Origin: Deltaproteobacteria bacterium
Lineage (GTDB): Bacteria; Desulfobacterota; Desulfobulbia; Desulfobulbales; VMSU01
DNA length: 64,000 nucleotides
Assembly (NCBI GenBank): GCA_021782655.1
Contig: JAJXUT010000001.1
Span: forward strand, 5,704-69,703
Direction of reading: 5' to 3'
Under the pieces are notes generated by a model. The model was given only the letters and a program-made list of their open reading frames with translations. It had not been told where the DNA came from and did not search any database. Below, one piece after another: positions 1 to 64,000 of the stretch. Numbering within the stretch: position 1 is the stretch's first letter; each line of letters begins with the position of its first letter. Position numbers and translations under genes: made by a program.

Positions 1-782
<782 letters not shown>

Positions 783-828
783 GGGGCCTAGCCAGCGGCA
801 AGTCAGGCCCCCTCGGCAGTGAAAACAT

Positions 829-858
829 TTGACACGTCCGGCGGAATATGGTTATGAT
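829..858 (+). promoter_or_regulatory. Sigma70-like promoter candidate for rpmH operon
   Basis: TTGACA (829-834), 18-nt spacer, TATGAT (853-858), about 80 nt upstream of the rpmH ATG. Confidence 0.4.
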
Positions 859-940
859 TGCGGTTTTATTTTACCGCGCATCCCGCGCCGCAACCAAAGA
901 AACGCAGCCGCCAGCCGGCCGCAACTAAAAGGAATCTCCC

Positions 941-1078
941 ATGAGCAAGCGAACCTTCCAACCCAGCAACACCAGCCGCCAGCGCACCCACGGCTTCCGG
1001 GTACGGATGAGCACCAAGAACGGCCGGGCAGTCATCAACCGCCGCCGGGCCAAGGGCCGGCATCGTCTGGCGGTCTGA
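941..1078 (+). CDS. rpmH: 50S ribosomal protein L34
   Basis: Read manually; at 45 aa it is too short for the ORF track. Sequence is [45 protein letters not shown] with TGA at 1076-1078, the canonical L34 sequence. Sits at the head of the rnpA-yidD-yidC cluster. Confidence 0.95.
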
Positions 1079-1101
1079 CCGGATCCGGGGGCGCAAGGCG
1101 G

Positions 1102-1485
1102 ATGAGCCTCTCCCTGCCCAAGGAGTCCCTGCTCACCAAATCCTGGCAGTACCAGCGGGTTTACCGGCAGGGCCGACGGGCCGGGGACAAGGCCGGGGGA
1201 TTCACCCTCATCTTCCGCGACAACGACCGGGGCGGCGACCGCCTGGGAATCAGCGTGGGCGGACAGCGTTTGGCGGTCAGGCGGAACAGGATCAAACGGC
1301 TCCTGAGGGAGTTTTACCGGTTACATAGGGAATTACCCTCCCTGGTGGCCAGACGGACCTCCGTCCAGGGGGTTGATCTGGTGGTGGCCACCAACCAGCG
1401 ATTCCAACCCCAAGGCCTGGCCGACATTCAGGCCGCCTTTCACCGGACCACCGGGCTGTTTCCGCCCTCCGACACCAAATCATGA
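1102..1485 (+). CDS. rnpA: Ribonuclease P protein component
   Basis: Internal ATG of ORF 829..1485. Basic protein (..[33 protein letters not shown]..) in the conserved position directly after rpmH. Confidence 0.85.
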
Positions 1486-1633
1486 CCGACGACTCGCAAA
1501 AAGATCGCCGAGGGCCAAGCAATCGGGCCGGCCGGCCGGCAAAACGAGCCCAACCGCCCCGCAATTCCGTCCCAGCCCCGCTGCTGTTGGACGGGGAGGC
1601 GGCAGTTCGGGTTCTCTGCCCCGCCCGCCAGTC

Positions 1634-1885
1634 ATGATCGGCCCGCGGACAGACACCCCTGCGCCCCCAGCCGGACAACGACTGGCCATTCGGCTGCTGC
1701 GCACCTATCAGCGCCTAGTCTCCCCACTGCTTCCGCCTAGCTGCCGGTTCCACCCCACCTGCTCGCAGTACGCCATCGACGCCATAACCGCCCATGGCCT
1801 GGTCAGGGGGGCGTGGCTAGCCCTGCGCCGGGTCATGCGCTGCCACCCCTTCCATCCCGGCGGGTTCGACCCGGTGGCAAAATAG
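1634..1885 (+). CDS. yidD: Membrane protein insertion efficiency factor YidD
   Basis: [61 protein letters not shown] is the YidD signature. Start placed at in-frame ATG 1634. Confidence 0.85.
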
Positions 1886-1944
1886 CCGCGACTTGGCCGC
1901 CGCGTTCGCCTCTCCGCCCGGAATCAACCAGGAAAAATATCCTC

Positions 1945-3597
1945 ATGGAAACCCAAAGGGCCTTTATCGCCATTATCCTCTCGCTGCTCATTCTGCTGGG
2001 CTATCAGCACTTCTTCGCCCCGCCGCCACCGGAATCACCAGCGGTGACTACCAGCCCGGCCCACTCCCCCGCCACCGCCTCCCCCGAGGCCCAGCCGGCG
2101 GCGACGGAGGCGGTGGCCGATAAGGCCAGTCCCGCCTCCCCTCCCCCCCTAAACGGCAAGGACATCCCGGTGGAAACCCATCTCTACCAGGCGGTGGTCT
2201 CCGAAAACGGCGGGGCCTTCACCAGCTTCAAGCTCAAGGACTACCGGGAGAGCATCGCCAAGGACTCCCCCCCCAAGGAGCTGGTCCTGGCCCACGACCC
2301 CGGCCGGATGCCGCTTGATTTCTTCTGGGGCAACGCCATGCCCACCCGCCCCCTGCTCTACACCGCCGCCCAAGACAAAATCGTCACCACCCCCGGCGGC
2401 CAAGCCAGCCTGGTGCTGGTCGCCACCCCCCAGCCGGGGCTGAGCGTGACCAAGAAGCTGACCTTCTCCGACGACTCCTACCGGATGGAGCTTTCGATCA
2501 CCGTCCACAACAGCACCACCCAGGCCCTGCGCGGCGCCCCGCTGATCGCCAGCACCTACGCCCCCTTCTCCCCGGAATTACAAGGCAAACGGGCCATCTT
2601 CTCCGGGCCGGCAGCCCTCCTTGACGGCGCCAAACTGGAGGAGGTTCAGCCCGAGTCCTTACGAAAGGACGGCCCCAAGACCATCACCGGGGCGGTGACC
2701 TGGGCCGCCTACGAGGACAGCTATTTCCTGAGCGCCATCGTGCCCCATGACCCAGGGCCGGCCAACCTCCAGCTCTCACTGGCCGGCAAGGACGAGCAGG
2801 TCACCTCCATCCTGGGCGGCCCCCAGGAGGTCATCCCGGCGGGCGGAGAGAAAGCCTACCATTATGACCTGTTTGTCGGCCCCAAGAAGCTCTCCATCCT
2901 GCAAAAGACCGGCTCCGACCTCGACAAAATCGTCAACTTCGGCTGGTTTGACGCCTTGGCCAAGCCCACCCTGTTCCTGCTCAACTTCCTGCACCGCTAC
3001 ACCCACAACTACGGGGTAGCCATCATCCTGGTCACCGTTTTGTTCAAGCTCCTGTTCTGGCCCATCTCCCACAAGGGGATGAAGTCGATGAAGACCATGC
3101 AGAAAATTCAGCCCAAGATGGCCAAGCTGCGCGAAAAGTACAAGGATCAGCCCGAGCAGTTGAACCAGGAGATCATGACCCTCTACAAGACTTACAAGAT
3201 CAACCCCCTGGGCGGCTGCCTGCCGATGATCCTGCAAATCCCGGTGTTCTTCTCCCTCTACAAGGTGCTTCTGCAAACCGTGGAACTGCGTCACGCGCCC
3301 TTCATGCTGTGGATCACCGACCTCTCGGCCCCGGACCGTCTGGGGATCGGCCTCCACATCCCCGGGCTTAACGGCATCCCGGTGCTCACCCTGCTGATGG
3401 GGGGCAGCATGTTTCTCCAGCAGAAGATGTCGCCCACCTCAGGCGACCCGACTCAGGCCAAGGTGATGATGTTTTTGCCGGTCATCTTCACCTTCATGTT
3501 CCTGAACTTCGCCTCCGGCCTGGTGCTATACTGGTTCATCAACAACCTACTCTCAATCGGCCAGCAATATCTGATCAACCGCTCCGTCGAACCATAA
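1945..3597 (+). CDS. yidC: Membrane protein insertase YidC
   Basis: Start METQRAFIAIILSLLILLGYQ (N-terminal TM). C-terminal core has YGVAIILVTVLFKLLFWPI, MQKIQPKMAKLREKYKD, NPLGGCLPMILQIPVFFSLY. The ORF-track start at 1813 overlaps yidD and was rejected. Confidence 0.95.
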   Translation: METQRAFIAIILSLLILLGYQHFFAPPPPESPAVTTSPAHSPATASPEAQPAATEAVADKASPASPPPLNGKDIPVETHLYQAVVSENGGAFTSFKLKDYRESIAKDSPPKELVLAHDPGRMPLDFFWGNAMPTRPLLYTAAQDKIVTTPGGQASLVLVATPQPGLSVTKKLTFSDDSYRMELSITVHNSTTQALRGAPLIASTYAPFSPELQGKRAIFSGPAALLDGAKLEEVQPESLRKDGPKTITGAVTWAAYEDSYFLSAIVPHDPGPANLQLSLAGKDEQVTSILGGPQEVIPAGGEKAYHYDLFVGPKKLSILQKTGSDLDKIVNFGWFDALAKPTLFLLNFLHRYTHNYGVAIILVTVLFKLLFWPISHKGMKSMKTMQKIQPKMAKLREKYKDQPEQLNQEIMTLYKTYKINPLGGCLPMILQIPVFFSLYKVLLQTVELRHAPFMLWITDLSAPDRLGIGLHIPGLNGIPVLTLLMGGSMFLQQKMSPTSGDPTQAKVMMFLPVIFTFMFLNFASGLVLYWFINNLLSIGQQYLINRSVEP

Positions 3598-3625
3598 GCC
3601 GATGACGGAGGCCCGTGAAGAACCT

Positions 3626-4537
3626 ATGAGCCATAACCATATAGAATATCAAGGTAAAAATATAGACGAGGCCGTTGCCAAGGCCTGCGGCGACCTCCAG
3701 ACGAACCGCGCCGAGCTGGAGATCGAGATCGTCTCCGCCGGCTCGACGGGCATCTTCGGGCTGGGCAGGAAAAAGGCGGTAATCCGCGCCCGCCGCAAGG
3801 CCGTCTCCCCCCTGGTCCCGGAGCCCACCCTGCGCCAAGCATCCACCCCGGCCAGTCCCGAACCGAACGCCCCGCCCCGCCCCAAAGGCAAACGGCCCGG
3901 CAAAGGGGCGCCCCTGACAACGGCCAGACGCCACCCCGCCCCGCCGTCTCGTCCGGAGCCGTCCAAGGCCTCCCACCCGCCCTCGGAGCCGGGGCCGCCG
4001 CCCACCCCGGAGGACATCGAGGCCATCCGGGATCTAACCCAGACCCTGCTCGCCAAGATGGGCTTCGAGCTTGAGGTTGAAGCCTCACTGGCCGGGGGCA
4101 AGCTACGGGTGCACATCCACCCCGGCGCACAAGTCGAGGAGCTGGTGGGCCGGGAGGGAAACGTGCTGGACGCCCTCCAGTACCTGATGCGCAAGATCGT
4201 GGCCCAGCGCTTCCCCGGCCGGCTCGACCTGTCGCTTGACGCCGGCAACTACCGGGAGCATCGGCAGCAGGAGCTGCGGGAGCTAGCCCTCGACCTGGCC
4301 CGGCAGGCAAGGGCTACCGGCACCAGCCAGACCATGGGGGCGCTAAATCCCGCCGATCGCCGGATCGTCCACTTGGCCCTCAAGGATGATCCCGAGATCC
4401 GCAGCGTCAGTATCGGCGAAGGGCTGTTCAAACGGGTCAGGATCTACCTGCCCGGCACCACCCGGGGCCGGCGACGGGCCGCCCCCGGCCGCCCCGACGC
4501 CACCGAGGGGGCCGCCCCACCCTCCGATTCTCCCTGA
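3626..4537 (+). CDS. jag: Jag/KhpB RNA-binding protein (Jag_N, KH, R3H) with a long Pro-rich linker
   Basis: YQGKNIDEAVAKACGDLQTNRAELEIEIV..GIFGLGRKKAVIRA (Jag_N) and C-terminal NPADRRIVHLALKDDPEIRSVSIGEGLFKRVRIY (R3H). Conserved position after yidC. An alternative start at 3602 is possible. Confidence 0.85.
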   Translation: MSHNHIEYQGKNIDEAVAKACGDLQTNRAELEIEIVSAGSTGIFGLGRKKAVIRARRKAVSPLVPEPTLRQASTPASPEPNAPPRPKGKRPGKGAPLTTARRHPAPPSRPEPSKASHPPSEPGPPPTPEDIEAIRDLTQTLLAKMGFELEVEASLAGGKLRVHIHPGAQVEELVGREGNVLDALQYLMRKIVAQRFPGRLDLSLDAGNYREHRQQELRELALDLARQARATGTSQTMGALNPADRRIVHLALKDDPEIRSVSIGEGLFKRVRIYLPGTTRGRRRAAPGRPDATEGAAPPSDSP

Positions 4538-4575
4538 GCCCTCCCAGCCCAACGGCTCTTGTGCAGCAGGCGCGG

Positions 4576-5973
4576 ATGAACGAATCTCTCTCCTCCACCA
4601 TCGCCGCCATCGCCACCCCGCCCGGCCCCGGCGGCATTGGGGTGATTCGCATCAGCGGCCCCGAGGCCCCGGCCATCCTCAACCGGCTCTTTTCCCCCCA
4701 ACACCCAGTTCCCAAGCTGCAAAGCCACCGCCTGTATCTCGGCTGGATCCGGCGCCCCGGCTCCGGCCAGGTGATCGACGAGGTGCTGGCGGTGCACATG
4801 GCCGCCCCCCACACCTATACCCGTGAAGAGGTGGTGGAGATTCACTGCCACGGCAACTTCCTGCTCCTGCAAGAGGTGCTGGTACTGGCACAGGAGGCCG
4901 GGGCCCGGCTGGCCGGGCCGGGTGAGTTCACCAAGCGGGCCTTCTTGAACGGCCGGATCGACCTCAGCCAGGCCGAGGCAGTACTCGACCTACTTACCGC
5001 CCGCTCCCCCGAGGGACTCGGGCTGGCGGCCCGGCAACTAGAAGGCGGCCTAAGCGCCCGGATCGACCAAGTCAGCGAGGCCCTGCTCCGGCTGCGGGCG
5101 GTACTGGAAGTGGCCATCGACTTCCCCGAGGAGGAGCCGGAGATCCTCGATCCCCCCCGGCTCCTCGCCACCCTGAAGACCGAGATTATCCCGGCGCTCG
5201 AAGATTTGATCTCCTCCGCCGACCATGGTAAGATAGCCCGAGATGGGATCGTCGCCGCCATCATAGGCCGGCCCAACGTTGGCAAGTCCAGCCTGCTTAA
5301 CGCCCTGCTACGCGAGGAGCGGGCCATCGTCACTCCCCTGGCCGGCACCACCCGGGACACCATCGAGGAGGCCATCGCCATCCGCGGCCTTGCCTTGCGC
5401 CTAATCGACACCGCCGGCATCCGCGACGCCCATGACCCGGTCGAGGACCTGGGCGTCAAACGCGCCAAGCAGACCTTGAGCCAGGCAGAGGTGGCGCTGC
5501 TGCTGGTGGACGCCTCTGAGCCACTGACGGTGGAAGACCTGGCCCTGCTGAAGATGGCGGCGAACAAACCCCTGCTGGTGGTGGCCAACAAGTGCGACCT
5601 CTGCCGGCCAGCAGAGGTGGCGGCCATCGGCGCGCGGCTCGCCGGCCAGCGGGTCATCCCCATCTCCGCCCGGAATGGCGAGGGCCTTACGGAACTTGAG
5701 GAGGCAATCTTCACCCTGATCGCCGGTGGCCTCGGTTCCGGCTGGGACCCCGGGCTCACCGTGGCGCCGAACGCCCGCCACCGGGCAGCGCTTACCCTGG
5801 CGCGGGAGGCCTGCCAGCGGCTTGAGACCGGGCTTCAGGCCTTACCCCTGGCCCCGGAGTTGCTGGCCATCGACACCCAGACCGCCTTGGAGCACTTAGG
5901 CGACATCGTCGGCCACACCACCCCCGATGAGATGCTAGATAGGATATTCGGGGAGTTTTGCATAGGTAAATAA
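4576..5973 (+). CDS. mnmE: tRNA modification GTPase MnmE (TrmE)
   Basis: STIAAIATPPGPGGIGVIRISG N-terminus, G-domain GRPNVGKSSLLNAL..DTAG..NKCD, and C-terminal FCIGK. Confidence 0.95.
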   Translation: MNESLSSTIAAIATPPGPGGIGVIRISGPEAPAILNRLFSPQHPVPKLQSHRLYLGWIRRPGSGQVIDEVLAVHMAAPHTYTREEVVEIHCHGNFLLLQEVLVLAQEAGARLAGPGEFTKRAFLNGRIDLSQAEAVLDLLTARSPEGLGLAARQLEGGLSARIDQVSEALLRLRAVLEVAIDFPEEEPEILDPPRLLATLKTEIIPALEDLISSADHGKIARDGIVAAIIGRPNVGKSSLLNALLREERAIVTPLAGTTRDTIEEAIAIRGLALRLIDTAGIRDAHDPVEDLGVKRAKQTLSQAEVALLLVDASEPLTVEDLALLKMAANKPLLVVANKCDLCRPAEVAAIGARLAGQRVIPISARNGEGLTELEEAIFTLIAGGLGSGWDPGLTVAPNARHRAALTLAREACQRLETGLQALPLAPELLAIDTQTALEHLGDIVGHTTPDEMLDRIFGEFCIGK

Positions 5974-6040
5974 CCAGTAAAATGCTGGCTGATAACCGCC
6001 GCAAGCGGTAACGGCGAGGCGACGGCAAGGGACAGGCCGG

Positions 6041-7540
6041 ATGGGACTTGAAATCGAGCAGCAGATAGCCTTCCTGAAGCGGATCGAATTCTTCGACAAC
6101 TTCGACGACCACGAACTGCGGCAATTCCTCCAGGTCGCCAAGTGGCTCAAGACCCCGGACGGCACCCTGATCATCCGCGAGAACACCCAGGAACGGGTGT
6201 TCTACATCCTGGTCAAGGGCGAGGTCTCGGTGTTCAAGACCAGAGAGGAGGACGGCCGCTCCCTGGAGCTGACCACCCTGCGCTCCGGGGCCTGCTTCGG
6301 GGAGATGTCGCTGGTCATGGACGTCAAGCGCACCGCCGGGGTGATCAGCCGGGGAGAGTCCTTCCTGCTGATGGTGGAACCGGAGATCATCAATTCCTCG
6401 AACCTCTTTCTGCAACTGAAATTCTACAAACGCTTCTGCGAGATCCTGGTCGCCCGCCTGATCCGCGCCAATCAACAGATGGTGAGCGGCGGCCAGGAGA
6501 TGCCGCCCCCCGCCCCCGGCCCGCCCGAGGCCATCGCCCAGCCCCCCCAAGAGACTCCGGTCGCCAACGGGCCCACCGCCGATCCCGGCCCCGTCGGCGC
6601 CCCCAACCCGACCGACCTCCCCCCCCGTCCGGAAAAGAAGGAAAAGGGGTCGCTCAAATCCCTGCCCCGGCGGATCACCTCGGTTGGCGAGCTGCCCTGT
6701 AACCCGGAGGTGGCCAGCCGCATCGCCCCCCTGCTGCGCGGGGAGTGCGAGAACACCCTCCGCTTGGCCGACCTGGTGCAACTCGACCCGGCCCTCGCCT
6801 GGAAGGTGATGCAGGTGGGCAACTCCTCCTTCTACCGCCGCAGCCTGCCGGTGGGCACCGTGCCCCACGCCATGATCACGGTGGGGATCAAACAGATCCA
6901 GGAGCTACTGTTCGCGGCGGTCAACCGGCAGCAGCCCAGCCGCAAGCCCTTCCACGGCCTGGCCCCCCTGGCCCGCGCCTTCTGGCGGCACTCGGTGATC
7001 GTGGCCCGGATCGCCGCCCTCCTTCGGGACGTAATCCGCCTCTCCCTGACCACCGACATCTACCTGGCCGGCCTATTGCACGACATCGGCATCCTGGCCC
7101 TAGACGCCATCGAACCCAACCTGTACCCGCATCTGATGACTCCCGACTCCGAGCTCTGCGCCGACCTCTGCCAGGCGGAAACCGACTACGCGGGGATCGA
7201 TCACGCCCAGGCAGGGGCGATGCTCGGGGAGGGCATCGGCCTGCCCGAGGCCTATCTCGACGTGCTCCGCTGCCACCATCAACCCGCCCAGGCCAACACC
7301 AACCAACTAGCCGTGACCCTGGTGCACCTGGCGGAGGTCTTCGCCCATATCCACGGCTGCGGGCACTGCCCAGGCCGACGGCTTACCCTGTCAGCCGCCC
7401 TCGAATCCCCGGCCTGGGGGATCATCCAAGAGTTCCACCGCCCCTTCTGCGAGGTGAACGTGGCCGGCTTCGTCGTCAGCTTCGACCAGGAGTTGAACAA
7501 TACCTGGAGTAGCGTCACCGATGGCCTGCGGCTCGACTGA
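6041..7540 (+). CDS. Cyclic-nucleotide-binding domain protein fused to an HDOD domain
   Basis: N-terminal cNMP-binding fold (VFYILVKGEVSV..GACFGEMSLV..KRTAGV). Pro-rich linker. C-terminal HDOD-like region (LPCNPEVASRIAPLL..LADLVQLDPALAWKVMQVGNSSFY..AGLLHDIGILAL). Confidence 0.8.
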   Translation: MGLEIEQQIAFLKRIEFFDNFDDHELRQFLQVAKWLKTPDGTLIIRENTQERVFYILVKGEVSVFKTREEDGRSLELTTLRSGACFGEMSLVMDVKRTAGVISRGESFLLMVEPEIINSSNLFLQLKFYKRFCEILVARLIRANQQMVSGGQEMPPPAPGPPEAIAQPPQETPVANGPTADPGPVGAPNPTDLPPRPEKKEKGSLKSLPRRITSVGELPCNPEVASRIAPLLRGECENTLRLADLVQLDPALAWKVMQVGNSSFYRRSLPVGTVPHAMITVGIKQIQELLFAAVNRQQPSRKPFHGLAPLARAFWRHSVIVARIAALLRDVIRLSLTTDIYLAGLLHDIGILALDAIEPNLYPHLMTPDSELCADLCQAETDYAGIDHAQAGAMLGEGIGLPEAYLDVLRCHHQPAQANTNQLAVTLVHLAEVFAHIHGCGHCPGRRLTLSAALESPAWGIIQEFHRPFCEVNVAGFVVSFDQELNNTWSSVTDGLRLD

Positions 7541-8384
7541 ACCAAGCCCCGCCTGCCTCCTGGAGACCCTGGCCCGCCGCAACCACCTGCCGGTGGACGA
7601 TTTTTACCGTTTCCACCTGCGGCCAGGCATGGCCTTTGCCGAGACCCGGGCCTGGTGGCGATCCGGCCCGCGGACCAGCCCCCACGAAGGCTTGGACTTG
7701 CGGGACTATCTCACCGTCCAGGGCGAGGTTAAGCCCCTGCCGGTGGACGCCCTGGCCCCCGTGGCCCTGTCAGGGGTGGTGGCCGGGGTATTCGACGACT
7801 TCCTGGGCCGCTCGGTGCTGGTCGTCCATGAACTCTTTCGCGACGACGGGGCACGGCTGGTCTCGATCTCCGCCCATCTGACGCCCGGCCCAGAGATCAA
7901 GCTTGGCCGCCGGCTGGAGGCCGGCGAGCCGATCGGACGCCTGGCCCCGGCCCAGGCCGGCTCTCCGCCCCCCCACCTGCATCTCTCCACCCTCTGGCTG
8001 ACCGGCGATCTGCCCGCCGATCTAAACTGGCCCGCGATCACGGCCAGCGACCGCCTCAGTCTCTGTGACCCGCTCCAGCTGCCCCAGGTCTGCGATCAAC
8101 ACCATCTGCCAATCATGCCAGGCAACTGGCAGGTGTATATGCTCTCCTGCCGGGACGGGTCGATCTATACCGGCATCACCACCGACCTAGGACGCCGGAC
8201 TACGGCCCACAACACCGGCAAAACCGGGGCGCGCTACACCCGTGCCCGACGCCCGGTCCGGCTGGTTTTTTCCGAACCGGCCTCCTCCCGCGCCGCCGCC
8301 TGCCGCCGCGAATGGCGGATAAAACGCCTGCCGCCGGAACAAAAACGGGCCCTATGGCAAGCAACTGCCGGCCAGGAAGGCTAA
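7521..8384 (+). CDS. Fusion protein: M23 (LytM-type) peptidase-like domain + YhbQ-type GIY-YIG nuclease domain, no signal peptide
   Basis: HEGLD (HxxxD) and PHLHLS (HxH) are the M23 metal ligands. C-terminal WQVYMLSCRDGSIYTGITTDLGRRTTAHNTGKTGARYT..VRLVFSE..REWRIKRL is a GIY-YIG/YhbQ signature. The start overlaps the upstream gene by 20 nt; an alternative ATG lies at 7629. Confidence 0.7.
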   Translation: MACGSTEPSPACLLETLARRNHLPVDDFYRFHLRPGMAFAETRAWWRSGPRTSPHEGLDLRDYLTVQGEVKPLPVDALAPVALSGVVAGVFDDFLGRSVLVVHELFRDDGARLVSISAHLTPGPEIKLGRRLEAGEPIGRLAPAQAGSPPPHLHLSTLWLTGDLPADLNWPAITASDRLSLCDPLQLPQVCDQHHLPIMPGNWQVYMLSCRDGSIYTGITTDLGRRTTAHNTGKTGARYTRARRPVRLVFSEPASSRAAACRREWRIKRLPPEQKRALWQATAGQEG

Positions 8385-8440
8385 ATCATTTGCTTGCAAA
8401 TTTTTCCCAACCTGCTCTATACTTGAAAAAAGCGGAGCTC

Positions 8441-8535
8441 TAAGCCGTTATCACAAAACAACCTCTTCATTTTTTACAGCAAAAACGGCATAAGGAGCCG
8501 TAACGGAGGGGGGGCAAATTGTGGAAGTTATTTTG
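8441..8535. repeat. Intergenic repeat family A, diverged copy A3
   Basis: Shares TAAGCCGT..AAACAACCT..ACGGCA(n)GCCGTAA..GGGG..AATTGT..AGTT with copies at 12496-12594 and 22669-22780. Contains the ACGGC/GCCGT hairpin. Confidence 0.45.
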
Positions 8536-8567
8536 GTGATGGATCCTAACAGCTAGGGGAAAACACG

Positions 8568-9407
8568 ATGCGCAGGGGGGAACGGAGCATGGGCAAGCGA
8601 CTGGGCGACATCCTAAAGGAACACCACCTGGCCAGCGAGGAGCAGATCGACCAGGCGCTACGCATCCAGGTGGGCGGCAACCGCCGACTGGGGTACCTCC
8701 TGCTCAAGATGGGGGTGATCAGTGCCGACCAGTTGCTTAAGGTGCTGTCGCAGCAGATGGGACTTGACATCATCAACGTCGATCAGGAGTTCTCTACCGA
8801 GGTCGTCGATCTCCTGCCCCGCTACCTGTGCCGGAAATACACCGTCCTGCCCCTGCGCCAGGAACAAAAAAACATCCTCAACGTGGCCATGGTCGATCCC
8901 TCCGACGACGCGGCCATCACCGACATCGAGACCTATACCGGCATGGTGGTCAGGCCAATGCTGGCCAGGGAACCGGACATCTCAGCGGCGATCAAGCGCT
9001 TGATCCCCTTTTCCTACCGGGACCTGGTCAACCCCCAGGTTTATGGCCGGGCCGCCAGGCTGGCCAGCCTCTGCCTCCTGGCGCTGCTGGCCGGAAGCGG
9101 CTGGGTTGCCTACCGCTACGTGATGCACGAACGCTACGGCACGGTCTCCGTCTCACCAGACGCGGTCACCTACAAGAACCACGACCTGATGGTGGGGGTG
9201 GAGGGCTCGGGCAAGATTTCGCTGCTCGGGCATGGGGCCTATACCAAGGGCTTCTACTCCGTCACCTTCCCCTCGGTTGACCGGCTAAAGGCCTTTGTTG
9301 ACCAACAACGCCCCAACTTTTCCGAAAAACAGGCCGCCTGGCTAGCCTGGCTGATCAAGGGCAAACTCTCGGCCAGCAGCAAGAAGGCCCCACCCGCCCA
9401 CAGCTAA
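8568..9407 (+). CDS. Stand-alone MshEN (T2SS-E N-terminal) c-di-GMP-binding domain protein with a TM segment and unknown C-terminal domain
   Basis: RLGDILKEHHLASEEQIDQALRIQ + VGGNR + RLGYLLLKMGVISADQLLKVLSQQ. The second half matches the 24-residue MshEN motif exactly, with a 5-residue spacer. The GspE_N fold continues (LPRYLCRKYTVLPL..NVAMVDP). TM segment LASLCLLALLAGSGWVAY. Confidence 0.75.
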   Translation: MRRGERSMGKRLGDILKEHHLASEEQIDQALRIQVGGNRRLGYLLLKMGVISADQLLKVLSQQMGLDIINVDQEFSTEVVDLLPRYLCRKYTVLPLRQEQKNILNVAMVDPSDDAAITDIETYTGMVVRPMLAREPDISAAIKRLIPFSYRDLVNPQVYGRAARLASLCLLALLAGSGWVAYRYVMHERYGTVSVSPDAVTYKNHDLMVGVEGSGKISLLGHGAYTKGFYSVTFPSVDRLKAFVDQQRPNFSEKQAAWLAWLIKGKLSASSKKAPPAHS

Positions 9408-9512
9408 ACCGACGAGGGAAACACCCCCCTGGACAACAAATCTCCCGGCAACGGCCTAAGTGGCCGCCGGAGGCGTGGGGAACTTGTCCAAGTCGTCATC
9501 CCGTCGGCCCGA

Positions 9513-11474
9513 TCATTTGGGCCGCAGGGTCAGCTTGCCCTCCCCGGTATTCAAATCCATCTTGAACCGCCCCAGGTAATTCAAGCCCAAGAGCCCCACC
9601 CCCGGCTGATCTGGAATATCCATCACCAGGGCGCGGACGTTGTGCTCCGCCCAGCCCTCGACCTCCAAGGTGTCGATCAGCACCTCGGTGGCAGCGACCA
9701 CCCCGCCGGCGGTGGACACCTGGTGCTGATCCCAGTGATCCCCCCGCACCACCTTCAGGTTCAAGGCCTCGGCGGTCGCCGAGGGAATCGACACCATCGA
9801 GGCCCCGGTATCGACCATGAACTTCTGGTTGACCGCCTGGTTTAAGGCCGCCGACACCGGGATCAAGCTGCTGCCGGGGGGAAAACGGATCACGATCCGG
9901 CCCGCGTCGCCCTTCATCTCGGCGATCTTTCTGGCCAGCAGCTCGGCCCGATCCTGCAACTCCGGCGGGTAGCTCATCATGGCCAAAAGCCGCTCCGCCT
10001 CCCGCCAGTTGTTGTTCAGCAGGGCCAGCTCCACCGCCATCAGATGCAGATAGGGATCGTTGGGATAGAAGGCCTTGCCCCGGGCCAGGACATCGGCCGC
10101 CTCATCGAGCGACTTCACGGTCAAGAGCGACTGAAGCCACTCCCGGTACAACCGCAGATGCAAGTCGTTGACCGCCGGCACATCCACCCCCCCCCGCTCC
10201 ACCAACTCCCGGCCCACGGTCTCAATCTTCTTGGTGGCGGCCTCAAAGCCCTGGCTGGCAGTGACGGCGGGGATCATATCCAGGAATAGGGAGATGTCGC
10301 CGATCTCAAGCAGCACCTGATCACGCAAGGCGGCAACCACCTGAGGGCCCTGGCCGCTGCGGATCAACTTGCCGCACAACTTGCGCAGCAAGGCCACCGC
10401 CCCCTCGGGCCGCAGGTATTCCGGGGTGTCGGCAGGGGATAGTTTCGGCGGCAGGGAGAAGGCCTCGGCCAAAACAGCAAACACCTCGGCATCCGGGGAT
10501 TTTCCCCGCATGGACAAGGCGAGACCGATTTTCTCCTCCCGACCGCCAGCGAAGGTGCGGCCGTAAAAGTCGTGGGGATCGGTATTGGTGGTCAGCTTCG
10601 CCTCCGCCGGCCCGGTCCACAGGTAGGCCCCATCCCGCCAGGTTCCAAAGGTGAAGCCGACGATGGCCTTACCCTGGACGAACACCCCCACCTCCTTTAA
10701 GCCCTTGGGGATGACGCAGACCACGAAATCACCCTGCCGCTGGCCCGGCTCCAGCCGCACCCCGGTCACCTCGCGCTCCGACTCCAGGCTCATCCAGCCC
10801 AAGGGGATATCGCCCCGGAAGGCAGCCAGGGATAGGCCGTCGCCGCCAGCAGCGGGCGGCGGGGTTCGCCAGAGCCCGACATCCTGGCCCTCATCCCAGC
10901 GCCCGGCCACGATCTCCGCCTGCCGGCCATCGTCACGGACCAGCGTCCACCGGTAGCCAGCAACCAGCGCCCTGGCCGGCAAGGCAAGCCAACCGCCCAC
11001 CGTGACCGCACTGCGCACCCTGGTGACCAGGTGGCCCCAGGGGTCGGCAATCGTCACCCAGCCAGCGTTCAAGGTGGCCACGGACTTGGCCTTGGTTGAC
11101 GCGGACGGCGCGGGGGACGATTCTTGGGCCGGGGCGGCGGCGTGGGTCTCGCCAGCGTTGGCGTCCCGCTTGGCCTTCTGCTTCAACATTGCGGCCAGTT
11201 GCACCCGCATCGCCTCCCGCTTGGCGGCCAACTCATCCTCCCGCGCCTGCCGCTCGACAGGCGACAACTGCCGCTCCGCAATGGCATGAGGGAAAATCGC
11301 CTCCCTAAACACCGTGATAAAGGCGGCGGCCCACAGCAAAAACAAAATCCCGGCCACCGCGATCTGCCGGGAACGGAAACGATCGCTGCGCCGCTGCAAC
11401 TGCAAGGGAGCACCGCATTTTTCGCAATGCCGCCGGGCGCTGTCGTTGCTGGTGTTACAGCGGACGCAAATCAA
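9513..11474 (-). CDS. Zinc-ribbon / single-TM / TPR-like / retropepsin-like (clan AA, DTGA) aspartic protease protein
   Basis: N-terminal CVRCNTSN..HCEKCGAPL. TM segment IAVAGILFLLWAAAFITVF. C-terminal FMVDTGASMVSIPSATAEAL..STAGG..LLGLNYL is typical of bacterial retropepsin-like proteases. Confidence 0.75.
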   Translation of the reverse strand: MICVRCNTSNDSARRHCEKCGAPLQLQRRSDRFRSRQIAVAGILFLLWAAAFITVFREAIFPHAIAERQLSPVERQAREDELAAKREAMRVQLAAMLKQKAKRDANAGETHAAAPAQESSPAPSASTKAKSVATLNAGWVTIADPWGHLVTRVRSAVTVGGWLALPARALVAGYRWTLVRDDGRQAEIVAGRWDEGQDVGLWRTPPPAAGGDGLSLAAFRGDIPLGWMSLESEREVTGVRLEPGQRQGDFVVCVIPKGLKEVGVFVQGKAIVGFTFGTWRDGAYLWTGPAEAKLTTNTDPHDFYGRTFAGGREEKIGLALSMRGKSPDAEVFAVLAEAFSLPPKLSPADTPEYLRPEGAVALLRKLCGKLIRSGQGPQVVAALRDQVLLEIGDISLFLDMIPAVTASQGFEAATKKIETVGRELVERGGVDVPAVNDLHLRLYREWLQSLLTVKSLDEAADVLARGKAFYPNDPYLHLMAVELALLNNNWREAERLLAMMSYPPELQDRAELLARKIAEMKGDAGRIVIRFPPGSSLIPVSAALNQAVNQKFMVDTGASMVSIPSATAEALNLKVVRGDHWDQHQVSTAGGVVAATEVLIDTLEVEGWAEHNVRALVMDIPDQPGVGLLGLNYLGRFKMDLNTGEGKLTLRPK

Positions 11475-11522
11475 CCGCGTTTACCACCGACAAGAAGCGA
11501 CATGGGCCAAGACACGGGAATA

Positions 11523-12449
11523 CTACCGGAAAAGCTTGGGATTGCCAGCGACCTTGCGCACCAACTCGCGATAGTCACTGGCGCCGGGGGAACCGGGGGC
11601 GAACTCGTAGATGCTCTGGCCGTAAGCAGGGGCCTCGGACAGCCGGACGTTGTAGCGAATGGGGGCGCAGACGTTGTTACCGTAAAGCTCCTGGAGCCGC
11701 TCCAGAATGCCCACCGACTTCTTGACCCGCATATCCAGGAAGGTAGGCAGGATGTACTTCAAGGCCACTTGCGGGCGATACTTCTGGATCGAGGCGATAC
11801 TCTTCAAGAACTCCATCAGCCCCTGAATCGACATCACCTCCAGCGAAACCGGGGTCAGGATCTCGCTGACATAGAAGAGGATGTTAACCGTCAGGGGGTC
11901 CCAGCCGGGGGAGGTATCGACTACCACGTAGTCAAAGACCGCGTCCAGTCCGGTCAGGCTCTCGGCCAAGGTCAACTCGCCGCCAAAGTCCTTGCGTCCG
12001 ATCAGTCGCTTGACCCCGGCCAGGGACTTACCCCCGGCCAGGAGCCAGAGGCGATCCCGTACCTGAAGCATGGCCTCTTCCGGGCGCAGTTCCCCCATGA
12101 CCAGCTCGGTTAGGCCCGCCTTGGGGGTCACCCCCAGCATGTAACTGGACTGGCCCTGGGTATCGGTATCCACCAGCAGCACCTTGAACCCGGCCAGCGC
12201 CAACCCCACCGCCAAATTCACCGCCGTGGTGGTCTTGCCCACCCCTCCCTTGCTCAACGAAACGCTGATCCGACGCGGGCCGCTGTCCTTTGCGGACACC
12301 ACCGGCTGCTCGATCGCGCTCTCCGGCGCCGGTTCGGCCAGAGGGAAACTGGCCCCGCAAGATTTGCACCTCGCCTTCTTAACGTTAACGGGAATGGCCT
12401 TTTCATCAATGTGGTGCTGCTTCTTGCATTGGGGGCAGGTGATAATCAT
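11523..12449 (-). CDS. ParA/MinD-family ATPase with N-terminal MJ0042-type zinc finger
   Basis: MIITCPQCKKQHHI..ARCKSCGASFPL zinc finger. Deviant Walker A SLSKGGVGKTTTAVNLA..LLVDTDTQGQ and Walker B DYVVVDTSPG. Start set at ATG 12449. Confidence 0.85.
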   Translation of the reverse strand: MIITCPQCKKQHHIDEKAIPVNVKKARCKSCGASFPLAEPAPESAIEQPVVSAKDSGPRRISVSLSKGGVGKTTTAVNLAVGLALAGFKVLLVDTDTQGQSSYMLGVTPKAGLTELVMGELRPEEAMLQVRDRLWLLAGGKSLAGVKRLIGRKDFGGELTLAESLTGLDAVFDYVVVDTSPGWDPLTVNILFYVSEILTPVSLEVMSIQGLMEFLKSIASIQKYRPQVALKYILPTFLDMRVKKSVGILERLQELYGNNVCAPIRYNVRLSEAPAYGQSIYEFAPGSPGASDYRELVRKVAGNPKLFR

Positions 12450-12495
12450 AGACGGCGGCTCCAGCCTGCGATTGTCATACGCTTCTTGAAAAAAA

Positions 12496-12594
12496 TAAGC
12501 CGTCGAATGGAAACAACCTGACAAGCCTCACGGCAACGGCAAAAAGCCGTAAGGATCGGGGAATTGTCCCAGTTGTTCTGCACGGCTCCTAAAG
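12496..12594. repeat. Intergenic repeat family A, copy A1 (structured about 100-nt element)
   Basis: TAAGCCGTCGAATGG..AACAACCTGACAAGCCTCACGGCAACGGCAAAAAGCCGTAAGGATCGGGGAATTGTCCCAGTTGTT..ACGGCTCCTAAAG. Roughly three-quarters identical by eye to 22669-22780. Nested inverted repeats (CCTCACGGC/GCCGTAAGG and ACGGC/GCCGT). Confidence 0.6.
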
Positions 12595-12634
12595 AAAACG
12601 GGTCAGGAGGCCTTGGGCCCAGGCCCAAGCCGAT

Positions 12635-13036
12635 TCACTTCTTCAGGCTCTCCTCCTTCAGCAGCTCCTGAATCAAGGCGCTGTCCTTGCCCTTGGCCTC
12701 GAAATCCTTGAGCACCATGGCCACCGCGCTTTCTACGATACGTGACTTGGTGGCCATAAACCGGGCCTCGGCGGGCAAGAGATCCTTAACCCCCTCCTTG
12801 GCGTCGCCCAGGGTCTCGAACACCTCGGTAGCCAGGTAGTGGGTAGTCTTGTGGCACGGCCCGCGCCGGCCCCTAGCCGTCGGCGAGGCGGCGGTGGCCG
12901 CCTTCTTGGTCACGGGACGAGAGGTAGCCTGTGGCCGGATCAACTGGCCAAGCTCCTCCAGGCCCCGGATGGCGCCATGCTGGGAGTCGGCCAGAATGTC
13001 GGCCAGAATGTCGCGCTGCTTAGGTTTCTCGGGCAT
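12635..13036 (-). CDS. Hypothetical 133-aa protein, possible ribbon-helix-helix partner of the downstream ParA
   Basis: Non-overlapping ORF between the PilZ and ParA genes on the same strand. C-terminal KTTHYLATEVFETLGD..KSRIVESAVAMVLKDF has a strand-helix-helix look. No family recognised. Confidence 0.5.
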   Translation of the reverse strand: MPEKPKQRDILADILADSQHGAIRGLEELGQLIRPQATSRPVTKKAATAASPTARGRRGPCHKTTHYLATEVFETLGDAKEGVKDLLPAEARFMATKSRIVESAVAMVLKDFEAKGKDSALIQELLKEESLKK

Positions 13037-13051
13037 AATGCCAAGTGGTGG

Positions 13052-13489
13052 TCAAGAAAAGAGAGAGCTGCGGCTCTTCTTAAGATAGTCCAGGATGGCC
13101 TCTTGGCATTCGGGGCTCATGGCGGTGATCTCGATACCGCACAGGTCCTGGGCCCCGTCGCTGGCGCGATGCACCACCACCCCATCCACCAAGAAGGTCT
13201 GCCCGTCGATGGCGAACTGCATCCCGGAGAGCTTGGTCTTTAAGGTGAACCCACCCTGTTCGTTCAGGTAGATGCCGATTCCGTTGCCGCTCAGGTTGAA
13301 TACGGCATAGGAGACCCCGTCGATTACCAGGCGCATCCTCCGGGACAACTCGACCGGGGCGCGAAACCCTTGCCGGATGATCTTCTGAAGCTCCGTCTCC
13401 CGACCCTCAAGCCCCTCCGTCCGCCCCTCATCCCCAGTGTCAAAATCAAACTCAAGCCCTGGTTCATGCCTCATATCCATCTCCACCAT
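13052..13489 (-). CDS. PilZ domain protein (c-di-GMP receptor motifs intact)
   Basis: RQGFR (RxxxR) followed by NLSGNG ([D/N]xSxxG), then a beta-barrel-like remainder. First gene of the minus-strand operon. Confidence 0.75.
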   Translation of the reverse strand: MVEMDMRHEPGLEFDFDTGDEGRTEGLEGRETELQKIIRQGFRAPVELSRRMRLVIDGVSYAVFNLSGNGIGIYLNEQGGFTLKTKLSGMQFAIDGQTFLVDGVVVHRASDGAQDLCGIEITAMSPECQEAILDYLKKSRSSLFS

Positions 13490-13794
13490 TAAGCCTCCTT
13501 GCCTCGCTCCGCCACCCGGGCCCGCAAGGCTTCGGAATCACCTGGACAACTGGCCAGGGGCCCGGCCCGCTGACCAGGCCGCCCCGCTCTACCGAGCCGT
13601 CACTAGAATTATTAAATAAGTCCTGGTCTAGGATGTCAAACAATAATTCGCCAGGCGCCAGGCATAAAAAAAGTTGCCAACCCAAAATGACCGTGTTAAG
13701 TTGGCACAAATTATTGCCTGGATATTGGTAAAATTCCACCAGGCAAAGGATGCCTCGGCAATGCCCCGCGTCCAACTATAAATGGAGCCCCCCC

Positions 13795-14586
13795 ATGAAC
13801 CATCCGCGTCTGCTGCGGGCACTGCTGGTCTTTCCCTGCCTGTTTGCCCCCCATCCGGCCATCGCCGACTCATACTCCAGCGACGACAACAAGATCGACG
13901 TCCTCGACTACGGCACCGCCTACTCTAACATCTCGAACTACTGGTACTGGGTGAGCCAGGCGGGAGGCATATACACCTCGCCGATTGTCGGCGGCACCAA
14001 AACAACCCAGGACGGCCAATCGGTGCCCACCGACGCCTATTCGGTTACCTTCTGGGACACGCACAACTACTCGCATCCGACCTGGATCGAGTACTCAGCA
14101 CCCCTGACGGCGGGAAACTGGCGGATCGGACTGAACGTGGAGAACTTCGAATGGGCCTCCCCAGGCCAGGACAAACGGGTGCCCCTGGCCTACTCGTTTA
14201 GGATCAACTACGAAAACGCCCCTGGCAGCGGCCCAGACTTCGGCGACAACGGCTCGCCGCTCGACGACCATGACGGCAACAATTCAGGCATCACCGGCAG
14301 CGACACCACCCCCTTTTACGGCTACTTCTGCCTGTCGCTCGCCAGCGCCGCCCAGGTGACGGTGCGTTACCTGTGGGATAACGACGCCGCTTACGATTGC
14401 TGGGATGACAGCCACACCATCCACTACGACTCCAACCTGGAGATCAGATCCGCCTTCTTCGACCACGAAGACGATGGCCACTGCGGCAACTCGCCGGTAC
14501 CGGAACCCGCCACCCTGCTCAGCCTGGGGTCGGGGCTCTCCCTTTTCCTGGCCCGCCGGCGCCGACGCGGCAGGCCGCAGCTCTAG
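13795..14586 (+). CDS. PEP-CTERM sorting-domain secreted protein
   Basis: Signal peptide MNHPRLLRALLVFPCLFAPHPAIA. C-terminal VPEPATLLSLGSGLSLFLARRRRR is PEP-CTERM (PEP motif, TM, Arg cluster). Confidence 0.8.
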   Translation: MNHPRLLRALLVFPCLFAPHPAIADSYSSDDNKIDVLDYGTAYSNISNYWYWVSQAGGIYTSPIVGGTKTTQDGQSVPTDAYSVTFWDTHNYSHPTWIEYSAPLTAGNWRIGLNVENFEWASPGQDKRVPLAYSFRINYENAPGSGPDFGDNGSPLDDHDGNNSGITGSDTTPFYGYFCLSLASAAQVTVRYLWDNDAAYDCWDDSHTIHYDSNLEIRSAFFDHEDDGHCGNSPVPEPATLLSLGSGLSLFLARRRRRGRPQL

Positions 14587-14610
14587 TAGCCCCCACTGCC
14601 GCCGGACGGT

Positions 14611-16902
14611 TTACGGCTTGCCAAGCTGGGCGAGCAGGGTCTTAGCCGCCTCCAGTTCCGGGAACTTATCCTTGCCCCCTAAGTCAATCGCCTGCTTAAG
14701 CTCCTGCGCGGCCCCGGCCTTGTCCCCCAGCTTGGCCAAGGTCATCCCCAGATGATAGTGCACCGTCGGGTTGTCTCCCAGCTTCTTCAGGGCCTGGGTG
14801 AACTGGGTCTTGGCCAGGTCGTAGGAACCACGCTTAAAGTGCACCCAGCCCACGGTATCGGCCACGTAAGGGTCATCCGGGGCCCCGGACTTGGCCACCA
14901 TCGCCAGGCGCAAGGCCTCGCCCAGGTCCTGGCCACTCTCCGCCAGATACCAGCTTAAATTGTTGGCCGCCGGCGCAAAGCTGGCGTCGTCCTGCAAGAT
15001 GGCCCGATACTCCTTGGCGGCCTGTTCATGCTTACCCTCCACGTCCAGGAGCAACCCCAACTGCATCCGCACCGAGTTCAGCTTGGGGTTGGCGGCCAGG
15101 GCGGCCTGGTACTGCTTAATCGCCTCCTCGGTCTTGCCCTCCTTCTGCAGCAGGTTGGCCAGGACAATATAGGGGGCAGGCAGCTTAGGGGCCAGCTCGA
15201 TTGCCCGCCTTAGACTCCCCACCGCCTCCCCGGCCCGGTTCAGACTGACCGCCAGGCCGGCGTAGGCCAGGTGCAGGGCCGGATTGTCGGGGAACTTCTC
15301 GACCATGGCCTTGGCCCGGGCCATCGCCTCGTCCGCCTTATTCTCCTTGACAAGGATGCCCAAGATATACCCCAAGGCCACGTCCGACTGGGGGGCCAAC
15401 TCCAGCACCTGCTCGAACTGGTCTTTGGCCAAGTCCAGCTTGCCCTGGCCGAGATAAGCCACCCCCATCGCCAGGATGGTGTTGGGTTCCTTGGGCAGGG
15501 CCTTGTGGATCTGGCCCAGGAGTGCCAAGGCCCGGTCGTAGTCCTTCTCGATTACCAGGCAACGGCCCAGGATCAAGGCCGCCGCCACATTGCTGGGATC
15601 GAGTTGCAAAACGGTGATCGCCTCCCGCTTGGCGTCGGAGACCGCGTTTTCCTTCTCGTAGAGATCGGCCAGCAGCAGCCGGGCCTGGACATGGGCCGGG
15701 GCGTCCTTGATCGCCTCCTGGGCCGAGGAGATGGCAAGCTTGTCGTTCTGCTGGGCGTAATACACCCTGGCCTTGACGTAATGGGCCTCCGCCGACTGCG
15801 GCTGCTCCTTTAACACCTTGTCGATCAGGCCCATGGCGTCATCCAGTTTCCGGTCGTTAATCAGGAGCTTGGCCTTGACGACCTGGGCATTTAAGTTGCC
15901 CTTGTCGGTGGCGAGGATCTTGTCCACCAGGGCGCTGGCCTGGGGAAACTTACCGAAATCGACGTACAGGTTGGCGAGCAGGCCCTCGATATCAGTCGCC
16001 ACCTTGGGCGGGGCCAGGGCCACGGCCTGCTGGTAGGCCGCCTCCGCCTTGGGGAAGTCCTTCTGCCGTTTGTAGAAGTTGGCCAAGGCCACCAGGGGCT
16101 CGGCCTCCTTAGGGGCCAGGCTGGCCGCCTTTTTCCAGGCCGCCTCCGCCTGTTCCCGCTGATGCTGCGACTCGTAAAACGAGGCCTGGGCCATGAAGGC
16201 CTGGGGCGAGTCGGGCAGGGCGGCCACCAAGGCACCCATCTCGGCCTCGGCCTGAGACTGCTTCTTCTCCTCCAGGTAGATGGCGGTCAAGGCCCGGTAA
16301 TGGCCGATCTCCTTGGGCTCCAGACCGATCGCCTTCTTAAGCGCCGCCTCCGCCTCGTCGAACTTCTTTTCCTTGACCAGGATCTGGGCCCTAAGCACCT
16401 GCAAGCGGCCAAGCTCCGGCTTGATGGCGATTGCCTTGTCCGCCGTGCGCAGGGCGGTGTCGTCGTTGTTGGTGGCCATATTCAGGTTGGCAAGCAGCAC
16501 CAGGGCCTCGACGTTTTTGGGGTCGGAGGCCAGGAGCAGATCGATCTTCTTGCGGCAGTCGTCGTACTTCTTGCTGAGCAGCAAGACGGCCGCCACCTGG
16601 TACTGGGCGTCCAGGTTCTTGGGGTCCAGGCTAGCGGCGATGGACATCTCCCGAAAGGCCGCCTGGCCGTCATGGCTCTTGATTAAGGCCTGCCCCAGGA
16701 GGTAATGGGCCTGGCCGTTCTTGGGGGCCAACTGCACGGCGTTCTTAAGCTCGATCACCGCCTCCTTAACCTGGCCCTTGCCCAGCATCGCCTGGCCTTT
16801 GGTCAGATACTCCGCGGCCCGTTTTTCCTTGCTGGTGCAGGCGAAAAGCGACAGGAGAACACACAACACGACAAAAATTCGACGCGGATGAGGGCGGGGC
16901 AT
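14611..16902 (-). CDS. PEP-CTERM-system-type TPR-repeat lipoprotein (PrsT-like)
   Basis: Lipobox LSLFAC after MPRPHPRRIFVVLCVLL. About 760 aa of tandem TPR repeats (..AEYLTKGQAMLGKGQVKEAVIELKNAVQLAPKN..). Convergent with the PEP-CTERM gene. Confidence 0.75.
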   Translation of the reverse strand: MPRPHPRRIFVVLCVLLSLFACTSKEKRAAEYLTKGQAMLGKGQVKEAVIELKNAVQLAPKNGQAHYLLGQALIKSHDGQAAFREMSIAASLDPKNLDAQYQVAAVLLLSKKYDDCRKKIDLLLASDPKNVEALVLLANLNMATNNDDTALRTADKAIAIKPELGRLQVLRAQILVKEKKFDEAEAALKKAIGLEPKEIGHYRALTAIYLEEKKQSQAEAEMGALVAALPDSPQAFMAQASFYESQHQREQAEAAWKKAASLAPKEAEPLVALANFYKRQKDFPKAEAAYQQAVALAPPKVATDIEGLLANLYVDFGKFPQASALVDKILATDKGNLNAQVVKAKLLINDRKLDDAMGLIDKVLKEQPQSAEAHYVKARVYYAQQNDKLAISSAQEAIKDAPAHVQARLLLADLYEKENAVSDAKREAITVLQLDPSNVAAALILGRCLVIEKDYDRALALLGQIHKALPKEPNTILAMGVAYLGQGKLDLAKDQFEQVLELAPQSDVALGYILGILVKENKADEAMARAKAMVEKFPDNPALHLAYAGLAVSLNRAGEAVGSLRRAIELAPKLPAPYIVLANLLQKEGKTEEAIKQYQAALAANPKLNSVRMQLGLLLDVEGKHEQAAKEYRAILQDDASFAPAANNLSWYLAESGQDLGEALRLAMVAKSGAPDDPYVADTVGWVHFKRGSYDLAKTQFTQALKKLGDNPTVHYHLGMTLAKLGDKAGAAQELKQAIDLGGKDKFPELEAAKTLLAQLGKP

Positions 16903-17020
16903 GGCGGGACTCCTTGGGGGTGGGGTTAGCTGCGGATGAATTACTAGGACAATCCTATCCGTCAGCATAAACGCAAGCGGCCAGGAATGTCAAGGCGAGC
17001 GGTGAAGAGCGGCGATTATG

Positions 17021-17085
17021 ATATGCCGGACGAGCCAAGCCGCCCCGCACCGCCGCAGATCGGCCTTTTGGCAACCTCATCATGG
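17021..17085. repeat. Intergenic repeat family B, copy B3 (right module only)
   Basis: ATATGCCGGACGAGCCAAGCCGCCCCGCACCGCCGCAGATCGGCCTTTTGGCAAC closely matches the reverse complement of 37549-37607 and matches 28346-28376. Confidence 0.55.
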
Positions 17086-17187
17086 CTGGCATGTATCGTG
17101 CAACAATTAACAGCCAACCGGCGCAATTTTCCGGGCTGCGCCTTGATTTTGCTGATCTAAATGACCAGTTGCCGACGTGAGGAGAGG

Positions 17188-17412
17188 ATGAGGAAGGTGG
17201 AATGGCAAAAAATTCCCCGTCAAAATAATGACGGCGGGTGGCGGAGGCTGCGAATTTGCCTGCTGATCCTGGTCGGCCTGCTGCTCGCCTCCTGCGGGGC
17301 GGGTGGCGGGGCGTTGTCGGTTGGGGGCTTGCGCTGGCGCACTTATTGGCCAACCCCCTCCCTCGACCGCTACGAACCGGTGGTCTATCCCTCCCGCCCG
17401 GCGGGACAGTGA
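17188..17412 (+). CDS. Candidate small lipoprotein (74 aa), first gene of the lipoprotein operon
   Basis: GAGGAGAGG Shine-Dalgarno sequence ahead of ATG 17188. Lipobox LLLASC in RICLLILVGLLLASCGAGG. Stop lies 9 nt before the next gene. Confidence 0.4.
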   Translation: MRKVEWQKIPRQNNDGGWRRLRICLLILVGLLLASCGAGGGALSVGGLRWRTYWPTPSLDRYEPVVYPSRPAGQ

Positions 17413-17420
17413 GGAAGGTC

Positions 17421-18140
17421 ATGCGCGGGAAAATCACCTGGGGATTGCCGCTGGCCGCTGCGGCCCTTATCGGGGCCGGATTCGTGACTGAGGGCGGAAA
17501 AACGGCGGCGGCGGAACTAGACTCAGGACCACCCGGCTACCAGTACCGGGCGGAGGGGCCAGTCAAGCCGACGCCGGGGAATAACCCCGGCCTCACTGCC
17601 ACCGGCATGACCTCGGGGCCCGGCCATGACATCCCGGCAGCGGAATCCGAAGAGTTGAGGCAGCGGGTCAAGGAGCTGACCCGGCAACTCCTGCACAACG
17701 CCCCCCACTGGCTCGGCGAGGATTACACCCTGACCGTCAACACCTTCGTCAACCTCAAGAACCTCTACGCCACCTCCTCCCTGGGCCGCTACCTGGGCGA
17801 GCAGATGCTCGGCGAGTTGCAGGCCGCCGGGGTGGGGGTGATCGATGTCCGCAAGGGCAACGGGCTGTTGATCCGCGAGGGCTTCGGCGAATACGGCCTC
17901 TCCCGGGACATCAAGGAACTTAGCGGCCGCTTCCCCTCCCAGGCAATGGTGGTCGGCACCTACACCTACGCCGACGGCCAGATCCTCTTGAACGCCCGGC
18001 TGCTTCGCAACCGCGACGGGATGGTGCTCTCCCACGCCAGTATCGCCTTTAAGCTAGACGACCTAACCCGCCAGTTACTGCAAGACGAGGCCGCCCCGCC
18101 CCGTCCCGGCGGCGAGGTGCGGATCGAGGCCGGCCGCTGA
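17421..18140 (+). CDS. Secreted FlgO-like domain protein
   Basis: Signal peptide MRGKITWGLPLAAAALIGAG. TFVNLKNLYATSSLGRYLGEQMLGELQAAGVGVIDVR..VVGTYTYADGQILLNARLL resembles the FlgO-family pattern (recalled, not searched). Paralogous to 18420-19025. Confidence 0.6.
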   Translation: MRGKITWGLPLAAAALIGAGFVTEGGKTAAAELDSGPPGYQYRAEGPVKPTPGNNPGLTATGMTSGPGHDIPAAESEELRQRVKELTRQLLHNAPHWLGEDYTLTVNTFVNLKNLYATSSLGRYLGEQMLGELQAAGVGVIDVRKGNGLLIREGFGEYGLSRDIKELSGRFPSQAMVVGTYTYADGQILLNARLLRNRDGMVLSHASIAFKLDDLTRQLLQDEAAPPRPGGEVRIEAGR

Positions 18141-18144
18141 CCGG

Positions 18145-18423
18145 ATGGACATGAAGCACAACCACAAAATAACCACCTGCCTGCTGGGCCTAATGCTTGC
18201 AGCCAGCGGCTGCGGGCGCTTGGGGCTGGGGCCGGGCCCAAGCATGGAGCGCTACGCCAACGAACGCTACCAAACGGCGATGCGCCTTATGGATGCCGGC
18301 CGCTTCGAGCTGGCCAAGGAGGAGTTCACGGTGGCGGAGAAAAGCGCCCTGAGTCCCGAGTTGCGCCAGTCGGCCAAGGACGGTCGGCTCAAGGCAGAGG
18401 CGATCATCGAGGCCAAACGGTGA
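18145..18423 (+). CDS. Small helical lipoprotein (92 aa)
   Basis: Lipobox LAASGC. Helical, TPR-like mature part (YQTAMRLMDAGRFELAKEEF). 4-nt gap to the upstream gene and overlaps the downstream start. Confidence 0.6.
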   Translation: MDMKHNHKITTCLLGLMLAASGCGRLGLGPGPSMERYANERYQTAMRLMDAGRFELAKEEFTVAEKSALSPELRQSAKDGRLKAEAIIEAKR

Positions 18424-19025
18424 TGACGTCGCCCACCTACCCCCATAAAAGAGCCAGGCTTTTAACCATATTTTTATCGGTGATCATGCTGGTTTGCGGC
18501 TTGGGCTGCGTCCAGGAACAGGCCCCGCCGCCCTCGACGCTCGCCCCCGATTTCTTCGCCCTAGGCGAGGAACTGGCCCGCCAGTTGGTCGCCAACCGCC
18601 GGGGGGTGGAGCCGGGCGAGCGACTCATCTTCACCACCCTGGTCAACCTGGACCACCTGCGCCAGACCTCCAAATTTGGCCGGGCGATGAGCGAATCCCT
18701 GGCCACCCAGCTCTTCCAGCACGGCTACGGGGTGGTGGAACTGCGCAAGATGGCCCGAATCGTGGTCCGGGACGACAAGGGCGAGATGGTGCTGAGCCGC
18801 GACGCCCTTAACCTCGCCCGCCAGTACTCAGCCAACGCCATCGTGGCCGGCACCTACGCCCTGACCCCGCAGACGGTGATCATCAACGTCAAGCTGCTCG
18901 ACGTCCGCTCCCACGAGGTGCTGTCGGTGGCGGGCCTGGAGCTCTCCCGCAATTCGGCGATCAGCACAATGTTGAACGAACAGGTGGGACTGGCCGACGC
19001 CCCCCTGTCCGGCTTTGAACGATAG
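18420..19025 (+). CDS. FlgO-like domain lipoprotein (paralogue of 17421-18140)
   Basis: Lipobox VCGLGC. FTTLVNLDHLRQTSKFGRAMSESLATQLFQHGYGVVELR..IVAGTYALTPQTVIINVKLLD is colinear with the upstream paralogue. Confidence 0.65.
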   Translation: MMTSPTYPHKRARLLTIFLSVIMLVCGLGCVQEQAPPPSTLAPDFFALGEELARQLVANRRGVEPGERLIFTTLVNLDHLRQTSKFGRAMSESLATQLFQHGYGVVELRKMARIVVRDDKGEMVLSRDALNLARQYSANAIVAGTYALTPQTVIINVKLLDVRSHEVLSVAGLELSRNSAISTMLNEQVGLADAPLSGFER

Positions 19026-19038
19026 CCTACACAACGCC

Positions 19039-19674
19039 ATGCGCAAAACCATCCTCGCCGCCCTGCTGGCCCTTTCCCTGACCGGCTGCGCCACGGCAAC
19101 CGAAAGACAGGCCTCCACCGGCACCCCGGTCCGAAAAAACGCCCCGGTGGTGGCCATCCACCCCCTGGAGGCGGACACCTATGCCCACGCCTCGGTGGCC
19201 ATCCTGCCCTTCCTGGTGCCGGAGGGCGTTGACCCCCGGCTGGGCCGGCGGGTGGCCCTGCTGTATCAGGACATCCTGCTCGGCAAGGCGGTCTTTCCCA
19301 CCGTCCGGGTGCTCGATTCTTCTTACGGGGATTTCCGGGAGGCCCTGGCCGCCGGGAGGCTGGCGGACACCGACCTGGTGCTGGCCGGCAAGATCAACTA
19401 TGCCGTGGAGGGGACGGAGCTGGGAGGGGCGCGCCTCGACGTGACGGTGCGCCTGTTGAACGTCCGCACCCAGGCCACGGTGTGGAGTATCAGCCAGGCC
19501 ATGGATCAGCCTTACTCCTACCCCAACGGCGACCTGATGCAGGTCTTGCGGGACGCCGCCTTGATGCCGGAGACCCGCCGCTCGGTGGGCGCCCCGGCCC
19601 TGCCCAACATGCTGATGCAGTCCGCCGAGGATATGGCGGATGTCATGGCCGGATCGCGCTATGTGCGGAGATAA
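19039..19674 (+). CDS. Lipoprotein with CsgG/LpoB-like N-terminal pattern
   Basis: MRKTILAALLALSLTGC lipobox. VAILPFLVPEG..RRVALLYQDILLGKAVFPTVRVLD. Last gene of the operon. Confidence 0.6.
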   Translation: MRKTILAALLALSLTGCATATERQASTGTPVRKNAPVVAIHPLEADTYAHASVAILPFLVPEGVDPRLGRRVALLYQDILLGKAVFPTVRVLDSSYGDFREALAAGRLADTDLVLAGKINYAVEGTELGGARLDVTVRLLNVRTQATVWSISQAMDQPYSYPNGDLMQVLRDAALMPETRRSVGAPALPNMLMQSAEDMADVMAGSRYVRR

Positions 19675-19701
19675 TCGGGGCCGCCAGGCACCGCCTGGCA
19701 A

Positions 19702-21069
<1,368 letters not shown>

Positions 21070-21126
21070 TCATAGCCAACGCCAGACCAAATGTCAATCA
21101 CGGCCCCGCCGGCAACAAATTCCCGC

Positions 21127-21155
21127 TTGCCTTGCGCCAGGCTTTCCTCTAAGAT
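21127..21155 (+). promoter_or_regulatory. Sigma70-like promoter candidate for the transglycosylase gene
   Basis: TTGCCT (21127-21132), 17-nt spacer, TAAGAT (21150-21155). Confidence 0.3.
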
Positions 21156-21209
21156 GGGAGGCAAAATAGCCCGCGTGGCCCGCTAACCCTGGAGATCACC
21201 CTTCCGACC

Positions 21210-21830
21210 GTGAACGTCCCGCACGCCTTCCGACTCCTCGCCCTCGCCGTCCTTATTCTGACCCCCGCCCTCTGCCGCCCGGCGCGGGCCGAGATTTACT
21301 ACTTCACCGACGCCAGGGGGGTGGTGCACTACACCAACGTCCTGACCGATCCCCGCTACAAGCCACTGCCCGGCATCATCACCCTCCGTCGGCCCCTGCG
21401 CCGGAGCTGGCCCCGCCACTACCGCTCCGCCTCCCACTCGGAGCGCGACTTCGATTCCCACATTCAGGAGGCGGCCCAGCGCTACGATATCGATCCCCTG
21501 CTGCTCAAGGCAGTCATCAAGCAGGAGTCGAACTTCAACCCCTACGCCATCTCGAACAAGGGCGCCCAGGGTCTGATGCAGCTCATGCCCGGCACTGCCC
21601 GGGACCTGGCGGTGCGCGACGTCTTCGACCCCCGGGAAAATATTCTGGGCGGCGCCAAATACCTAAGACAGCTATACTCCCAGTTCAACGGCGACCTAGC
21701 TCTGACCCTGGCCTCGTACAACGCCGGCCCGGAGCGGGTGGGGATGGCCAACAACATCCCTAATATCCCCGAAACCAGGGACTACGTTCGCTCGGTCATC
21801 GCGCTCTACAACCGCTACCGGGGCTATTAG
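21210..21830 (+). CDS. Lytic transglycosylase (SLT domain) with DUF4124-like N-terminus
   Basis: Signal peptide, then EIYYFTDARGVVHYTN, then the SLT catalytic region LLLKAVIKQESNFNPYAISNKGAQGLMQLMPGTA..YNAGP. GTG start. Confidence 0.85.
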   Translation: MNVPHAFRLLALAVLILTPALCRPARAEIYYFTDARGVVHYTNVLTDPRYKPLPGIITLRRPLRRSWPRHYRSASHSERDFDSHIQEAAQRYDIDPLLLKAVIKQESNFNPYAISNKGAQGLMQLMPGTARDLAVRDVFDPRENILGGAKYLRQLYSQFNGDLALTLASYNAGPERVGMANNIPNIPETRDYVRSVIALYNRYRGY

Positions 21831-22653
21831 GCGTCCAGCCGCCGCCTGTCAGCTCCCGAATCCTTGCCAATGGAGGGCGGAGCCGCTCCCAAAGGCTCGC
21901 CGTCCCTCTCCTCCTTCAACCCGGCGGCCAGTCGCTGGCGTCCGAACAGCCAGACCGCGACGATGCTGACCTCGTAGAGAACGATCAGGGGAATGGCCAT
22001 CAGCACCTGGTTGACCACGTCGGGGGTGGGGGTGAGGATGGCGGCGACGATGAAGGAGGCCAGGAAGGCGTACTTGCGGTTCTTGATCAAAAAGGCGGGA
22101 GAGACCAGCCCCAGCTTGGCGAGCAGCACCATAAACACCGGCAGCTCGAAGACCACCCCGAAGGCGAGCAGCATCCGCACCACGAGCGAGAAGTACTCGC
22201 CCACCGTCGGCATGACCGTCAGGTGGCCGTGGGAGTAGCTGGTCAGAAACTTGAAGGCCGGGGGCAAGACCACCAGATAACCAAAGGCGGCCCCGGCCAG
22301 AAAACACAGGCCGGAGAGCAAGGCGAAGGGGATGAGCACCCGCTTCTCATGCCGGTACAGGCCCGGGGCCACGAACCGCCAGATCTGGTAGAAGATGGCC
22401 GGCGAGGCCAGGAATACCCCGCCGGCCACCGCCAGCTTCAGATAAAAAAAAAGCCGCCGGTGTAGGAGGTAAAGATCAGCGAGGAGCCAGCGGGCAGCAC
22501 CTTAAGCAGGGGCCTAAGGAACCAGGCTCCGATCTCCTTGCCATAGACGTAACTCAAGCTCGAGGTGGCAAGCACCGCCAGCAGCGAGGCCACCAGGCAG
22601 TCGCGCAAATCCCGCAGATGCTCGGTCAAGACCTGCTGTTTGAGATCCTCCAT
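21827..22653 (-). pseudogene. tatC: Sec-independent translocase TatC, interrupted by a 1-nt frameshift in a T9 run (A9 on + strand, 22444-22452)
   Basis: The 5' part (22653->22438) reads MEDLKQQVLTEHLRDLR...LIFTSYTGGFFFI*. The 3' part (22429->21827) reads (V)[29 protein letters not shown]... Adding one T restores ..[27 protein letters not shown].., colinear with the TatC consensus. Confidence 0.85.
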
Positions 22654-22668
22654 CGTCACCCCACCCCT

Positions 22669-22780
22669 TAAGCCGTCGAGTGGCAATAACCTGGACAATA
22701 AACCTCACGGCGACGGCACAAGTATCCGTAAGGGTCGGGGAAAAACTGTCCAGGTTATCTTTAATGTACGGCTCCTTAAG
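22669..22780. repeat. Intergenic repeat family A, copy A2, immediately upstream of the tatC start
   Basis: TAAGCCGTCGAGTGG..AATAACCTGGACAATAAACCTCACGGCGACGGCACAAGTATCCGTAAGGGTCGGGGAAAAACTGTCCAGGTTAT..ACGGCTCCTTAAG. Outer perfect inverted repeat AACCTGGACA/TGTCCAGGTT. Confidence 0.6.
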
Positions 22781-22803
22781 TTCCACATCCTCAATAAACT
22801 GCC

Positions 22804-23684
22804 GTGTCCAACCTCGACGTTCCTACCATGTCCGCCGACCAATTGCAAGCCGGCCGCACGCGCCTGGCCCGACCGGTACTGCCCCTGGCCAGGCTGGTGG
22901 AACTCCTCTTCCTGAGCAGCCCCTTTGCCACCGCCGCCGAGGTGCTAGCCGAACTTAACGAGCCCATCGAGACCGCCGCCATCCGCTACCCAGACCCCGC
23001 CGCTACCCTTACCCCCCACCTCGACCTGCTCGGCGAATTCGAGCGGCTGAAAGATCCGCGCCCAGAAAGCTACACGGTGCTCGCCCCGGCTGGTGAGGCC
23101 CTCCCGCTCCTGGAGGCGGTGGAGGCCTGGGTGGCCCAGAAGATCTTGACCAGGGAACTAGAGACCATCAACAGCCTTCTGTGCGGGCCGGGCGGCTGCG
23201 CCCTGTGCTGCCAACCGCCGGCATGCGCCATGATTTCTTCGCGATCCCGCTGAGCGAGACGGAAGTGGGCCTCTTTTCCCTCCCCTGCCACGACAGCCCG
23301 GCATCCCGCCGTCTGACCGCCGACAGCGAGCCGCCCCTGACCGTGGCGGGCCGCCCCTTCTTCGCGGCCCAGGCAGGGCTCTACCACTGGCGTGAAGGCT
23401 GGGGCATGATCCTGCCCCGGCGGACATCCTGCCCGCAACTGGGCGCCGACGGGGCCTGCGCCATCTATCCCCAGCGGCCCCAGGTCTGCCGCCGGCCCCA
23501 AATCTTCGCCTATCGCCTGGAGCAGGCGGCCCGAGACGTGGTCGAGACAGGGACGGTCTGGATTGAGCGAGGCAAGCTGCTGGCCGTCTGGGACTGCCCC
23601 TACGTGCGGGCCCTGCGCCCGGAGATCGCGGCCTACGCCGAGGCCTGCGAGCTTGAACCGATCTTCAAGGAAAACAAGGCCTAA
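22804..23684 (+). pseudogene. YkgJ/UPF0153-like (CxxCxxCC) Fe-S/Zn cluster protein with an N-terminal extension, apparently split by a frameshift near 23212-23232
   Basis: Frame 1 ends ..LLCGPGGCALCCQPPACAMISSRSR* and carries the N-terminal Cys motif. The frame one nucleotide back continues ..MRHDFFAIPLSETEVGLF...CPQLGADGACAIYPQRPQVCRRPQIF, which is the rest of the YkgJ-type domain. The two ORFs overlap by 73 nt. Confidence 0.5.
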
Positions 23685-23691
23685 GGCGGAA

Positions 23692-24921
23692 TTACTCCAC
23701 CCGGCTGGCCAGCCAGCGGTAGAGCTTGACCGAATCCTGGTGGTTCAGATCGCAGTCCATGCCCTTGCCGACCAGCTTGTAGGCGGTCTGGTAGCCGGCC
23801 TGCTTGACGGCGGGATCAACGGCGGCATTGGCCTGTTCGAGGTGGATCGCCGCCAGGTTGAAGTAGTACACCGCCATGTCCGGAGGCGGGATGTCGTGGT
23901 TTTTGACCGTGCGCCAGATGCGGACGATGCGCTCCAGCATGAAGATGGCCGGCTCATAGGACTTCGCCGCCTTGAAGAGCAGGGCGAATTTGTTGAGCAG
24001 CCTGGGGTTGCTTAAGGTTGGGTCGATGTATTTCCGGTAGGCCACCTCGGCCTCGGCGGTCATCCCGGACTGGAGATAGATGCGGAAGATCTTGTCGAAG
24101 GTGCCCAGGTCCTCGGGATCGGTGTGACGACCCGCCACCTTCAAGGCCTCCCGCACCCCCTGGTGGTCGCCCAGCCGGGCGCAGACCAAGGCCAGGGCCA
24201 GGTTGCGCTCGACGTTGTAGGGCGACAGCTTGTCCACCCGGCGCAGCACCTGCCGCTCTTGCTGGTAATTTTTCTCCCGGCGGTGGATCAAGCCCAGCAG
24301 GTCGTAGGCCTTGGGGTAGGCCTCCTTGATCTCGAGACAGCGGTTAAGGCAGCGCTTGGCCTCCTCCAGGCGTCCCTGGCGCTGATGAGCGATGGCGCTG
24401 AAGTAGTAGGGGTCGGCTTCTAGGGGTTGCAGGCCGCTGGCCCACTCAAAGGCGGCCAGGGCCGGCTCCGTCTGCTCTTCCTGGACCAGCAGCTGGCGGC
24501 CCTCTTGCAGGGCGCCCTGATAGGGCGTGGGGTTGAATTTCCGCTCCAGCACCCGGTCGATCTCGGCCTCCAGCTTGATGGGAGTGAAGGGCTTGATGAT
24601 GTAGGAGTCAACCTCGACCTCGATGCTCGACATCAGCCGGTTGGTGTTCTCCTCGCCGGTGACCATGATGAAGGGCGTCTCCCACAGCCGCTCCGAGGCC
24701 CGGAGTTTGGCAAGCAGCTCAATGCCGTTCATCCTGGGCATGACCAGGTCGGAGATGACGAGGTGAATCGTCTCCTCCCGATTCAGTCGCTCCCAGGCCT
24801 CCTTGCCATTGCCGGCAGTCAAGACCTCCTTGAAGCCCAGCCGCTCCAGCATGGGCAGAAACATCTTCAGCATCACCGGGTTGTCTTCGACCACCAGCAC
24901 GGTCAACCCTGCACGCTCCAT
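23692..24921 (-). CDS. Response regulator receiver domain fused to TPR repeats
   Basis: LTVLVVEDNPVMLKMF...VISDLVMPRMNGIELL...IMVTGE (REC), followed by about 280 aa of TPR-like repeats. Confidence 0.85.
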   Translation of the reverse strand: MERAGLTVLVVEDNPVMLKMFLPMLERLGFKEVLTAGNGKEAWERLNREETIHLVISDLVMPRMNGIELLAKLRASERLWETPFIMVTGEENTNRLMSSIEVEVDSYIIKPFTPIKLEAEIDRVLERKFNPTPYQGALQEGRQLLVQEEQTEPALAAFEWASGLQPLEADPYYFSAIAHQRQGRLEEAKRCLNRCLEIKEAYPKAYDLLGLIHRREKNYQQERQVLRRVDKLSPYNVERNLALALVCARLGDHQGVREALKVAGRHTDPEDLGTFDKIFRIYLQSGMTAEAEVAYRKYIDPTLSNPRLLNKFALLFKAAKSYEPAIFMLERIVRIWRTVKNHDIPPPDMAVYYFNLAAIHLEQANAAVDPAVKQAGYQTAYKLVGKGMDCDLNHQDSVKLYRWLASRVE

Positions 24922-25165
24922 GACGAGCTCCTGGCAAAATTAAATTATCCCTTTAACTACCATAGCTTGCCATGTAATCTTCGGGATGCAAAGAAAAATT
25001 TTGCCACCCACCGATCAAAATTGACACCTGCGGCTTTTCGGGCTAACCTGCTCTGACGTATCCGTCGCGCTTTTTGTGGTAGCTGTGGGCATGCCAGCCG
25101 GGCCTAACGGGCATGTCGTGGCGACCCAATATTGATGATCTCGCACAAAGGCAAGAGGAGTTATC

Positions 25166-26884
25166 ATGGCTGAAAACATTCTCATCATCGGCGGGGTGGC
25201 GGCCGGGCCCAAGACCGCCTGCCGCTTGCAGCGCCTGCGGTCCGAGGCCCGGATAACCATCGTCGATCAGGACAATCTGATCTCCTACGGCGGCTGCGGC
25301 ATCCCCTACTATGTCTCCGGCGACGTCTCGGACGAAAAGGAGCTGCGCTCCACCAGCTTCCACGCGGTGCGCGACCCCCTGTTCTTCGAGAACGCCAAGG
25401 GGGTGAAGGTGCTGACCCGCACCCGGGCCCAGGCCATCGACCGCAAGGGCAAGCGGGTGTCGGTGACCAACCTCGACACCGGACAAAACGAGGAGTTGGC
25501 CTACGACAAGCTGGTCTTGTGCACCGGCTCCTCGCCCAACCGGGTGCCGATTCCTGGCTCCGACCTGCCCGGCGTCTTCGTGATCGGCGACATGCACCAG
25601 GCCATCGCTATCAAGGAGCTGATCGCCAAGGGCAAGGTCAGCCGGACGGCGGTGATCGGCGGCGGGCCGATCGGCATCGAGATGGCCGAGTCCTTTGGCG
25701 ACCTCTGGGGGCTCGAGACCACCATCATCGAGCTGATGCCCCAAGTCCTGCCCCGGATCGTTGACCCGATCTTCGCCGGCATGCTGGCCCACCACCTGGC
25801 CGGGCACGGCATCCGCATCTTTACCGACGAGAAGGTGCAGGCCATCCGCCAGGACGGCGAGTCATACCTGGTGGTCACCGATCGGCGCGAGGTGCCCGCC
25901 GACCTGGTGGTCATGGCGGTGGGGGTGCGGCCCAGGAGCGAACTGGCCCGGGAGGCGGGGCTCCTGGTCGGCCCCCTGGGCGGCATCGTGGTCAACAACC
26001 GGATGCAGACCTCCGATCCCCACATCTACGCCGCCGGCGACTGCGTCGAAACCAACCATCTCGTCTCCGGCAAGCGGGCCCAGGCCCCCTTCGGTTCCCT
26101 GGCCAACCGCCAGGGCCGGGTGGTGGCCGACAACCTGGCCGGCATCCCCAGTATCTTCCCGGGGGTGGTCAACTCCTTCATCATGAAGGCCTTCGAGGTG
26201 TCGATCGGCGCCACCGGCCTGAGCCTGGAGGTGGCCAGAGCCGAGGGCTTCGACGCCGACCGGGTGATCACCGCCCAGTCCGACCGGGCCCACTTCTTCC
26301 CCACCCAGGCCATCATCCCCCTGGAAATGGTCTTTGACCGCCGCACCCGCCGGGTGCTGGGGGTGCAGGGCTTCGGCCCGATGGGCGACGCGGTGCTGGC
26401 CCGGCTGGACGCCGCCGCCGCCCTGATCGCCAAGGCGGCGACGGTGGAGGACTTCATCAACCTGGAGATGGCCTACGCCCCACCCTTCGCCACCGCCCTG
26501 GACGCCCTAAACGCCACCGCCAACGTGGCTGAAAACGCCCTGGCCGGACGCCTGCGCACCGTCTCGGTCGAGGAGTTCATGGCCTGGATGGACAAGCCCG
26601 GCGCCCATCCCGAATGGCTGGCCTTGGACATCCGCCACCCCAACGAGGCCAAGGCCTTCTGCCAGGCCTTCGGCGAACGTTGGCTGGCCATCCCCTATGT
26701 CGAGGTGCGGGCCCGACAGGCCGAGATCCCCACGGACCGCACCCTGATCATCATCTGCGACGCCGGCACCCGCTCCTACGAGATCCAGTGCCTCCTGGAC
26801 GGCCTGGGGCGACGCGACAGCCTAGTGCTGGCCGGCGGCTTCAACCTGGTGCGCCGCCTCCCGGCAAGCTGGTGGCCTAAATAG
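25166..26884 (+). CDS. CoA-disulfide reductase-family flavoprotein with C-terminal rhodanese domain (CoADR-RHD / persulfide-polysulfide reductase type)
   Basis: ILIIGGVAAGPK (FAD). ISYGGCGIPYY (redox Cys). Second dinucleotide fold AVIGGGPIGIEMAE. C-terminal rhodanese loop IIICDAGTRSYE. Confidence 0.85.
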   Translation: MAENILIIGGVAAGPKTACRLQRLRSEARITIVDQDNLISYGGCGIPYYVSGDVSDEKELRSTSFHAVRDPLFFENAKGVKVLTRTRAQAIDRKGKRVSVTNLDTGQNEELAYDKLVLCTGSSPNRVPIPGSDLPGVFVIGDMHQAIAIKELIAKGKVSRTAVIGGGPIGIEMAESFGDLWGLETTIIELMPQVLPRIVDPIFAGMLAHHLAGHGIRIFTDEKVQAIRQDGESYLVVTDRREVPADLVVMAVGVRPRSELAREAGLLVGPLGGIVVNNRMQTSDPHIYAAGDCVETNHLVSGKRAQAPFGSLANRQGRVVADNLAGIPSIFPGVVNSFIMKAFEVSIGATGLSLEVARAEGFDADRVITAQSDRAHFFPTQAIIPLEMVFDRRTRRVLGVQGFGPMGDAVLARLDAAAALIAKAATVEDFINLEMAYAPPFATALDALNATANVAENALAGRLRTVSVEEFMAWMDKPGAHPEWLALDIRHPNEAKAFCQAFGERWLAIPYVEVRARQAEIPTDRTLIIICDAGTRSYEIQCLLDGLGRRDSLVLAGGFNLVRRLPASWWPK

Positions 26885-26925
26885 CCCCTTGAATCTTTAA
26901 CCTTGCCCTAACCCTAGGAAACCCC

Positions 26926-28242
26926 ATGCAAAAATACTTCGTGCTCGACACCAACGTCCTGCTGCACAACTCCGAGGCGGTCACCTCCTTTGCCGATAAC
27001 TTCGTGGTCCTGCCAATGACGGTCATCGAGGAGCTGGACCGCTTCAAATCCCACAGCGACGAGCTGGGCCGCAACGCCCGGCGGGTGGTGCGGGAGCTGG
27101 ACGCGCTCAGGGCCAAGGGACAGCTCAGCAAGGGGGTCAGGATGGACAACGGCGGCACCCTGCTCATCGTGCTGGAGAGCGGCGACTCCAAGGTCGGCAA
27201 CATGGACATGTCAGTGCCCGACAACCGCATCCTCTCGGTGGCCTACGCCCTGCACCAGCAAGGCAAGTTGGTGATCTTCGTCTCCAAGGACATCAACGCC
27301 CGCTTAAAGGCCGACGCCCTGGGCCTGGAGGTGATGGACTTCGAGAAGCAGAAGGTCAACTTCGACGAACTGTATGCCGGTCACCGGCGGGTCTCGGTGC
27401 CAGGCGAGGTGGTGAACGAGGTCTATGCCCGCAAGGAGACGGACGCCGAGGGTCTGGAGCTCCTGACAAACGAGTTCGTCCTCCTGATCGACGAGAGGGA
27501 CGAAAAGCACTCGGTGCTCACCCGGGTCAACCAGCAGGGCAAGATGGCCCTACTCTCCCAGCCGGAATCGATCGGGCGCCTGCATGCCCGGAGCAAGGAG
27601 CAGCGTATGGCGCTTGAGCTTTTGCTAGACCCCGAGGTGGAGCTGGTGACCCTGGTCGGCCAGGCCGGCACCGGCAAGACGCTCTTGGCGGTGGCCGCCG
27701 GCCTGGAGTCGGTGCTCAACCTGGACCGCTACGACCGGCTCCTGGTCTCCCGGCCCATCATCCCCATGGGCAAGGACATCGGCTACCTGCCGGGCGGCAA
27801 GGACGAGAAGCTGGCAAGCTGGATGCAACCCATCTTCGACAACCTGACCTACCTCCTGAGCCTGGGACAGCAGAAGGGCCGGGAGGACGGCGGCGAGTCG
27901 ATCAAGAAGAAAATCGACAAGATGATCCAGGAGAACATCCTGGAACTGGAGGCCATCACCTACATCCGGGGCCGCTCCATCCCCCGCCAGTACGTGATCA
28001 TCGACGAGGCCCAGAACCTCACCCCCCACGAAGTCAAGACCATCATCAGCCGGGCCGGTGAGGGCACCAAGATGATTCTGACCGGCGATCCCGACCAGAT
28101 CGACAACCCCTACCTCGACTCCAGCAGCAACGGCCTGTCCTACACCGTGGAGCGGATGAAGGGCCGGGCCATGTTCGGGCACGTCACCCTGCGCAAGAGC
28201 GAACGTAGTGGGCTGGCAGCGGCGGCGGCGGAATATCTGTGA
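26926..28242 (+). CDS. PhoH2-type protein (N-terminal PIN domain + PhoH ATPase)
   Basis: YFVLDTNVLLHN..VIEELD (PIN). VGQAGTGKTLLAVAAG..IIDEAQNL..ILTGDPDQID (PhoH). Confidence 0.9.
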   Translation: MQKYFVLDTNVLLHNSEAVTSFADNFVVLPMTVIEELDRFKSHSDELGRNARRVVRELDALRAKGQLSKGVRMDNGGTLLIVLESGDSKVGNMDMSVPDNRILSVAYALHQQGKLVIFVSKDINARLKADALGLEVMDFEKQKVNFDELYAGHRRVSVPGEVVNEVYARKETDAEGLELLTNEFVLLIDERDEKHSVLTRVNQQGKMALLSQPESIGRLHARSKEQRMALELLLDPEVELVTLVGQAGTGKTLLAVAAGLESVLNLDRYDRLLVSRPIIPMGKDIGYLPGGKDEKLASWMQPIFDNLTYLLSLGQQKGREDGGESIKKKIDKMIQENILELEAITYIRGRSIPRQYVIIDEAQNLTPHEVKTIISRAGEGTKMILTGDPDQIDNPYLDSSSNGLSYTVERMKGRAMFGHVTLRKSERSGLAAAAAEYL

Positions 28243-28257
28243 AAAAGATGATGACCT

Positions 28258-28381
28258 CGCCAAAAGCTAGCCAACGGCTAAGCAAAAGGGCCGACATGCA
28301 AACCGCCCCGCAATTTTGTCCAATCCCCGCTGGTGTTGGCCGGGAACGCCGCAGATCGGTCTTTTGCGACGCCATAAAATG
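28258..28381. repeat. Intergenic repeat family B, copy B1 (left + right modules)
   Basis: Left module AAAAGCTAGCCAACGGCTAAGCAAAAGGGCCGACATGCAA. Right module AACGCCGCAGATCGGTCTTTTGCGACGCCAT. Both recur inverted at 37546-37687. The left module recurs at 45314-45365 and the right module at 17021-17085. Confidence 0.65.
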
Positions 28382-28390
28382 CCCGCCACT

Positions 28391-28419
28391 TTGACTTGTT
28401 GGCGGCTAAGGCCTATAAT
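28391..28419 (+). promoter_or_regulatory. Near-consensus sigma70 promoter upstream of the radical SAM (ahbD-like) gene
   Basis: TTGACT (28391-28396), 17-nt spacer, TATAAT (28414-28419), 78 nt before the GTG start. Confidence 0.5.
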
Positions 28420-28496
28420 CTGCCCTATCCTCAACCAACCTGGCGGGAAGGCTCTTCGCCCGCCAGACAAACACATTCATCCGCCTGGAGAACGCC

Positions 28497-29564
28497 GTGG
28501 ACTTCATCCCCAAATGGATCGCCTGGGAAATCACCCGCCGCTGCAACTTAAAATGCGTCCACTGCCGTTCCTCCTCGCAGCTTGAGGTGGCGGGGCATCC
28601 GGATTTCTCCCTGGACGAGGCACGTAGGGTACTGGACGACATCGCCTCCTACGCCTCGCCGGTGGTGGTGCTCTCCGGCGGCGAGCCGCTGCTCAGGCCA
28701 GATGTCTTCGACATCGCCCGCTACGGCACCGACAAGGGCCTGCGTATCTGCCTGGCCACCAACGGCACCCTGGTCACCCCCGAGATCTGCGGCCAGATCA
28801 AGGACTCGGGGATCAAGATGGTGTCCTTGAGCCTGGACGGGGCCAGCGCCGAGGTGCACGACAACTTCCGCAACATGCCCGGGGCCTTCGCCGCCACCAC
28901 CAACGCCGCCAGGCTGTTCAAGGAGCAGGGGATCAAGTTCCTGGTCAACTCCTCGTTCACCAAGCGCAACCAGAAGGAGATCGGCAAGCTCTACCCCTTT
29001 GTCAAGGAACTGGGGGCCACCGCCTGGTATATGTTTATGATCGTGCCCACCGGCCGCGGCGAGGACATCATGGATGAGCTGGTGAGCATGGAGGACTACG
29101 AGGGTTTCCTCGCCTGGCACTACGAGATGGAGAAGAACGAGCACGACCTCCTGGTGCGGCCCACCTGCGCCCCCAGCTACTACCGGGTGGTGCTGCAAAA
29201 GGCCAAGGAGCAGGGCGACGACTTCAAGCGCCGGACGCTGCAATTCTCCACCGGCGGCGCCAAGGGCTGCCTGGCTGGCCAGCTCATCGTCCTAATCGAC
29301 GTGGACGGCAACGTCCTGCCGTGCAGCTATTTCCCCATGGCCGCGGGCAACATCCGCGAGAAATCGTTTAAGGAGATCTGGGAGCATTCCGAGCTATTCA
29401 AGAACCTCCGCGACTTCAAATCCTACAAAGGCCGCTGCGGCTCCTGCGAGTACGTCGGTGTCTGTGGCGGCTGCCGGGCCCGGGCCTACGCCATGACCGG
29501 CGACTACATGGCCGAAGAGCCCTTCTGCAGCCATGTGCCGTTCAAGCTCAAGGAGAAGAAATAG
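28497..29564 (+). CDS. ahbD: Radical SAM/SPASM enzyme of the AhbD/NirJ type (putative anaerobic heme synthase / coproheme decarboxylase)
   Basis: [14 protein letters not shown] (CxxxCxxC). [35 protein letters not shown]-terminal SPASM cysteines [18 protein letters not shown]. Clustered with hemE and hemH. Confidence 0.6.
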
Positions 29565-29607
29565 GGAGCGGCCATGCCCATGACCTTACGCCAGAATGAA
29601 CTACACC

Positions 29608-29660
29608 CGCTGCAAGCAGCGGGGTATCAGCCCCAAAAGCAAGGAACGCAGCAAGCTGCG
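29608..29660. promoter_or_regulatory. Two tandem 14-nt palindromes carrying a compensatory change
   Basis: CGCTGCAAGCAGCG (29608-29621) and CGCAGCAAGCTGCG (29647-29660), each followed by GGGG(T/A)ATCAG. The T/A swap keeps both palindromes perfect. Confidence 0.4.
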
Positions 29661-29876
29661 GGGAATCAGACCCTAAAAGAGATTGAAAATAGTCACGCAT
29701 AACTCTGTCGTCAGAAGCGGCGCAACACTATAGAAGCTATTACCGCCGGTCTTGGATGGCGCTGGTGGACGATGTCGAACGGACGATGTCAGAAATCGTC
29801 GACAACCCGCACACCTACCATTTGATTGGCGAGACCGACTTCCACAACAAAATCCATCATCAAGGAACACCACCCC

Positions 29877-30914
29877 ATGAACACCACCTTTCTCAAGGCC
29901 TGTCAGGGTCTGCCGGTTGACTACACCCCCATCTGGATCATGCGGCAGGCGGGCCGTTATCTGCCCGAGTACCACACCGTGCGGCGCAAGGGCTCCTTCC
30001 TCGACCTGTGCAAGACCCCGGAGAATGCCGCCGAGGTCACCATCCAGCCGGTGGACATCCTGGGTGTCGATGCCGCCATCCTCTTCTCCGACATCCTGGT
30101 GCCGCTGGAGAAGATGGGCGCCCCCCTGGAGTTCCGGGAAAAACAGGGGCCAGTCTTCCCCACCCCCATCCGCGACCGGGCGGCGGTGGACAGGCTCGGC
30201 ATCCCCGACCCGGAGGATGATCTGGGCTACGTCATGGACACCATCCGCATCCTGCGCCGGGAGCTGGTGGACAAGGTGCCCTTGATCGGCTTTTCCGGGG
30301 CGCCCTTCACCCTGGCCACCTACCTCATCGAGGGCGGCTCCTCCAAGAGTTTCTTCCACACCAAGATGATGATGTATAAGGCCCCGGACCTGTACCGCGA
30401 CCTGCTTACCAAGATCACCGACTGCACCATCGCCTACTTGAAGGGTCAGATCGCCGCCGGGGCCCAGGCCCTGCAAATCTTCGACTCCTGGGTCGGGGTG
30501 CTGGCGCCCTGCGATTTTGCCGAATTCGCCCTGCCCTACGTGCAGAGGATCATCACGGCCTTGAAGGCGATGACCAGCGAGGTGCCGATCATCTACTTCG
30601 CCAACAACGGCGGCACCTTGATCGACCAATCGCTCACCTCTGGCGCCGATGTCCTGGGCTGCGACTGGCGGGTGCGGCTGGATGACGTCGTCCGTCAGGT
30701 GGCGGGCAAGGTGTCGATCCAGGGCAACATGGAGCCCTTGGCCCTCTTCCTGCCCCCGGACAAGCTCAAGGCCCGCATCCAGATGGTGCTGGACGAGGCC
30801 CGCAACGCCCGGGGCCACATCTTCAACCTGGGCCACGGCATCGTGCCGGAGACCGATCCCGAGCAGGCCAAACTCGCCGTCCACCTGGTGCACACCTTGA
30901 GCCGCAGGAAGTAA
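29877..30914 (+). CDS. hemE: Uroporphyrinogen decarboxylase
   Basis: FLKACQGLPVDYTPIWIMRQAGRYLPEY...ILFSDILV...FDSWVG...NLGHGI. Confidence 0.95.
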   Translation: MNTTFLKACQGLPVDYTPIWIMRQAGRYLPEYHTVRRKGSFLDLCKTPENAAEVTIQPVDILGVDAAILFSDILVPLEKMGAPLEFREKQGPVFPTPIRDRAAVDRLGIPDPEDDLGYVMDTIRILRRELVDKVPLIGFSGAPFTLATYLIEGGSSKSFFHTKMMMYKAPDLYRDLLTKITDCTIAYLKGQIAAGAQALQIFDSWVGVLAPCDFAEFALPYVQRIITALKAMTSEVPIIYFANNGGTLIDQSLTSGADVLGCDWRVRLDDVVRQVAGKVSIQGNMEPLALFLPPDKLKARIQMVLDEARNARGHIFNLGHGIVPETDPEQAKLAVHLVHTLSRRK

Positions 30915-31534
30915 TGATCCCCGCCCCATCCGAATGCCTGCGGCTGATGGATCAATACCGGATGCTGGCAAACATCCGGGCCCACTCCCTGATGGTGGCC
31001 AGGATCGCCGATTGCCTGACCGGCGCCCTCTTGGCCTGCGGACTGGGCATCGAGGCGCCGCTGGCGGTGGCCGGGGCGCTCCTGCACGACATCGCTAAAT
31101 CCCTTTGCCTGGACAACGACCAGGATCACGCCCGGATGGGCCGCGACATCTGCCTGGCGCACGGCTTTGACGAGCTGGCCCCCCTGGTGGCCCAGCACGT
31201 CCGCCTGGATGAGGCGAGCTACCCCCAGACCCCGCTCTCGGCCAAGGAGATCGTCTATTACGCCGACAAACGGGTCAACCACGACCGGATCGTGCCGCTC
31301 GCCTCCCGGCTCGACTACATCATCGAACGTTACGGCAAAAACGACCCTGCCCGCCACCAGGCGATCCGCAGGAACTTCGCCCGCTGCCAGGCGCTAGAGG
31401 AGGAGCTCTTCCGGGGCCTTAATTTCGGGCCGGAAGAAGTGGCGGCGCGGGTCGCAAGCCGCCCGCCCGCCTGGCTTCCCAACCCGCCGAGGACGGTGGC
31501 CGCCGAGGCGGTATCTGGCGGGGGTGGCTGGTGA
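30914..31534 (+). CDS. HD-domain protein of unknown role, translationally coupled between hemE and hemH
   Basis: HSLMVARIA..GALLHDIAK..YYADKRV (HD metal-ligand pattern). Its ATG overlaps the hemE TAA (TAATG). Its TGA overlaps the hemH GTG (GTGA). Confidence 0.7.
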   Translation: MIPAPSECLRLMDQYRMLANIRAHSLMVARIADCLTGALLACGLGIEAPLAVAGALLHDIAKSLCLDNDQDHARMGRDICLAHGFDELAPLVAQHVRLDEASYPQTPLSAKEIVYYADKRVNHDRIVPLASRLDYIIERYGKNDPARHQAIRRNFARCQALEEELFRGLNFGPEEVAARVASRPPAWLPNPPRTVAAEAVSGGGGW

Positions 31535-32499
31535 GCGCCGGGGAACAGGCGCCGATCGGAGTCGTCCTGCTCAACCTGGGCGGCCCGGAGCGGGTGGAGG
31601 AGGTGCGGCCCTTCCTCTACAACCTCTTCTCCGACCGGCTGATCATCCGCCTGGGGCCGGCCTGCATGCAGAAACCGCTCGCCTGGCTGATCGCCAAGCG
31701 CCGGGCGCCCAAGAGCCAGGGCTATTACCGCCAGATCGGCGGCGGCTCGCCGCTCAACCGAATCACCGCCGCCCAGTGCCAGGCCCTGGAGCGGGAACTG
31801 GCCGGCCAAGGCCCCTTCCGGGTGGACATGGTGATGCGTTACTGGCACCCCCTGGCCAGCGAGACCATACCCAAGCTGCTGGCCCCGGGCCTCCGCCGGC
31901 TGGTGGCCTTAAGCCTTTACCCCCATTATTCCGTGGCCACCACCGGCTCGTCGCTCGCCGACCTGCGGGATTTCCTGGCCCAGCAGGCCCCAGGGGTGGA
32001 GCTGCTGCCCATCGAGTCCTGGCCCGAGGCCCCGGAGTACATCGACTGCCTGGCCCGGCGAATCAACGACTGCCTGGCGGACGGGGGCGGGGAGGTCATC
32101 TACAGCGCCCACAGCCTGCCGGTGAAGTTCATCGCCGAGGGTGACCCCTATGTCGAGCACCTGAAAAAGACCATCGCCCTGGTGGAGGCCCGAACCGGCA
32201 AGACCGGCCACCTCTGCTTCCAGAGCCGCAGCGGCCCAGTCGAGTGGCTGTCTCCCTCCACCCCGGAGACCATCACCCGCCTGGCCCAAGCCGGCTGCCG
32301 CCGGCTGGTGGTGGTACCGATCAGCTTCGTCTCCGACCACGTGGAGACCCTATGCGAGATCGACCTCCAGTACCGGGACCTGGCAAGCGGCCTGGGGGTG
32401 GAGTTGATCCGCACCCCCTCCCTGAACACCGATCCCCACTTCATCGCCGGGCTCGCCCGTCTGGTCGTCTCCGCCTGCCAGGGCCAGGGCTGGCGGTGA
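31531..32499 (+). CDS. hemH: Ferrochelatase-family chelatase (HemH/CpfC)
   Basis: IGVVLLNLGGPE..VRPFLYNLFSD..YYRQIGGGSPL..MRYWHP..LYPHYS..SAHSLP..FQSR.GP..WL.P..PISFVSDHVETL. Confidence 0.9.
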   Translation: MSAGEQAPIGVVLLNLGGPERVEEVRPFLYNLFSDRLIIRLGPACMQKPLAWLIAKRRAPKSQGYYRQIGGGSPLNRITAAQCQALERELAGQGPFRVDMVMRYWHPLASETIPKLLAPGLRRLVALSLYPHYSVATTGSSLADLRDFLAQQAPGVELLPIESWPEAPEYIDCLARRINDCLADGGGEVIYSAHSLPVKFIAEGDPYVEHLKKTIALVEARTGKTGHLCFQSRSGPVEWLSPSTPETITRLAQAGCRRLVVVPISFVSDHVETLCEIDLQYRDLASGLGVELIRTPSLNTDPHFIAGLARLVVSACQGQGWR

Positions 32500-32504
32500 G
32501 CACC

Positions 32505-33921
32505 AGGCGGACGGTTAAATTATGTAGGTTGCATGGCCAGAAAAACATTTCCAACTTCTAAAAGAGCTGCCATTTGGCGGGCACACAAGCGCCTATGCAT
32601 CTACTGCACAGAATTGGTTACTTTCGCTGATCTTGACGTAGACCATATTGTCCCAAATCACCTTAAGGATAAACCGGAGCAATTATCAAAATTGTTGGAT
32701 GAGTATGGGCTCAGCAATGATTTCGATGTTGATGGTCTACTTAACCTTGTTCCGTCGCATCGACACTGCAATCTACAAAAAAATAAAAAAATTCTTTCTA
32801 AGAGCAGGGTTATTCACTTTCTGTCAATCGCTGAAAGTAAATACAACAAGGCCCGCGAGATAGAATATAAGCTTAAGGAACAAGCTAAGAAAGATAATTT
32901 TTTAATATCGGTGCAGATTGCATTAGAAGTAGGACTTACTTCTCTAAATGAGCTTACCCAGCTCGTTAATCGCTATGAAGAATGCCATAATATGTTCGAA
33001 GTGCTTACCGTACTCCCTTTTGTTAATTGCGAGCTAAAAGGATTCATGTCATCTCTAGATGTAGAATCATTATATGATCTACCAATTTTACCAAGGACAT
33101 GTGGTCTTGACAAGTTGACTTTAGTAAAATTAATCTCTCATAAAGAAGAAAAGATAGAGGTTGTAACATGTAGTGAATGGGTGGAAGCTGTTAGTGATGG
33201 TTTCTATGCTCTCACTACCAATGATATAAAAGAGGAGACATTATTCAAGAATGTATATTCTCTAGTCGTTGCATTATCCCAGGCAAGAACCCCTAAATAT
33301 AGTTTTATCTCAGATCAGAAAGTGAGCATTGCTAATTTTGACCTCCTTCCAGTAACTCTGCTACCTGCCCTTAGCAGTGATAGTATAAAGGAATTACAGC
33401 GCTTAGAATCTGAAGGTATTCATATCCCTGACCTCATTGCTCAAGGGAGGGTAAAGGTTGTTTCCTCCTCCCCCTTGACATTGACTCTTCATTATGATGG
33501 CATGGGACTTTACTTGAATGAGATCCTCAGGGCAGATTTGAACGATGATGGAATCGAAGACCTTCTTCTCGGAAGCTATGAGTGGGCTTTAGAGGGAACA
33601 TTTGGTGCAGGAGGCTCTGTGGCCTTGACTCGTCTTGGGATAGACCACCCCTTTACTGTAACTGAACACATTGAATTGAATGTAAGAGAGACTTGGTGCC
33701 AAGCAGGTCAATCTGACCTTCGTAAACAGCCATCTTTTCGGCCTCGGAGGCGGCACAGTTTACCAGGGCTGATACTTGACGAACTTGCAAAAAATCGTCA
33801 TCCCGGCAAAGGCAGGGGAGGCTACTAAGCTGAAAATTGCCGGTGATTAGATTCTGGCTTCCGCCGGAATAAACTATAGTAACTTCGACTTGTTGTGATA
33901 CTATCAAACTTGGCACGAGAC
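32505..33921. other. Compositionally foreign AT-rich island (one gene)
   Basis: Counted 19/60 G+C in 32881-32940, against 40/60 in 32401-32460 and 41/60 in 34021-34080. Boundaries coincide with the hemH stop and the yhbY start. No flanking direct repeats, tRNA or integrase seen. Confidence 0.7.
32533..33828 (+). CDS. HNH endonuclease-domain protein with about 330-aa uncharacterised C-terminal region
   Basis: CIYCTELVTFADLDVDHIVPNH...LVPSHRHCNLQKNKK (CxxC..DH..N..HxxCNxxK HNH core). C-terminal part not recognised except for one FG-GAP/VCBS-like loop ADLNDDGIEDLLLGS. AT-rich codon usage. Confidence 0.75.
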   Translation: MARKTFPTSKRAAIWRAHKRLCIYCTELVTFADLDVDHIVPNHLKDKPEQLSKLLDEYGLSNDFDVDGLLNLVPSHRHCNLQKNKKILSKSRVIHFLSIAESKYNKAREIEYKLKEQAKKDNFLISVQIALEVGLTSLNELTQLVNRYEECHNMFEVLTVLPFVNCELKGFMSSLDVESLYDLPILPRTCGLDKLTLVKLISHKEEKIEVVTCSEWVEAVSDGFYALTTNDIKEETLFKNVYSLVVALSQARTPKYSFISDQKVSIANFDLLPVTLLPALSSDSIKELQRLESEGIHIPDLIAQGRVKVVSSSPLTLTLHYDGMGLYLNEILRADLNDDGIEDLLLGSYEWALEGTFGAGGSVALTRLGIDHPFTVTEHIELNVRETWCQAGQSDLRKQPSFRPRRRHSLPGLILDELAKNRHPGKGRGGY

Positions 33922-34242
33922 ATGACAAAAAAAATAAAAATCCCCCAACTATCACCCCGACAGATCCGCAAACTTCGCGGCCTGGGCCATCACCGGCCGG
34001 TGCTCTCCATGATCGGCAAGGAGGGAATCACCCCGAACCTGGTGGCGGCGGTGGGCGACAACCTGGTGGCCCACGAACTGGTCAAGGTGCGTATCCAGGA
34101 CACCTGCCCCCTGGAACGCCAGGAGGCGGCGGCCCAGCTTGCCACCGCGGTCGGGGCCGCCGTGGTGCAGATCCTGGGCAAGACCGCCCTCCTCTACCGC
34201 CCCAACCCCGACCTGGACGATGCGCGGCGGATCGTCCTCTGA
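33922..34242 (+). CDS. yhbY: YhbY-type CRM-domain RNA-binding protein
   Basis: LSPRQIRKLRGLGHHRPVLSMIGKEGITPNLVAAVGDNLVAHELVKVRI..AVVQILGKTALLYRP. Confidence 0.8.
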   Translation: MTKKIKIPQLSPRQIRKLRGLGHHRPVLSMIGKEGITPNLVAAVGDNLVAHELVKVRIQDTCPLERQEAAAQLATAVGAAVVQILGKTALLYRPNPDLDDARRIVL

Positions 34243-34287
34243 CGACCTTCCTGGCGTGCGTTACGGGGTCGTAGGGATGGCCTTTCA

Positions 34288-37533
<3,246 letters not shown>

Positions 37534-37545
37534 TTCCGCCCACCA

Positions 37546-37687
37546 GTGATGGCGTCGCCAAAAGTCCGATCTACGGCGTTGCAGGACGGTTTGGCTCGTT
37601 CGGCATACCCATATGTATAGCCTCACTCGCCAAACGCACCCCGCGCCTTGCATATCGGCCATTTTGCTTAGCCATCGACTAGCTTTT
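37546..37687. repeat. Intergenic repeat family B, copy B2 (both modules, inverted relative to B1)
   Basis: ATGGCGTCGCCAAAAGTCCGATCTACGGCGTT ... TTGCATATCGGCCATTTTGCTTAGCCATCGACTAGCTTTT is the reverse complement of the B1 modules with a few substitutions. Confidence 0.65.
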
Positions 37688-37715
37688 TACTAGATCATCA
37701 CCATCCACCAGGGGC

Positions 37716-37750
37716 AAAAAAAAAGGGTGACCCGAAGGCCACCCTTTTTC
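37716..37750. terminator. Bidirectional rho-independent terminator between the convergent helicase gene and dsrC
   Basis: A9 run, GGGTGACC-CGAA-GGCCACCC stem-loop, then T5 run. Confidence 0.7.
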
Positions 37751-37775
37751 TGGGCAAATCATCGACGCGGAAGAA

Positions 37776-38096
37776 TCAAACGCAGCCGGTCGGCTTGGGC
37801 AGGCCAGCCATCTTGCAGGCTCCCTTGCCCGGGCCCGACGGGAACAACTCGTAGATCCGCTTCAGCGGGAAGCCAGTGGTCTTGGACAGGATGCGGACCA
37901 TCGGGGCGATGCCGTTCTTCTTGTAGTAGTCCTGCAGGGTATTGATGATCTTGTTGTGCTCGTCGGTCAGATCGCCGATTCCCTCGATCCCCTTGACGTA
38001 GTCAACCCAGCCGTTGTCCCACTCTTCCATACCCTTGGTCAGGAAACCGTCCTCGTCCACATTGTAGGATTTACCGTTATGCTCGATTGTGGCCAT
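37776..38096 (-). CDS. dsrC: DsrC (dissimilatory sulfite reductase gamma subunit/TusE family) with both redox cysteines
   Basis: MATIEHNGKSYNVDEDGFL...HNKIINTLQDYYKKNGIAPMVRIL...GPGKGACKMAGLPKPTGCV. The penultimate Cys and the Cys 11 residues upstream are the DsrC hallmark. Confidence 0.9.
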   Translation of the reverse strand: MATIEHNGKSYNVDEDGFLTKGMEEWDNGWVDYVKGIEGIGDLTDEHNKIINTLQDYYKKNGIAPMVRILSKTTGFPLKRIYELFPSGPGKGACKMAGLPKPTGCV

Positions 38097-38208
38097 CTTA
38101 CTCCTCCTCTCATTGTATGTTAGTAAAAGAACCTGCTACAAAAAAGCCCCACCGTAAAGATACAGCTTGATACTACAGCGCCAGGGGTTTGTCAAGACGC
38201 CAAAATGG

Positions 38209-38233
38209 AAAAATGAGACCTGGCTCATTTTTT
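38209..38233 (-). terminator. Rho-independent terminator after nadB
   Basis: AAAAATGAGACC-T-GGCTCATTTTTT hairpin with flanking A/T runs, 20 nt downstream of the nadB stop. Confidence 0.6.
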
Positions 38234-38252
38234 GTGGGGACGTGCTTAACGG

Positions 38253-39887
38253 TCAGTTAACCGGCAGGAATTCATGGGGGTGGCGCTGACGGAGCACGAT
38301 GTATTTCTTCCACTCCCGGTCGTTGAGAGCGGGGTAATCAACGATGTAGTGCAGGCCCCGCGACTCCCGGCGCAGACGGGCGGAGACGACGATCAGCTCC
38401 GCCAGGGTGGCGATGTTGCGCAACTCGATTAAGTCCGGGGTCAGGAGGTAGTCCTGGTAGTGCTGTCTGACCTCGCTAATGATGGGGAGCAGACGTTCGT
38501 GCACCAGGGAGAGACGCTTTTCGCTGCGCACGATGCCGACGTAGTTCCACATCAGGCGGCGGATCTGATCCCAGTTGTGGGAGATGAGCACGCACTCCTC
38601 GATCCGGGCCGCCTGGCCCGGCGACCAGGCAGGCACCCGAGGATGCGGGCTGGCCGCTCTGCCCGGCCAGTCGGACTGGCACTGGCAAAAGGCCAGATGC
38701 GCGAAAACCACTGCCTCCAGCAGCGAGTTGCTGGCCAGCCGATTGCCGCCGTGCAGACCGGTACAGGCGGTCTCGCCCAGGGCGTAGAGGCCAGGGATCG
38801 AGGTGCGGCCCCGGTCGTCGGTCAGCACCCCGCCGCACATATAGTGGGCCGCCGGCACCACCGGGATGGGATCGCGGGTAATGTCGATGCCGTAGGCCAG
38901 GCAGGTCTGGTAGATGTTGGGAAAACGACCTCTGACGAACTCCGCCGGCCGGTGGCTAATGTCCAAAAAGACCGAGTCGTCGCCGCTGGCCTTCAGCTCG
39001 CTGTCGATGGCCCGGGCCACGATGTCGCGGGTGGCCAGGTCGCCGGCCTGGTCGTACTTGGTCATGAAGGGCCGGCCATGCCGGTCGATCAGGCGTCCGC
39101 CCTCGCCGCGCACCGCCTCGGAGATCAAAAAGTTCTTGGCCTTGGGGTCGTAGAGGCAGGTGGGATGGAACTGGATGAACTCAAGGTTGGCGACCTTGGC
39201 CCCGGCCCGGTAGGCCATCGCCACCCCGTCGCCGGTGGCGATATCCGGGTTGGTGCTGTAGAGATAGACCTTGCCGCAGCCGCCGGTACAGAGCACCGTG
39301 GTCTTGGCTTGAAAGGTTTGGATCTCGCCGGTGCGGTTATCCAAGACGTAGGCCCCCAGACAGCGGTCCTGCTCGCCCGCCGGGCCCAGCCCGGCCTTGG
39401 AGGCCAAGAGCAGGTCGATGGCGCAGTGATTTTCGCTGATTAAAATGCGGGGATTTTTAGCGGCGGAGAGGAGCAGACAGCGCTCGATCTCCCGGCCGGT
39501 GAGGTCGAAGGCGTGGGCGATCCGCCGGGCCGAATGGCCGCCCTCCCGAGCCAGGTCGAGCTTGTCTTCCCCCTGTTCCCCGTGCTTGAAGGCCACCCCC
39601 AGCTCGATCAGCTCCCGGATCCGCTCCGGGCCGTTCTCCACCACCAGCCGAACGATCTCCGGCCGGCAGATCCCGGCCCCTGAGCGCAGGGTATCTTCAA
39701 TGTGCAGCTCGAAGCTGTCGCCAGCGGCCAGCACCGCCGCGATGCCGCCCTGGGCCAGGTTGGTGGCGGTGTCGGCCTGGGACTTCTTGGTAACCATGGT
39801 CACGGTGCCCAGGGCGGCGGCCTTTAAGGCGAAGGAGAGCCCGGCGATGCCACTGCCTATGATCAGAAAGTCGGATTGAAATTCCAT
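38253..39887 (-). CDS. nadB: L-aspartate oxidase
   Basis: DFLIIGSGIAGLSFALKAA..AQGGIAA..HPTCL..LISEAVRGEGG..GLYALGE.ACTGLHGGNRLASNSLLE. Confidence 0.95.
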   Translation of the reverse strand: MEFQSDFLIIGSGIAGLSFALKAAALGTVTMVTKKSQADTATNLAQGGIAAVLAAGDSFELHIEDTLRSGAGICRPEIVRLVVENGPERIRELIELGVAFKHGEQGEDKLDLAREGGHSARRIAHAFDLTGREIERCLLLSAAKNPRILISENHCAIDLLLASKAGLGPAGEQDRCLGAYVLDNRTGEIQTFQAKTTVLCTGGCGKVYLYSTNPDIATGDGVAMAYRAGAKVANLEFIQFHPTCLYDPKAKNFLISEAVRGEGGRLIDRHGRPFMTKYDQAGDLATRDIVARAIDSELKASGDDSVFLDISHRPAEFVRGRFPNIYQTCLAYGIDITRDPIPVVPAAHYMCGGVLTDDRGRTSIPGLYALGETACTGLHGGNRLASNSLLEAVVFAHLAFCQCQSDWPGRAASPHPRVPAWSPGQAARIEECVLISHNWDQIRRLMWNYVGIVRSEKRLSLVHERLLPIISEVRQHYQDYLLTPDLIELRNIATLAELIVVSARLRRESRGLHYIVDYPALNDREWKKYIVLRQRHPHEFLPVN

Positions 39888-39992
39888 GGGGTTGTTTTTG
39901 GGGTTGGTGTTTTTTAAGTTTTTGGGGCATTATGGGCCGCGATGCGCCGCCTGCAAACGCGGGCCGCCAACCAGAAATGGAGATCCTAAAAA

Positions 39993-40613
39993 ATGCCCCC
40001 GGTAAAATTGGTTGTCTTCGATTGCGACGGCGTGATGTTCGATTCGCTCGCCGCCAACAAGGCCTACTACAACGACATCCTGGCCCATTTCGGCCATCCG
40101 CCCATGGACGAGGAGGCCCTGCGCTACGTCCATGTAAGAAACGTAGTTGATTCGGTGCGGCGCATCTTCGCGCCTTACCCGGATGACTACCAGCGGGCCG
40201 AGGCCTACCGCCAGGCCCTGGATTACACACCCTACCTGCAATACATGCGGATGGAGCCCGACCTGCCGGAATTCTTACGCTTTCTGCGGCCCGAGCGGCA
40301 GACGGCGATCAGCACCAACCGCTCCTCCACCATGGGGCCGATCTTAAAGATCTTCGGGCTCGCCCCCTACTTCGACCAGGTGGTCACCTCCCTGGACGTG
40401 ACCCACCCCAAGCCGCACCCCGAGGCCCTGCGCAAGATCCTCGCCCACTTCGGGCGGCCGCCGGCGGAGGCGGTCTATATCGGCGACTCGGAGGTGGATC
40501 TGGAGCACGCCCAAGGGGTAGGCATGCGGATGATCGCCTTCAAGAACCCAGAGCTGACGGCGGATTTTCACGTCGAATGCTTCATGGAGATACCCGAGCT
40601 GCCGCTGTTCTAG
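39993..40613 (+). CDS. HAD-superfamily hydrolase (phosphoglycolate phosphatase-like)
   Basis: LVVFDCDGVMFDS (DxDxV)...STNR...KPHPE..YIGDSEVDLEHAQ. Confidence 0.85.
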   Translation: MPPVKLVVFDCDGVMFDSLAANKAYYNDILAHFGHPPMDEEALRYVHVRNVVDSVRRIFAPYPDDYQRAEAYRQALDYTPYLQYMRMEPDLPEFLRFLRPERQTAISTNRSSTMGPILKIFGLAPYFDQVVTSLDVTHPKPHPEALRKILAHFGRPPAEAVYIGDSEVDLEHAQGVGMRMIAFKNPELTADFHVECFMEIPELPLF

Positions 40614-40816
40614 CGGCCATCACCGGCTTGAGGGGCCAACACCGTAAGCCCCTCCAAGAAGTCGATCTCCCGGATCGTCGCCCCGGCGATCAGCCGGGGC
40701 GGATCAAAGAAGGCGTGCAGGGTGATTCCCGCAGCACTTACCTCCAGCTTGGTAGCGGCATCCAGGATATTTTCCCGGCCCGCCTCGTTGTCCATCACCA
40801 CCCGCATCTGGCACAT
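40610..40816 (-). CDS. Hypothetical 68-aa protein downstream of the PPTase gene
   Basis: Strong GGGAGG Shine-Dalgarno sequence 6-7 nt before ATG 40816. No family recognised (MCQMRVVMDNEAGRENILDAATKLEV...). Confidence 0.4.
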   Translation of the reverse strand: MCQMRVVMDNEAGRENILDAATKLEVSAAGITLHAFFDPPRLIAGATIREIDFLEGLTVLAPQAGDGR

Positions 40817-40880
40817 ATTTACCTCCCATAAACTGCTTATTATCTCTGACAATCCTACAAACCGCCTTGTTGCGACGCCA

Positions 40881-41708
40881 TCAATTCCGCCGGACGAAGA
40901 TGGCGATGACGTAACCCCGCTGGTGGCCCAACAGCAGCGGGGGCAGGGCCATCCCTCCGGGGCCGCTAAGCTGGCCACTCCACCACAAGTGGTCGCGGTC
41001 AAGACCGGTCAAGGTCAGCTCCAAGAATCCCACCGGTGCCGGGAGGCGGATCGCCTTGCGGGCCGCCTCCTTGGCGGCCCAGGCCAGGCACAACCTGACC
41101 GCCGGGTCAAGGCCGACCAGACAGGGGCTGGCAGCGAGCAGCGCCGTCTCCGCCCCACTCAGAAAGCGTTCGCCCACCCTCATCACCCTGGGGGTAACGC
41201 GCTGGATGTCCAGGCCGCAGTCCACGCCGTGGGCCGCCAGGGCCCCAGCGTAGTCGCCGCTGTGGGAGATGGAGATGGCGGGCCAGACGGGCCGGTCATC
41301 GGCGGCCATCCACAGCCGGGGGCGTCCGTCCTCGTCGGCCCGCACCAAGAGTCCCGGCCAGGCAGGCACGGCAAGACCCAGGCGGGTCATGAGGGTGCGG
41401 GCCGCCTCCTTGGCCGCCACCCGGCCACCCAGCCACTCGCGCCGTCTCTTGGGCAGGCGCAGGCCGGCCAGGGTCGCCGCCTCCTCGTCGGCCAGCAGGC
41501 CGGCGGTCAGCCTCCCGGCTTGATCTGCGGCCAGATCGGCCTCCAGGCGGACAAGATCGACGATTTTCAGGGTCAGCCCGCCAATTTCGGCCAGGGGCCC
41601 GTCACCGGCCAGGGCGGGGAAAGGCTCCCCCCACCAGGCTGAGGAGATAAAGGAGACTTCGTCTCCCGCCGTGGTGTCGGGCGGCTGGCCAACGGGTTTA
41701 ATCACCAT
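40881..41708 (-). CDS. Sfp-type 4'-phosphopantetheinyl transferase
   Basis: RRREWLGGRVAAKEA..ISISHSGDYAGA..GLDIQRV..LAWAAKEAARKA (PPTase motifs). Confidence 0.8.
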   Translation of the reverse strand: MVIKPVGQPPDTTAGDEVSFISSAWWGEPFPALAGDGPLAEIGGLTLKIVDLVRLEADLAADQAGRLTAGLLADEEAATLAGLRLPKRRREWLGGRVAAKEAARTLMTRLGLAVPAWPGLLVRADEDGRPRLWMAADDRPVWPAISISHSGDYAGALAAHGVDCGLDIQRVTPRVMRVGERFLSGAETALLAASPCLVGLDPAVRLCLAWAAKEAARKAIRLPAPVGFLELTLTGLDRDHLWWSGQLSGPGGMALPPLLLGHQRGYVIAIFVRRN

Positions 41709-42137
41709 CCACGGGGTGCGGCATTGTTAAAATTGTTAAATTGGTATAGTTTCACATGGTGCAATCTTAATGAAATCATATAGTTTTTACGGCTAAGGAC
41801 GGTGACCCTTCTGTCCGCAGCAAATACCGACGGCCTGGGTTTACAGAGTAAGTGAATGCTCATGGTTGTCCTTTTCGGGCGCTATCGGTTTCTCCGGGTA
41901 GGGCCCTTCCCTGCCAAGGGCCGCCAGCTACCGTCTATTTGTAACGGCGGCCAGGAATTGTTGCTGCTATCTCGCTGGTTTTATTGTATAGAAAAATTTT
42001 CGCCAGACACAACGGCCAGGCGGGCGGCGGTGGAAAGCCATTCCCCAACCGCTCAAGACGAGGCCACAGTCCGGGCCTTAACGCCGCTCACTGTACACAA
42101 GAATTTAGTTTTCAGAAACCTTTTACCCCTGGATAAC

Positions 42138-42692
42138 ATGACGGCATTAGACATCGGGGTGGTGATGGTGACGGTCTTCTTCCTGGTGCGGGGGGCGTGG
42201 ATCGGGTTTGTCCGGCAACTGGCCTTCCTGGCCGCCCTGCTCCTGGGGTATCTGGCGGCAGGCCGCTATTACCCCGACCTCTCCCAGCGCCTGACCGCCA
42301 TCGGCAACCCCCAGCTCCGTTTCGTCTTGACCTACGCCCTGCTCTTTCTCGCCACCTACGTCCTGACCATGCTGGTCGGGGTGGGCTTAAAAAAAGTAAT
42401 GCAGGTCACCTTCCTAGGCTGGTTCGACCGGCTGCTGGGGGCAAGCTTCGGGCTGCTCAAGGCCGGATTCCTGGCCACCCTGGTCTTCATGGCCCTGACC
42501 GGCATCCTTTCGGACCGCAGCCCGGCGATTGAGAAGGCCTGGGTCTCCCCCTATCTGGACCTCAGCGCCAAGTGGCTCGCCTCGATCATCAAAGACCGCA
42601 ACCTGCGGCAGGAGTTGCTGCCCCATCAGCCCGCCATCACGGATTTGCTGCCCGCCCCGGCCTCCGCCCCACCGGCGCCGGTCGGCAAGTGA
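42138..42692 (+). CDS. cvpA: CvpA-family membrane protein
   Basis: MTALDIGVVMVTVFFLVRGAWIGFVRQL... with four TM helices. The ORF-track start at 41856 was rejected as an untranslated leader. Confidence 0.8.
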   Translation: MTALDIGVVMVTVFFLVRGAWIGFVRQLAFLAALLLGYLAAGRYYPDLSQRLTAIGNPQLRFVLTYALLFLATYVLTMLVGVGLKKVMQVTFLGWFDRLLGASFGLLKAGFLATLVFMALTGILSDRSPAIEKAWVSPYLDLSAKWLASIIKDRNLRQELLPHQPAITDLLPAPASAPPAPVGK

Positions 42693-42702
42693 ACTGACCA
42701 CC

Positions 42703-43479
42703 GTGGCGGGCCAGGGCGGAAGAAAAAAACGACGGCCCCTCGACCCGGCCTCCTACCGGGAGCGGTCTTACCGGCGACGGGCGCGGGCCTCCGGCCTGGT
42801 GGCCTTCGAGGTGCGGCTCAAGGAGACCGACTTGCAGATCCTGGCCCCGCAGGAGGATAGCGCCCTGGCCCTCGATCTGGTGCGCTTCTACCGCAATCAA
42901 CTGGAAAACCATATCGCCGCCCGCCCCGAGTTCCTCACCGCCATGAGCCCCCTGGACCCAGACCCGCTGGCCCCGCCCCTGGTGCGGGAGATGTATAAGG
43001 CCGCCCAACTGGCCGGGGTGGGGCCGATGGCGGCGGTGGCGGGGGTGATCGCCGAGTTCGTGGGCCGGGGATTGGAGGAGGAGCGGGGCTGGGACGAAAT
43101 CATCGTGGAGAACGGCGGCGACATCTACCTGCGCCGCCAGGCGGACAGCACGGTAGCCATCTTCGCCGGGGCCTCGCCCTTGAGCGACAAGATCGGTCTC
43201 CAGCTTAAGGCCGGGCAGACCCCCACCGGGCTCTGCACCTCCTCGGCCTCGGTGGGGCACTCCCTCAGCCTGGGCCGGGCGGACGCGGTGACAGTGCTGG
43301 CCCGCTCCACCGCCCTGGCGGACGCGGTGGCCACCCGGATCGGCAACGAAACCAAGCGCGACGCCGACATCAATCAGGCCCTCAAGGTGGCCGGAGGCAT
43401 CCCCGGGGTGGCGGGGGCGCTGATCGTCAAGGGTAAGAACCTGGGGGTCTGGGGCGAGATGGAGCTGGTAGGGCTGTGA
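42703..43479 (+). CDS. UPF0280 / ApbE-like family protein
   Basis: ETDLQILA...GVGPMAAVAGVIAEFVGRGL...IIVENGGDIYL...GLCTSSASVGHSLSLGRADAVTVLA.STALADAVATRIGN. GTG start 11 nt after the cvpA stop. Confidence 0.7.
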   Translation: MAGQGGRKKRRPLDPASYRERSYRRRARASGLVAFEVRLKETDLQILAPQEDSALALDLVRFYRNQLENHIAARPEFLTAMSPLDPDPLAPPLVREMYKAAQLAGVGPMAAVAGVIAEFVGRGLEEERGWDEIIVENGGDIYLRRQADSTVAIFAGASPLSDKIGLQLKAGQTPTGLCTSSASVGHSLSLGRADAVTVLARSTALADAVATRIGNETKRDADINQALKVAGGIPGVAGALIVKGKNLGVWGEMELVGL

Positions 43480-43505
43480 GGAAGGGACGACGCTCGGGTA
43501 AGGCG

Positions 43506-44033
43506 CTATCCCTGCGTCCCGCCGGGGGCAAATTTGGCGAGCAGGGCGTCTTTCTCTTTTAGTTCGGCCTGGAGGCGAATCACCTCCTCGTTGGTCAGCC
43601 GCAGCCGTTCGGCCAGGTTCTCGGCGAACAGGCGAAAGATGGTGTAGTGGAAGAGGCTGGGCAACTGCCGCCGCTCCTCGGAGAGATGGGCGCAGTCCAC
43701 CCCCAGCACCATGGTCTTGGTCAAGGCCCAGACGCTGGCCGAGCGGGGCGAGCCGTCCACCACCCCCATCTCGCCGAACATGTCGCCCCCCTGCCTGAGG
43801 ATGGCGAAGGTCCTCTCGCCCTTGACGATCTTGACCTCGCCCGACACCAGAAAATATACCCAGCGGTCGATGTCGCCCTTCTTAATGATCGTCTCCCCGG
43901 CCTCGTACTCCTTCAACTTGCCAAGTTCAAGAAACGAGGCCAGGTCCTCGTCGGTGAAGGCCTGGAAGCGGGTGATGCGCCGCAGAAGTTCCAGGGCCTT
44001 CTTATTCTCCTTCAGATATTCGGTCTCGCGCAT
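43506..44033 (-). CDS. Cyclic-nucleotide-binding domain protein with C-terminal coiled coil
   Basis: GETIIKKGDIDRWVYFLVSGEVKIV...GDMFGEMGVVDGSPRSASV. Confidence 0.8.
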   Translation of the reverse strand: MRETEYLKENKKALELLRRITRFQAFTDEDLASFLELGKLKEYEAGETIIKKGDIDRWVYFLVSGEVKIVKGERTFAILRQGGDMFGEMGVVDGSPRSASVWALTKTMVLGVDCAHLSEERRQLPSLFHYTIFRLFAENLAERLRLTNEEVIRLQAELKEKDALLAKFAPGGTQG

Positions 44034-44169
44034 AATCCCTTTCCTTGAAGAGCTAGTATTTTTAAGGCCCGGCCAGTAAAAAAATTGTCAGCGGGGCGGA
44101 AGTTGCCGATACTGTTATGATGCAAGAAAAATACGGCCTTGAAGAAAGTGAGGGCGGGGAGATTGACGG

Positions 44170-44850
44170 GTGATAGCTAGGATACCGTGGACAACCGATC
44201 CCAAGCGGATCTGCGAGGCGATTAACGCCTTAATCGACGGTCGGTTTCTAGTCACCCTGCAACGCCAGGACGGCAGGCCGCTGCGAACCAGGCTCCTGGG
44301 CATCCACACCCACGGTAACGTCTCCTACCTGCTTATCGTCAGGCCGGCGGAACTTGATAACGCCTATCAGATACGCGAACTGTTGTTCAAGCTAACGGGT
44401 CTGCCGGTTCTCGGCTTCTCCTGCCCCATCACCCGCGAAAGCGACACCCTGCTCGCCACCATGTTGCCCTACGCCTTGTTCCGCCTGGAGCTTAGGCAGT
44501 CCGGGCCGCGCCTCTCCCCGCCCCCGGACGCGGTGGCCAAATTCTTCCTCCCCCGGCGTTCCCAGATGCTGGTCTGCACCCTAAGCGACATCGGATTGGG
44601 GGGCGCCAGGCTCTCGGGACCGGCGGCGCGGGAGATCAAGCCCCACGAGGTTATCGGCCCTTGCACCCTGACCCTGACCGGCAAGGAGGCGGTGATCCGC
44701 CGGGAGGTGACGATCAACAGCTCCCTGGTCACCCGGGTGGAGATGCAAGACGGCCAACCGGGTCTGGGACTTAAGTTTTCCTCAAGCGAGGACGAGGCCC
44801 GGCAACTGGCCGAGCATCTTGCCTTCCTGAGCCAGCCGGCGCGGAGTTAG
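44170..44850 (+). CDS. YcgR-like two-domain protein with degenerate PilZ motifs
   Basis: C-terminal half LVCTLSDIGLGGARLSG...GPCTLTLTG looks PilZ-like, but RxxxR is missing (RQSGPR) and DxSxxG is replaced by DIGLGG. GTG start. Confidence 0.5.
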   Translation: MIARIPWTTDPKRICEAINALIDGRFLVTLQRQDGRPLRTRLLGIHTHGNVSYLLIVRPAELDNAYQIRELLFKLTGLPVLGFSCPITRESDTLLATMLPYALFRLELRQSGPRLSPPPDAVAKFFLPRRSQMLVCTLSDIGLGGARLSGPAAREIKPHEVIGPCTLTLTGKEAVIRREVTINSSLVTRVEMQDGQPGLGLKFSSSEDEARQLAEHLAFLSQPARS

Positions 44851-45281
44851 CCAGCCACCCCGTTTCCTTGCGCCCGCTTCCCCTTGGCAGGAGCAGACTC
44901 TTCTTCGGGCACGAAGGCCCTCAGCACGTCGCAACCCTTGCAGATCAGCATCTTCTTTTGCCAGTTCCTCTGAGCCGCACATTCACAGATTGTGCCATTG
45001 ATAAACCAGCAGAGCTTGCCGGCCTGGAATTCCCAGGCCGGACAGGCCTTGCGGCGTTTGGGCGGGCAGTTCTTCACCTGCCAGCAGGGCTTGATATCGC
45101 CCTCCCGATCCCGCATCCGGGAGAGCAGGAAGAGCACCTGCCGCTCGGCGTGGGCCGGGATCTGCCGCCAGCCCTGCTCATAGCTGTGCAGTGTCTTGAG
45201 CGAAATGCCGAGCAGCTCGGACAGTTCCTTCTGGGTCTTGCCCAGCTTCTTGCGGATGAGACAGAAGTATTCTTTCTCCAC
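44847..45281 (-). CDS. XRE-type HTH regulator fused to a Cys-rich two-CW-type domain
   Basis: IRKKLGKTQKELSELLGISLKTLHSYEQG (HTH), then PCWQVKNCPPKRRKACPAWE..KLCWFINGTICECA..ICKGC (two CW dipeptides, 10 Cys). Confidence 0.7.
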   Translation of the reverse strand: MEKEYFCLIRKKLGKTQKELSELLGISLKTLHSYEQGWRQIPAHAERQVLFLLSRMRDREGDIKPCWQVKNCPPKRRKACPAWEFQAGKLCWFINGTICECAAQRNWQKKMLICKGCDVLRAFVPEEESAPAKGKRAQGNGVAG

Positions 45282-45313
45282 CTGAGACTCTCTGTTGATG
45301 TTATGATTGCTCT

Positions 45314-45365
45314 TGCAAAAGGTAGCCGATGGCTAAACAAAAGGGCAGCTATACAAGGCGCCAGG
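45314..45365. repeat. Intergenic repeat family B, copy B4 (left module)
   Basis: TGCAAAAGGTAGCCGATGGCTAAACAAAAGGGCAGCTATACAAGGCGCC, compared with CGCCAAAAGCTAGCCAACGGCTAAGCAAAAGGGCCGACATGCAAACCGCC in B1. Confidence 0.55.
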
Positions 45366-45419
45366 CGCTCCGCCAGGGCCTACTTCGTGTGACATGGATA
45401 AGGGCTGGGCCTGCTTTCG

Positions 45420-46583
45420 TCAAGAGGAATTTCTGTCCGGCAAGAGGCAAAATTCGTAGAGCGGATCGATTTTTTTGTGATGGATCATCTCGATCAGCTC
45501 GTCTGGGTGTTCCCGAAACTCCTCGGTCATGGTCTTGGGGTGGTAGAACGAGTCGTTGAAGGAGGAGATGAGGTTTAGGTGCTCCCAGCGGGTCAGGTAA
45601 TACTCGATCATCCCCGGCAGCTCGGTGAAGATGGTGATCCCGGTCTGCCTGAGCCCGTAGCTGGAGCGGGCCAGCTTGTCCGGAGACAGGGTCTGGCTCT
45701 GGTAGAAGTTCTCCAAAAACATCAGCTCGGCGGGCATCCGGGCCTCGATGCTGAAGGTGCTTAACCGCCGCATCAGCCACTTTAGCGCCGACCTGCCGAG
45801 TTTGGCCAAGGCATAGGGCACGTAAATCTCCTTGGGCAGGCTAAGTTGCAGATAGCGCCTGATGGTCAGGATGAGGCTGGCCAACTCCACCGGCTCGGGA
45901 TCGGTCAGGTTGTAAGTCTGGCCGCTGAACTCCGGACGGTGGTTTAACAGGTGGCTGACGAAGGGGCCGATCTTGCGGGTATTGGTGTACGAGTGCCTGA
46001 CCCCCGGCCTGGTGAGCAGAAAGGGCATGGCCTGGTTGACGATGGAGAAAAACAGCCGGTGGAAGCCCTGAATCTTGTGGTCGTGCTTGCCGTACACCAC
46101 CGCCAGGCGGACGGCGGTGTAGTCCAGCCCCTCGGTGCGGGCCAGGTGGCGCAGGGTCAACTCCGCCATCAGCTTTGACTTGGCGTAGTTGGAGAGCCCC
46201 GGGGTCAGGGGCAGGGAGTCACCCTCGGTCAGGTTGAGCCCCGAGGGCATGGTGGCGGAGGAACTGAAATGCAGATAGGGAATCTTTAACTGAATCGCCA
46301 CCTTGGCCAGACTGATGGCCCCGATGTAGTTGGTCTCAAACGACAGCAGGGGGTCGGAATCAATGGCGGCGATGGCGGCGTTGATGATAAAATCAGGTTT
46401 GATTTTTTCAAAATATTGCTTAATGTCGTTGGCAACCCTAAGACTCAGTTTCTTGCTGTTCGGGGCCAGGATCTCGTAATCTTCGCTGGCGCTGGTCTTG
46501 AAGAAGTAGGTAAGGGCGCCGCCGATCAGGCCCGAGCCGCCGATAATCACCCCCAGTCTCTTTCGATGCGCCGTTATTCCCAT
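45420..46583 (-). CDS. NAD-dependent epimerase/dehydratase (extended SDR) family protein
   Basis: RLGVIIGGSGLIGGAL Rossmann motif...YAKSK catalytic pair. Start set at ATG 46583. Confidence 0.75.
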   Translation of the reverse strand: MGITAHRKRLGVIIGGSGLIGGALTYFFKTSASEDYEILAPNSKKLSLRVANDIKQYFEKIKPDFIINAAIAAIDSDPLLSFETNYIGAISLAKVAIQLKIPYLHFSSSATMPSGLNLTEGDSLPLTPGLSNYAKSKLMAELTLRHLARTEGLDYTAVRLAVVYGKHDHKIQGFHRLFFSIVNQAMPFLLTRPGVRHSYTNTRKIGPFVSHLLNHRPEFSGQTYNLTDPEPVELASLILTIRRYLQLSLPKEIYVPYALAKLGRSALKWLMRRLSTFSIEARMPAELMFLENFYQSQTLSPDKLARSSYGLRQTGITIFTELPGMIEYYLTRWEHLNLISSFNDSFYHPKTMTEEFREHPDELIEMIHHKKIDPLYEFCLLPDRNSS

Positions 46584-46683
46584 GCCGTGCCTCGCTCGTC
46601 TTGCGGTAAGGTAAAGGATTGCCGGCCAAAGGTCAAAATAAAAACGTAGGCCATGCCCGGCGGGCCGTCCCGCCCCTCCCTCC

Positions 46684-48048
46684 ATGCCCGCATATCAGCG
46701 CAGCGACCTCCCCAAGCTTCTCGCGGCCATCAACCAGGGCAAGCCCTGCCCGGTTTACCTCCTGGTCGGCGACCGTTACCTCTGCCAGCAGGCGGCCGAG
46801 CAACTGGCGGAGGCCTTAATCCCGGAGGCAAGGGCCAGGGAGCAGGGCCTCAAGCTGATCGACGGCGACCAGGAGGAGCCGCTGCGCACCTTAAGCTGGC
46901 TTAAGACCTACAGCCTGTTCGGTGGGCGCCAGGTCTTCAAGGTCTCGGGCACCCGTTTATTCCCGGCTCAGAAGGAGGCGGCGAGTGGGATCTGGGATAA
47001 GGCCAGGACGGCCCACGAGCGGGGCGAGACGCGAAAGGCGTCCGCCGGGCTCAGACAATTGGCGGCCCTGGCCAAGTGCACACCCCAGGAACTGGCGGGG
47101 CTGAACGACGAGGAGTGGCAGGCGGCCTTCGCCTTCCCCCGGCCCGATACCGGCTGGCTGCAGGAGGGGGCGCCGAACGATGGGCAATCCGCCCCCGGCG
47201 GTGGAGACGTGGAATCCCAATACCTGGCCGCCCTGGCCGAGGGCTGGCCCGCCGATAACATCCTGGTCCTGCTCGCCGACAGCGCCGACAAGCGCAAGAG
47301 GCTCTATGCCGGGCTGCTCAAGGCGGGGGTGGTGCTCGATCTCACCGTGGCCGAGGGCAGCGCCAAGGCGGCCCGGGAGCAGCAAGACTCCCTGCTGGCC
47401 GAGCTTACGCGCGACACCCTGGCCGGGTTCGGCAAGACCATGGAGCCCCGGGCCCTGCCCGCCTTTCTGGAGCGGGTGGGCTTTCATCCGGTGGCGGTGG
47501 TGCGGGAGGCGGAGAAACTGGCACTCTACGCCGGCGCGGCGGAGCGGATCGGCCTGGCCGATGTCCAGCTCATGGTGGGCCGCATCCGGGAAGACGCCCT
47601 CTTCGAGCTGACCGAGGCCTTCGGCGACCGGGACCTGTCCCAGACCCTGACCCTGGCCACCCGACTGCACGAAAACGGCGTCCATCCCCTGATGGTGGTG
47701 GCCGGACTGCGCAACTACCTGCGCAAGCTGATGCTCGCCTGCTCGCTCCGCCAGTCGGGGCCGCCGGACTATGTCGAGGGCATGACCTTTCCGCTCTTCC
47801 AGAAGGGCTACCTGCCCGCCTTAAAGGAGAGCCGGGGGGAGTGGCTGAAACAGCTCCCCGGCCATCCCTACGCCCTACACCTGATGTTCGTCAGGGCCGG
47901 GCGCTACACCGTACGCCAGCTTTGGGACATGCTGGAAAACCTGCTTAACGCCGAGCTCACCTTAAAGAGTTCCCCGCTGCCGCCCCTGACGGTGCTGGAG
48001 GACTTCTTCTGGCGGGTGATGCCCGGAACTGGATCGCAACGGGGATAA
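46684..48048 (+). CDS. holA: DNA polymerase III delta subunit (unusually long, about 454 aa)
   Basis: CPVYLLVGDRYLCQQAAEQL...SLFGGRQVFKV...ILVLLADSADKRKRLY...YALHLMFV. Carries an apparent roughly 100-aa insertion in domain I. Confidence 0.75.
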   Translation: MPAYQRSDLPKLLAAINQGKPCPVYLLVGDRYLCQQAAEQLAEALIPEARAREQGLKLIDGDQEEPLRTLSWLKTYSLFGGRQVFKVSGTRLFPAQKEAASGIWDKARTAHERGETRKASAGLRQLAALAKCTPQELAGLNDEEWQAAFAFPRPDTGWLQEGAPNDGQSAPGGGDVESQYLAALAEGWPADNILVLLADSADKRKRLYAGLLKAGVVLDLTVAEGSAKAAREQQDSLLAELTRDTLAGFGKTMEPRALPAFLERVGFHPVAVVREAEKLALYAGAAERIGLADVQLMVGRIREDALFELTEAFGDRDLSQTLTLATRLHENGVHPLMVVAGLRNYLRKLMLACSLRQSGPPDYVEGMTFPLFQKGYLPALKESRGEWLKQLPGHPYALHLMFVRAGRYTVRQLWDMLENLLNAELTLKSSPLPPLTVLEDFFWRVMPGTGSQRG

Positions 48049-48051
48049 GAG

Positions 48052-48366
48052 ATGGCCGACTCGCTGACCAAGAACAAGGAAAAGATAGCACCCCGCGATC
48101 AGGAGGATCTTGAGGAGCCGCCCAGCTTCAAGGTGCTGCTCCACAACGACGACTACACCACCATGGACTTCGTGGTGATGATCCTGCAATCGGTGTTCAA
48201 CAAAGACGCGGCCACCGCCGCCGAAATCATGCTTAACGTCCACAAGCAGGGGGTGGGGGTGGCGGGCGTCTATACCCGCGACGTGGCCGAGACCAAGGTG
48301 GCCCTGGTGCACGAGCTGTCGCGCAAGCACGAGCATCCCCTAAGATGCACCATGGAAGAGGCGTGA
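48052..48366 (+). CDS. clpS: ATP-dependent Clp protease adaptor ClpS
   Basis: PPSFKVLLHNDDYTTMDFVVMILQSVFNK..AAEIMLNVHKQGVGVAGVYTRDVAETK. Confidence 0.95.
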   Translation: MADSLTKNKEKIAPRDQEDLEEPPSFKVLLHNDDYTTMDFVVMILQSVFNKDAATAAEIMLNVHKQGVGVAGVYTRDVAETKVALVHELSRKHEHPLRCTMEEA

Positions 48367-48367
48367 G

Positions 48368-50590
<2,223 letters not shown>

Positions 50591-50739
50591 TGGTATAGGA
50601 AATCATTTAACTGGTGGAATCTCCCGCCCTGAAGACGTTTAGGCCTAGGCCAGTCTTGGCCGCCGGTCAGGGCCTGCCCGGGGCGGCTTTCCGCCTGAGA
50701 AGCCAATCGCTGTCAACCGAAAACAAAGGAGAACGAAAG

Positions 50740-51003
50740 ATGAAGAAGATGCTTTGCTGCCTGGCCCTGGCCGCCCTTACCCTGTCCGTGTCCGCCTGTA
50801 GCGAGAACAACTCCTCCGAACCTGCCAAGGAGACCAAGCCCGCCGCCACGGCCCCGGCGGCCCCGAAGCCGGCTACGGCCCCGACTGTCGCTCCGGCAAC
50901 CGCCCCGGCGGCCGCCCCCGCTCAGCAGGCCGAACCGGTGATGCCGCCGCCCGCCGCCCCACAGTCGGCCCCGGCTACCGCCCCCGCCGCGCCGCACAAC
51001 TGA
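50740..51003 (+). CDS. Small Ala/Pro-rich lipoprotein
   Basis: MKKMLCCLALAALTLSVSAC lipobox, then low-complexity AP-rich sequence. GGAG Shine-Dalgarno sequence upstream. Confidence 0.55.
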   Translation: MKKMLCCLALAALTLSVSACSENNSSEPAKETKPAATAPAAPKPATAPTVAPATAPAAAPAQQAEPVMPPPAAPQSAPATAPAAPHN

Positions 51004-51024
51004 TTCCACCCAGGCGCTTAACCA

Positions 51025-51056
51025 CCCCGGCGGCCTAACTGGCCGCCGGGGTTTTG
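51025..51056 (+). terminator. Rho-independent terminator
   Basis: CCCCGGCGGCC-TAACT-GGCCGCCGGGG followed by TTTT. Confidence 0.75.
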
Positions 51057-51136
51057 ATTATGTCCATCATGGCGGCCGTCAGTAAGCCTGGACGCCGCTT
51101 GCCATATATCAAAAGTTTTACCGGAGGATATCTGTC

Positions 51137-52018
51137 ATGAGGAAGATGTATCGTTGTCTCACCTGTATTTCCCTGATCCTGGCCCTGACCGCCTGCGGCA
51201 AGAACCAGCAGGCCGAGTCCGCCAAGGAGAAAAAGACCGCCGCCCCGGTCACCCAGGCCGCCCAAGTTGTCAAGCCCACCGGGGACAAGGCCCAAACGGC
51301 GGGCGAGGCGACGCCGCCCGCGCCGGCCCCGGTCAAGGGCAAGGTGGCGGAGACCTTGGACGCCAGCGGCTATACCTATGTCCGCTTAGACGACGGCTCG
51401 GGCAAGGATGTGTGGGCCGCGATTCCCAAGACGGACCTCAAGGTCGGCGAGGAGATCACCTTGCAGGGCGGCTCGGTGATGGAAAACTTCAACAGCAAGA
51501 CCTTGAACAAGACCTTCGACAAGATCATCTTCGCCTCCGGGATCACCAAGGGTGATGGCAAGGAGGCCGCCGCCCCTGGCAGCTTCGACGCGGCGGTGAA
51601 GCAGCAAGGCGCCGCCGCCGGGGCCTCTAGCGGCAGCGCCGGCAACGTGGTGCCCTTCGCTGATCTCAAGATCACCAAGGCCCCAGGGCCGGACGGCCAG
51701 ACGGTGAGCGATCTCTACGAGAAGGCCGCCAGCCTTGACAAGAAGAAGGTGGACATCAAGGGTGAGGTGGTTAAGGTTTCGAAGAACATCATGGGCAAGA
51801 ACTGGGTGCACATCCAGGATGGCACCGGCGACCCCCAAAAGAACAACCACGACCTGGTAGTAACCACCATGGACAGCCCTGAGAAGGGCGAGGTGGTCAC
51901 CGTGGAGGGAACCGTGGCCGCCAACAAGGACTTCGGCTCGGGCTACAAGTACGACGTGATCGTCGAGGACGCCAAGGTGACCAAGGACAAGGCGGTGGAC
52001 GCCAAGGCGGCCAAGTAG
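51137..52018 (+). CDS. Lipoprotein with two related beta-rich (GW-dipeptide/OB-like) modules
   Basis: Lipobox LALTAC. Module 1 is GKVAETLDASGYTYVRLDDGSGKDVWAAIP..KVGEEITLQG. Module 2 is IKGEVVKVSKNIMGKNWVHIQDGTG..KGEVVTVEGTV. Confidence 0.7.
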   Translation: MRKMYRCLTCISLILALTACGKNQQAESAKEKKTAAPVTQAAQVVKPTGDKAQTAGEATPPAPAPVKGKVAETLDASGYTYVRLDDGSGKDVWAAIPKTDLKVGEEITLQGGSVMENFNSKTLNKTFDKIIFASGITKGDGKEAAAPGSFDAAVKQQGAAAGASSGSAGNVVPFADLKITKAPGPDGQTVSDLYEKAASLDKKKVDIKGEVVKVSKNIMGKNWVHIQDGTGDPQKNNHDLVVTTMDSPEKGEVVTVEGTVAANKDFGSGYKYDVIVEDAKVTKDKAVDAKAAK

Positions 52019-52047
52019 TTTTATCCTATCGTTTTAAGTAGGTTGCG

Positions 52048-52093
52048 CGACAATACTCCCCGCCCGTCGGCGTGGGAGTATTGTCGTTTTCTT
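52048..52093 (+). terminator. Rho-independent terminator
   Basis: Perfect 13-bp stem CGACAATACTCCC / GGGAGTATTGTCG with a 13-nt loop, then TTTTCTT. Confidence 0.8.
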
Positions 52094-52121
52094 CGCTTGA
52101 CTCCAACCCCTGGCACCGGGT

Positions 52122-53033
52122 GTGAAAATCGGCGTGATTGGCCCCGGGGCGATTGGCTGCCTCTTCGGGGCCTTGTTCAGTCGGGCCGGGCACGAGGTCT
52201 GGGTGCTCGACCACCGCCCGGAACGGGCGCAGCTCCTCGACCGGCAGGGGATTTTAGGACATGACCCCAACGGTCAGGACTGGCGGGCCCAGGTACGGGC
52301 CACCGCCGAGGCGGTCCGAATCGGGCCCGTGCCCCTGGCCTTGCTCTGCGTCAAATCGGCGGCCGTGGCAGAAGCCGTGGCCGCCGCCAGGCCGATGCTG
52401 GGGAATAAAACCCTGGTGGTGGCCCTGCAAAATGGCCTGGGCCACCACCCCGTCTTGGACGCGGCCCTACCGTTCTGGGCCCTGGGGATAACCTCCCAGG
52501 GGGCCAACATCTCCGGCCCCGGTCACCTAATCCGGGGTGGCCAGGGGCCGACCCTGCTGGGCTTTCTCGCCCCGGCCCCGGACTGGGCCTGGGCACGGCT
52601 TACAGAAACGGTGGCGATGCTTTCCCAGGCCGGCCTCCCCGCCGAGCTGAGTCCAGACATCCGGGCCGCGGCCTGGAACAAACTAATCGTCAACGCCGGG
52701 ATCAACGCCTTAACCGCCCTGGAAAACTGCCCCAACGGCGAACTGCTCAAACGGCCAGCAGCCCTGGCCCTGATGACCGAAGCGACGCAGGAGGCGGCGC
52801 GGGTGGCAAGGCAAAGCGGGGTGTCGATAAACGCCGATCCGCTGGCAATGACGATGGCCGTCTGCCGGGCCACGGCGGCCAACCGGTCGTCGATGCTGCA
52901 GGATGTCCGCAGCGGACGGCCCACCGAGGTAGAGGCGATCAACGGCGAGGTCGTCCGGCGGGGCCAGGAGTTGGGGATCGCCACCCCGGCAAACGAGTTG
53001 CTTCTGGCCAGGGTGCTGGCCTTGCGGGCCTGA
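52122..53033 (+). CDS. panE: 2-dehydropantoate 2-reductase
   Basis: [29 protein letters not shown]...NGLG...SSMLQD...[17 protein letters not shown] start. Confidence 0.85.
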
Positions 53034-53083
53034 GCCGGTCTATCCGCCGGACGGTTATCACCAAAAACCTAAGGGAAACAACA

Positions 53084-54247
<1,164 letters not shown>

Positions 54248-54295
54248 GCGCCTCGCGCCATCAACATTTAGATAATTATTTCGTAAGGATATAAA

Positions 54296-55597
54296 ATGAC
54301 ACAGGCAAAGACAGGCGACTTCAAGGTCGCGGACATGGGACTGGCCGACTGGGGCCGCAAGGAGATCATCATCGCCGAAAAGGAGATGCCGGGGCTGATG
54401 GCCACCCGGGAGGAGTACGCCGGCAAGCGGCCGCTGGCTGGCGCCCGGATCGCCGGCTGCCTGCACATGACCATCCAGACGGCGGTGCTGATGGAGACCC
54501 TGGTGGCCCTGGGCGCCGAGCTGCGCTGGTCGTCGTGCAACATCTTCTCCACCCAGGATCACGCCGCCGCCGCCGTGGCCGCCGCCGGCATCCCCACCTT
54601 CGCCTGGAAGGGCGAGAGCGAGGCGGAGTTTTCCTGGTGCATCCGCCAGACCATCGAGGGCCCGGACGGCTGGCATCCCAACATGATCCTCGACGATGGC
54701 GGCGACCTGACTCTAATGATGCATCAGGAGTATCCGCATCTGATGAAGGACGTCCGGGGAATCAGCGAGGAGACCACCACCGGGGTGATGCGGCTCAACG
54801 AGATGATGCGGGCCGGCACCCTAAAGGCCCCGGCCTTCAACGTCAACGACTCGGTGACCAAGTCCAAGTTCGACAACCTCTACGGCTGCCGGGAGTCTCT
54901 TATCGACGGCATCAAGCGGGCCACCGACGTAATGGTGGCCGGCAAGATCGCGGTGGTGGTCGGCTATGGCGACGTGGGCAAGGGCTGCGCCGCCGCCCTG
55001 CGGGGCATGGGGGCCTCGGTGCTGGTGACCGAGATCGACCCCATCTGCGCCCTGCAGGCGGCGATGGAAGGCTACCGGGTGGTGACCATGGAGGAGGCGG
55101 CGCCGGTGGGCAACATCTTCGTCACCTGCACCGGCAACGTCCGGGTCATCACCCGCGCCCACATGGAGCGGATGCCGGACGAGGCGATCGTCTGCAACAT
55201 CGGCCACTTCGACAGCGAGATCGACATCGCCGCCATCCGCAGCCTGCCCTGGGATAACATCAAGCCCCAAGTCGATCACGTCCTCTTCCCGGACGGCAAG
55301 CGGCTGATCGTCTTAGCCGAAGGCCGGCTGGTCAACCTGGGCTGCGCCACCGGGCACCCCAGCTTCGTGATGAGCAACTCCTTCACCAACCAGGTGATGG
55401 CCCAGATCGAGCTGTGGCAGAATCACGCCCGCTACGAGCGCCAGGTATATTTCCTGCCCAAGGTCCTGGATGAGAAGGTGGCCCGCCTGCACCTGGCCAA
55501 GATCGGCGCCAAGCTCACCACCCTAACCAAGGAGCAAGCCGACTACATCGGGGTGTCGGTGAGCGGGCCGTTTAAGCCAGAGTACTATCGCTATTAG
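54296..55597 (+). CDS. ahcY: Adenosylhomocysteinase
   Basis: [25 protein letters not shown]...DDGGD...[12 protein letters not shown]...NIGHFD.EID...HPSFVMS.SFTNQ. Confidence 0.97.
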
Positions 55598-55609
55598 AAA
55601 GGGAGTGGC

Positions 55610-56581
55610 ATGAAGAAAAAACAGACCTTGGCGGCGATTCTCGGCTTGGGCTTGGGCTTGGCCCTTGGCGTCTCACGGGCACAGGCCTTTGTCCAGGCGG
55701 ACCTTGACCGCCTGCTGACCAGCAAGGAGTGCCGCAAGTGCGATTTGAGCGGCGCCGACCTCAAGGGCCGGGATTTAAGCAAGGCCAAGCTCGAGGGCGC
55801 CAACCTGAGCGGCGCCGACCTGGGCAACGCCTCACTTAAAATGGCCGACCTCACCGGGGCCAACCTGACTAACGCCAAGCTCTCGGGAACGGATCTCGAG
55901 GCCGCTGACCTGTTTCAGGCCAACTTCAAGGGGGCGGAGCTGCAGGGGGCGCGGCTAAACGGTGCCTATCTGGAACAGGCCGTCTTAGACGACCGCCAAA
56001 AGGAAGCCATCAGTCAGGCCGCCTCGGCCCCGACGGCGGATGCCGAGACGCAGCCGACGGCCCCGGAGGCCAAGGCCCCGGCAGAGGCAAATCCACCCAC
56101 CGACCCGCCAGCCCCCAAGGCTAAGGGCCAGGCCGCCGGCCAGGCCTCGTCCAGCCCCGCGCCTAAGCCGGCGGCACAGGAGGCCGCTCCGGCCCCGTTC
56201 GCCAAGGAGAATAAGGAAGCCGGCCCGGTGGATATCAAGACACTGCTCAAGCGGATCGCAAAGACCAAGGTCTGCGTGGATTGCGACTTCGCGGGCTTGA
56301 CGCTGAGAGATGTCTCCTTTAAGGAATACTGCCTAGAGCGGAGCAACTTCACCGGCGCCAAGCTTGCCAAGGCCAACCTGAAGGGCGCCGACCTCAAGGC
56401 CGCCGACTTCCGAGGCGCGGATTTGAAGGACGCGGATCTGCGGGGCGCGGACCTCTATCTCGCCGATTTCACCGGCGCCGACCTCACCGGCGCCGATCTG
56501 CGGGAGGCGGCCACCGACGGCGCCAAACTGGCCGACGCCAACCTCGCCGGCGCCAAGCAGGACAAGGCCAAGGGGAAATAG
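55610..56581 (+). CDS. Secreted pentapeptide-repeat protein with central Ala/Pro-rich linker
   Basis: Signal peptide ..GVSRAQA. Repeats of A(D/N)L(S/T/K)GA such as GADLKGRDLSKAKLEGANLSGADLGNA at both ends. Confidence 0.85.
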   Translation: MKKKQTLAAILGLGLGLALGVSRAQAFVQADLDRLLTSKECRKCDLSGADLKGRDLSKAKLEGANLSGADLGNASLKMADLTGANLTNAKLSGTDLEAADLFQANFKGAELQGARLNGAYLEQAVLDDRQKEAISQAASAPTADAETQPTAPEAKAPAEANPPTDPPAPKAKGQAAGQASSSPAPKPAAQEAAPAPFAKENKEAGPVDIKTLLKRIAKTKVCVDCDFAGLTLRDVSFKEYCLERSNFTGAKLAKANLKGADLKAADFRGADLKDADLRGADLYLADFTGADLTGADLREAATDGAKLADANLAGAKQDKAKGK

Positions 56582-56640
56582 CTTCCCTCCTGGCCTGGCG
56601 CATTTTTTTTAAACAAAATACCAGCCCAAAGGGAGGCAAC

Positions 56641-58912
<2,272 letters not shown>

Positions 58913-58915
58913 ACG

Positions 58916-59194
58916 ATGGCCACGGTGCGACTGCGGGCCCTGGTCGAGGGCCGGGTGCAGGGGGTTTACTTTAGGGATTTCACCCGCCAGGAGGCCGAGC
59001 GACTGGGCCTGAGCGGCTGGGTGCGCAACCTGAAAAACGGCGCGGTGGAGGCCGAATACCAGGGGCCGGAGGCAGAGGTTAAGTGCCTGACCGCCTGGCT
59101 GCATCAGGGCTCGCCCCGCGCCCAGGTGTTGCGGGTGCAGACCTGGCCCTGTCCGCCACTGACCGAAGAGTCCGGGTTCTTGGTCCGATATTGA
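58916..59194 (+). CDS. acyP: Acylphosphatase
   Basis: VEGRVQGVYFRDFTRQEAERLGLSGWVRNLKNGAVE. Confidence 0.9.
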   Translation: MATVRLRALVEGRVQGVYFRDFTRQEAERLGLSGWVRNLKNGAVEAEYQGPEAEVKCLTAWLHQGSPRAQVLRVQTWPCPPLTEESGFLVRY

Positions 59195-59261
59195 CAACGC
59201 CCGGCTTCTACCGTAGATTGGCCCATTCCCGATACGCAATCGCCGAGCGCACCCAAAATCC

Positions 59262-59498
59262 ATGAACCAGAAGAAGACCGCCTTACGGATCACCTGCCCC
59301 CAGTGCGGCAACGACACCGACTTCTTCGAGGTCGCCGAAGGGGTAGAGATCACCACCCACTACGTCCAGAACGGCGATTGCAGTTTCACCCAGGATGGGG
59401 ACGAGTCGCAGGTGTTGGGGGATATTAAATTTTTCTGCGGCGAATGCAACGCCGACCTGTCACAGTTCCACCAACGGTTTGTCGAAATGCTGTTTTGA
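59262..59498 (+). CDS. Small zinc-ribbon protein
   Basis: CPQCGNDT ... CGECNADL, 78 aa. Confidence 0.5.
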   Translation: MNQKKTALRITCPQCGNDTDFFEVAEGVEITTHYVQNGDCSFTQDGDESQVLGDIKFFCGECNADLSQFHQRFVEMLF

Positions 59499-59566
59499 GG
59501 GGTGACGGCGGGCCGTCCCTGGATGTTTGTTTCCCGCATCTTGCAACTAGTTAAGGAGGTGTCTCG

Positions 59567-59887
59567 ATGAAAAAAATCACCATGTTTCCCGTCTGTATCC
59601 TGCTACTCGCCGCCGGTTGCACCTGGGTCAAGCTGACCGGCAGAGGCGACAACGTTCGCACCGTGTCGGTCTCCGACGCCCAGGGCTGCAAGAATATCGG
59701 CCAGGCCAAGGTCTCGGTGCGTGACAACTTGTTAGGCGACCTGAAACGCGACCCCAACGCGGTGGCCAGGGAATTGATGACCTTGGGCCGGAACAGCGCC
59801 GCCGAGATGGGCGGCGACACCATCACCCCGGCCTCGGGGATCGTCAACGGCGAGCAGTCGTTCAACGTCTACAAATGTATGCCGTAG
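59567..59887 (+). CDS. DUF4156-like small lipoprotein
   Basis: MKKITMFPVCILLLAAGC lipobox...GGDTITP...; GGAGG Shine-Dalgarno sequence upstream. Confidence 0.65.
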   Translation: MKKITMFPVCILLLAAGCTWVKLTGRGDNVRTVSVSDAQGCKNIGQAKVSVRDNLLGDLKRDPNAVARELMTLGRNSAAEMGGDTITPASGIVNGEQSFNVYKCMP

Positions 59888-60054
59888 AGCCAGCGCCGAG
59901 GCCCTCACTGGAGGCTTTTGTTACGCTGGTGTAAATAATTTCTTTCACGATTCACGATAATGTGATAGATCGACAGACGGTTTATGCCGTGTCCACGAGA
60001 CGGCGGCAGCTTTTTGTCGTTAACTAAAGAAAAAACCTTCAGGAGGGATTTCCA

Positions 60055-62190
60055 ATGGCTAAGACCTGCAACTGCGGCAACAACGACGACCTGGCGGCCC
60101 AGGCGCTTCCGTCCCTGTTTGGGAGCAACGTCTTCAACTTCAAGGCAATGAAGGAGCGTCTGCCCAAGGAGACCTACAAGGCCCTGCGCCAGACCATCGA
60201 CCACGGCACCTCCCTGAAGCCCGAGGTGGCGGCGGTGGTCGCCAACGCCATGAAGGACTGGGCCATCGAGAAGGGCGCCACCCACTACACCCACTGGTTC
60301 CAGCCGCTTACCGGGATCACCGCCGAGAAGCACGACTCCTTCCTCTCGCCCACCAGCGATGGCGGCATCATCATGGAGTTCTCCGGCCGGCAGCTCACCC
60401 AGGGCGAGCCGGACGCCTCCTCCTTCCCGAGTGGCGGCCTGCGCGCCACCTTCGAGGCCCGGGGCTACACCGCCTGGGACTGCACCTCCCCGGCCTTCCT
60501 GAAGGAGGACGCGGTCGGCGACGTCACCCTCTGCATCCCCACCGCCTTCTGTTCCTACAACGGCGAGGCCTTAGACAAGAAGACCCCCCTCCTGCGCTCC
60601 ATGGAGGCGGTCTCCAAGCAGGCCCTGCGGGTGCTCAGGGCGATGGGCAACGCCACCTCGATGCGGGTCACCTCCACGGTGGGCGCCGAGCAGGAATATT
60701 TCCTGATCGACCAGGAACTGTTCAATCAGCGTCTCGACATAATCTCCTGCGGCCGCACCCTGTTCGGGGCCCCGGCCCCTAAGGGTCAGGAGTTGGAGGA
60801 TCAGTACTTCGGCTCCATCAAGGATCGGGTCTCGGCCTACATGAAGGACCTGGACATCGAGCTATGGAAGATGGGCATCACCTCCAAGACCAAGCACAAC
60901 GAGGTCGCCCCGGCCCAGTTCGAGATGGCCCCGGTGTTCGCCACCACCAATATCGCCACCGACCACAACCAGTTGGTGATGGAGACCATGCAGAAGGTGG
61001 CCCTGCGCCACGGCATGGTCTGCCTGCTGCACGAGAAGCCCTTCGCCGGGGTCAACGGCTCGGGCAAGCACAACAACTGGTCGCTGTCCACCGACGACGG
61101 CATCAACCTGCTGGAGCCGGGCGCCACCCCCGCCGACAACGCCCAGTTCCTGGTATTTTTGTGCGCCCTGCTCAAGGCAGTTGACACCCACGCCGACATC
61201 CTGCGCGCCACCTGCGGCAGCGCCGGCAACGACCACCGCCTGGGCGCCAACGAGGCCCCGCCGGCCATCGTCTCGGTCTTCCTGGGCGACGAGCTGTTCG
61301 ACGTGGTCAACAAGGTCGCCAAGGGCGAGAAGGTCTGCAAGGGCAAGAGCTGCCAGAACCTGAACATCGGAGTCGATTCCCTGCCCGAGCTGCCCAAGGA
61401 CAACACCGACCGCAACCGCACCTCGCCCTTCGCCTTCACCGGCAACAAGTTCGAGTTCCGCATGGTGGGTTCCTCCCAGTCCATCGCCGGCCCCAACGTG
61501 GCCTTGAACACCATCGCCGCCGAGGCCTTGGACGAGATCGCCACCCGGCTGGAGAAGGCCAAGAACGTCAACACCGAGGTGCTGGCCATCCTCAAGGAGA
61601 CCATCGACAAGCATGGCCGCATCGTCTTCAACGGCAACAACTACTCGGAGGACTGGGCCAAGGAAGCGGAACGGCGCAAGCTGCCCAACACCAAGACCAC
61701 CATCGACGCCCTGAAGGCCTTCGTCACCCCCAAGGCCATCAAGCTGTTCGGCGGCTACAAGGTGCTGAGCAAGGATGAGCTACACTCTCGCTACGAGATC
61801 TACGTCGAGCAGTACGCCAAACAGATCAACATCGAGTCCCAGACCGCCATCCAGATGGTCAAGCGCCTCTACATCCCGGCGGCGATCACCTTCCTCACCG
61901 AACTGGGTGGCTCGATTGAGGTCTCCGGCAAGTTCGCCACCGTGCAGAAGGACTTGCAGGCCAAGGTGGGCGGCCTGCTCGAATCCGCCGCCAAGAATGT
62001 GGCCAAGCTGGAGGTCGAGACCCAAAAGGCCAAGGCCATCGACAAGGTGGACAAACAGGCCATGGCCTACCGCGACAAGGTGACCACCACCATGGCCAGC
62101 CTGCGGGCCGACATCGACGCCCTGGAGGCCTTAATGCCCGCCGATCTCTGGCCGGTGCCGGTTTACAGCGAGCTGTTGTTTGCCCTGTAA
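60055..62190 (+). CDS. glnN: Glutamine synthetase type III
   Basis: 711 aa. [20 protein letters not shown]...[13 protein letters not shown]...[10 protein letters not shown]...[10 protein letters not shown]...[19 protein letters not shown]. Confidence 0.9.
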
Positions 62191-62260
62191 TCCACCGCCA
62201 GGCGGTAACTATCCAGCTCAGTGCCGCAGAATTGGCACCGGCTGGGGACCGTAACTATTC

Positions 62261-62305
62261 AGCAGGAGGGGGTCGCCAGGGTGGCGGTTCCCTCCTGCTT
62301 GTTTG
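62261..62305 (+). terminator. Rho-independent terminator after glnN
   Basis: AGCAGGAGGG ... CCCTCCTGCT 10-bp stem, followed by TGTTT. Confidence 0.6.
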
Positions 62306-62328
62306 GTGCGCACCACCCATAAACGCTT

Positions 62329-62925
62329 ATGAAACAGACCGCGTCCGGGCCGCCAGACGAGGAGGAACGAGACATCCTCTTCGGGGTTATCAACCGCTTC
62401 ATCGGCTTTTTCAGCCGCGATTCCCAGCGGTTCAGCCAGAACGACCCGCAATCCGAGTACCCCTTCGTGGCTATGGATACCCGCCAGGCCTACGCGCAGC
62501 TCGCCCATGTCCGGCGTCTCTTGGCCGCCGAGGGGCGCCCGGGACCTCCCAGTCTGCTCGACATCGGCTGCGGCATCGGCAATGTCCTGTTATTCGCCGA
62601 GCTGATGGATTTTGCGGCCCACGGCCTGGAGAAGGACGAGTACCCCTGCGGGATCGCCAAGCGGCTGCTGGGCCCGGAGCTGATAGAACAAGCCGACATC
62701 TGGGACTTTGACCGCTATCCCGCCTTCGACGTGATCTACTACTTCCGCCCCTTCCACGACGGCATGATCGAGCGCCGCTTCGAGCGCTTCATCGAAGACC
62801 AGCTCAAGCCCGGCGGGGTACTAATCGCCAACCGCAAGATGAGCCAGGAGATCGACACCGACCCGCGTTTCGTGCGACTTACCCCCGACCTGCCCATCTG
62901 GCGCAAGCTCCTGACCCATGCCTGA
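62329..62925 (+). CDS. Class I SAM-dependent methyltransferase
   Basis: LLDIGCGIGNVLLFA motif I...YFRPF...GGVLI. Confidence 0.7.
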   Translation: MKQTASGPPDEEERDILFGVINRFIGFFSRDSQRFSQNDPQSEYPFVAMDTRQAYAQLAHVRRLLAAEGRPGPPSLLDIGCGIGNVLLFAELMDFAAHGLEKDEYPCGIAKRLLGPELIEQADIWDFDRYPAFDVIYYFRPFHDGMIERRFERFIEDQLKPGGVLIANRKMSQEIDTDPRFVRLTPDLPIWRKLLTHA

Positions 62926-63331
62926 CCCCCTCGTCCCGGCAGAGGAGCTTTCCTTCAGCTACTCCCGCAGCTCCGGCCCGGGCGGGCAGCACGTCAACAA
63001 GGTGAGCAGCCGGGTCACCCTGTGGTTTGATCTAGACGCCTCGCCCTCCCTAACCGACGAACAGAAGGCCCGGTTGCGGCAAGGGCTGGCGGGACGGCTC
63101 AACCGCCAGGGTCGGCTGTGGCTGGTGGCCAGGGCCTCGCGCAGCCAGACGATGAACCGGCAGGCGGCAGTGCGACGTTTTTATGAATTGATCAGCCAGG
63201 CCCTGGCGGAGGAGACGCCCCGCCGCCCGACCAGGGTTCCTCGTGCCTCCCGGGCCGCAAGACTAACCGCCAAACGGCATCGCGCCCGCATCAAGCGAGA
63301 GGGCCGCGGCAAGATCGCCACCGATGAGTGA
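62918..63331 (+). CDS. arfB: Alternative ribosome-rescue factor ArfB (peptidyl-tRNA hydrolase, GGQ)
   Basis: SRSSGPGGQHVNKVSSRVTL... with a basic C-terminal tail RHRARIKREGRGK. Start overlaps the upstream gene by 8 nt. Confidence 0.9.
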   Translation: MPDPLVPAEELSFSYSRSSGPGGQHVNKVSSRVTLWFDLDASPSLTDEQKARLRQGLAGRLNRQGRLWLVARASRSQTMNRQAAVRRFYELISQALAEETPRRPTRVPRASRAARLTAKRHRARIKREGRGKIATDE

Positions 63332-64000
63332 ACCGCCAGGGGACGATTTCCCCCGTCAATACGCCCGGCAGTGGGCCGCCCAGCTTGTCCGCGAGTTCGA
63401 GGGCCTCTGTTTCCAGCACCGGCTGGACCTGCCCGTGCCGGCCATCGAGTTTTTCACGGCGGAGCATCAGCTGGGCGAGTGGCGGGCGGCGGGCCAGACC
63501 ATCCGCCTAAACTGGCGGCTGATCATGGAACGGCCCTGGCAGGTGACCATCAACGTCTTCAAGCACGAGATGGCCCACCAGTTGTGCGGCCACTGGGGAT
63601 ACCACCAAGCCGGGCATGGGCCGCTGTTTGATAGGGCCTGCCAGCGCTTGGGGGTGCCGGCCGCCTACCGGCGGGCGAGCGGGGATACGCCCGTGCTCTT
63701 TGACGACCTGGCGGCGGCGGATACCACGCTGGGCGAGGGCCGCCGTTTCCTAGCCAAGGTGGAGAAACTCCTGGCCCTGGGACGCTCACCCAACGAACAT
63801 GAGGCGGCCCTGGCCATGCGCAAGGCCAACGAGCTGATTGCCAGGCACAACCTGAATCTCGATGCGGACGGGGAAGCCCCCAAGCGCCGTTATCGCCGGG
63901 CGGTGATCGACTGCGGCGGGAGGCGCATCCAGGGCTGGCAGCGGACCATCGGCGGCATCCTGACCAGTTTTTTCTATGTCGACCTGGTGCTGGCCGACAC
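63324..64000 (+). CDS. SprT-like HExxH metalloprotease domain + DUF2786-like domain protein (3' end beyond window)
   Basis: Read manually; absent from the ORF track because there is no stop in the window. MSEPPGDDF...INVFKHEMAHQLCGHWG (HExxH)...KVEKLLALGRSPNEHEAALAMRKANELIARHNL (DUF2786-type). ATG overlaps the arfB stop by 8 nt. Confidence 0.7.
   Translation, partial: MSEPPGDDFPRQYARQWAAQLVREFEGLCFQHRLDLPVPAIEFFTAEHQLGEWRAAGQTIRLNWRLIMERPWQVTINVFKHEMAHQLCGHWGYHQAGHGPLFDRACQRLGVPAAYRRASGDTPVLFDDLAAADTTLGEGRRFLAKVEKLLALGRSPNEHEAALAMRKANELIARHNLNLDADGEAPKRRYRRAVIDCGGRRIQGWQRTIGGILTSFFYVDLVLAD

Follow-up and report, generated by a model that had tools for sequence, protein, structure and literature searches.

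Several described systems combine components like those at the locus analyzed here. In Pseudomonas, FleN, an antiactivator of the MinD/ParA family, is paired with FleQ, a sigma54 enhancer-binding protein that binds c-di-GMP (PMC10723142, PMC8528422). ATPase-activating partners of ParA/MinD proteins share a basic N-terminal peptide rule (PMC7993993). In the BcsR-BcsQ-BcsE system of cellulose secretion in Escherichia coli, BcsRQ contacts the PilZ domain of BcsA (PMC7840130). [quoted passage not shown] Retropepsin-like proteases described in bacteria include APRc of Rickettsia (PDB 5c9f; PMC4140852) and RloA of Pseudomonas aeruginosa (PMC12239564).

We analyzed a window of 64,000 nucleotides from a member of the Desulfobulbales. 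The initial annotation had described four co-directional genes on the minus strand as one conserved operon. All four ORFs are present and we judged all of them to be real. However, we found that the locus contains two entities, a conserved trio and a separate membrane protease gene (gene 4), that are adjacent in only one bacterial family. The trio consists of PilZ, a 133-aa protein and a Zn-ribbon ParA, which are co-directional and form a conserved cassette in sulfur-cycling Desulfobulbales. That is, the conserved neighborhood held for these three genes but not for gene 4 as a fourth member. We found no published description of the trio in the literature. We infer, with a probability of roughly 0.6, that the trio is a c-di-GMP-gated ParA switch that acts with a DNA-bound partner.

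The trio resembles FleN/FleQ or ParF/ParG in logic, but it is a member of neither family. As proposed for the trio, a ParA/MinD-type ATPase would act with a DNA-bound regulator and the output would be set by c-di-GMP, as for FleN-FleQ. The likeness is also seen at one variant locus (L108), where the partner includes a sigma54-type AAA+ module and the Zn-ribbon ParA comes directly after it. In contrast to FleN-FleQ, a separate PilZ protein and not the AAA+ domain would sense c-di-GMP in the trio, AAA+ modules are absent from the usual partner, DNA binding is predicted to rely on an RHH-like domain and not a Fis-type HTH, and there is no flagellar context. The trio ATPase also differs by its zinc ribbon and in lying closer to Thermus Soj, its nearest solved relative (1wcv, E 3.9e-34), than to FleN (5j1j, E 9.5e-11). 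Like the type Ib partition pair ParF-ParG of TP228 and systems with related centromere-binding ParBs of the RHH type (pCXC100 ParB), the trio pairs a small Soj-like ATPase with a small partner whose N-terminal part is basic and flexible and whose C-terminal domain is probably RHH (PMC7993993). It differs in being chromosomal, single-copy and vertically inherited, in having the partner gene before that for ParA, and in the additional PilZ protein and zinc ribbon. Sequence profiles do not confirm that the trio partner is an RHH protein, and we found no iterons or other iterated DNA sites near the cassette. By description only, the trio can also be likened to CdbA/CdbS, where an RHH protein that binds DNA and a stand-alone PilZ protein are functionally linked to c-di-GMP and to the organization of the chromosome. 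In M. xanthus, however, cdbS and cdbA are not in one operon (PMC10313047) and no ParA component has been described.

The trio has an identical gene order in three genera of the family that contains the window. The arrangement recurs in at least 11 further Desulfobulbales families and in one genome that does not belong to the Desulfobulbales. Genes downstream of the trio vary between families and are usually convergent. The first gene of the cassette (13052..13489, minus strand) encodes a stand-alone PilZ protein of 145 aa that scored 27.9 bits against Pfam PilZ (cut-off 22.5). As had been annotated, its c-di-GMP motifs are intact: RQGFR is present, as is NLSGNG, which preserves (D/N)xSxxG. RxxxR was invariant across PilZ orthologs (n=18), and in many of them Gly replaces the Ser of (D/N)xSxxG. 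In 29 of the 41 relatives, an ortholog immediately precedes the ParA cassette. The protein is a predicted c-di-GMP receptor. The genome contains 14 GGDEF genes above the Pfam cut-off.

The third gene (11523..12449, minus strand) encodes a Zn-ribbon ATPase of the ParA/Soj type, as determined with Pfam, NCBIfam and a search for structural relatives. Translation probably begins at the ATG at 12449, for a protein of 308 aa; this start position is common to all of the ParA orthologs. An MJ0042-type ribbon (CPxC...CxxC, residues 1-36) is followed by a variable linker and a core with the deviant Walker A motif KGGVGKT. Matches to AAA_31 (109 bits), Zn_ribbon_4 (46.9 bits) and MJ0042_CXXC (31.5 bits) were all above their cut-offs, in agreement with the initial description of a ParA/MinD ATPase with an N-terminal zinc finger. 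Identity between families is 63-85%, and the ribbon is kept in 19 of 20 orthologs. The ParA of one genome, G006, is missing the ribbon and has diverged faster (57-61% identity); no PilZ or 133-aa ortholog was found in G006, profile search included. Because 37 of 41 relatives have a canonical ParB, the Zn-ribbon ParA is an additional ParA. We considered BcsQ as an identity for this protein and rejected it (CBP_BcsQ, 18.1 versus a cut-off of 21.3; TIGR03371, 49.6 versus 157.85).

The middle gene (12635..13036, minus strand) encodes a protein of 133 aa that matches no family in Pfam or NCBIfam. We characterized it by alignment (A1), an AF2 model, VIA-align and profile search. It has an N-terminal Lys-rich peptide and a DILxDIL helix, a variable basic linker, and a conserved C-terminal beta-alpha-alpha domain (the X domain), which corresponds to the strand-helix-helix C-terminus seen initially. 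A non-coding middle ORF had been named as an outcome that would count against the initial annotation. The protein is conserved in 22 of 41 related genomes, and an exhaustive profile search recovered 774 cluster representatives of the family defined by the C-terminal domain, so the ORF is coding. It is not indispensable, because the gene was not found in three families of the trio lineage (those of G016, G026 and G027).

The X domain is probably DNA-binding and RHH-like, as judged from the model and from its fusions. The AF2 model was confident over residues 62-133. In VIA-align, residues 63-118 matched mostly RHH DNA-binders, including ParB of plasmid pCXC100, with Z-scores of 3-5.6, which are low and of a size that commonly arises by chance; the list also includes McdB, another ParA partner. 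Foldseek gave no match for the X domain, and Pfam and PDB sequence-profile searches gave no RHH match for the middle protein. In variants, the X domain is C-terminal on sigma54-type AAA+ proteins or is placed after GAF sensors. The DNA-binding domain of enhancer-binding proteins is at the C-terminus, and being fused to sigma54-AAA+ and GAF modules is a typical trait of transcription factors. The variant fusion genes sit between a PilZ ortholog (hhalign 99.4-99.9%) and a full-length Zn-ribbon ParA (63-65% identity). The AAA+ fusions have GAFPGA in place of GAFTGA, making their coupling to sigma54 uncertain. Two of the three informative distant members of the X family had a Zn-ribbon ParA neighbor, with the order reversed in one. 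Most of the aligned orthologs (n=15) have basic residues ahead of the DIL helix, which fits the rule shared by ATPase-activating partners (PMC7993993). The GAF fusions carry the DIL motif internally, not at the N-terminus, and this weakens the reading of an N-terminal activating peptide.

We favor a DNA-associated regulatory switch over cargo transport. ATP-dependent dimers of ParA would engage the DNA-bound middle protein, and the basic N-terminal peptide of the latter would stimulate ATP hydrolysis, as with other ParA/MinD partners. PilZ loaded with c-di-GMP would dock on the complex of ParA and the middle protein, plausibly via the zinc ribbon, and bias the switch. The output could be transcriptional control (FleN/FleQ-like or like a ParF/ParG co-repressor) or nucleoid-based positioning of a ligand of the middle protein.

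A less probable possibility, perhaps one chance in a few, is that the trio is a ParF/ParG-like positioning system. ParA would use the nucleoid as a matrix, the middle protein would be an RHH-like adaptor and ATPase activator, and cargo would be placed or segregated in a c-di-GMP-dependent way via PilZ. Chromosomal Soj is the closest solved relative of the cassette's ParA, and the partner's basic N-terminal peptide and RHH-like domain parallel ParG (PMC7993993). The classical order, ParA then partner, is found in one distant member, and atlas feature neighbors of the 133-aa protein include a ParB_C-type cluster. In contrast, there are no centromere-like iterons near the cassette and no conserved candidate cargo gene, the downstream genes varying by family. 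The chromosomal, single-copy and vertically inherited cassette, with canonical ParB already in relatives, also argues against positioning, and the transcription-factor-like fusions of the partner point to the regulatory switch.

Gene 4 (9513..11474, minus strand) encodes a membrane protein of 653 aa and is a clade-specific neighbor outside the conserved cassette, based on domains, hydropathy, AF2, Foldseek, synteny and a tree. It has a Zn ribbon (residues 3-25), a TM segment (~35-57), a coiled helix, an HtrA/S1-like pseudo-protease (136-290), a helical repeat domain (300-521) and a retropepsin-like DTGA protease (527-652). Nearly all domains named initially at the locus are present; the two exceptions are in this protein. 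The supposed double zinc ribbon is a single four-Cys ribbon (DZR gave a half-model match, E 0.01), and the TPR matches were under their cut-offs. The one TM annotated agrees with the single hydrophobic segment, at about residues 35-57, in hydropathy. The retropepsin-like C-terminus was borne out by Asp_protease_2 (61 bits) and by DTGAS, which is invariant in the alignment; TIGR02281 scored 56.7, just short of its cut-off of 57.95. The AF2 model (mean pLDDT 78.7) revealed the additional beta-rich HtrA/S1-like domain, in which no catalytic triad is conserved. Foldseek matched APRc (5c9f; E 4.7e-8, TM 0.71 by target) and HtrA/DegP/RsgI9 (~1e-5 to 1e-6). The protein is like APRc and RloA in its APRc-like C-terminal fold, DTGAS motif and extracytoplasmic location. 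It differs in its TIGR02281 score and in adding a cytoplasmic N-terminal zinc ribbon, a single TM anchor, the HtrA-like domain and ~220 residues of helical repeats. It would be a widely distributed inner-membrane protein, with an inactive HtrA-like domain, helical repeats and a dimer-forming retropepsin-like protease in the periplasm, and this putative protease probably processes envelope proteins.

It is doubtful that the four genes form an operon in which a c-di-GMP-gated ParA positions or controls this membrane-anchored protease, which had been proposed as cargo. The ParA-gene 4 gap here is 48 nt and has no terminator-like site, so the two genes may be co-transcribed in this genome. ParA and gene 4 stay adjacent across four genera of the family though the outer flanks changed in G000 and G005, and they remain so in G006 after loss of the PilZ and 133-aa genes. 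In addition, both proteins have N-terminal zinc ribbons. In contrast, among 67 species loci surveyed, ParA adjoins gene 4 INDEPENDENCE in just 12, and these all belong to the clade of the window. The other 55 have no ParA, PilZ or 133-aa gene within the flanks examined, and the survey of gene 4 loci found no universal neighbor gene. Gene 4 and the trio are on different contigs in three genomes (G016, G019, G023), at least 10 genomes bearing the trio yielded no gene 4, and in at least 11 other families it is either unlinked from the trio or was not found alongside it. The initial annotation had named independent occurrence without linkage as refuting the operon; gene 4 does occur unlinked in relatives, so the four-gene unit is not supported. 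An opposite-strand CheW-REC gene separates ParA and gene 4 in one genome (G008), and the gaps are 180-360 nt in one genus (g3). Surrounding synteny (TatD, YggS, FHA-cyclase and a CxxCxxCC protein) is likewise conserved in the family, so the adjacency is not above background. In the tree, gene 4 copies from the window clade and Nitrospirota formed a 100/100 clade, in which Nitrospirota copies nest with those of the window clade and occur without the trio. That is, gene 4 crossed into Nitrospirota without the other three genes. Furthermore, just ~35 N-terminal residues of the protein are cytoplasmic, leaving little within reach of a cytoplasmic ATPase. We conclude that gene 4 is not an obligate partner or cargo of ParA. 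Because the adjacency persists through four genera, including G006, there may be a lineage-specific functional tie.

It is very unlikely that the trio is instead a BcsQ/BcsR-like assembly factor, in which the ATPase and its small partner would act through a PilZ module as chaperones or activators of a membrane-bound exopolysaccharide or PEP-CTERM machine: the parts lists are parallel (a gene for a small protein preceding one for a SIMIBI/MinD-type ATPase, together with a PilZ module and input from c-di-GMP; PMC7840130) and PrsT, a PEP-CTERM protein and an MshEN c-di-GMP receptor are neighbors in the window, but the BcsQ models are below cut-offs on ParA, exosortase-type neighbors occur at trio loci only in G000 and G005, no cellulose synthase or other synthase gene is linked, and the partner domain looks and behaves like a DNA-binding module.

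A promoter-like block, TTGACA-17 nt-TTTAAT (13611..13639, minus strand), is ~120 nt upstream of the PilZ start and is kept in the upstream regions of three loci (L009, L010, L017). Read from sequence, it is a candidate promoter; a promoter-consensus scan did not call it because the second hexamer lacks A at position 2. The 185-nt gap noted between the 133-aa gene and ParA follows from the ParA start at 12449. Directly 3' of the 133-aa stop codon, sequence and folding indicate a GC-rich hairpin (12609..12632, minus strand). Together with TTTTCTTT, which comes 12 nt further on, the hairpin is a weak candidate for a terminator-like or attenuator-like feature, and a terminator scan did not call it. 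The structured repeat reported in this gap (family A; 12490..12600, unstranded) does exist, as one copy of a palindromic element of ~100 nt that is dispersed in the genome. It has no family in Rfam and is missing from the spacers (22-99 nt) of most orthologous loci. Genome matches placed it at 19 positions in the 2.4-Mb assembly, on both strands, and the spacer copy aligns with copies at 22669-22780 and 8441-8535.

We found that the unit conserved at this locus is a trio of genes on the minus strand, encoding a PilZ protein, a 133-aa middle protein and a ParA ATPase with a zinc ribbon. The initial annotation had proposed a four-gene operon that also included the gene for a 653-aa membrane retropepsin-like protein (gene 4), and all four ORFs are present as it described them. 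We searched 40 related genomes with each of the four proteins and fetched the flanking sequences. The order PilZ, 133-aa gene, ParA, gene 4 was kept in three genera of the window's family. One genome (G006) had ParA and gene 4 only, another (G008) had a CheW-REC gene on the opposite strand between these two, and in one genus (g3) they were separated by 110-360 nt. The trio was kept in at least 11 families beyond the window's, with ParA at 65-75% identity, and in one genome of another order. Outside the window's family, gene 4 was either on a different contig (G016, G019 and G023) or not found, and the genes past ParA were unrelated and mostly convergent.

We also did the reverse survey, scanning a gene 4 alignment against one genome per species, which gave 67 loci. 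The ParA, PilZ or 133-aa gene adjoined gene 4 in 12 of these loci, all in the window's clade. None of the three was present in the flanks examined at the remaining 55, which came from Thermodesulfovibrionia/Nitrospirota, Desulfobacterales, other Desulfobulbia and Planctomycetota. Gene 4 had no universal neighbour; the best cluster was found at 10 of 56 loci. In a maximum-likelihood tree, gene 4 copies from the window's clade and full-length copies from Nitrospirota (L047-L063, L099) formed one clade (support 100/100) nested among Desulfobulbia copies, which argues that gene 4 moved between phyla alone. Because other neighbours (TatD, YggS, a divergent FHA class-III cyclase and a CxxCxxCC protein) were also conserved in the window's family, the adjacency of ParA and gene 4 there is no more than background synteny. 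The four-gene unit is thus refuted by unlinked occurrence, the criterion that the initial annotation itself had set, and the trio within it is upheld. The idea that ParA positions a membrane aspartic protease is attractive, but only clade-specific adjacency lies behind it, and this negative outcome matters for that reason.

Searches of sequencing runs for transcripts over the locus gave only DNA runs from one mine-drainage study (the window comes from a mine-drainage metagenome), and the RNA matches were Walker-A segments of other organisms. A scan of the region for promoters and terminators gave matches at chance level only. Gene 4 may be co-transcribed with ParA in the window, where the two are 48 nt apart, but we read it as functionally separable from ParA.

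The ParA ATPase (308 aa) starts with the ATG at 12449 on the minus strand, the position at which all orthologues start in the alignment, so that a 185-nt gap follows the 133-aa gene, in agreement with the initial annotation. The protein matches AAA_31 (109 bits) and CbiA (69 bits), its deviant Walker A motif SKGGVGKTT is invariant in orthologues, and its closest solved relative is Thermus Soj (1wcv; E 3.9e-34, residues 58-301). The MJ0042-type zinc finger that had been proposed at its N-terminus was recovered by TIGR02098 (31.5 bits vs 20.9) and PF13717 (Zn_ribbon_4; 46.9 vs 30.3), and the four-Cys CPxC...CxxC ribbon was kept in 19 of 20 orthologues. None of the curated equivalogs was reached (NF041546, 69 vs 180; TIGR01968, 40.7 vs 212.9; TIGR01969, 58.4 vs 201.75; TIGR03371, 49.6 vs 157.85). 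Judged by sequence, the cassette ParA falls outside the named ParA, MinD, BcsQ and FleN subfamilies. A C-terminal membrane-targeting helix was ruled out, with only ~7 residues past the Soj-aligned core.

The exception with respect to the ribbon was G006. Its ParA lacks the ribbon and has diverged faster, and orthologues of the PilZ and 133-aa proteins were not found there even with profiles. This looks like a natural co-loss that links the ribbon to the other two proteins, although the genome is only 84% complete. ParA relatives from a family outside the window's order (f33) have a C-terminal extension, belong to a different subfamily and are uninformative for the cassette. A ParA subfamily distinct from that of the cassette, in another family of the phylum (L035, 5681-8061; L036, 6351-8579), has a ~50% identical core and a ~200-aa C-terminal extension and is without a zinc ribbon. 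In one genome it adjoins a thioester-domain PEP-CTERM protein, in another a GAF protein.

The gap upstream of ParA had been noted to carry a structured repeat. We found that this sequence (12490-12600) is a copy of a palindromic element of ~100 nt that contains nested inverted repeats and is dispersed over the genome; it matched 19 places in the 2.4-Mb assembly, intergenic and on both strands. Further copies in the window are at 22669-22780 and 8441-8535. An Rfam scan of the region, including the element, gave no match. In most orthologous loci the spacer is 22-99 nt and is without the element, which looks like a REP/MITE-type repeat.

The PilZ gene (13052-13489, minus strand) encodes a protein that matches PF07238 over residues 39-136 (27.9 bits; cut-off 22.5), and its structure neighbours in the atlas were PilZ without exception. 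As first described, both c-di-GMP motifs are intact, RQGFR (RxxxR) and NLSGNG ((D/N)xSxxG), and the protein is a putative c-di-GMP receptor. RxxxR was invariant in an alignment of 18 orthologues; in many other families the Ser of the second motif is replaced, often by Gly but also by Ala or Cys. A TTGACA-17-TTTAAT block ~120 nt upstream of PilZ was conserved between loci, which suggests that it marks the transcription start of the cassette.

A cyclic-nucleotide cyclase recurs beside the PilZ cassette. In several families a gene for an FHA plus class-III adenylate/guanylate cyclase is divergent upstream of PilZ (L010, 3616-4605, minus strand; L013, L017, L018, L025, L026 and L027), preceded by TatD and YggS genes, and at L028 a CHASE2-cyclase takes its place. 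In the window, a PEP-CTERM protein and PrsT stand where the other loci have this neighbourhood. At a locus from G019 (L019, 4708-6028, minus strand), two co-directional genes follow the zinc-ribbon ParA, one ribose-phosphate pyrophosphokinase-like and the other encoding a second PilZ protein. At a locus from G022 (L030, 4611-5330, plus strand), the gene before the zinc-ribbon ParA encodes, in place of PilZ, a protein in which two CxxC ribbons are combined with a receiver-like segment; the input module may have been swapped here from c-di-GMP to phosphorylation.

The 133-aa ORF (12635-13036, minus strand) has no match to any curated family in Pfam or NCBIfam. Conserved orthologues were present in 22 of 41 relatives, and an exhaustive search with a profile of its C-terminal domain (the X domain) gave 774 cluster representatives, from which we conclude that it is a real gene, as had been proposed. 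The alignment shows three parts: basic residues ahead of a DILxDIL...L.EL..LI helix, a linker that is variable and basic, and the conserved C-terminal domain (KTTHYL...TKSxIVExA...EFExKG). The monomer structure model was confident for residues 62-133 only and left the strand as coil. No ribbon-helix-helix (RHH) family was matched by sequence in Pfam, NCBIfam or PDB profiles, and a Foldseek search gave no match. An exhaustive structural alignment (VIA-align wide) gave low Z scores (3-5.6). RHH DNA-binding domains made up most of the matches to residues 63-118, and at least 15 of the 50 matches listed, including TraM, PutA, NikR, ParD, CopA, RelB, DinJ and pCXC100 ParB; McdB, a ParA partner, was also among the matches listed.

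Among the best 150 of the 774 X-domain matches, nearly all proteins were 110-160 aa long and carried the domain C-terminally. There were two types of long exception. In sigma54-interaction AAA+ proteins (P0169, P0214), the X domain takes the place of the usual C-terminal DNA-binding domain; these variants (L108, 2834-4114) keep the N-terminal motif and have GAFPGA, not GAFTGA, in the sigma54-contact loop. The second type comprised GAF-domain proteins (P0243, P0299 and four others). Both fusions occur within the cassette. At L108 the order is PilZ orthologue (hhalign 99.9%), AAA+-X fusion and zinc-ribbon ParA (65% identity), and at L105 it is PilZ orthologue (99.4%), GAF-X fusion and zinc-ribbon ParA (63% identity). 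Among three informative distant members of the X-domain family, a zinc-ribbon ParA was downstream of one and upstream of another, and no ParA adjoined the third, which has two X domains. The pairing of the X domain with zinc-ribbon ParA is thus general. From its place in the sigma54-AAA+ and GAF fusions, the X domain behaves as a putative DNA-binding output module. The protein with two X domains (284 aa; L109, 3501-4355) adjoins a receiver plus HATPase_c_2 (anti-sigma-kinase-like) gene.

We considered what the trio might do. It is not a replacement for canonical ParABS, since canonical ParB was present in 37 of 41 relatives, and the cassette ParA is therefore an additional ParA. ParB_N (PF02195) was not found in the window's own genome, a 92%-complete assembly, probably due to assembly incompleteness. 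A serious rival is that the trio has a positioning role like that of ParF/ParG (type Ib partition). Against this, there were no centromere-like repeats beside the cassette: at 12 loci, upstream of PilZ and in the 133-aa/ParA spacers, no iterated or shared site was found except the promoter-like block. No cargo gene was conserved near the trio. Two points lead us to favour a FleN/FleQ-like regulatory switch that acts on DNA (PMC10723142, PMC8528422): transcription-factor modules are found fused to the partner, and there are no iterons or conserved cargo gene. In such a switch, ParA dimers would engage the DNA-bound middle protein in an ATP-dependent manner, the basic N-terminal peptide of the middle protein would activate ATP hydrolysis by ParA, and PilZ with c-di-GMP would bias this cycle, plausibly via the zinc ribbon. 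Partners of ParA/MinD proteins share the rule that a basic N-terminal peptide activates hydrolysis (PMC7993993). As supporting context, 14 genes of the window's genome pass the Pfam cut-off for GGDEF.

ParA/MinD ATPases serve bacterial cells as general spatial organisers and switches, and the main signal for bacterial lifestyle is c-di-GMP. To our knowledge, there are few links between the two (FleN/FleQ and BcsQ). We class the trio among ParA/MinD switches with partner proteins and c-di-GMP input. In FleQ/FleN the c-di-GMP is bound by the partner itself, a sigma54 enhancer-binding protein, whereas the window's partner is without an AAA+ domain; AAA+ is found only in the rare X-domain variants, and these have GAFPGA rather than GAFTGA. 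BcsRQ with the PilZ domain of BcsA (PMC7840130) and CdbA/CdbS (PMC10313047) are looser parallels. We found no description of a PilZ-ParA-zinc-ribbon system in the literature, and source annotations of the trio proteins read hypothetical protein, AAA family ATPase and chromosome partitioning protein.

The boldest reading, to which we give roughly a one-in-three chance (about 0.35), is that the trio represents a class of ParA switch on DNA, gated by c-di-GMP, that has not been described before. It would work by the logic of FleN/FleQ with other components. The trio is kept across Desulfobulbales and in a scattering of other Desulfobacterota, its partner can absorb GAF or sigma54-AAA+ modules, and the window's family may in addition have recruited the periplasmic retropepsin as a co-expressed output. 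If true, this would be a third link, of a different build, running from a dedicated PilZ to a zinc-ribbon ParA and its DNA-binding partner. The carriers are sulfur-cycling Desulfobulbales, an environmentally important and little-studied clade, and the cassette is open to testing: there are orthologues in cultured Thiovibrio species, and each of the trio's proteins is small and soluble.

Gene 4 (9513-11474, minus strand) has a C-terminal clan-AA aspartic protease domain in Pfam and NCBIfam (PF13650, 61 bits vs 24.3; PF13975, 61.9 vs 28.2; TIGR02281 just short, 56.7 vs 57.95). DTGAS is invariant among orthologues, and the predicted structure of the domain matches APRc (5c9f, E 4.7e-8). The proposed layout stood for the aspartic protease and the single hydrophobic segment. 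It did not for the double zinc ribbon, which is one four-Cys ribbon, or for the TPR-like region (residues 300-521), which was below cut-offs (TPR_19, 17.7 vs 25; TPR_14, 17.8 vs 23.5) and is an all-helical, repeat-like domain in the AlphaFold model (mean pLDDT 78.7). The model also has an extra beta-rich domain, residues 136-290, similar in fold to HtrA and DegP and to the S1C domain of RsgI9, which is inactive (E about 1e-5 to 1e-6). Across nine orthologues the region has no invariant His, Asp or Ser from which to make a catalytic triad, and the domain is a pseudo-protease. The cytoplasmic part is ~35 residues only, the zinc ribbon plus a basic stretch; by the positive-inside rule the remainder would be periplasmic. 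We read gene 4 as a putative envelope-protein-processing protease in which the pseudo-HtrA and helical domains would bind substrate. The secreted Rlo proteases are related bacterial enzymes (PMC12239564).

Atlas neighbours of gene 4 in other phyla combine Asp_protease with a zinc ribbon or with TPR. Gene 4 itself has an envelope protease architecture (zinc ribbon, TM, pseudo-HtrA, helical repeats and retropepsin) that is widespread and unstudied. Convergent with it in the window is a gene for a stand-alone MshEN-type c-di-GMP-binding domain protein (8568-9407, plus strand); G005, the closest relative, is the only other genome in which it is kept beside gene 4.

Follow-up and report, generated by a model that had tools for sequence, protein, structure and literature searches.

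The 64,000-nt stretch of DNA analysed here (the window) carries, between hemH and yhbY, an AT-rich gene whose product begins with an HNH nuclease motif. The locus raises the question of how this gene came to lie there and what a solitary nuclease of this kind, termed HNH-X below, might do in its host.

The insert between hemH and yhbY

Both flanks are native. The ferrochelatase gene hemH on the left (31531–32499, forward strand; PF00762) and yhbY on the right, encoding a CRS1_YhbY RNA-binding protein (33922–34242, forward strand; PF01985), share 92% and 84% amino acid identity, respectively, with their counterparts in the closest relative, L020. There, yhbY directly follows hemH across a spacer of 33 nt and the insert is absent. 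BLASTN homology to L020 is limited to window positions 29862–32493 and 33915–37539, the segment between them (32494–33914; 1,421 nt) standing in place of the ~33–34-nt spacer of the relative. Because the site is empty in the nearest relative, the solitary gene is horizontally acquired, and 32494–33914 is a true insertion of foreign DNA. A first-pass annotation had proposed hemH–yhbY synteny in relatives as a check on the insertion, which was thereby borne out.

Base composition follows the same boundaries. G+C drops from 0.68 (32300–32499) to 0.355–0.38 (32600–33299) and is back at 0.69 by 34000; the insert averages ~0.40 vs 0.68, and no other part of the 64 kb is strongly AT-rich, the remaining 1-kb bins showing 0.58–0.70. 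The abrupt drop described in the first-pass annotation was thus found again, its count of 19 G+C among the 60 positions 32881–32940 being exact, and the deviation in codon usage that it wished to see examined is present as well, with a GC3 of 0.36 for the ORF vs 0.91 for hemH, 0.83 for yhbY and 0.85 for the nearby EndoQ-UvrD gene.

As that annotation had also stated, integrase, tRNA and flanking direct repeats are missing. The insert holds a single ORF and no integrase or transposase, no tRNA gene occurs in the whole 64-kb window, and neither a target duplication nor terminal repeats were found at the insert, flanking direct and inverted repeats being chance-level 10–16-mers. An integrase- or transposase-borne genomic island was rejected on these grounds, there being no integrase, transposase, tRNA/att site, direct or terminal inverted repeats. 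The 1.42-kb segment would instead have entered between hemH and yhbY through illegitimate or short-homology recombination, with no part played by an integrase or transposase. Across six population contigs the insert contains 0 SNPs while the flanks differ by 0.02–0.37%, and its arrival apparently postdates the standing variation of the population.

The nearness of the EndoQ-UvrD gene had been taken as a hint of a functional link. This was not supported: the gene is native, and since L020 keeps the order hemH, yhbY, EndoQ-UvrD without the insert, the closeness is coincidental.

The reading frame and its domains

The HNH-X gene (32533–33828, forward strand; stop codon 33826–33828) encodes 431 aa including a read-through extension and is, as annotated at first, the only long ORF of the insert. 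Eleven contigs, recovered from several samples and MAGs, encode an identical protein (P0001), in each case in the hemH–yhbY context. A short 5' leader (32515–32532, forward strand), which includes a ribosome-binding-like GTAGG/GTGAG element, moves together with the gene, as comparison of upstream sequences showed DNA homology to the homologue loci L001 and L004 to begin 17–18 nt upstream of the ATG. Neither a promoter ahead of the gene nor a terminator of its own was recognised. The ORF is co-directional with hemH and lies 33 nt behind it, so read-through transcription is likely, and the gene is probably co-transcribed with the hemE-HD-hemH-yhbY row.

All homologues stop at aa 386 or within a few residues of it. 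The window copy is without the normal family stop codon and runs on into a copy-specific extension of 45 codons plus stop (33691–33828, forward strand), which is basic (pI 11.3) and could impair the protein. That the last ~50 codons are read-through, as suggested earlier, is therefore correct for 45 of them, but the DNA read into is not native. The tail (33691–33914; 224 nt, G+C 0.485) is missing at the unoccupied L020 site and belongs neither to the family DNA nor to the native spacer. Nothing like it was found in the flanks of 22 family loci, in the native spacer or elsewhere in the window, and an Rfam search returned noise only. Folding of 33691–33921 as RNA gave z = −3.07. A 6-nt repeat, ACTTGG, occurs at 33691–33696 and 33908–33913, and removal of 33697–33913 would restore a 391-aa ORF with its stop overlapping the yhbY ATG. 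This account of the tail was not adopted: terminal inverted repeats are missing, and a 6-mer may match by chance.

The lost stop codon with its 45-aa read-through, the lack of a recognisable promoter or terminator of its own, the extreme codon mismatch (GC3 0.36 vs about 0.85) and the absence of SNPs, which fits a very recent arrival, might together describe an inert passenger, poorly expressed or disabled in this genome and awaiting purge. We regard this as unlikely. Apart from the stop codon the ORF is intact, with no frameshift and with every family-invariant residue retained; the extreme C-terminus of the family is variable, so the extension may be tolerated; the same allele is present in 11 of 11 contigs from several samples and MAGs; and the position behind hemH favours transcription.

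The HNH (His-Me finger) core occupies aa 22–83 (32596–32781, forward strand) in the layout CxxC...DH...[32-aa helical insert]...N...HxxCN..K, and was delimited by conserved columns and by Pfam, PHROG, PDB profile and Foldseek matches. C22, C25, H38, N71, C79, N80 and K83 are invariant in an alignment of 37 sequences (A2), in which conservation of D37 and H76 is 90% or more; D37 is invariant in an alignment of 19 (A1). The window copy keeps the catalytic D-H, the structural Asn and the metal-binding helix residue (H38, N71, N80, D37). The zinc-binding CxxC...(C/H)xxC pairs are present, C22, C25 and C79 without exception and H76 with a change to Cys in one relative (P0064). Against Pfam HNH (PF01844) the window copy reaches 20.1–20.4 bits, just short of the 21.4 required, its 32-residue insertion between DH and N restricting the alignment to the first half of the model; all 37 family members match it at E ≤ 0.05 (best 7.5e-9). 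The PHROG HNH match has E = 1.9e-8, PDB profile matches include 4h9d and the Cas9 HNH domain, and Foldseek aligns the core locally with 8d2k, a Cas9 HNH domain, over 77 columns at probability 0.95 and an rmsd of 3.4 Å. The complete HNH core read from the sequence at first thus stands, and the N-terminal zinc-finger HNH nuclease is, as judged from its residues, intact.

The core is followed by a long helical segment, aa 89–150 (32797–32982, forward strand), which AF2 models as helices 90–132 and 138–150 and which always accompanies this HNH, also in relatives with other C-termini. Matches confined to the N-terminus (P0065, P0197) place the boundary between modules near aa 150. The same HNH-plus-helix module (aa 1–150) is fused to TPR arrays in P0200, P0197 and P0065, whose HNH also matches GmrSD_C. 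Residues 151–175 (32983–33057, forward strand) form a linker of low confidence (AF2 pLDDT <50), and the full-length model has a pTM of 0.54 and is uninformative on contacts between HNH and the C-terminal part.

That part, module X (aa 176–386, ~210 aa; 33058–33690, forward strand), is a conserved acidic α/β unit ending in a five-strand antiparallel sheet (AF2 pLDDT 91.8, pTM 0.85). Single-sequence and profile searches of Pfam, NCBIfam, PADLOC, PHROGs and PDB sequences gave no significant match for the C-terminal region. Foldseek found none for module X at E ≤ 1e-3 (best E = 0.16 in PDB, 0.043 in BFVD), nor a significant structural relative of this region when the full-length AF2 model was submitted. 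Resemblance to NTF2-like folds (TraE/VirB8, ARC6, ketosteroid isomerase) was vague and non-significant, and these were dismissed. The first-pass remark that three-quarters of the protein resembles nothing recognisable can therefore be extended from sequence to predicted fold, and on both module X is new.

Module X carries a net charge of −15 in the window protein, with a family mean near −10, and also occurs in signal-peptide proteins and fused to FGE-sulfatase. For these reasons it is unlikely to bind DNA, and its presence in apparently secreted proteins shows that it is not defence-specific. When module X was used by itself as the profile query, most matches were fragments of the same architecture lacking their N-terminus, and no further fusion partner emerged.

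The AF2 model places an FG-GAP-like acidic loop, RADLNDDGIEDLLLGSY (aa 333–349; 33529–33579, forward strand), between two strands of the C-terminal sheet; in this loop G340, E342 and Y349 are invariant and R333, A334, D335, D339 and D343 at least 90% conserved. The single FG-GAP/VCBS-like loop reported earlier is supported at the level of the family, 16 of 37 members matching PF01839 once (best 2.3e-6); the window copy itself has no match. A complete FG-GAP β-propeller was rejected, the protein having a single repeat-like loop and one five-strand sheet in the AF2 model, with no tandem blades.

The HNH-X family and its neighbourhoods

HNH-X proteins (~386 aa) form a large, uncharacterised and horizontally mobile family, with 66 close homologues, the closest at 70–74% identity, and 1,329, 563 and 89 representatives at E ≤ 1e-3, 1e-10 and 1e-30, respectively. 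Members are found on plasmids and conjugative elements; the 386-aa form is exemplified by the copies of V. cholerae pW7G (WP_254313759) and Pantoea (WP_163844688). Among 20 loci, the family gene exceeds its flanks in AT content in 15, the difference reaching 0.24 and being at least 0.05 in 10 of the 20; this set includes two pairs of near-duplicate loci. Searches of the literature by RefSeq accession, by HNH with FG-GAP and by single-gene HNH defence gave no description of the family.

A selfish, free-standing homing-type HNH gene, which would have cut a target in the spacer and been copied in during repair, has to be considered at this point. The HNH fold is classical for homing endonucleases, the gene has a higher AT content than its host, the insertion is clean and intergenic and shows neither integrase nor target duplication nor terminal repeats, and the zero SNPs across strains suggest recent spread. 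We nevertheless consider it very unlikely. There are 0 matches in 50,697 phage records and, in IMG/VR, generic HNH cores but no full-length match, so that HNH-X is not a phage gene; every sampled homologue, the closest included, lies at a different, unrelated site; an intron or intein context is missing; and a conserved 210-aa acidic module would be unexpected, since homing enzymes depend on a domain that binds DNA.

The neighbours of the family point elsewhere. By a reading of Pfam and RefSeq names, ~9–10 of 13 contexts (raw count) adjoin R-M, CBASS, Mrr, McrB, AbiV, NERD or similar genes. Besides Mrr, these neighbours comprise SLFN/AlbA_2 with HEPN_AbiV at one locus; NERD, McrB and a caspase-like protease at a family locus; SMODS with SLATT on a conjugative element; CBASS SMODS and SAVED together with type I R-M in one context and type I R-M in another; type III R-M, DUF4365 and SMEK around the copy on a V. 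cholerae IncC plasmid; and a HEPN/Toprim-associated protein beside a family member. PADLOC matches among the neighbours of 20 loci were to Lamassu LmuB, Septu PtuA/B, R-M types I and II, CBASS and PDC-S49. Ordinary metabolic or regulatory genes surround the window locus as well as L011 and L041.

None of these neighbours is constant. All-against-all tblastx of the 900-nt flanks of 22 loci gave no conserved partner gene, near-duplicate loci alone matching each other. L037 and L004 carry unrelated genes upstream, and an HNH-DUF3298 neighbour in L001, tried as a relative, shows a generic likeness through its HNH motif. With homologues that mostly appear to lie in defence islands or on mobile elements and no conserved partner, the family has the profile of single-gene defence systems. 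Of the earlier suggestion of a single-gene anti-phage system, the solitary, acquired gene with homologues of this kind was upheld, but the link to EndoQ-UvrD was not. PADLOC 2.0.0 itself lacks the family: the window protein matched 0 families at E ≤ 1, and ten relatives gave HNH-core matches only (E 1e-3 to 1e-4).

Guilt by association makes a defence function most likely. The best explanation, to which we assign a probability of roughly one half, is that the acquired insert supplies a self-contained anti-phage or anti-plasmid nuclease whose HNH domain is regulated by module X.

A solitary nuclease gene in defence islands without a methylase partner may also suggest a type IV modification-dependent restriction enzyme, in which X would read modified phage DNA and HNH cut it, a methyltransferase or partner being needless. 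Single-gene designs of nuclease plus reader are known, for example the END nucleases (PMC12191111); ScoMcrA is among the best HNH-level Foldseek matches; and two sister HNH modules pass or approach the GmrSD_C threshold of 23 bits, the distant P0200 alone passing at 26.3 and P0084 coming near at 21.8. The window protein, however, has no match to GmrSD_C/DUF1524 (PF07510) at E ≤ 1 and no DUF262 partner domain, and membership of that family was rejected. Pfam, PDB profile and Foldseek searches revealed no reader domain (SRA, EVE/PUA, YTH, winged helix, iEndoIII, DUF262), the net charge of X is strongly negative (about −10), proteins with a signal peptide that carry it have no DNA to read, and sister families have in its place TPR arrays, which typically bind protein. 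Such an enzyme is accordingly quite unlikely in our view.

A secreted or contact-dependent nuclease toxin, or the toxin of a toxin-antitoxin pair, we hold to be highly improbable. In its favour, toxins often carry an HNH warhead, Ca loops of the FG-GAP-like type are a usual feature of extracellular proteins, X is found in proteins with a signal peptide, and the Pantoea copy adjoins a DUF2235 protein. Yet HNH-X has neither signal peptide nor trafficking domain, its nuclease is N-terminal and not a C-terminal warhead, and in the 22 loci no immunity or antitoxin gene is conserved next to it, upstream or downstream.

Returning to a regulated defence nuclease, domain-swap logic makes module X a candidate autoinhibitor or sensor. 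In place of the TPR arrays of the sister families, it would be the regulatory or sensing part and would hold HNH harmless to the host chromosome; upon release by an invader-derived trigger, or by an altered oligomeric state or cation binding, HNH would cut DNA. A wider claim is advanced here tentatively and with considerable doubt: that HNH-X is an unrecognised, widespread single-gene immune system in which a novel acidic module, whose loop may bind a cation, inhibits or senses the HNH within the same molecule, the HNH-helix cassette being re-used with TPR sensors in sister systems. Module X might, for example, act as a lid that mimics DNA until a phage protein releases it, or undergo trigger- or Ca-dependent oligomerisation.

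Should HNH-X defend against phages or plasmids, it would extend the catalogue of defence systems by a compact (~386 aa) one-gene member with a novel regulatory fold, and would account for several hundred proteins in genomes, plasmids and metagenomes now named hypothetical or "HNH endonuclease signature motif containing", which the defence-annotation models of PADLOC 2.0.0 miss entirely. If it is not defensive, it is an ordinary foreign accessory gene. The locus is in itself an unusually clean natural case of single-gene acquisition, with occupied and empty sites and a 33-nt operon spacer replaced without mobile-element machinery.

Comparison with known systems

The loop of module X resembles those of FG-GAP/VCBS integrin-type propellers in its D-x-N/D-x-D-G-x-E-D pattern and in the hydrophobic strand and G-x-x-G turn that come after it. 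In HNH-X, however, one such repeat with putative Ca binding is set into a five-strand α/β sheet of a cytoplasmic protein, and there is no propeller.

With Septu PtuB and the HNH of Cas9/IscB, HNH-X has in common the His-Me finger core in its CxxC...DH...N...CN zinc-finger layout. PtuB and Cas9 HNH are its best, although weak, profile matches (~35–80 residues, E 1e-3 to 1e-4). It differs from them in having no adjoining PtuA-like ATPase or RNA-guided partner.

The type IV enzymes (McrA/ScoMcrA, GmrSD) and the END nucleases (PMC12191111) are, like HNH-X, encoded by one gene without methyltransferase or partner. They combine a nuclease with a second domain deciding when or what to cut, a role that is predicted for module X, and occur similarly in defence islands and on plasmids with a patchy, horizontally mobile distribution. 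Unlike in these enzymes, the second domain of HNH-X is no known modification reader, is acidic and is also found in secreted proteins, the HNH is N-terminal and the window protein matches no PADLOC model. END nucleases consist of PLD and iEndoIII domains and are unrelated to HNH-X (PMC12191111).

The HNH-TPR and HNH(GmrSD_C)-TPR proteins P0197, P0200 and P0065 are uncharacterised too. They end in a TPR array instead of module X, and share aa 1–150 with HNH-X at 36–53% identity.

An insertion between hemH and yhbY

The G+C content of the window is 0.68 immediately ahead of the hemH stop, drops to 0.355–0.38 in 32600–33299, lies at 0.46–0.49 over 33400–33999 and is back at 0.69 by 34000; the remaining 1-kb bins of the 64 kb are all at or above 0.58. 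The first-pass annotation had described a sharply AT-rich single-gene island, and its count of 19 G+C in the 60 nucleotides 32881–32940 was exact on recount. Third-position composition agrees, GC3 being 0.36 in the ORF at 32533–33828 (+; 431 aa) versus 0.91 in hemH, 0.83 in yhbY and 0.85 in the EndoQ-UvrD gene, and this ORF is the only substantial one of the segment.

A relative without the island (L020) was found by scanning GTDB genomes with the hemH protein, the synteny comparison that had been proposed at the outset. Its hemH, hemE, yhbY and EndoQ-UvrD proteins are 92%, 95%, 84% and 91% identical to those of the window and are encoded in the same order, yet its hemH-yhbY gap is just 33 nt. 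BLASTN homology between the two covers 29862–32493 and 33915–37539, and because it stops at 32493 and resumes at 33915 the foreign segment was placed at 32494–33914 (1,421 nt), the native spacer having been replaced. This segment is almost certainly a true insertion and its ORF a member of the family here called HNH-X. Neither a mobility gene nor a target duplication is present in it, and hence it probably arrived by illegitimate or short-homology recombination of some kind. No tRNA was found within the 64 kb, and no direct or inverted repeats flank the segment beyond chance-level 10–16-mers; the lack of tRNA, flanking direct repeat and integrase had thus been read correctly. The proximity of the EndoQ-UvrD gene, to which meaning had been attached, is coincidental, since that gene is native and syntenic in L020, where the insert is missing. 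This native gene (34288–37533, +) encodes a 1,081-aa protein in which a PHP/EndoQ-like N-terminus (Pfam MJ0043_C) is joined to a UvrD-type helicase, an architecture unusual by itself and unrelated to the insert.

Eleven contigs, drawn from several samples and three MAGs, encode exactly this 431-aa protein between hemH and yhbY. Six of them (the population contigs L014–L019) diverge from the window by 0.02–0.37% in the flanks and show no differences inside the insert; a block free of SNPs extends over at least 32092–34050, taking in the entire insert with ≈ 400 nt to its left and ≈ 130 nt to its right. At the divergence of the most distant contig, about 5 differences would be expected in 1.42 kb, against none observed; as SNPs cluster, this is only suggestive of an insert younger than the standing variation of the population. 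The block is consistent with recent acquisition or a gene-specific sweep.

The HNH-X family and the extended window copy

A word-indexed search returned 66 homologues with at most 74% identity to the window protein, nearly all of them 383–393 aa long and matching residues 1 to ≈ 386 of the window ORF. An exhaustive representative search gave 1,329, 563 and 89 clusters at E ≤ 1e-3, 1e-10 and 1e-30, respectively, many of which are full-length proteins of 360–390 aa with 26–41% identity. Judged from these matches, the family is large.

The family alignment ends in ...IELNVRE (aa 386), and the last 45 residues of the window ORF (TWCQAG...GRGGY; pI 11.3) are unique to this copy. Read-through into native DNA had been suspected here; the read-through holds, but the DNA entered is not native, the tail (33691–33914; G+C 0.485) being missing in L020. 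It had no match in the rest of the window or in the flanking DNA of 22 family loci. The family stop codon may have been mutated (compare GAATTTTGA in the homologue-bearing locus L001 with GAGACTTGG in the window), or a piece of ≈ 217 nt may have been inserted, bracketed by ACTTGG at 33691–33696 and 33908–33913. In silico deletion of 33697–33913 results in a 391-aa ORF with a TGA stop overlapping the yhbY ATG. The RNA fold of 33691–33921 is stabler than that of shuffled sequences (z = −3.07), and searches for terminal inverted repeats or relatives of the tail found none.

The lost stop codon and an extreme codon mismatch would fit an inert passenger in this host; the intact ORF and the identical allele in all recovered population contigs speak against this. 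The gene starts 33 nt past hemH on the same strand and has its own short conserved leader, and no promoter-like site was detected upstream; it is therefore likely to be transcribed together with the row of haem-biosynthesis genes.

An HNH nuclease joined to module X

The zinc-finger HNH core (aa 22–83) is complete in the window copy, as had been proposed: it carries all residues invariant in the family (C22, C25, H38, N71, C79, N80 and K83) as well as D37 and H76, conserved to at least 90%. Against Pfam HNH this copy scores 20.1 bits (cutoff 21.4) with the first half of the model alone aligned, because the motif is interrupted by a helical insert of 32 residues. PF01844 is matched by all 37 aligned members (best 7.5e-9), the PHROG HNH match is at 1.9e-8, and the family profile matches the PDB HNH structure 4h9d and Cas9 HNH domains. 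AlphaFold2, run on the family alignment (full-length pLDDT 81, pTM 0.54), predicts a long helix (aa 90–150) after the HNH, a low-confidence linker (aa 151–175) and then a C-terminal alpha/beta region, module X.

Modelled alone (aa 176–388; pLDDT 91.8, pTM 0.85), module X is predicted to fold into a beta-hairpin, several helices and a five-strand antiparallel sheet. The model has no significant neighbour in the PDB (best E = 0.16, TM ≤ 0.38) or BFVD (best E = 0.043), and the profile found zero matches among PDB sequences even at E ≤ 10, in line with the initial impression of a region without recognisable relatives; the top structural matches, all non-significant, were mostly NTF2-like cones. 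The loop RADLNDDGIEDLLLGSY, predicted between two strands of the sheet, had been called FG-GAP-like. The family supports this, the loop being scored as one FG-GAP repeat in 16/37 members (best 2.3e-6); unlike the FG-GAP propeller it is a single repeat. Module X is strongly acidic: its net charge averages about −10 over the family and is −15 in the window protein. In the V. cholerae pW7G homologue (L042 10001–11119), aa 181–224 within module X give a marginal PADLOC match to PDC-S02, a candidate one-gene system (E = 2e-4, 19 bits, two models), seen in no other family member.

Both parts are reused separately. The HNH and helix (aa 1–150) are followed by TPR arrays in the relatives P0197, P0200 and P0065, and the P0200 nuclease is also above the GmrSD_C threshold. 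Module X occurs without HNH behind an FGE-sulfatase domain (P0152), in a protein whose N-terminus reads by eye as a typical Sec signal peptide (P0164), and with a signal peptide and planctomycete cytochrome domain (P0178). By these architectures, module X is not confined to cytoplasmic nucleases. Since it is acidic and also used outside the cytoplasm, it is unlikely to read DNA or DNA modifications, and a role in ligand binding, protein binding or oligomerisation is more likely. The same two properties weaken the otherwise attractive assignment as a type IV restriction enzyme, for which the relatives resembling GmrSD_C and the missing partner gene would argue.

Genomic contexts and putative function

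No conserved neighbouring gene emerged from a comparison of the flanks at 22 loci, and the HNH-X unit is therefore a single gene. Neither a trafficking domain nor an immunity gene is present, which argues against a secreted or TA-type toxin. Full-length members reside on four large plasmids, a V. cholerae IncC plasmid among them, and on a conjugative element. The family had no matches in 50,697 phage genomes, and IMG/VR returned nothing besides generic HNH-core matches. A homing endonuclease, attractive in view of the clean intergenic insertion, is weakened by this absence from phages and by every locus being a different site, closest homologues included.

In 15 of 20 loci the HNH-X gene exceeds its flanks in A+T content (difference up to 0.24), so that the compositional signature of the window is a recurring family property and not specific to this copy. 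Members at L006 8001–9257, L064 10001–11050 and L050 2097–3188, with 0.45–0.53 G+C in flanks of ≈ 0.69, are independent AT-rich single-gene islands in other high-G+C genomes.

Within ≈ 8 kb of the gene, independent contexts hold an Mrr-type nuclease and a second HNH gene, HNH-DUF3298 (L001); SLFN/AlbA_2, HEPN_AbiV, transposases and the same HNH-DUF3298 family (L004); CHAT/AAA_16 and giant TPR proteins (L006); SMODS+SLATT (L008); CBASS SMODS+SAVED and type I R-M (L037); type I R-M and PIN (L038); SMEK, DUF4365 and type III R-M (L042); a HEPN/Toprim-associated protein and IS elements (L043); NERD, McrB and a caspase-like protease (L081); and ParE, DUF4145 and Mrr (L082). Three contexts (the window, L011 and a Pantoea plasmid) contain nothing but ordinary genes. 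PADLOC, applied to 245 neighbour ORFs of 20 loci, gave strong matches to Lamassu LmuB, Septu PtuA/PtuB, type I and II R-M, CBASS cyclase and effectors, and PDC-S49.

The HNH-DUF3298 genes (L001 6967–7899, L004 14450–15379) form a second single-gene family of ≈ 310 aa (HNH with a weak DUF3298 match), lie ≈ 1–6 kb from the HNH-X gene on two unrelated contigs and are 55% identical to each other; they may represent another nuclease-plus-sensor gene gathering in the same islands. Downstream of the L001 homologue, a short tandem array of GGGGATTTGGGGTCAGA-like units (9170–9260) precedes a 130-aa Y1_Tnp (IS200/RAYT-like) gene, which together resemble a REP/RAYT arrangement.

A solitary, horizontally acquired nuclease with the profile of a single-gene anti-phage system had been suggested. 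Insertion and lone gene stand, defence-type genes neighbour many of the sampled family members, and to HNH-X as a putative defence protein we assign a probability of about 0.5. On this reading it is a nuclease encoded by one horizontally mobile gene and most likely serving defence; module X, or TPR in its place in the sister families, would restrain an HNH that is dangerous when unregulated, by detecting a product of the invader or by controlling oligomerisation or cation-dependent activation; any specific regulatory mechanism is more tentative than the defence function. With occupied and empty sites both known, the locus is a well-defined, testable defence candidate.

HNH-X is absent from PADLOC 2.0.0, and a literature search found no published description of the family. 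Its likeness to Septu PtuB and Cas9 is limited to the generic HNH core. The closest functional analogues are type IV restriction enzymes and END nucleases (PMC12191111), which are single-protein combinations of nuclease and sensor. The effector and the one-gene logic of HNH-X are thus familiar, and its second module is without recognisable relative.
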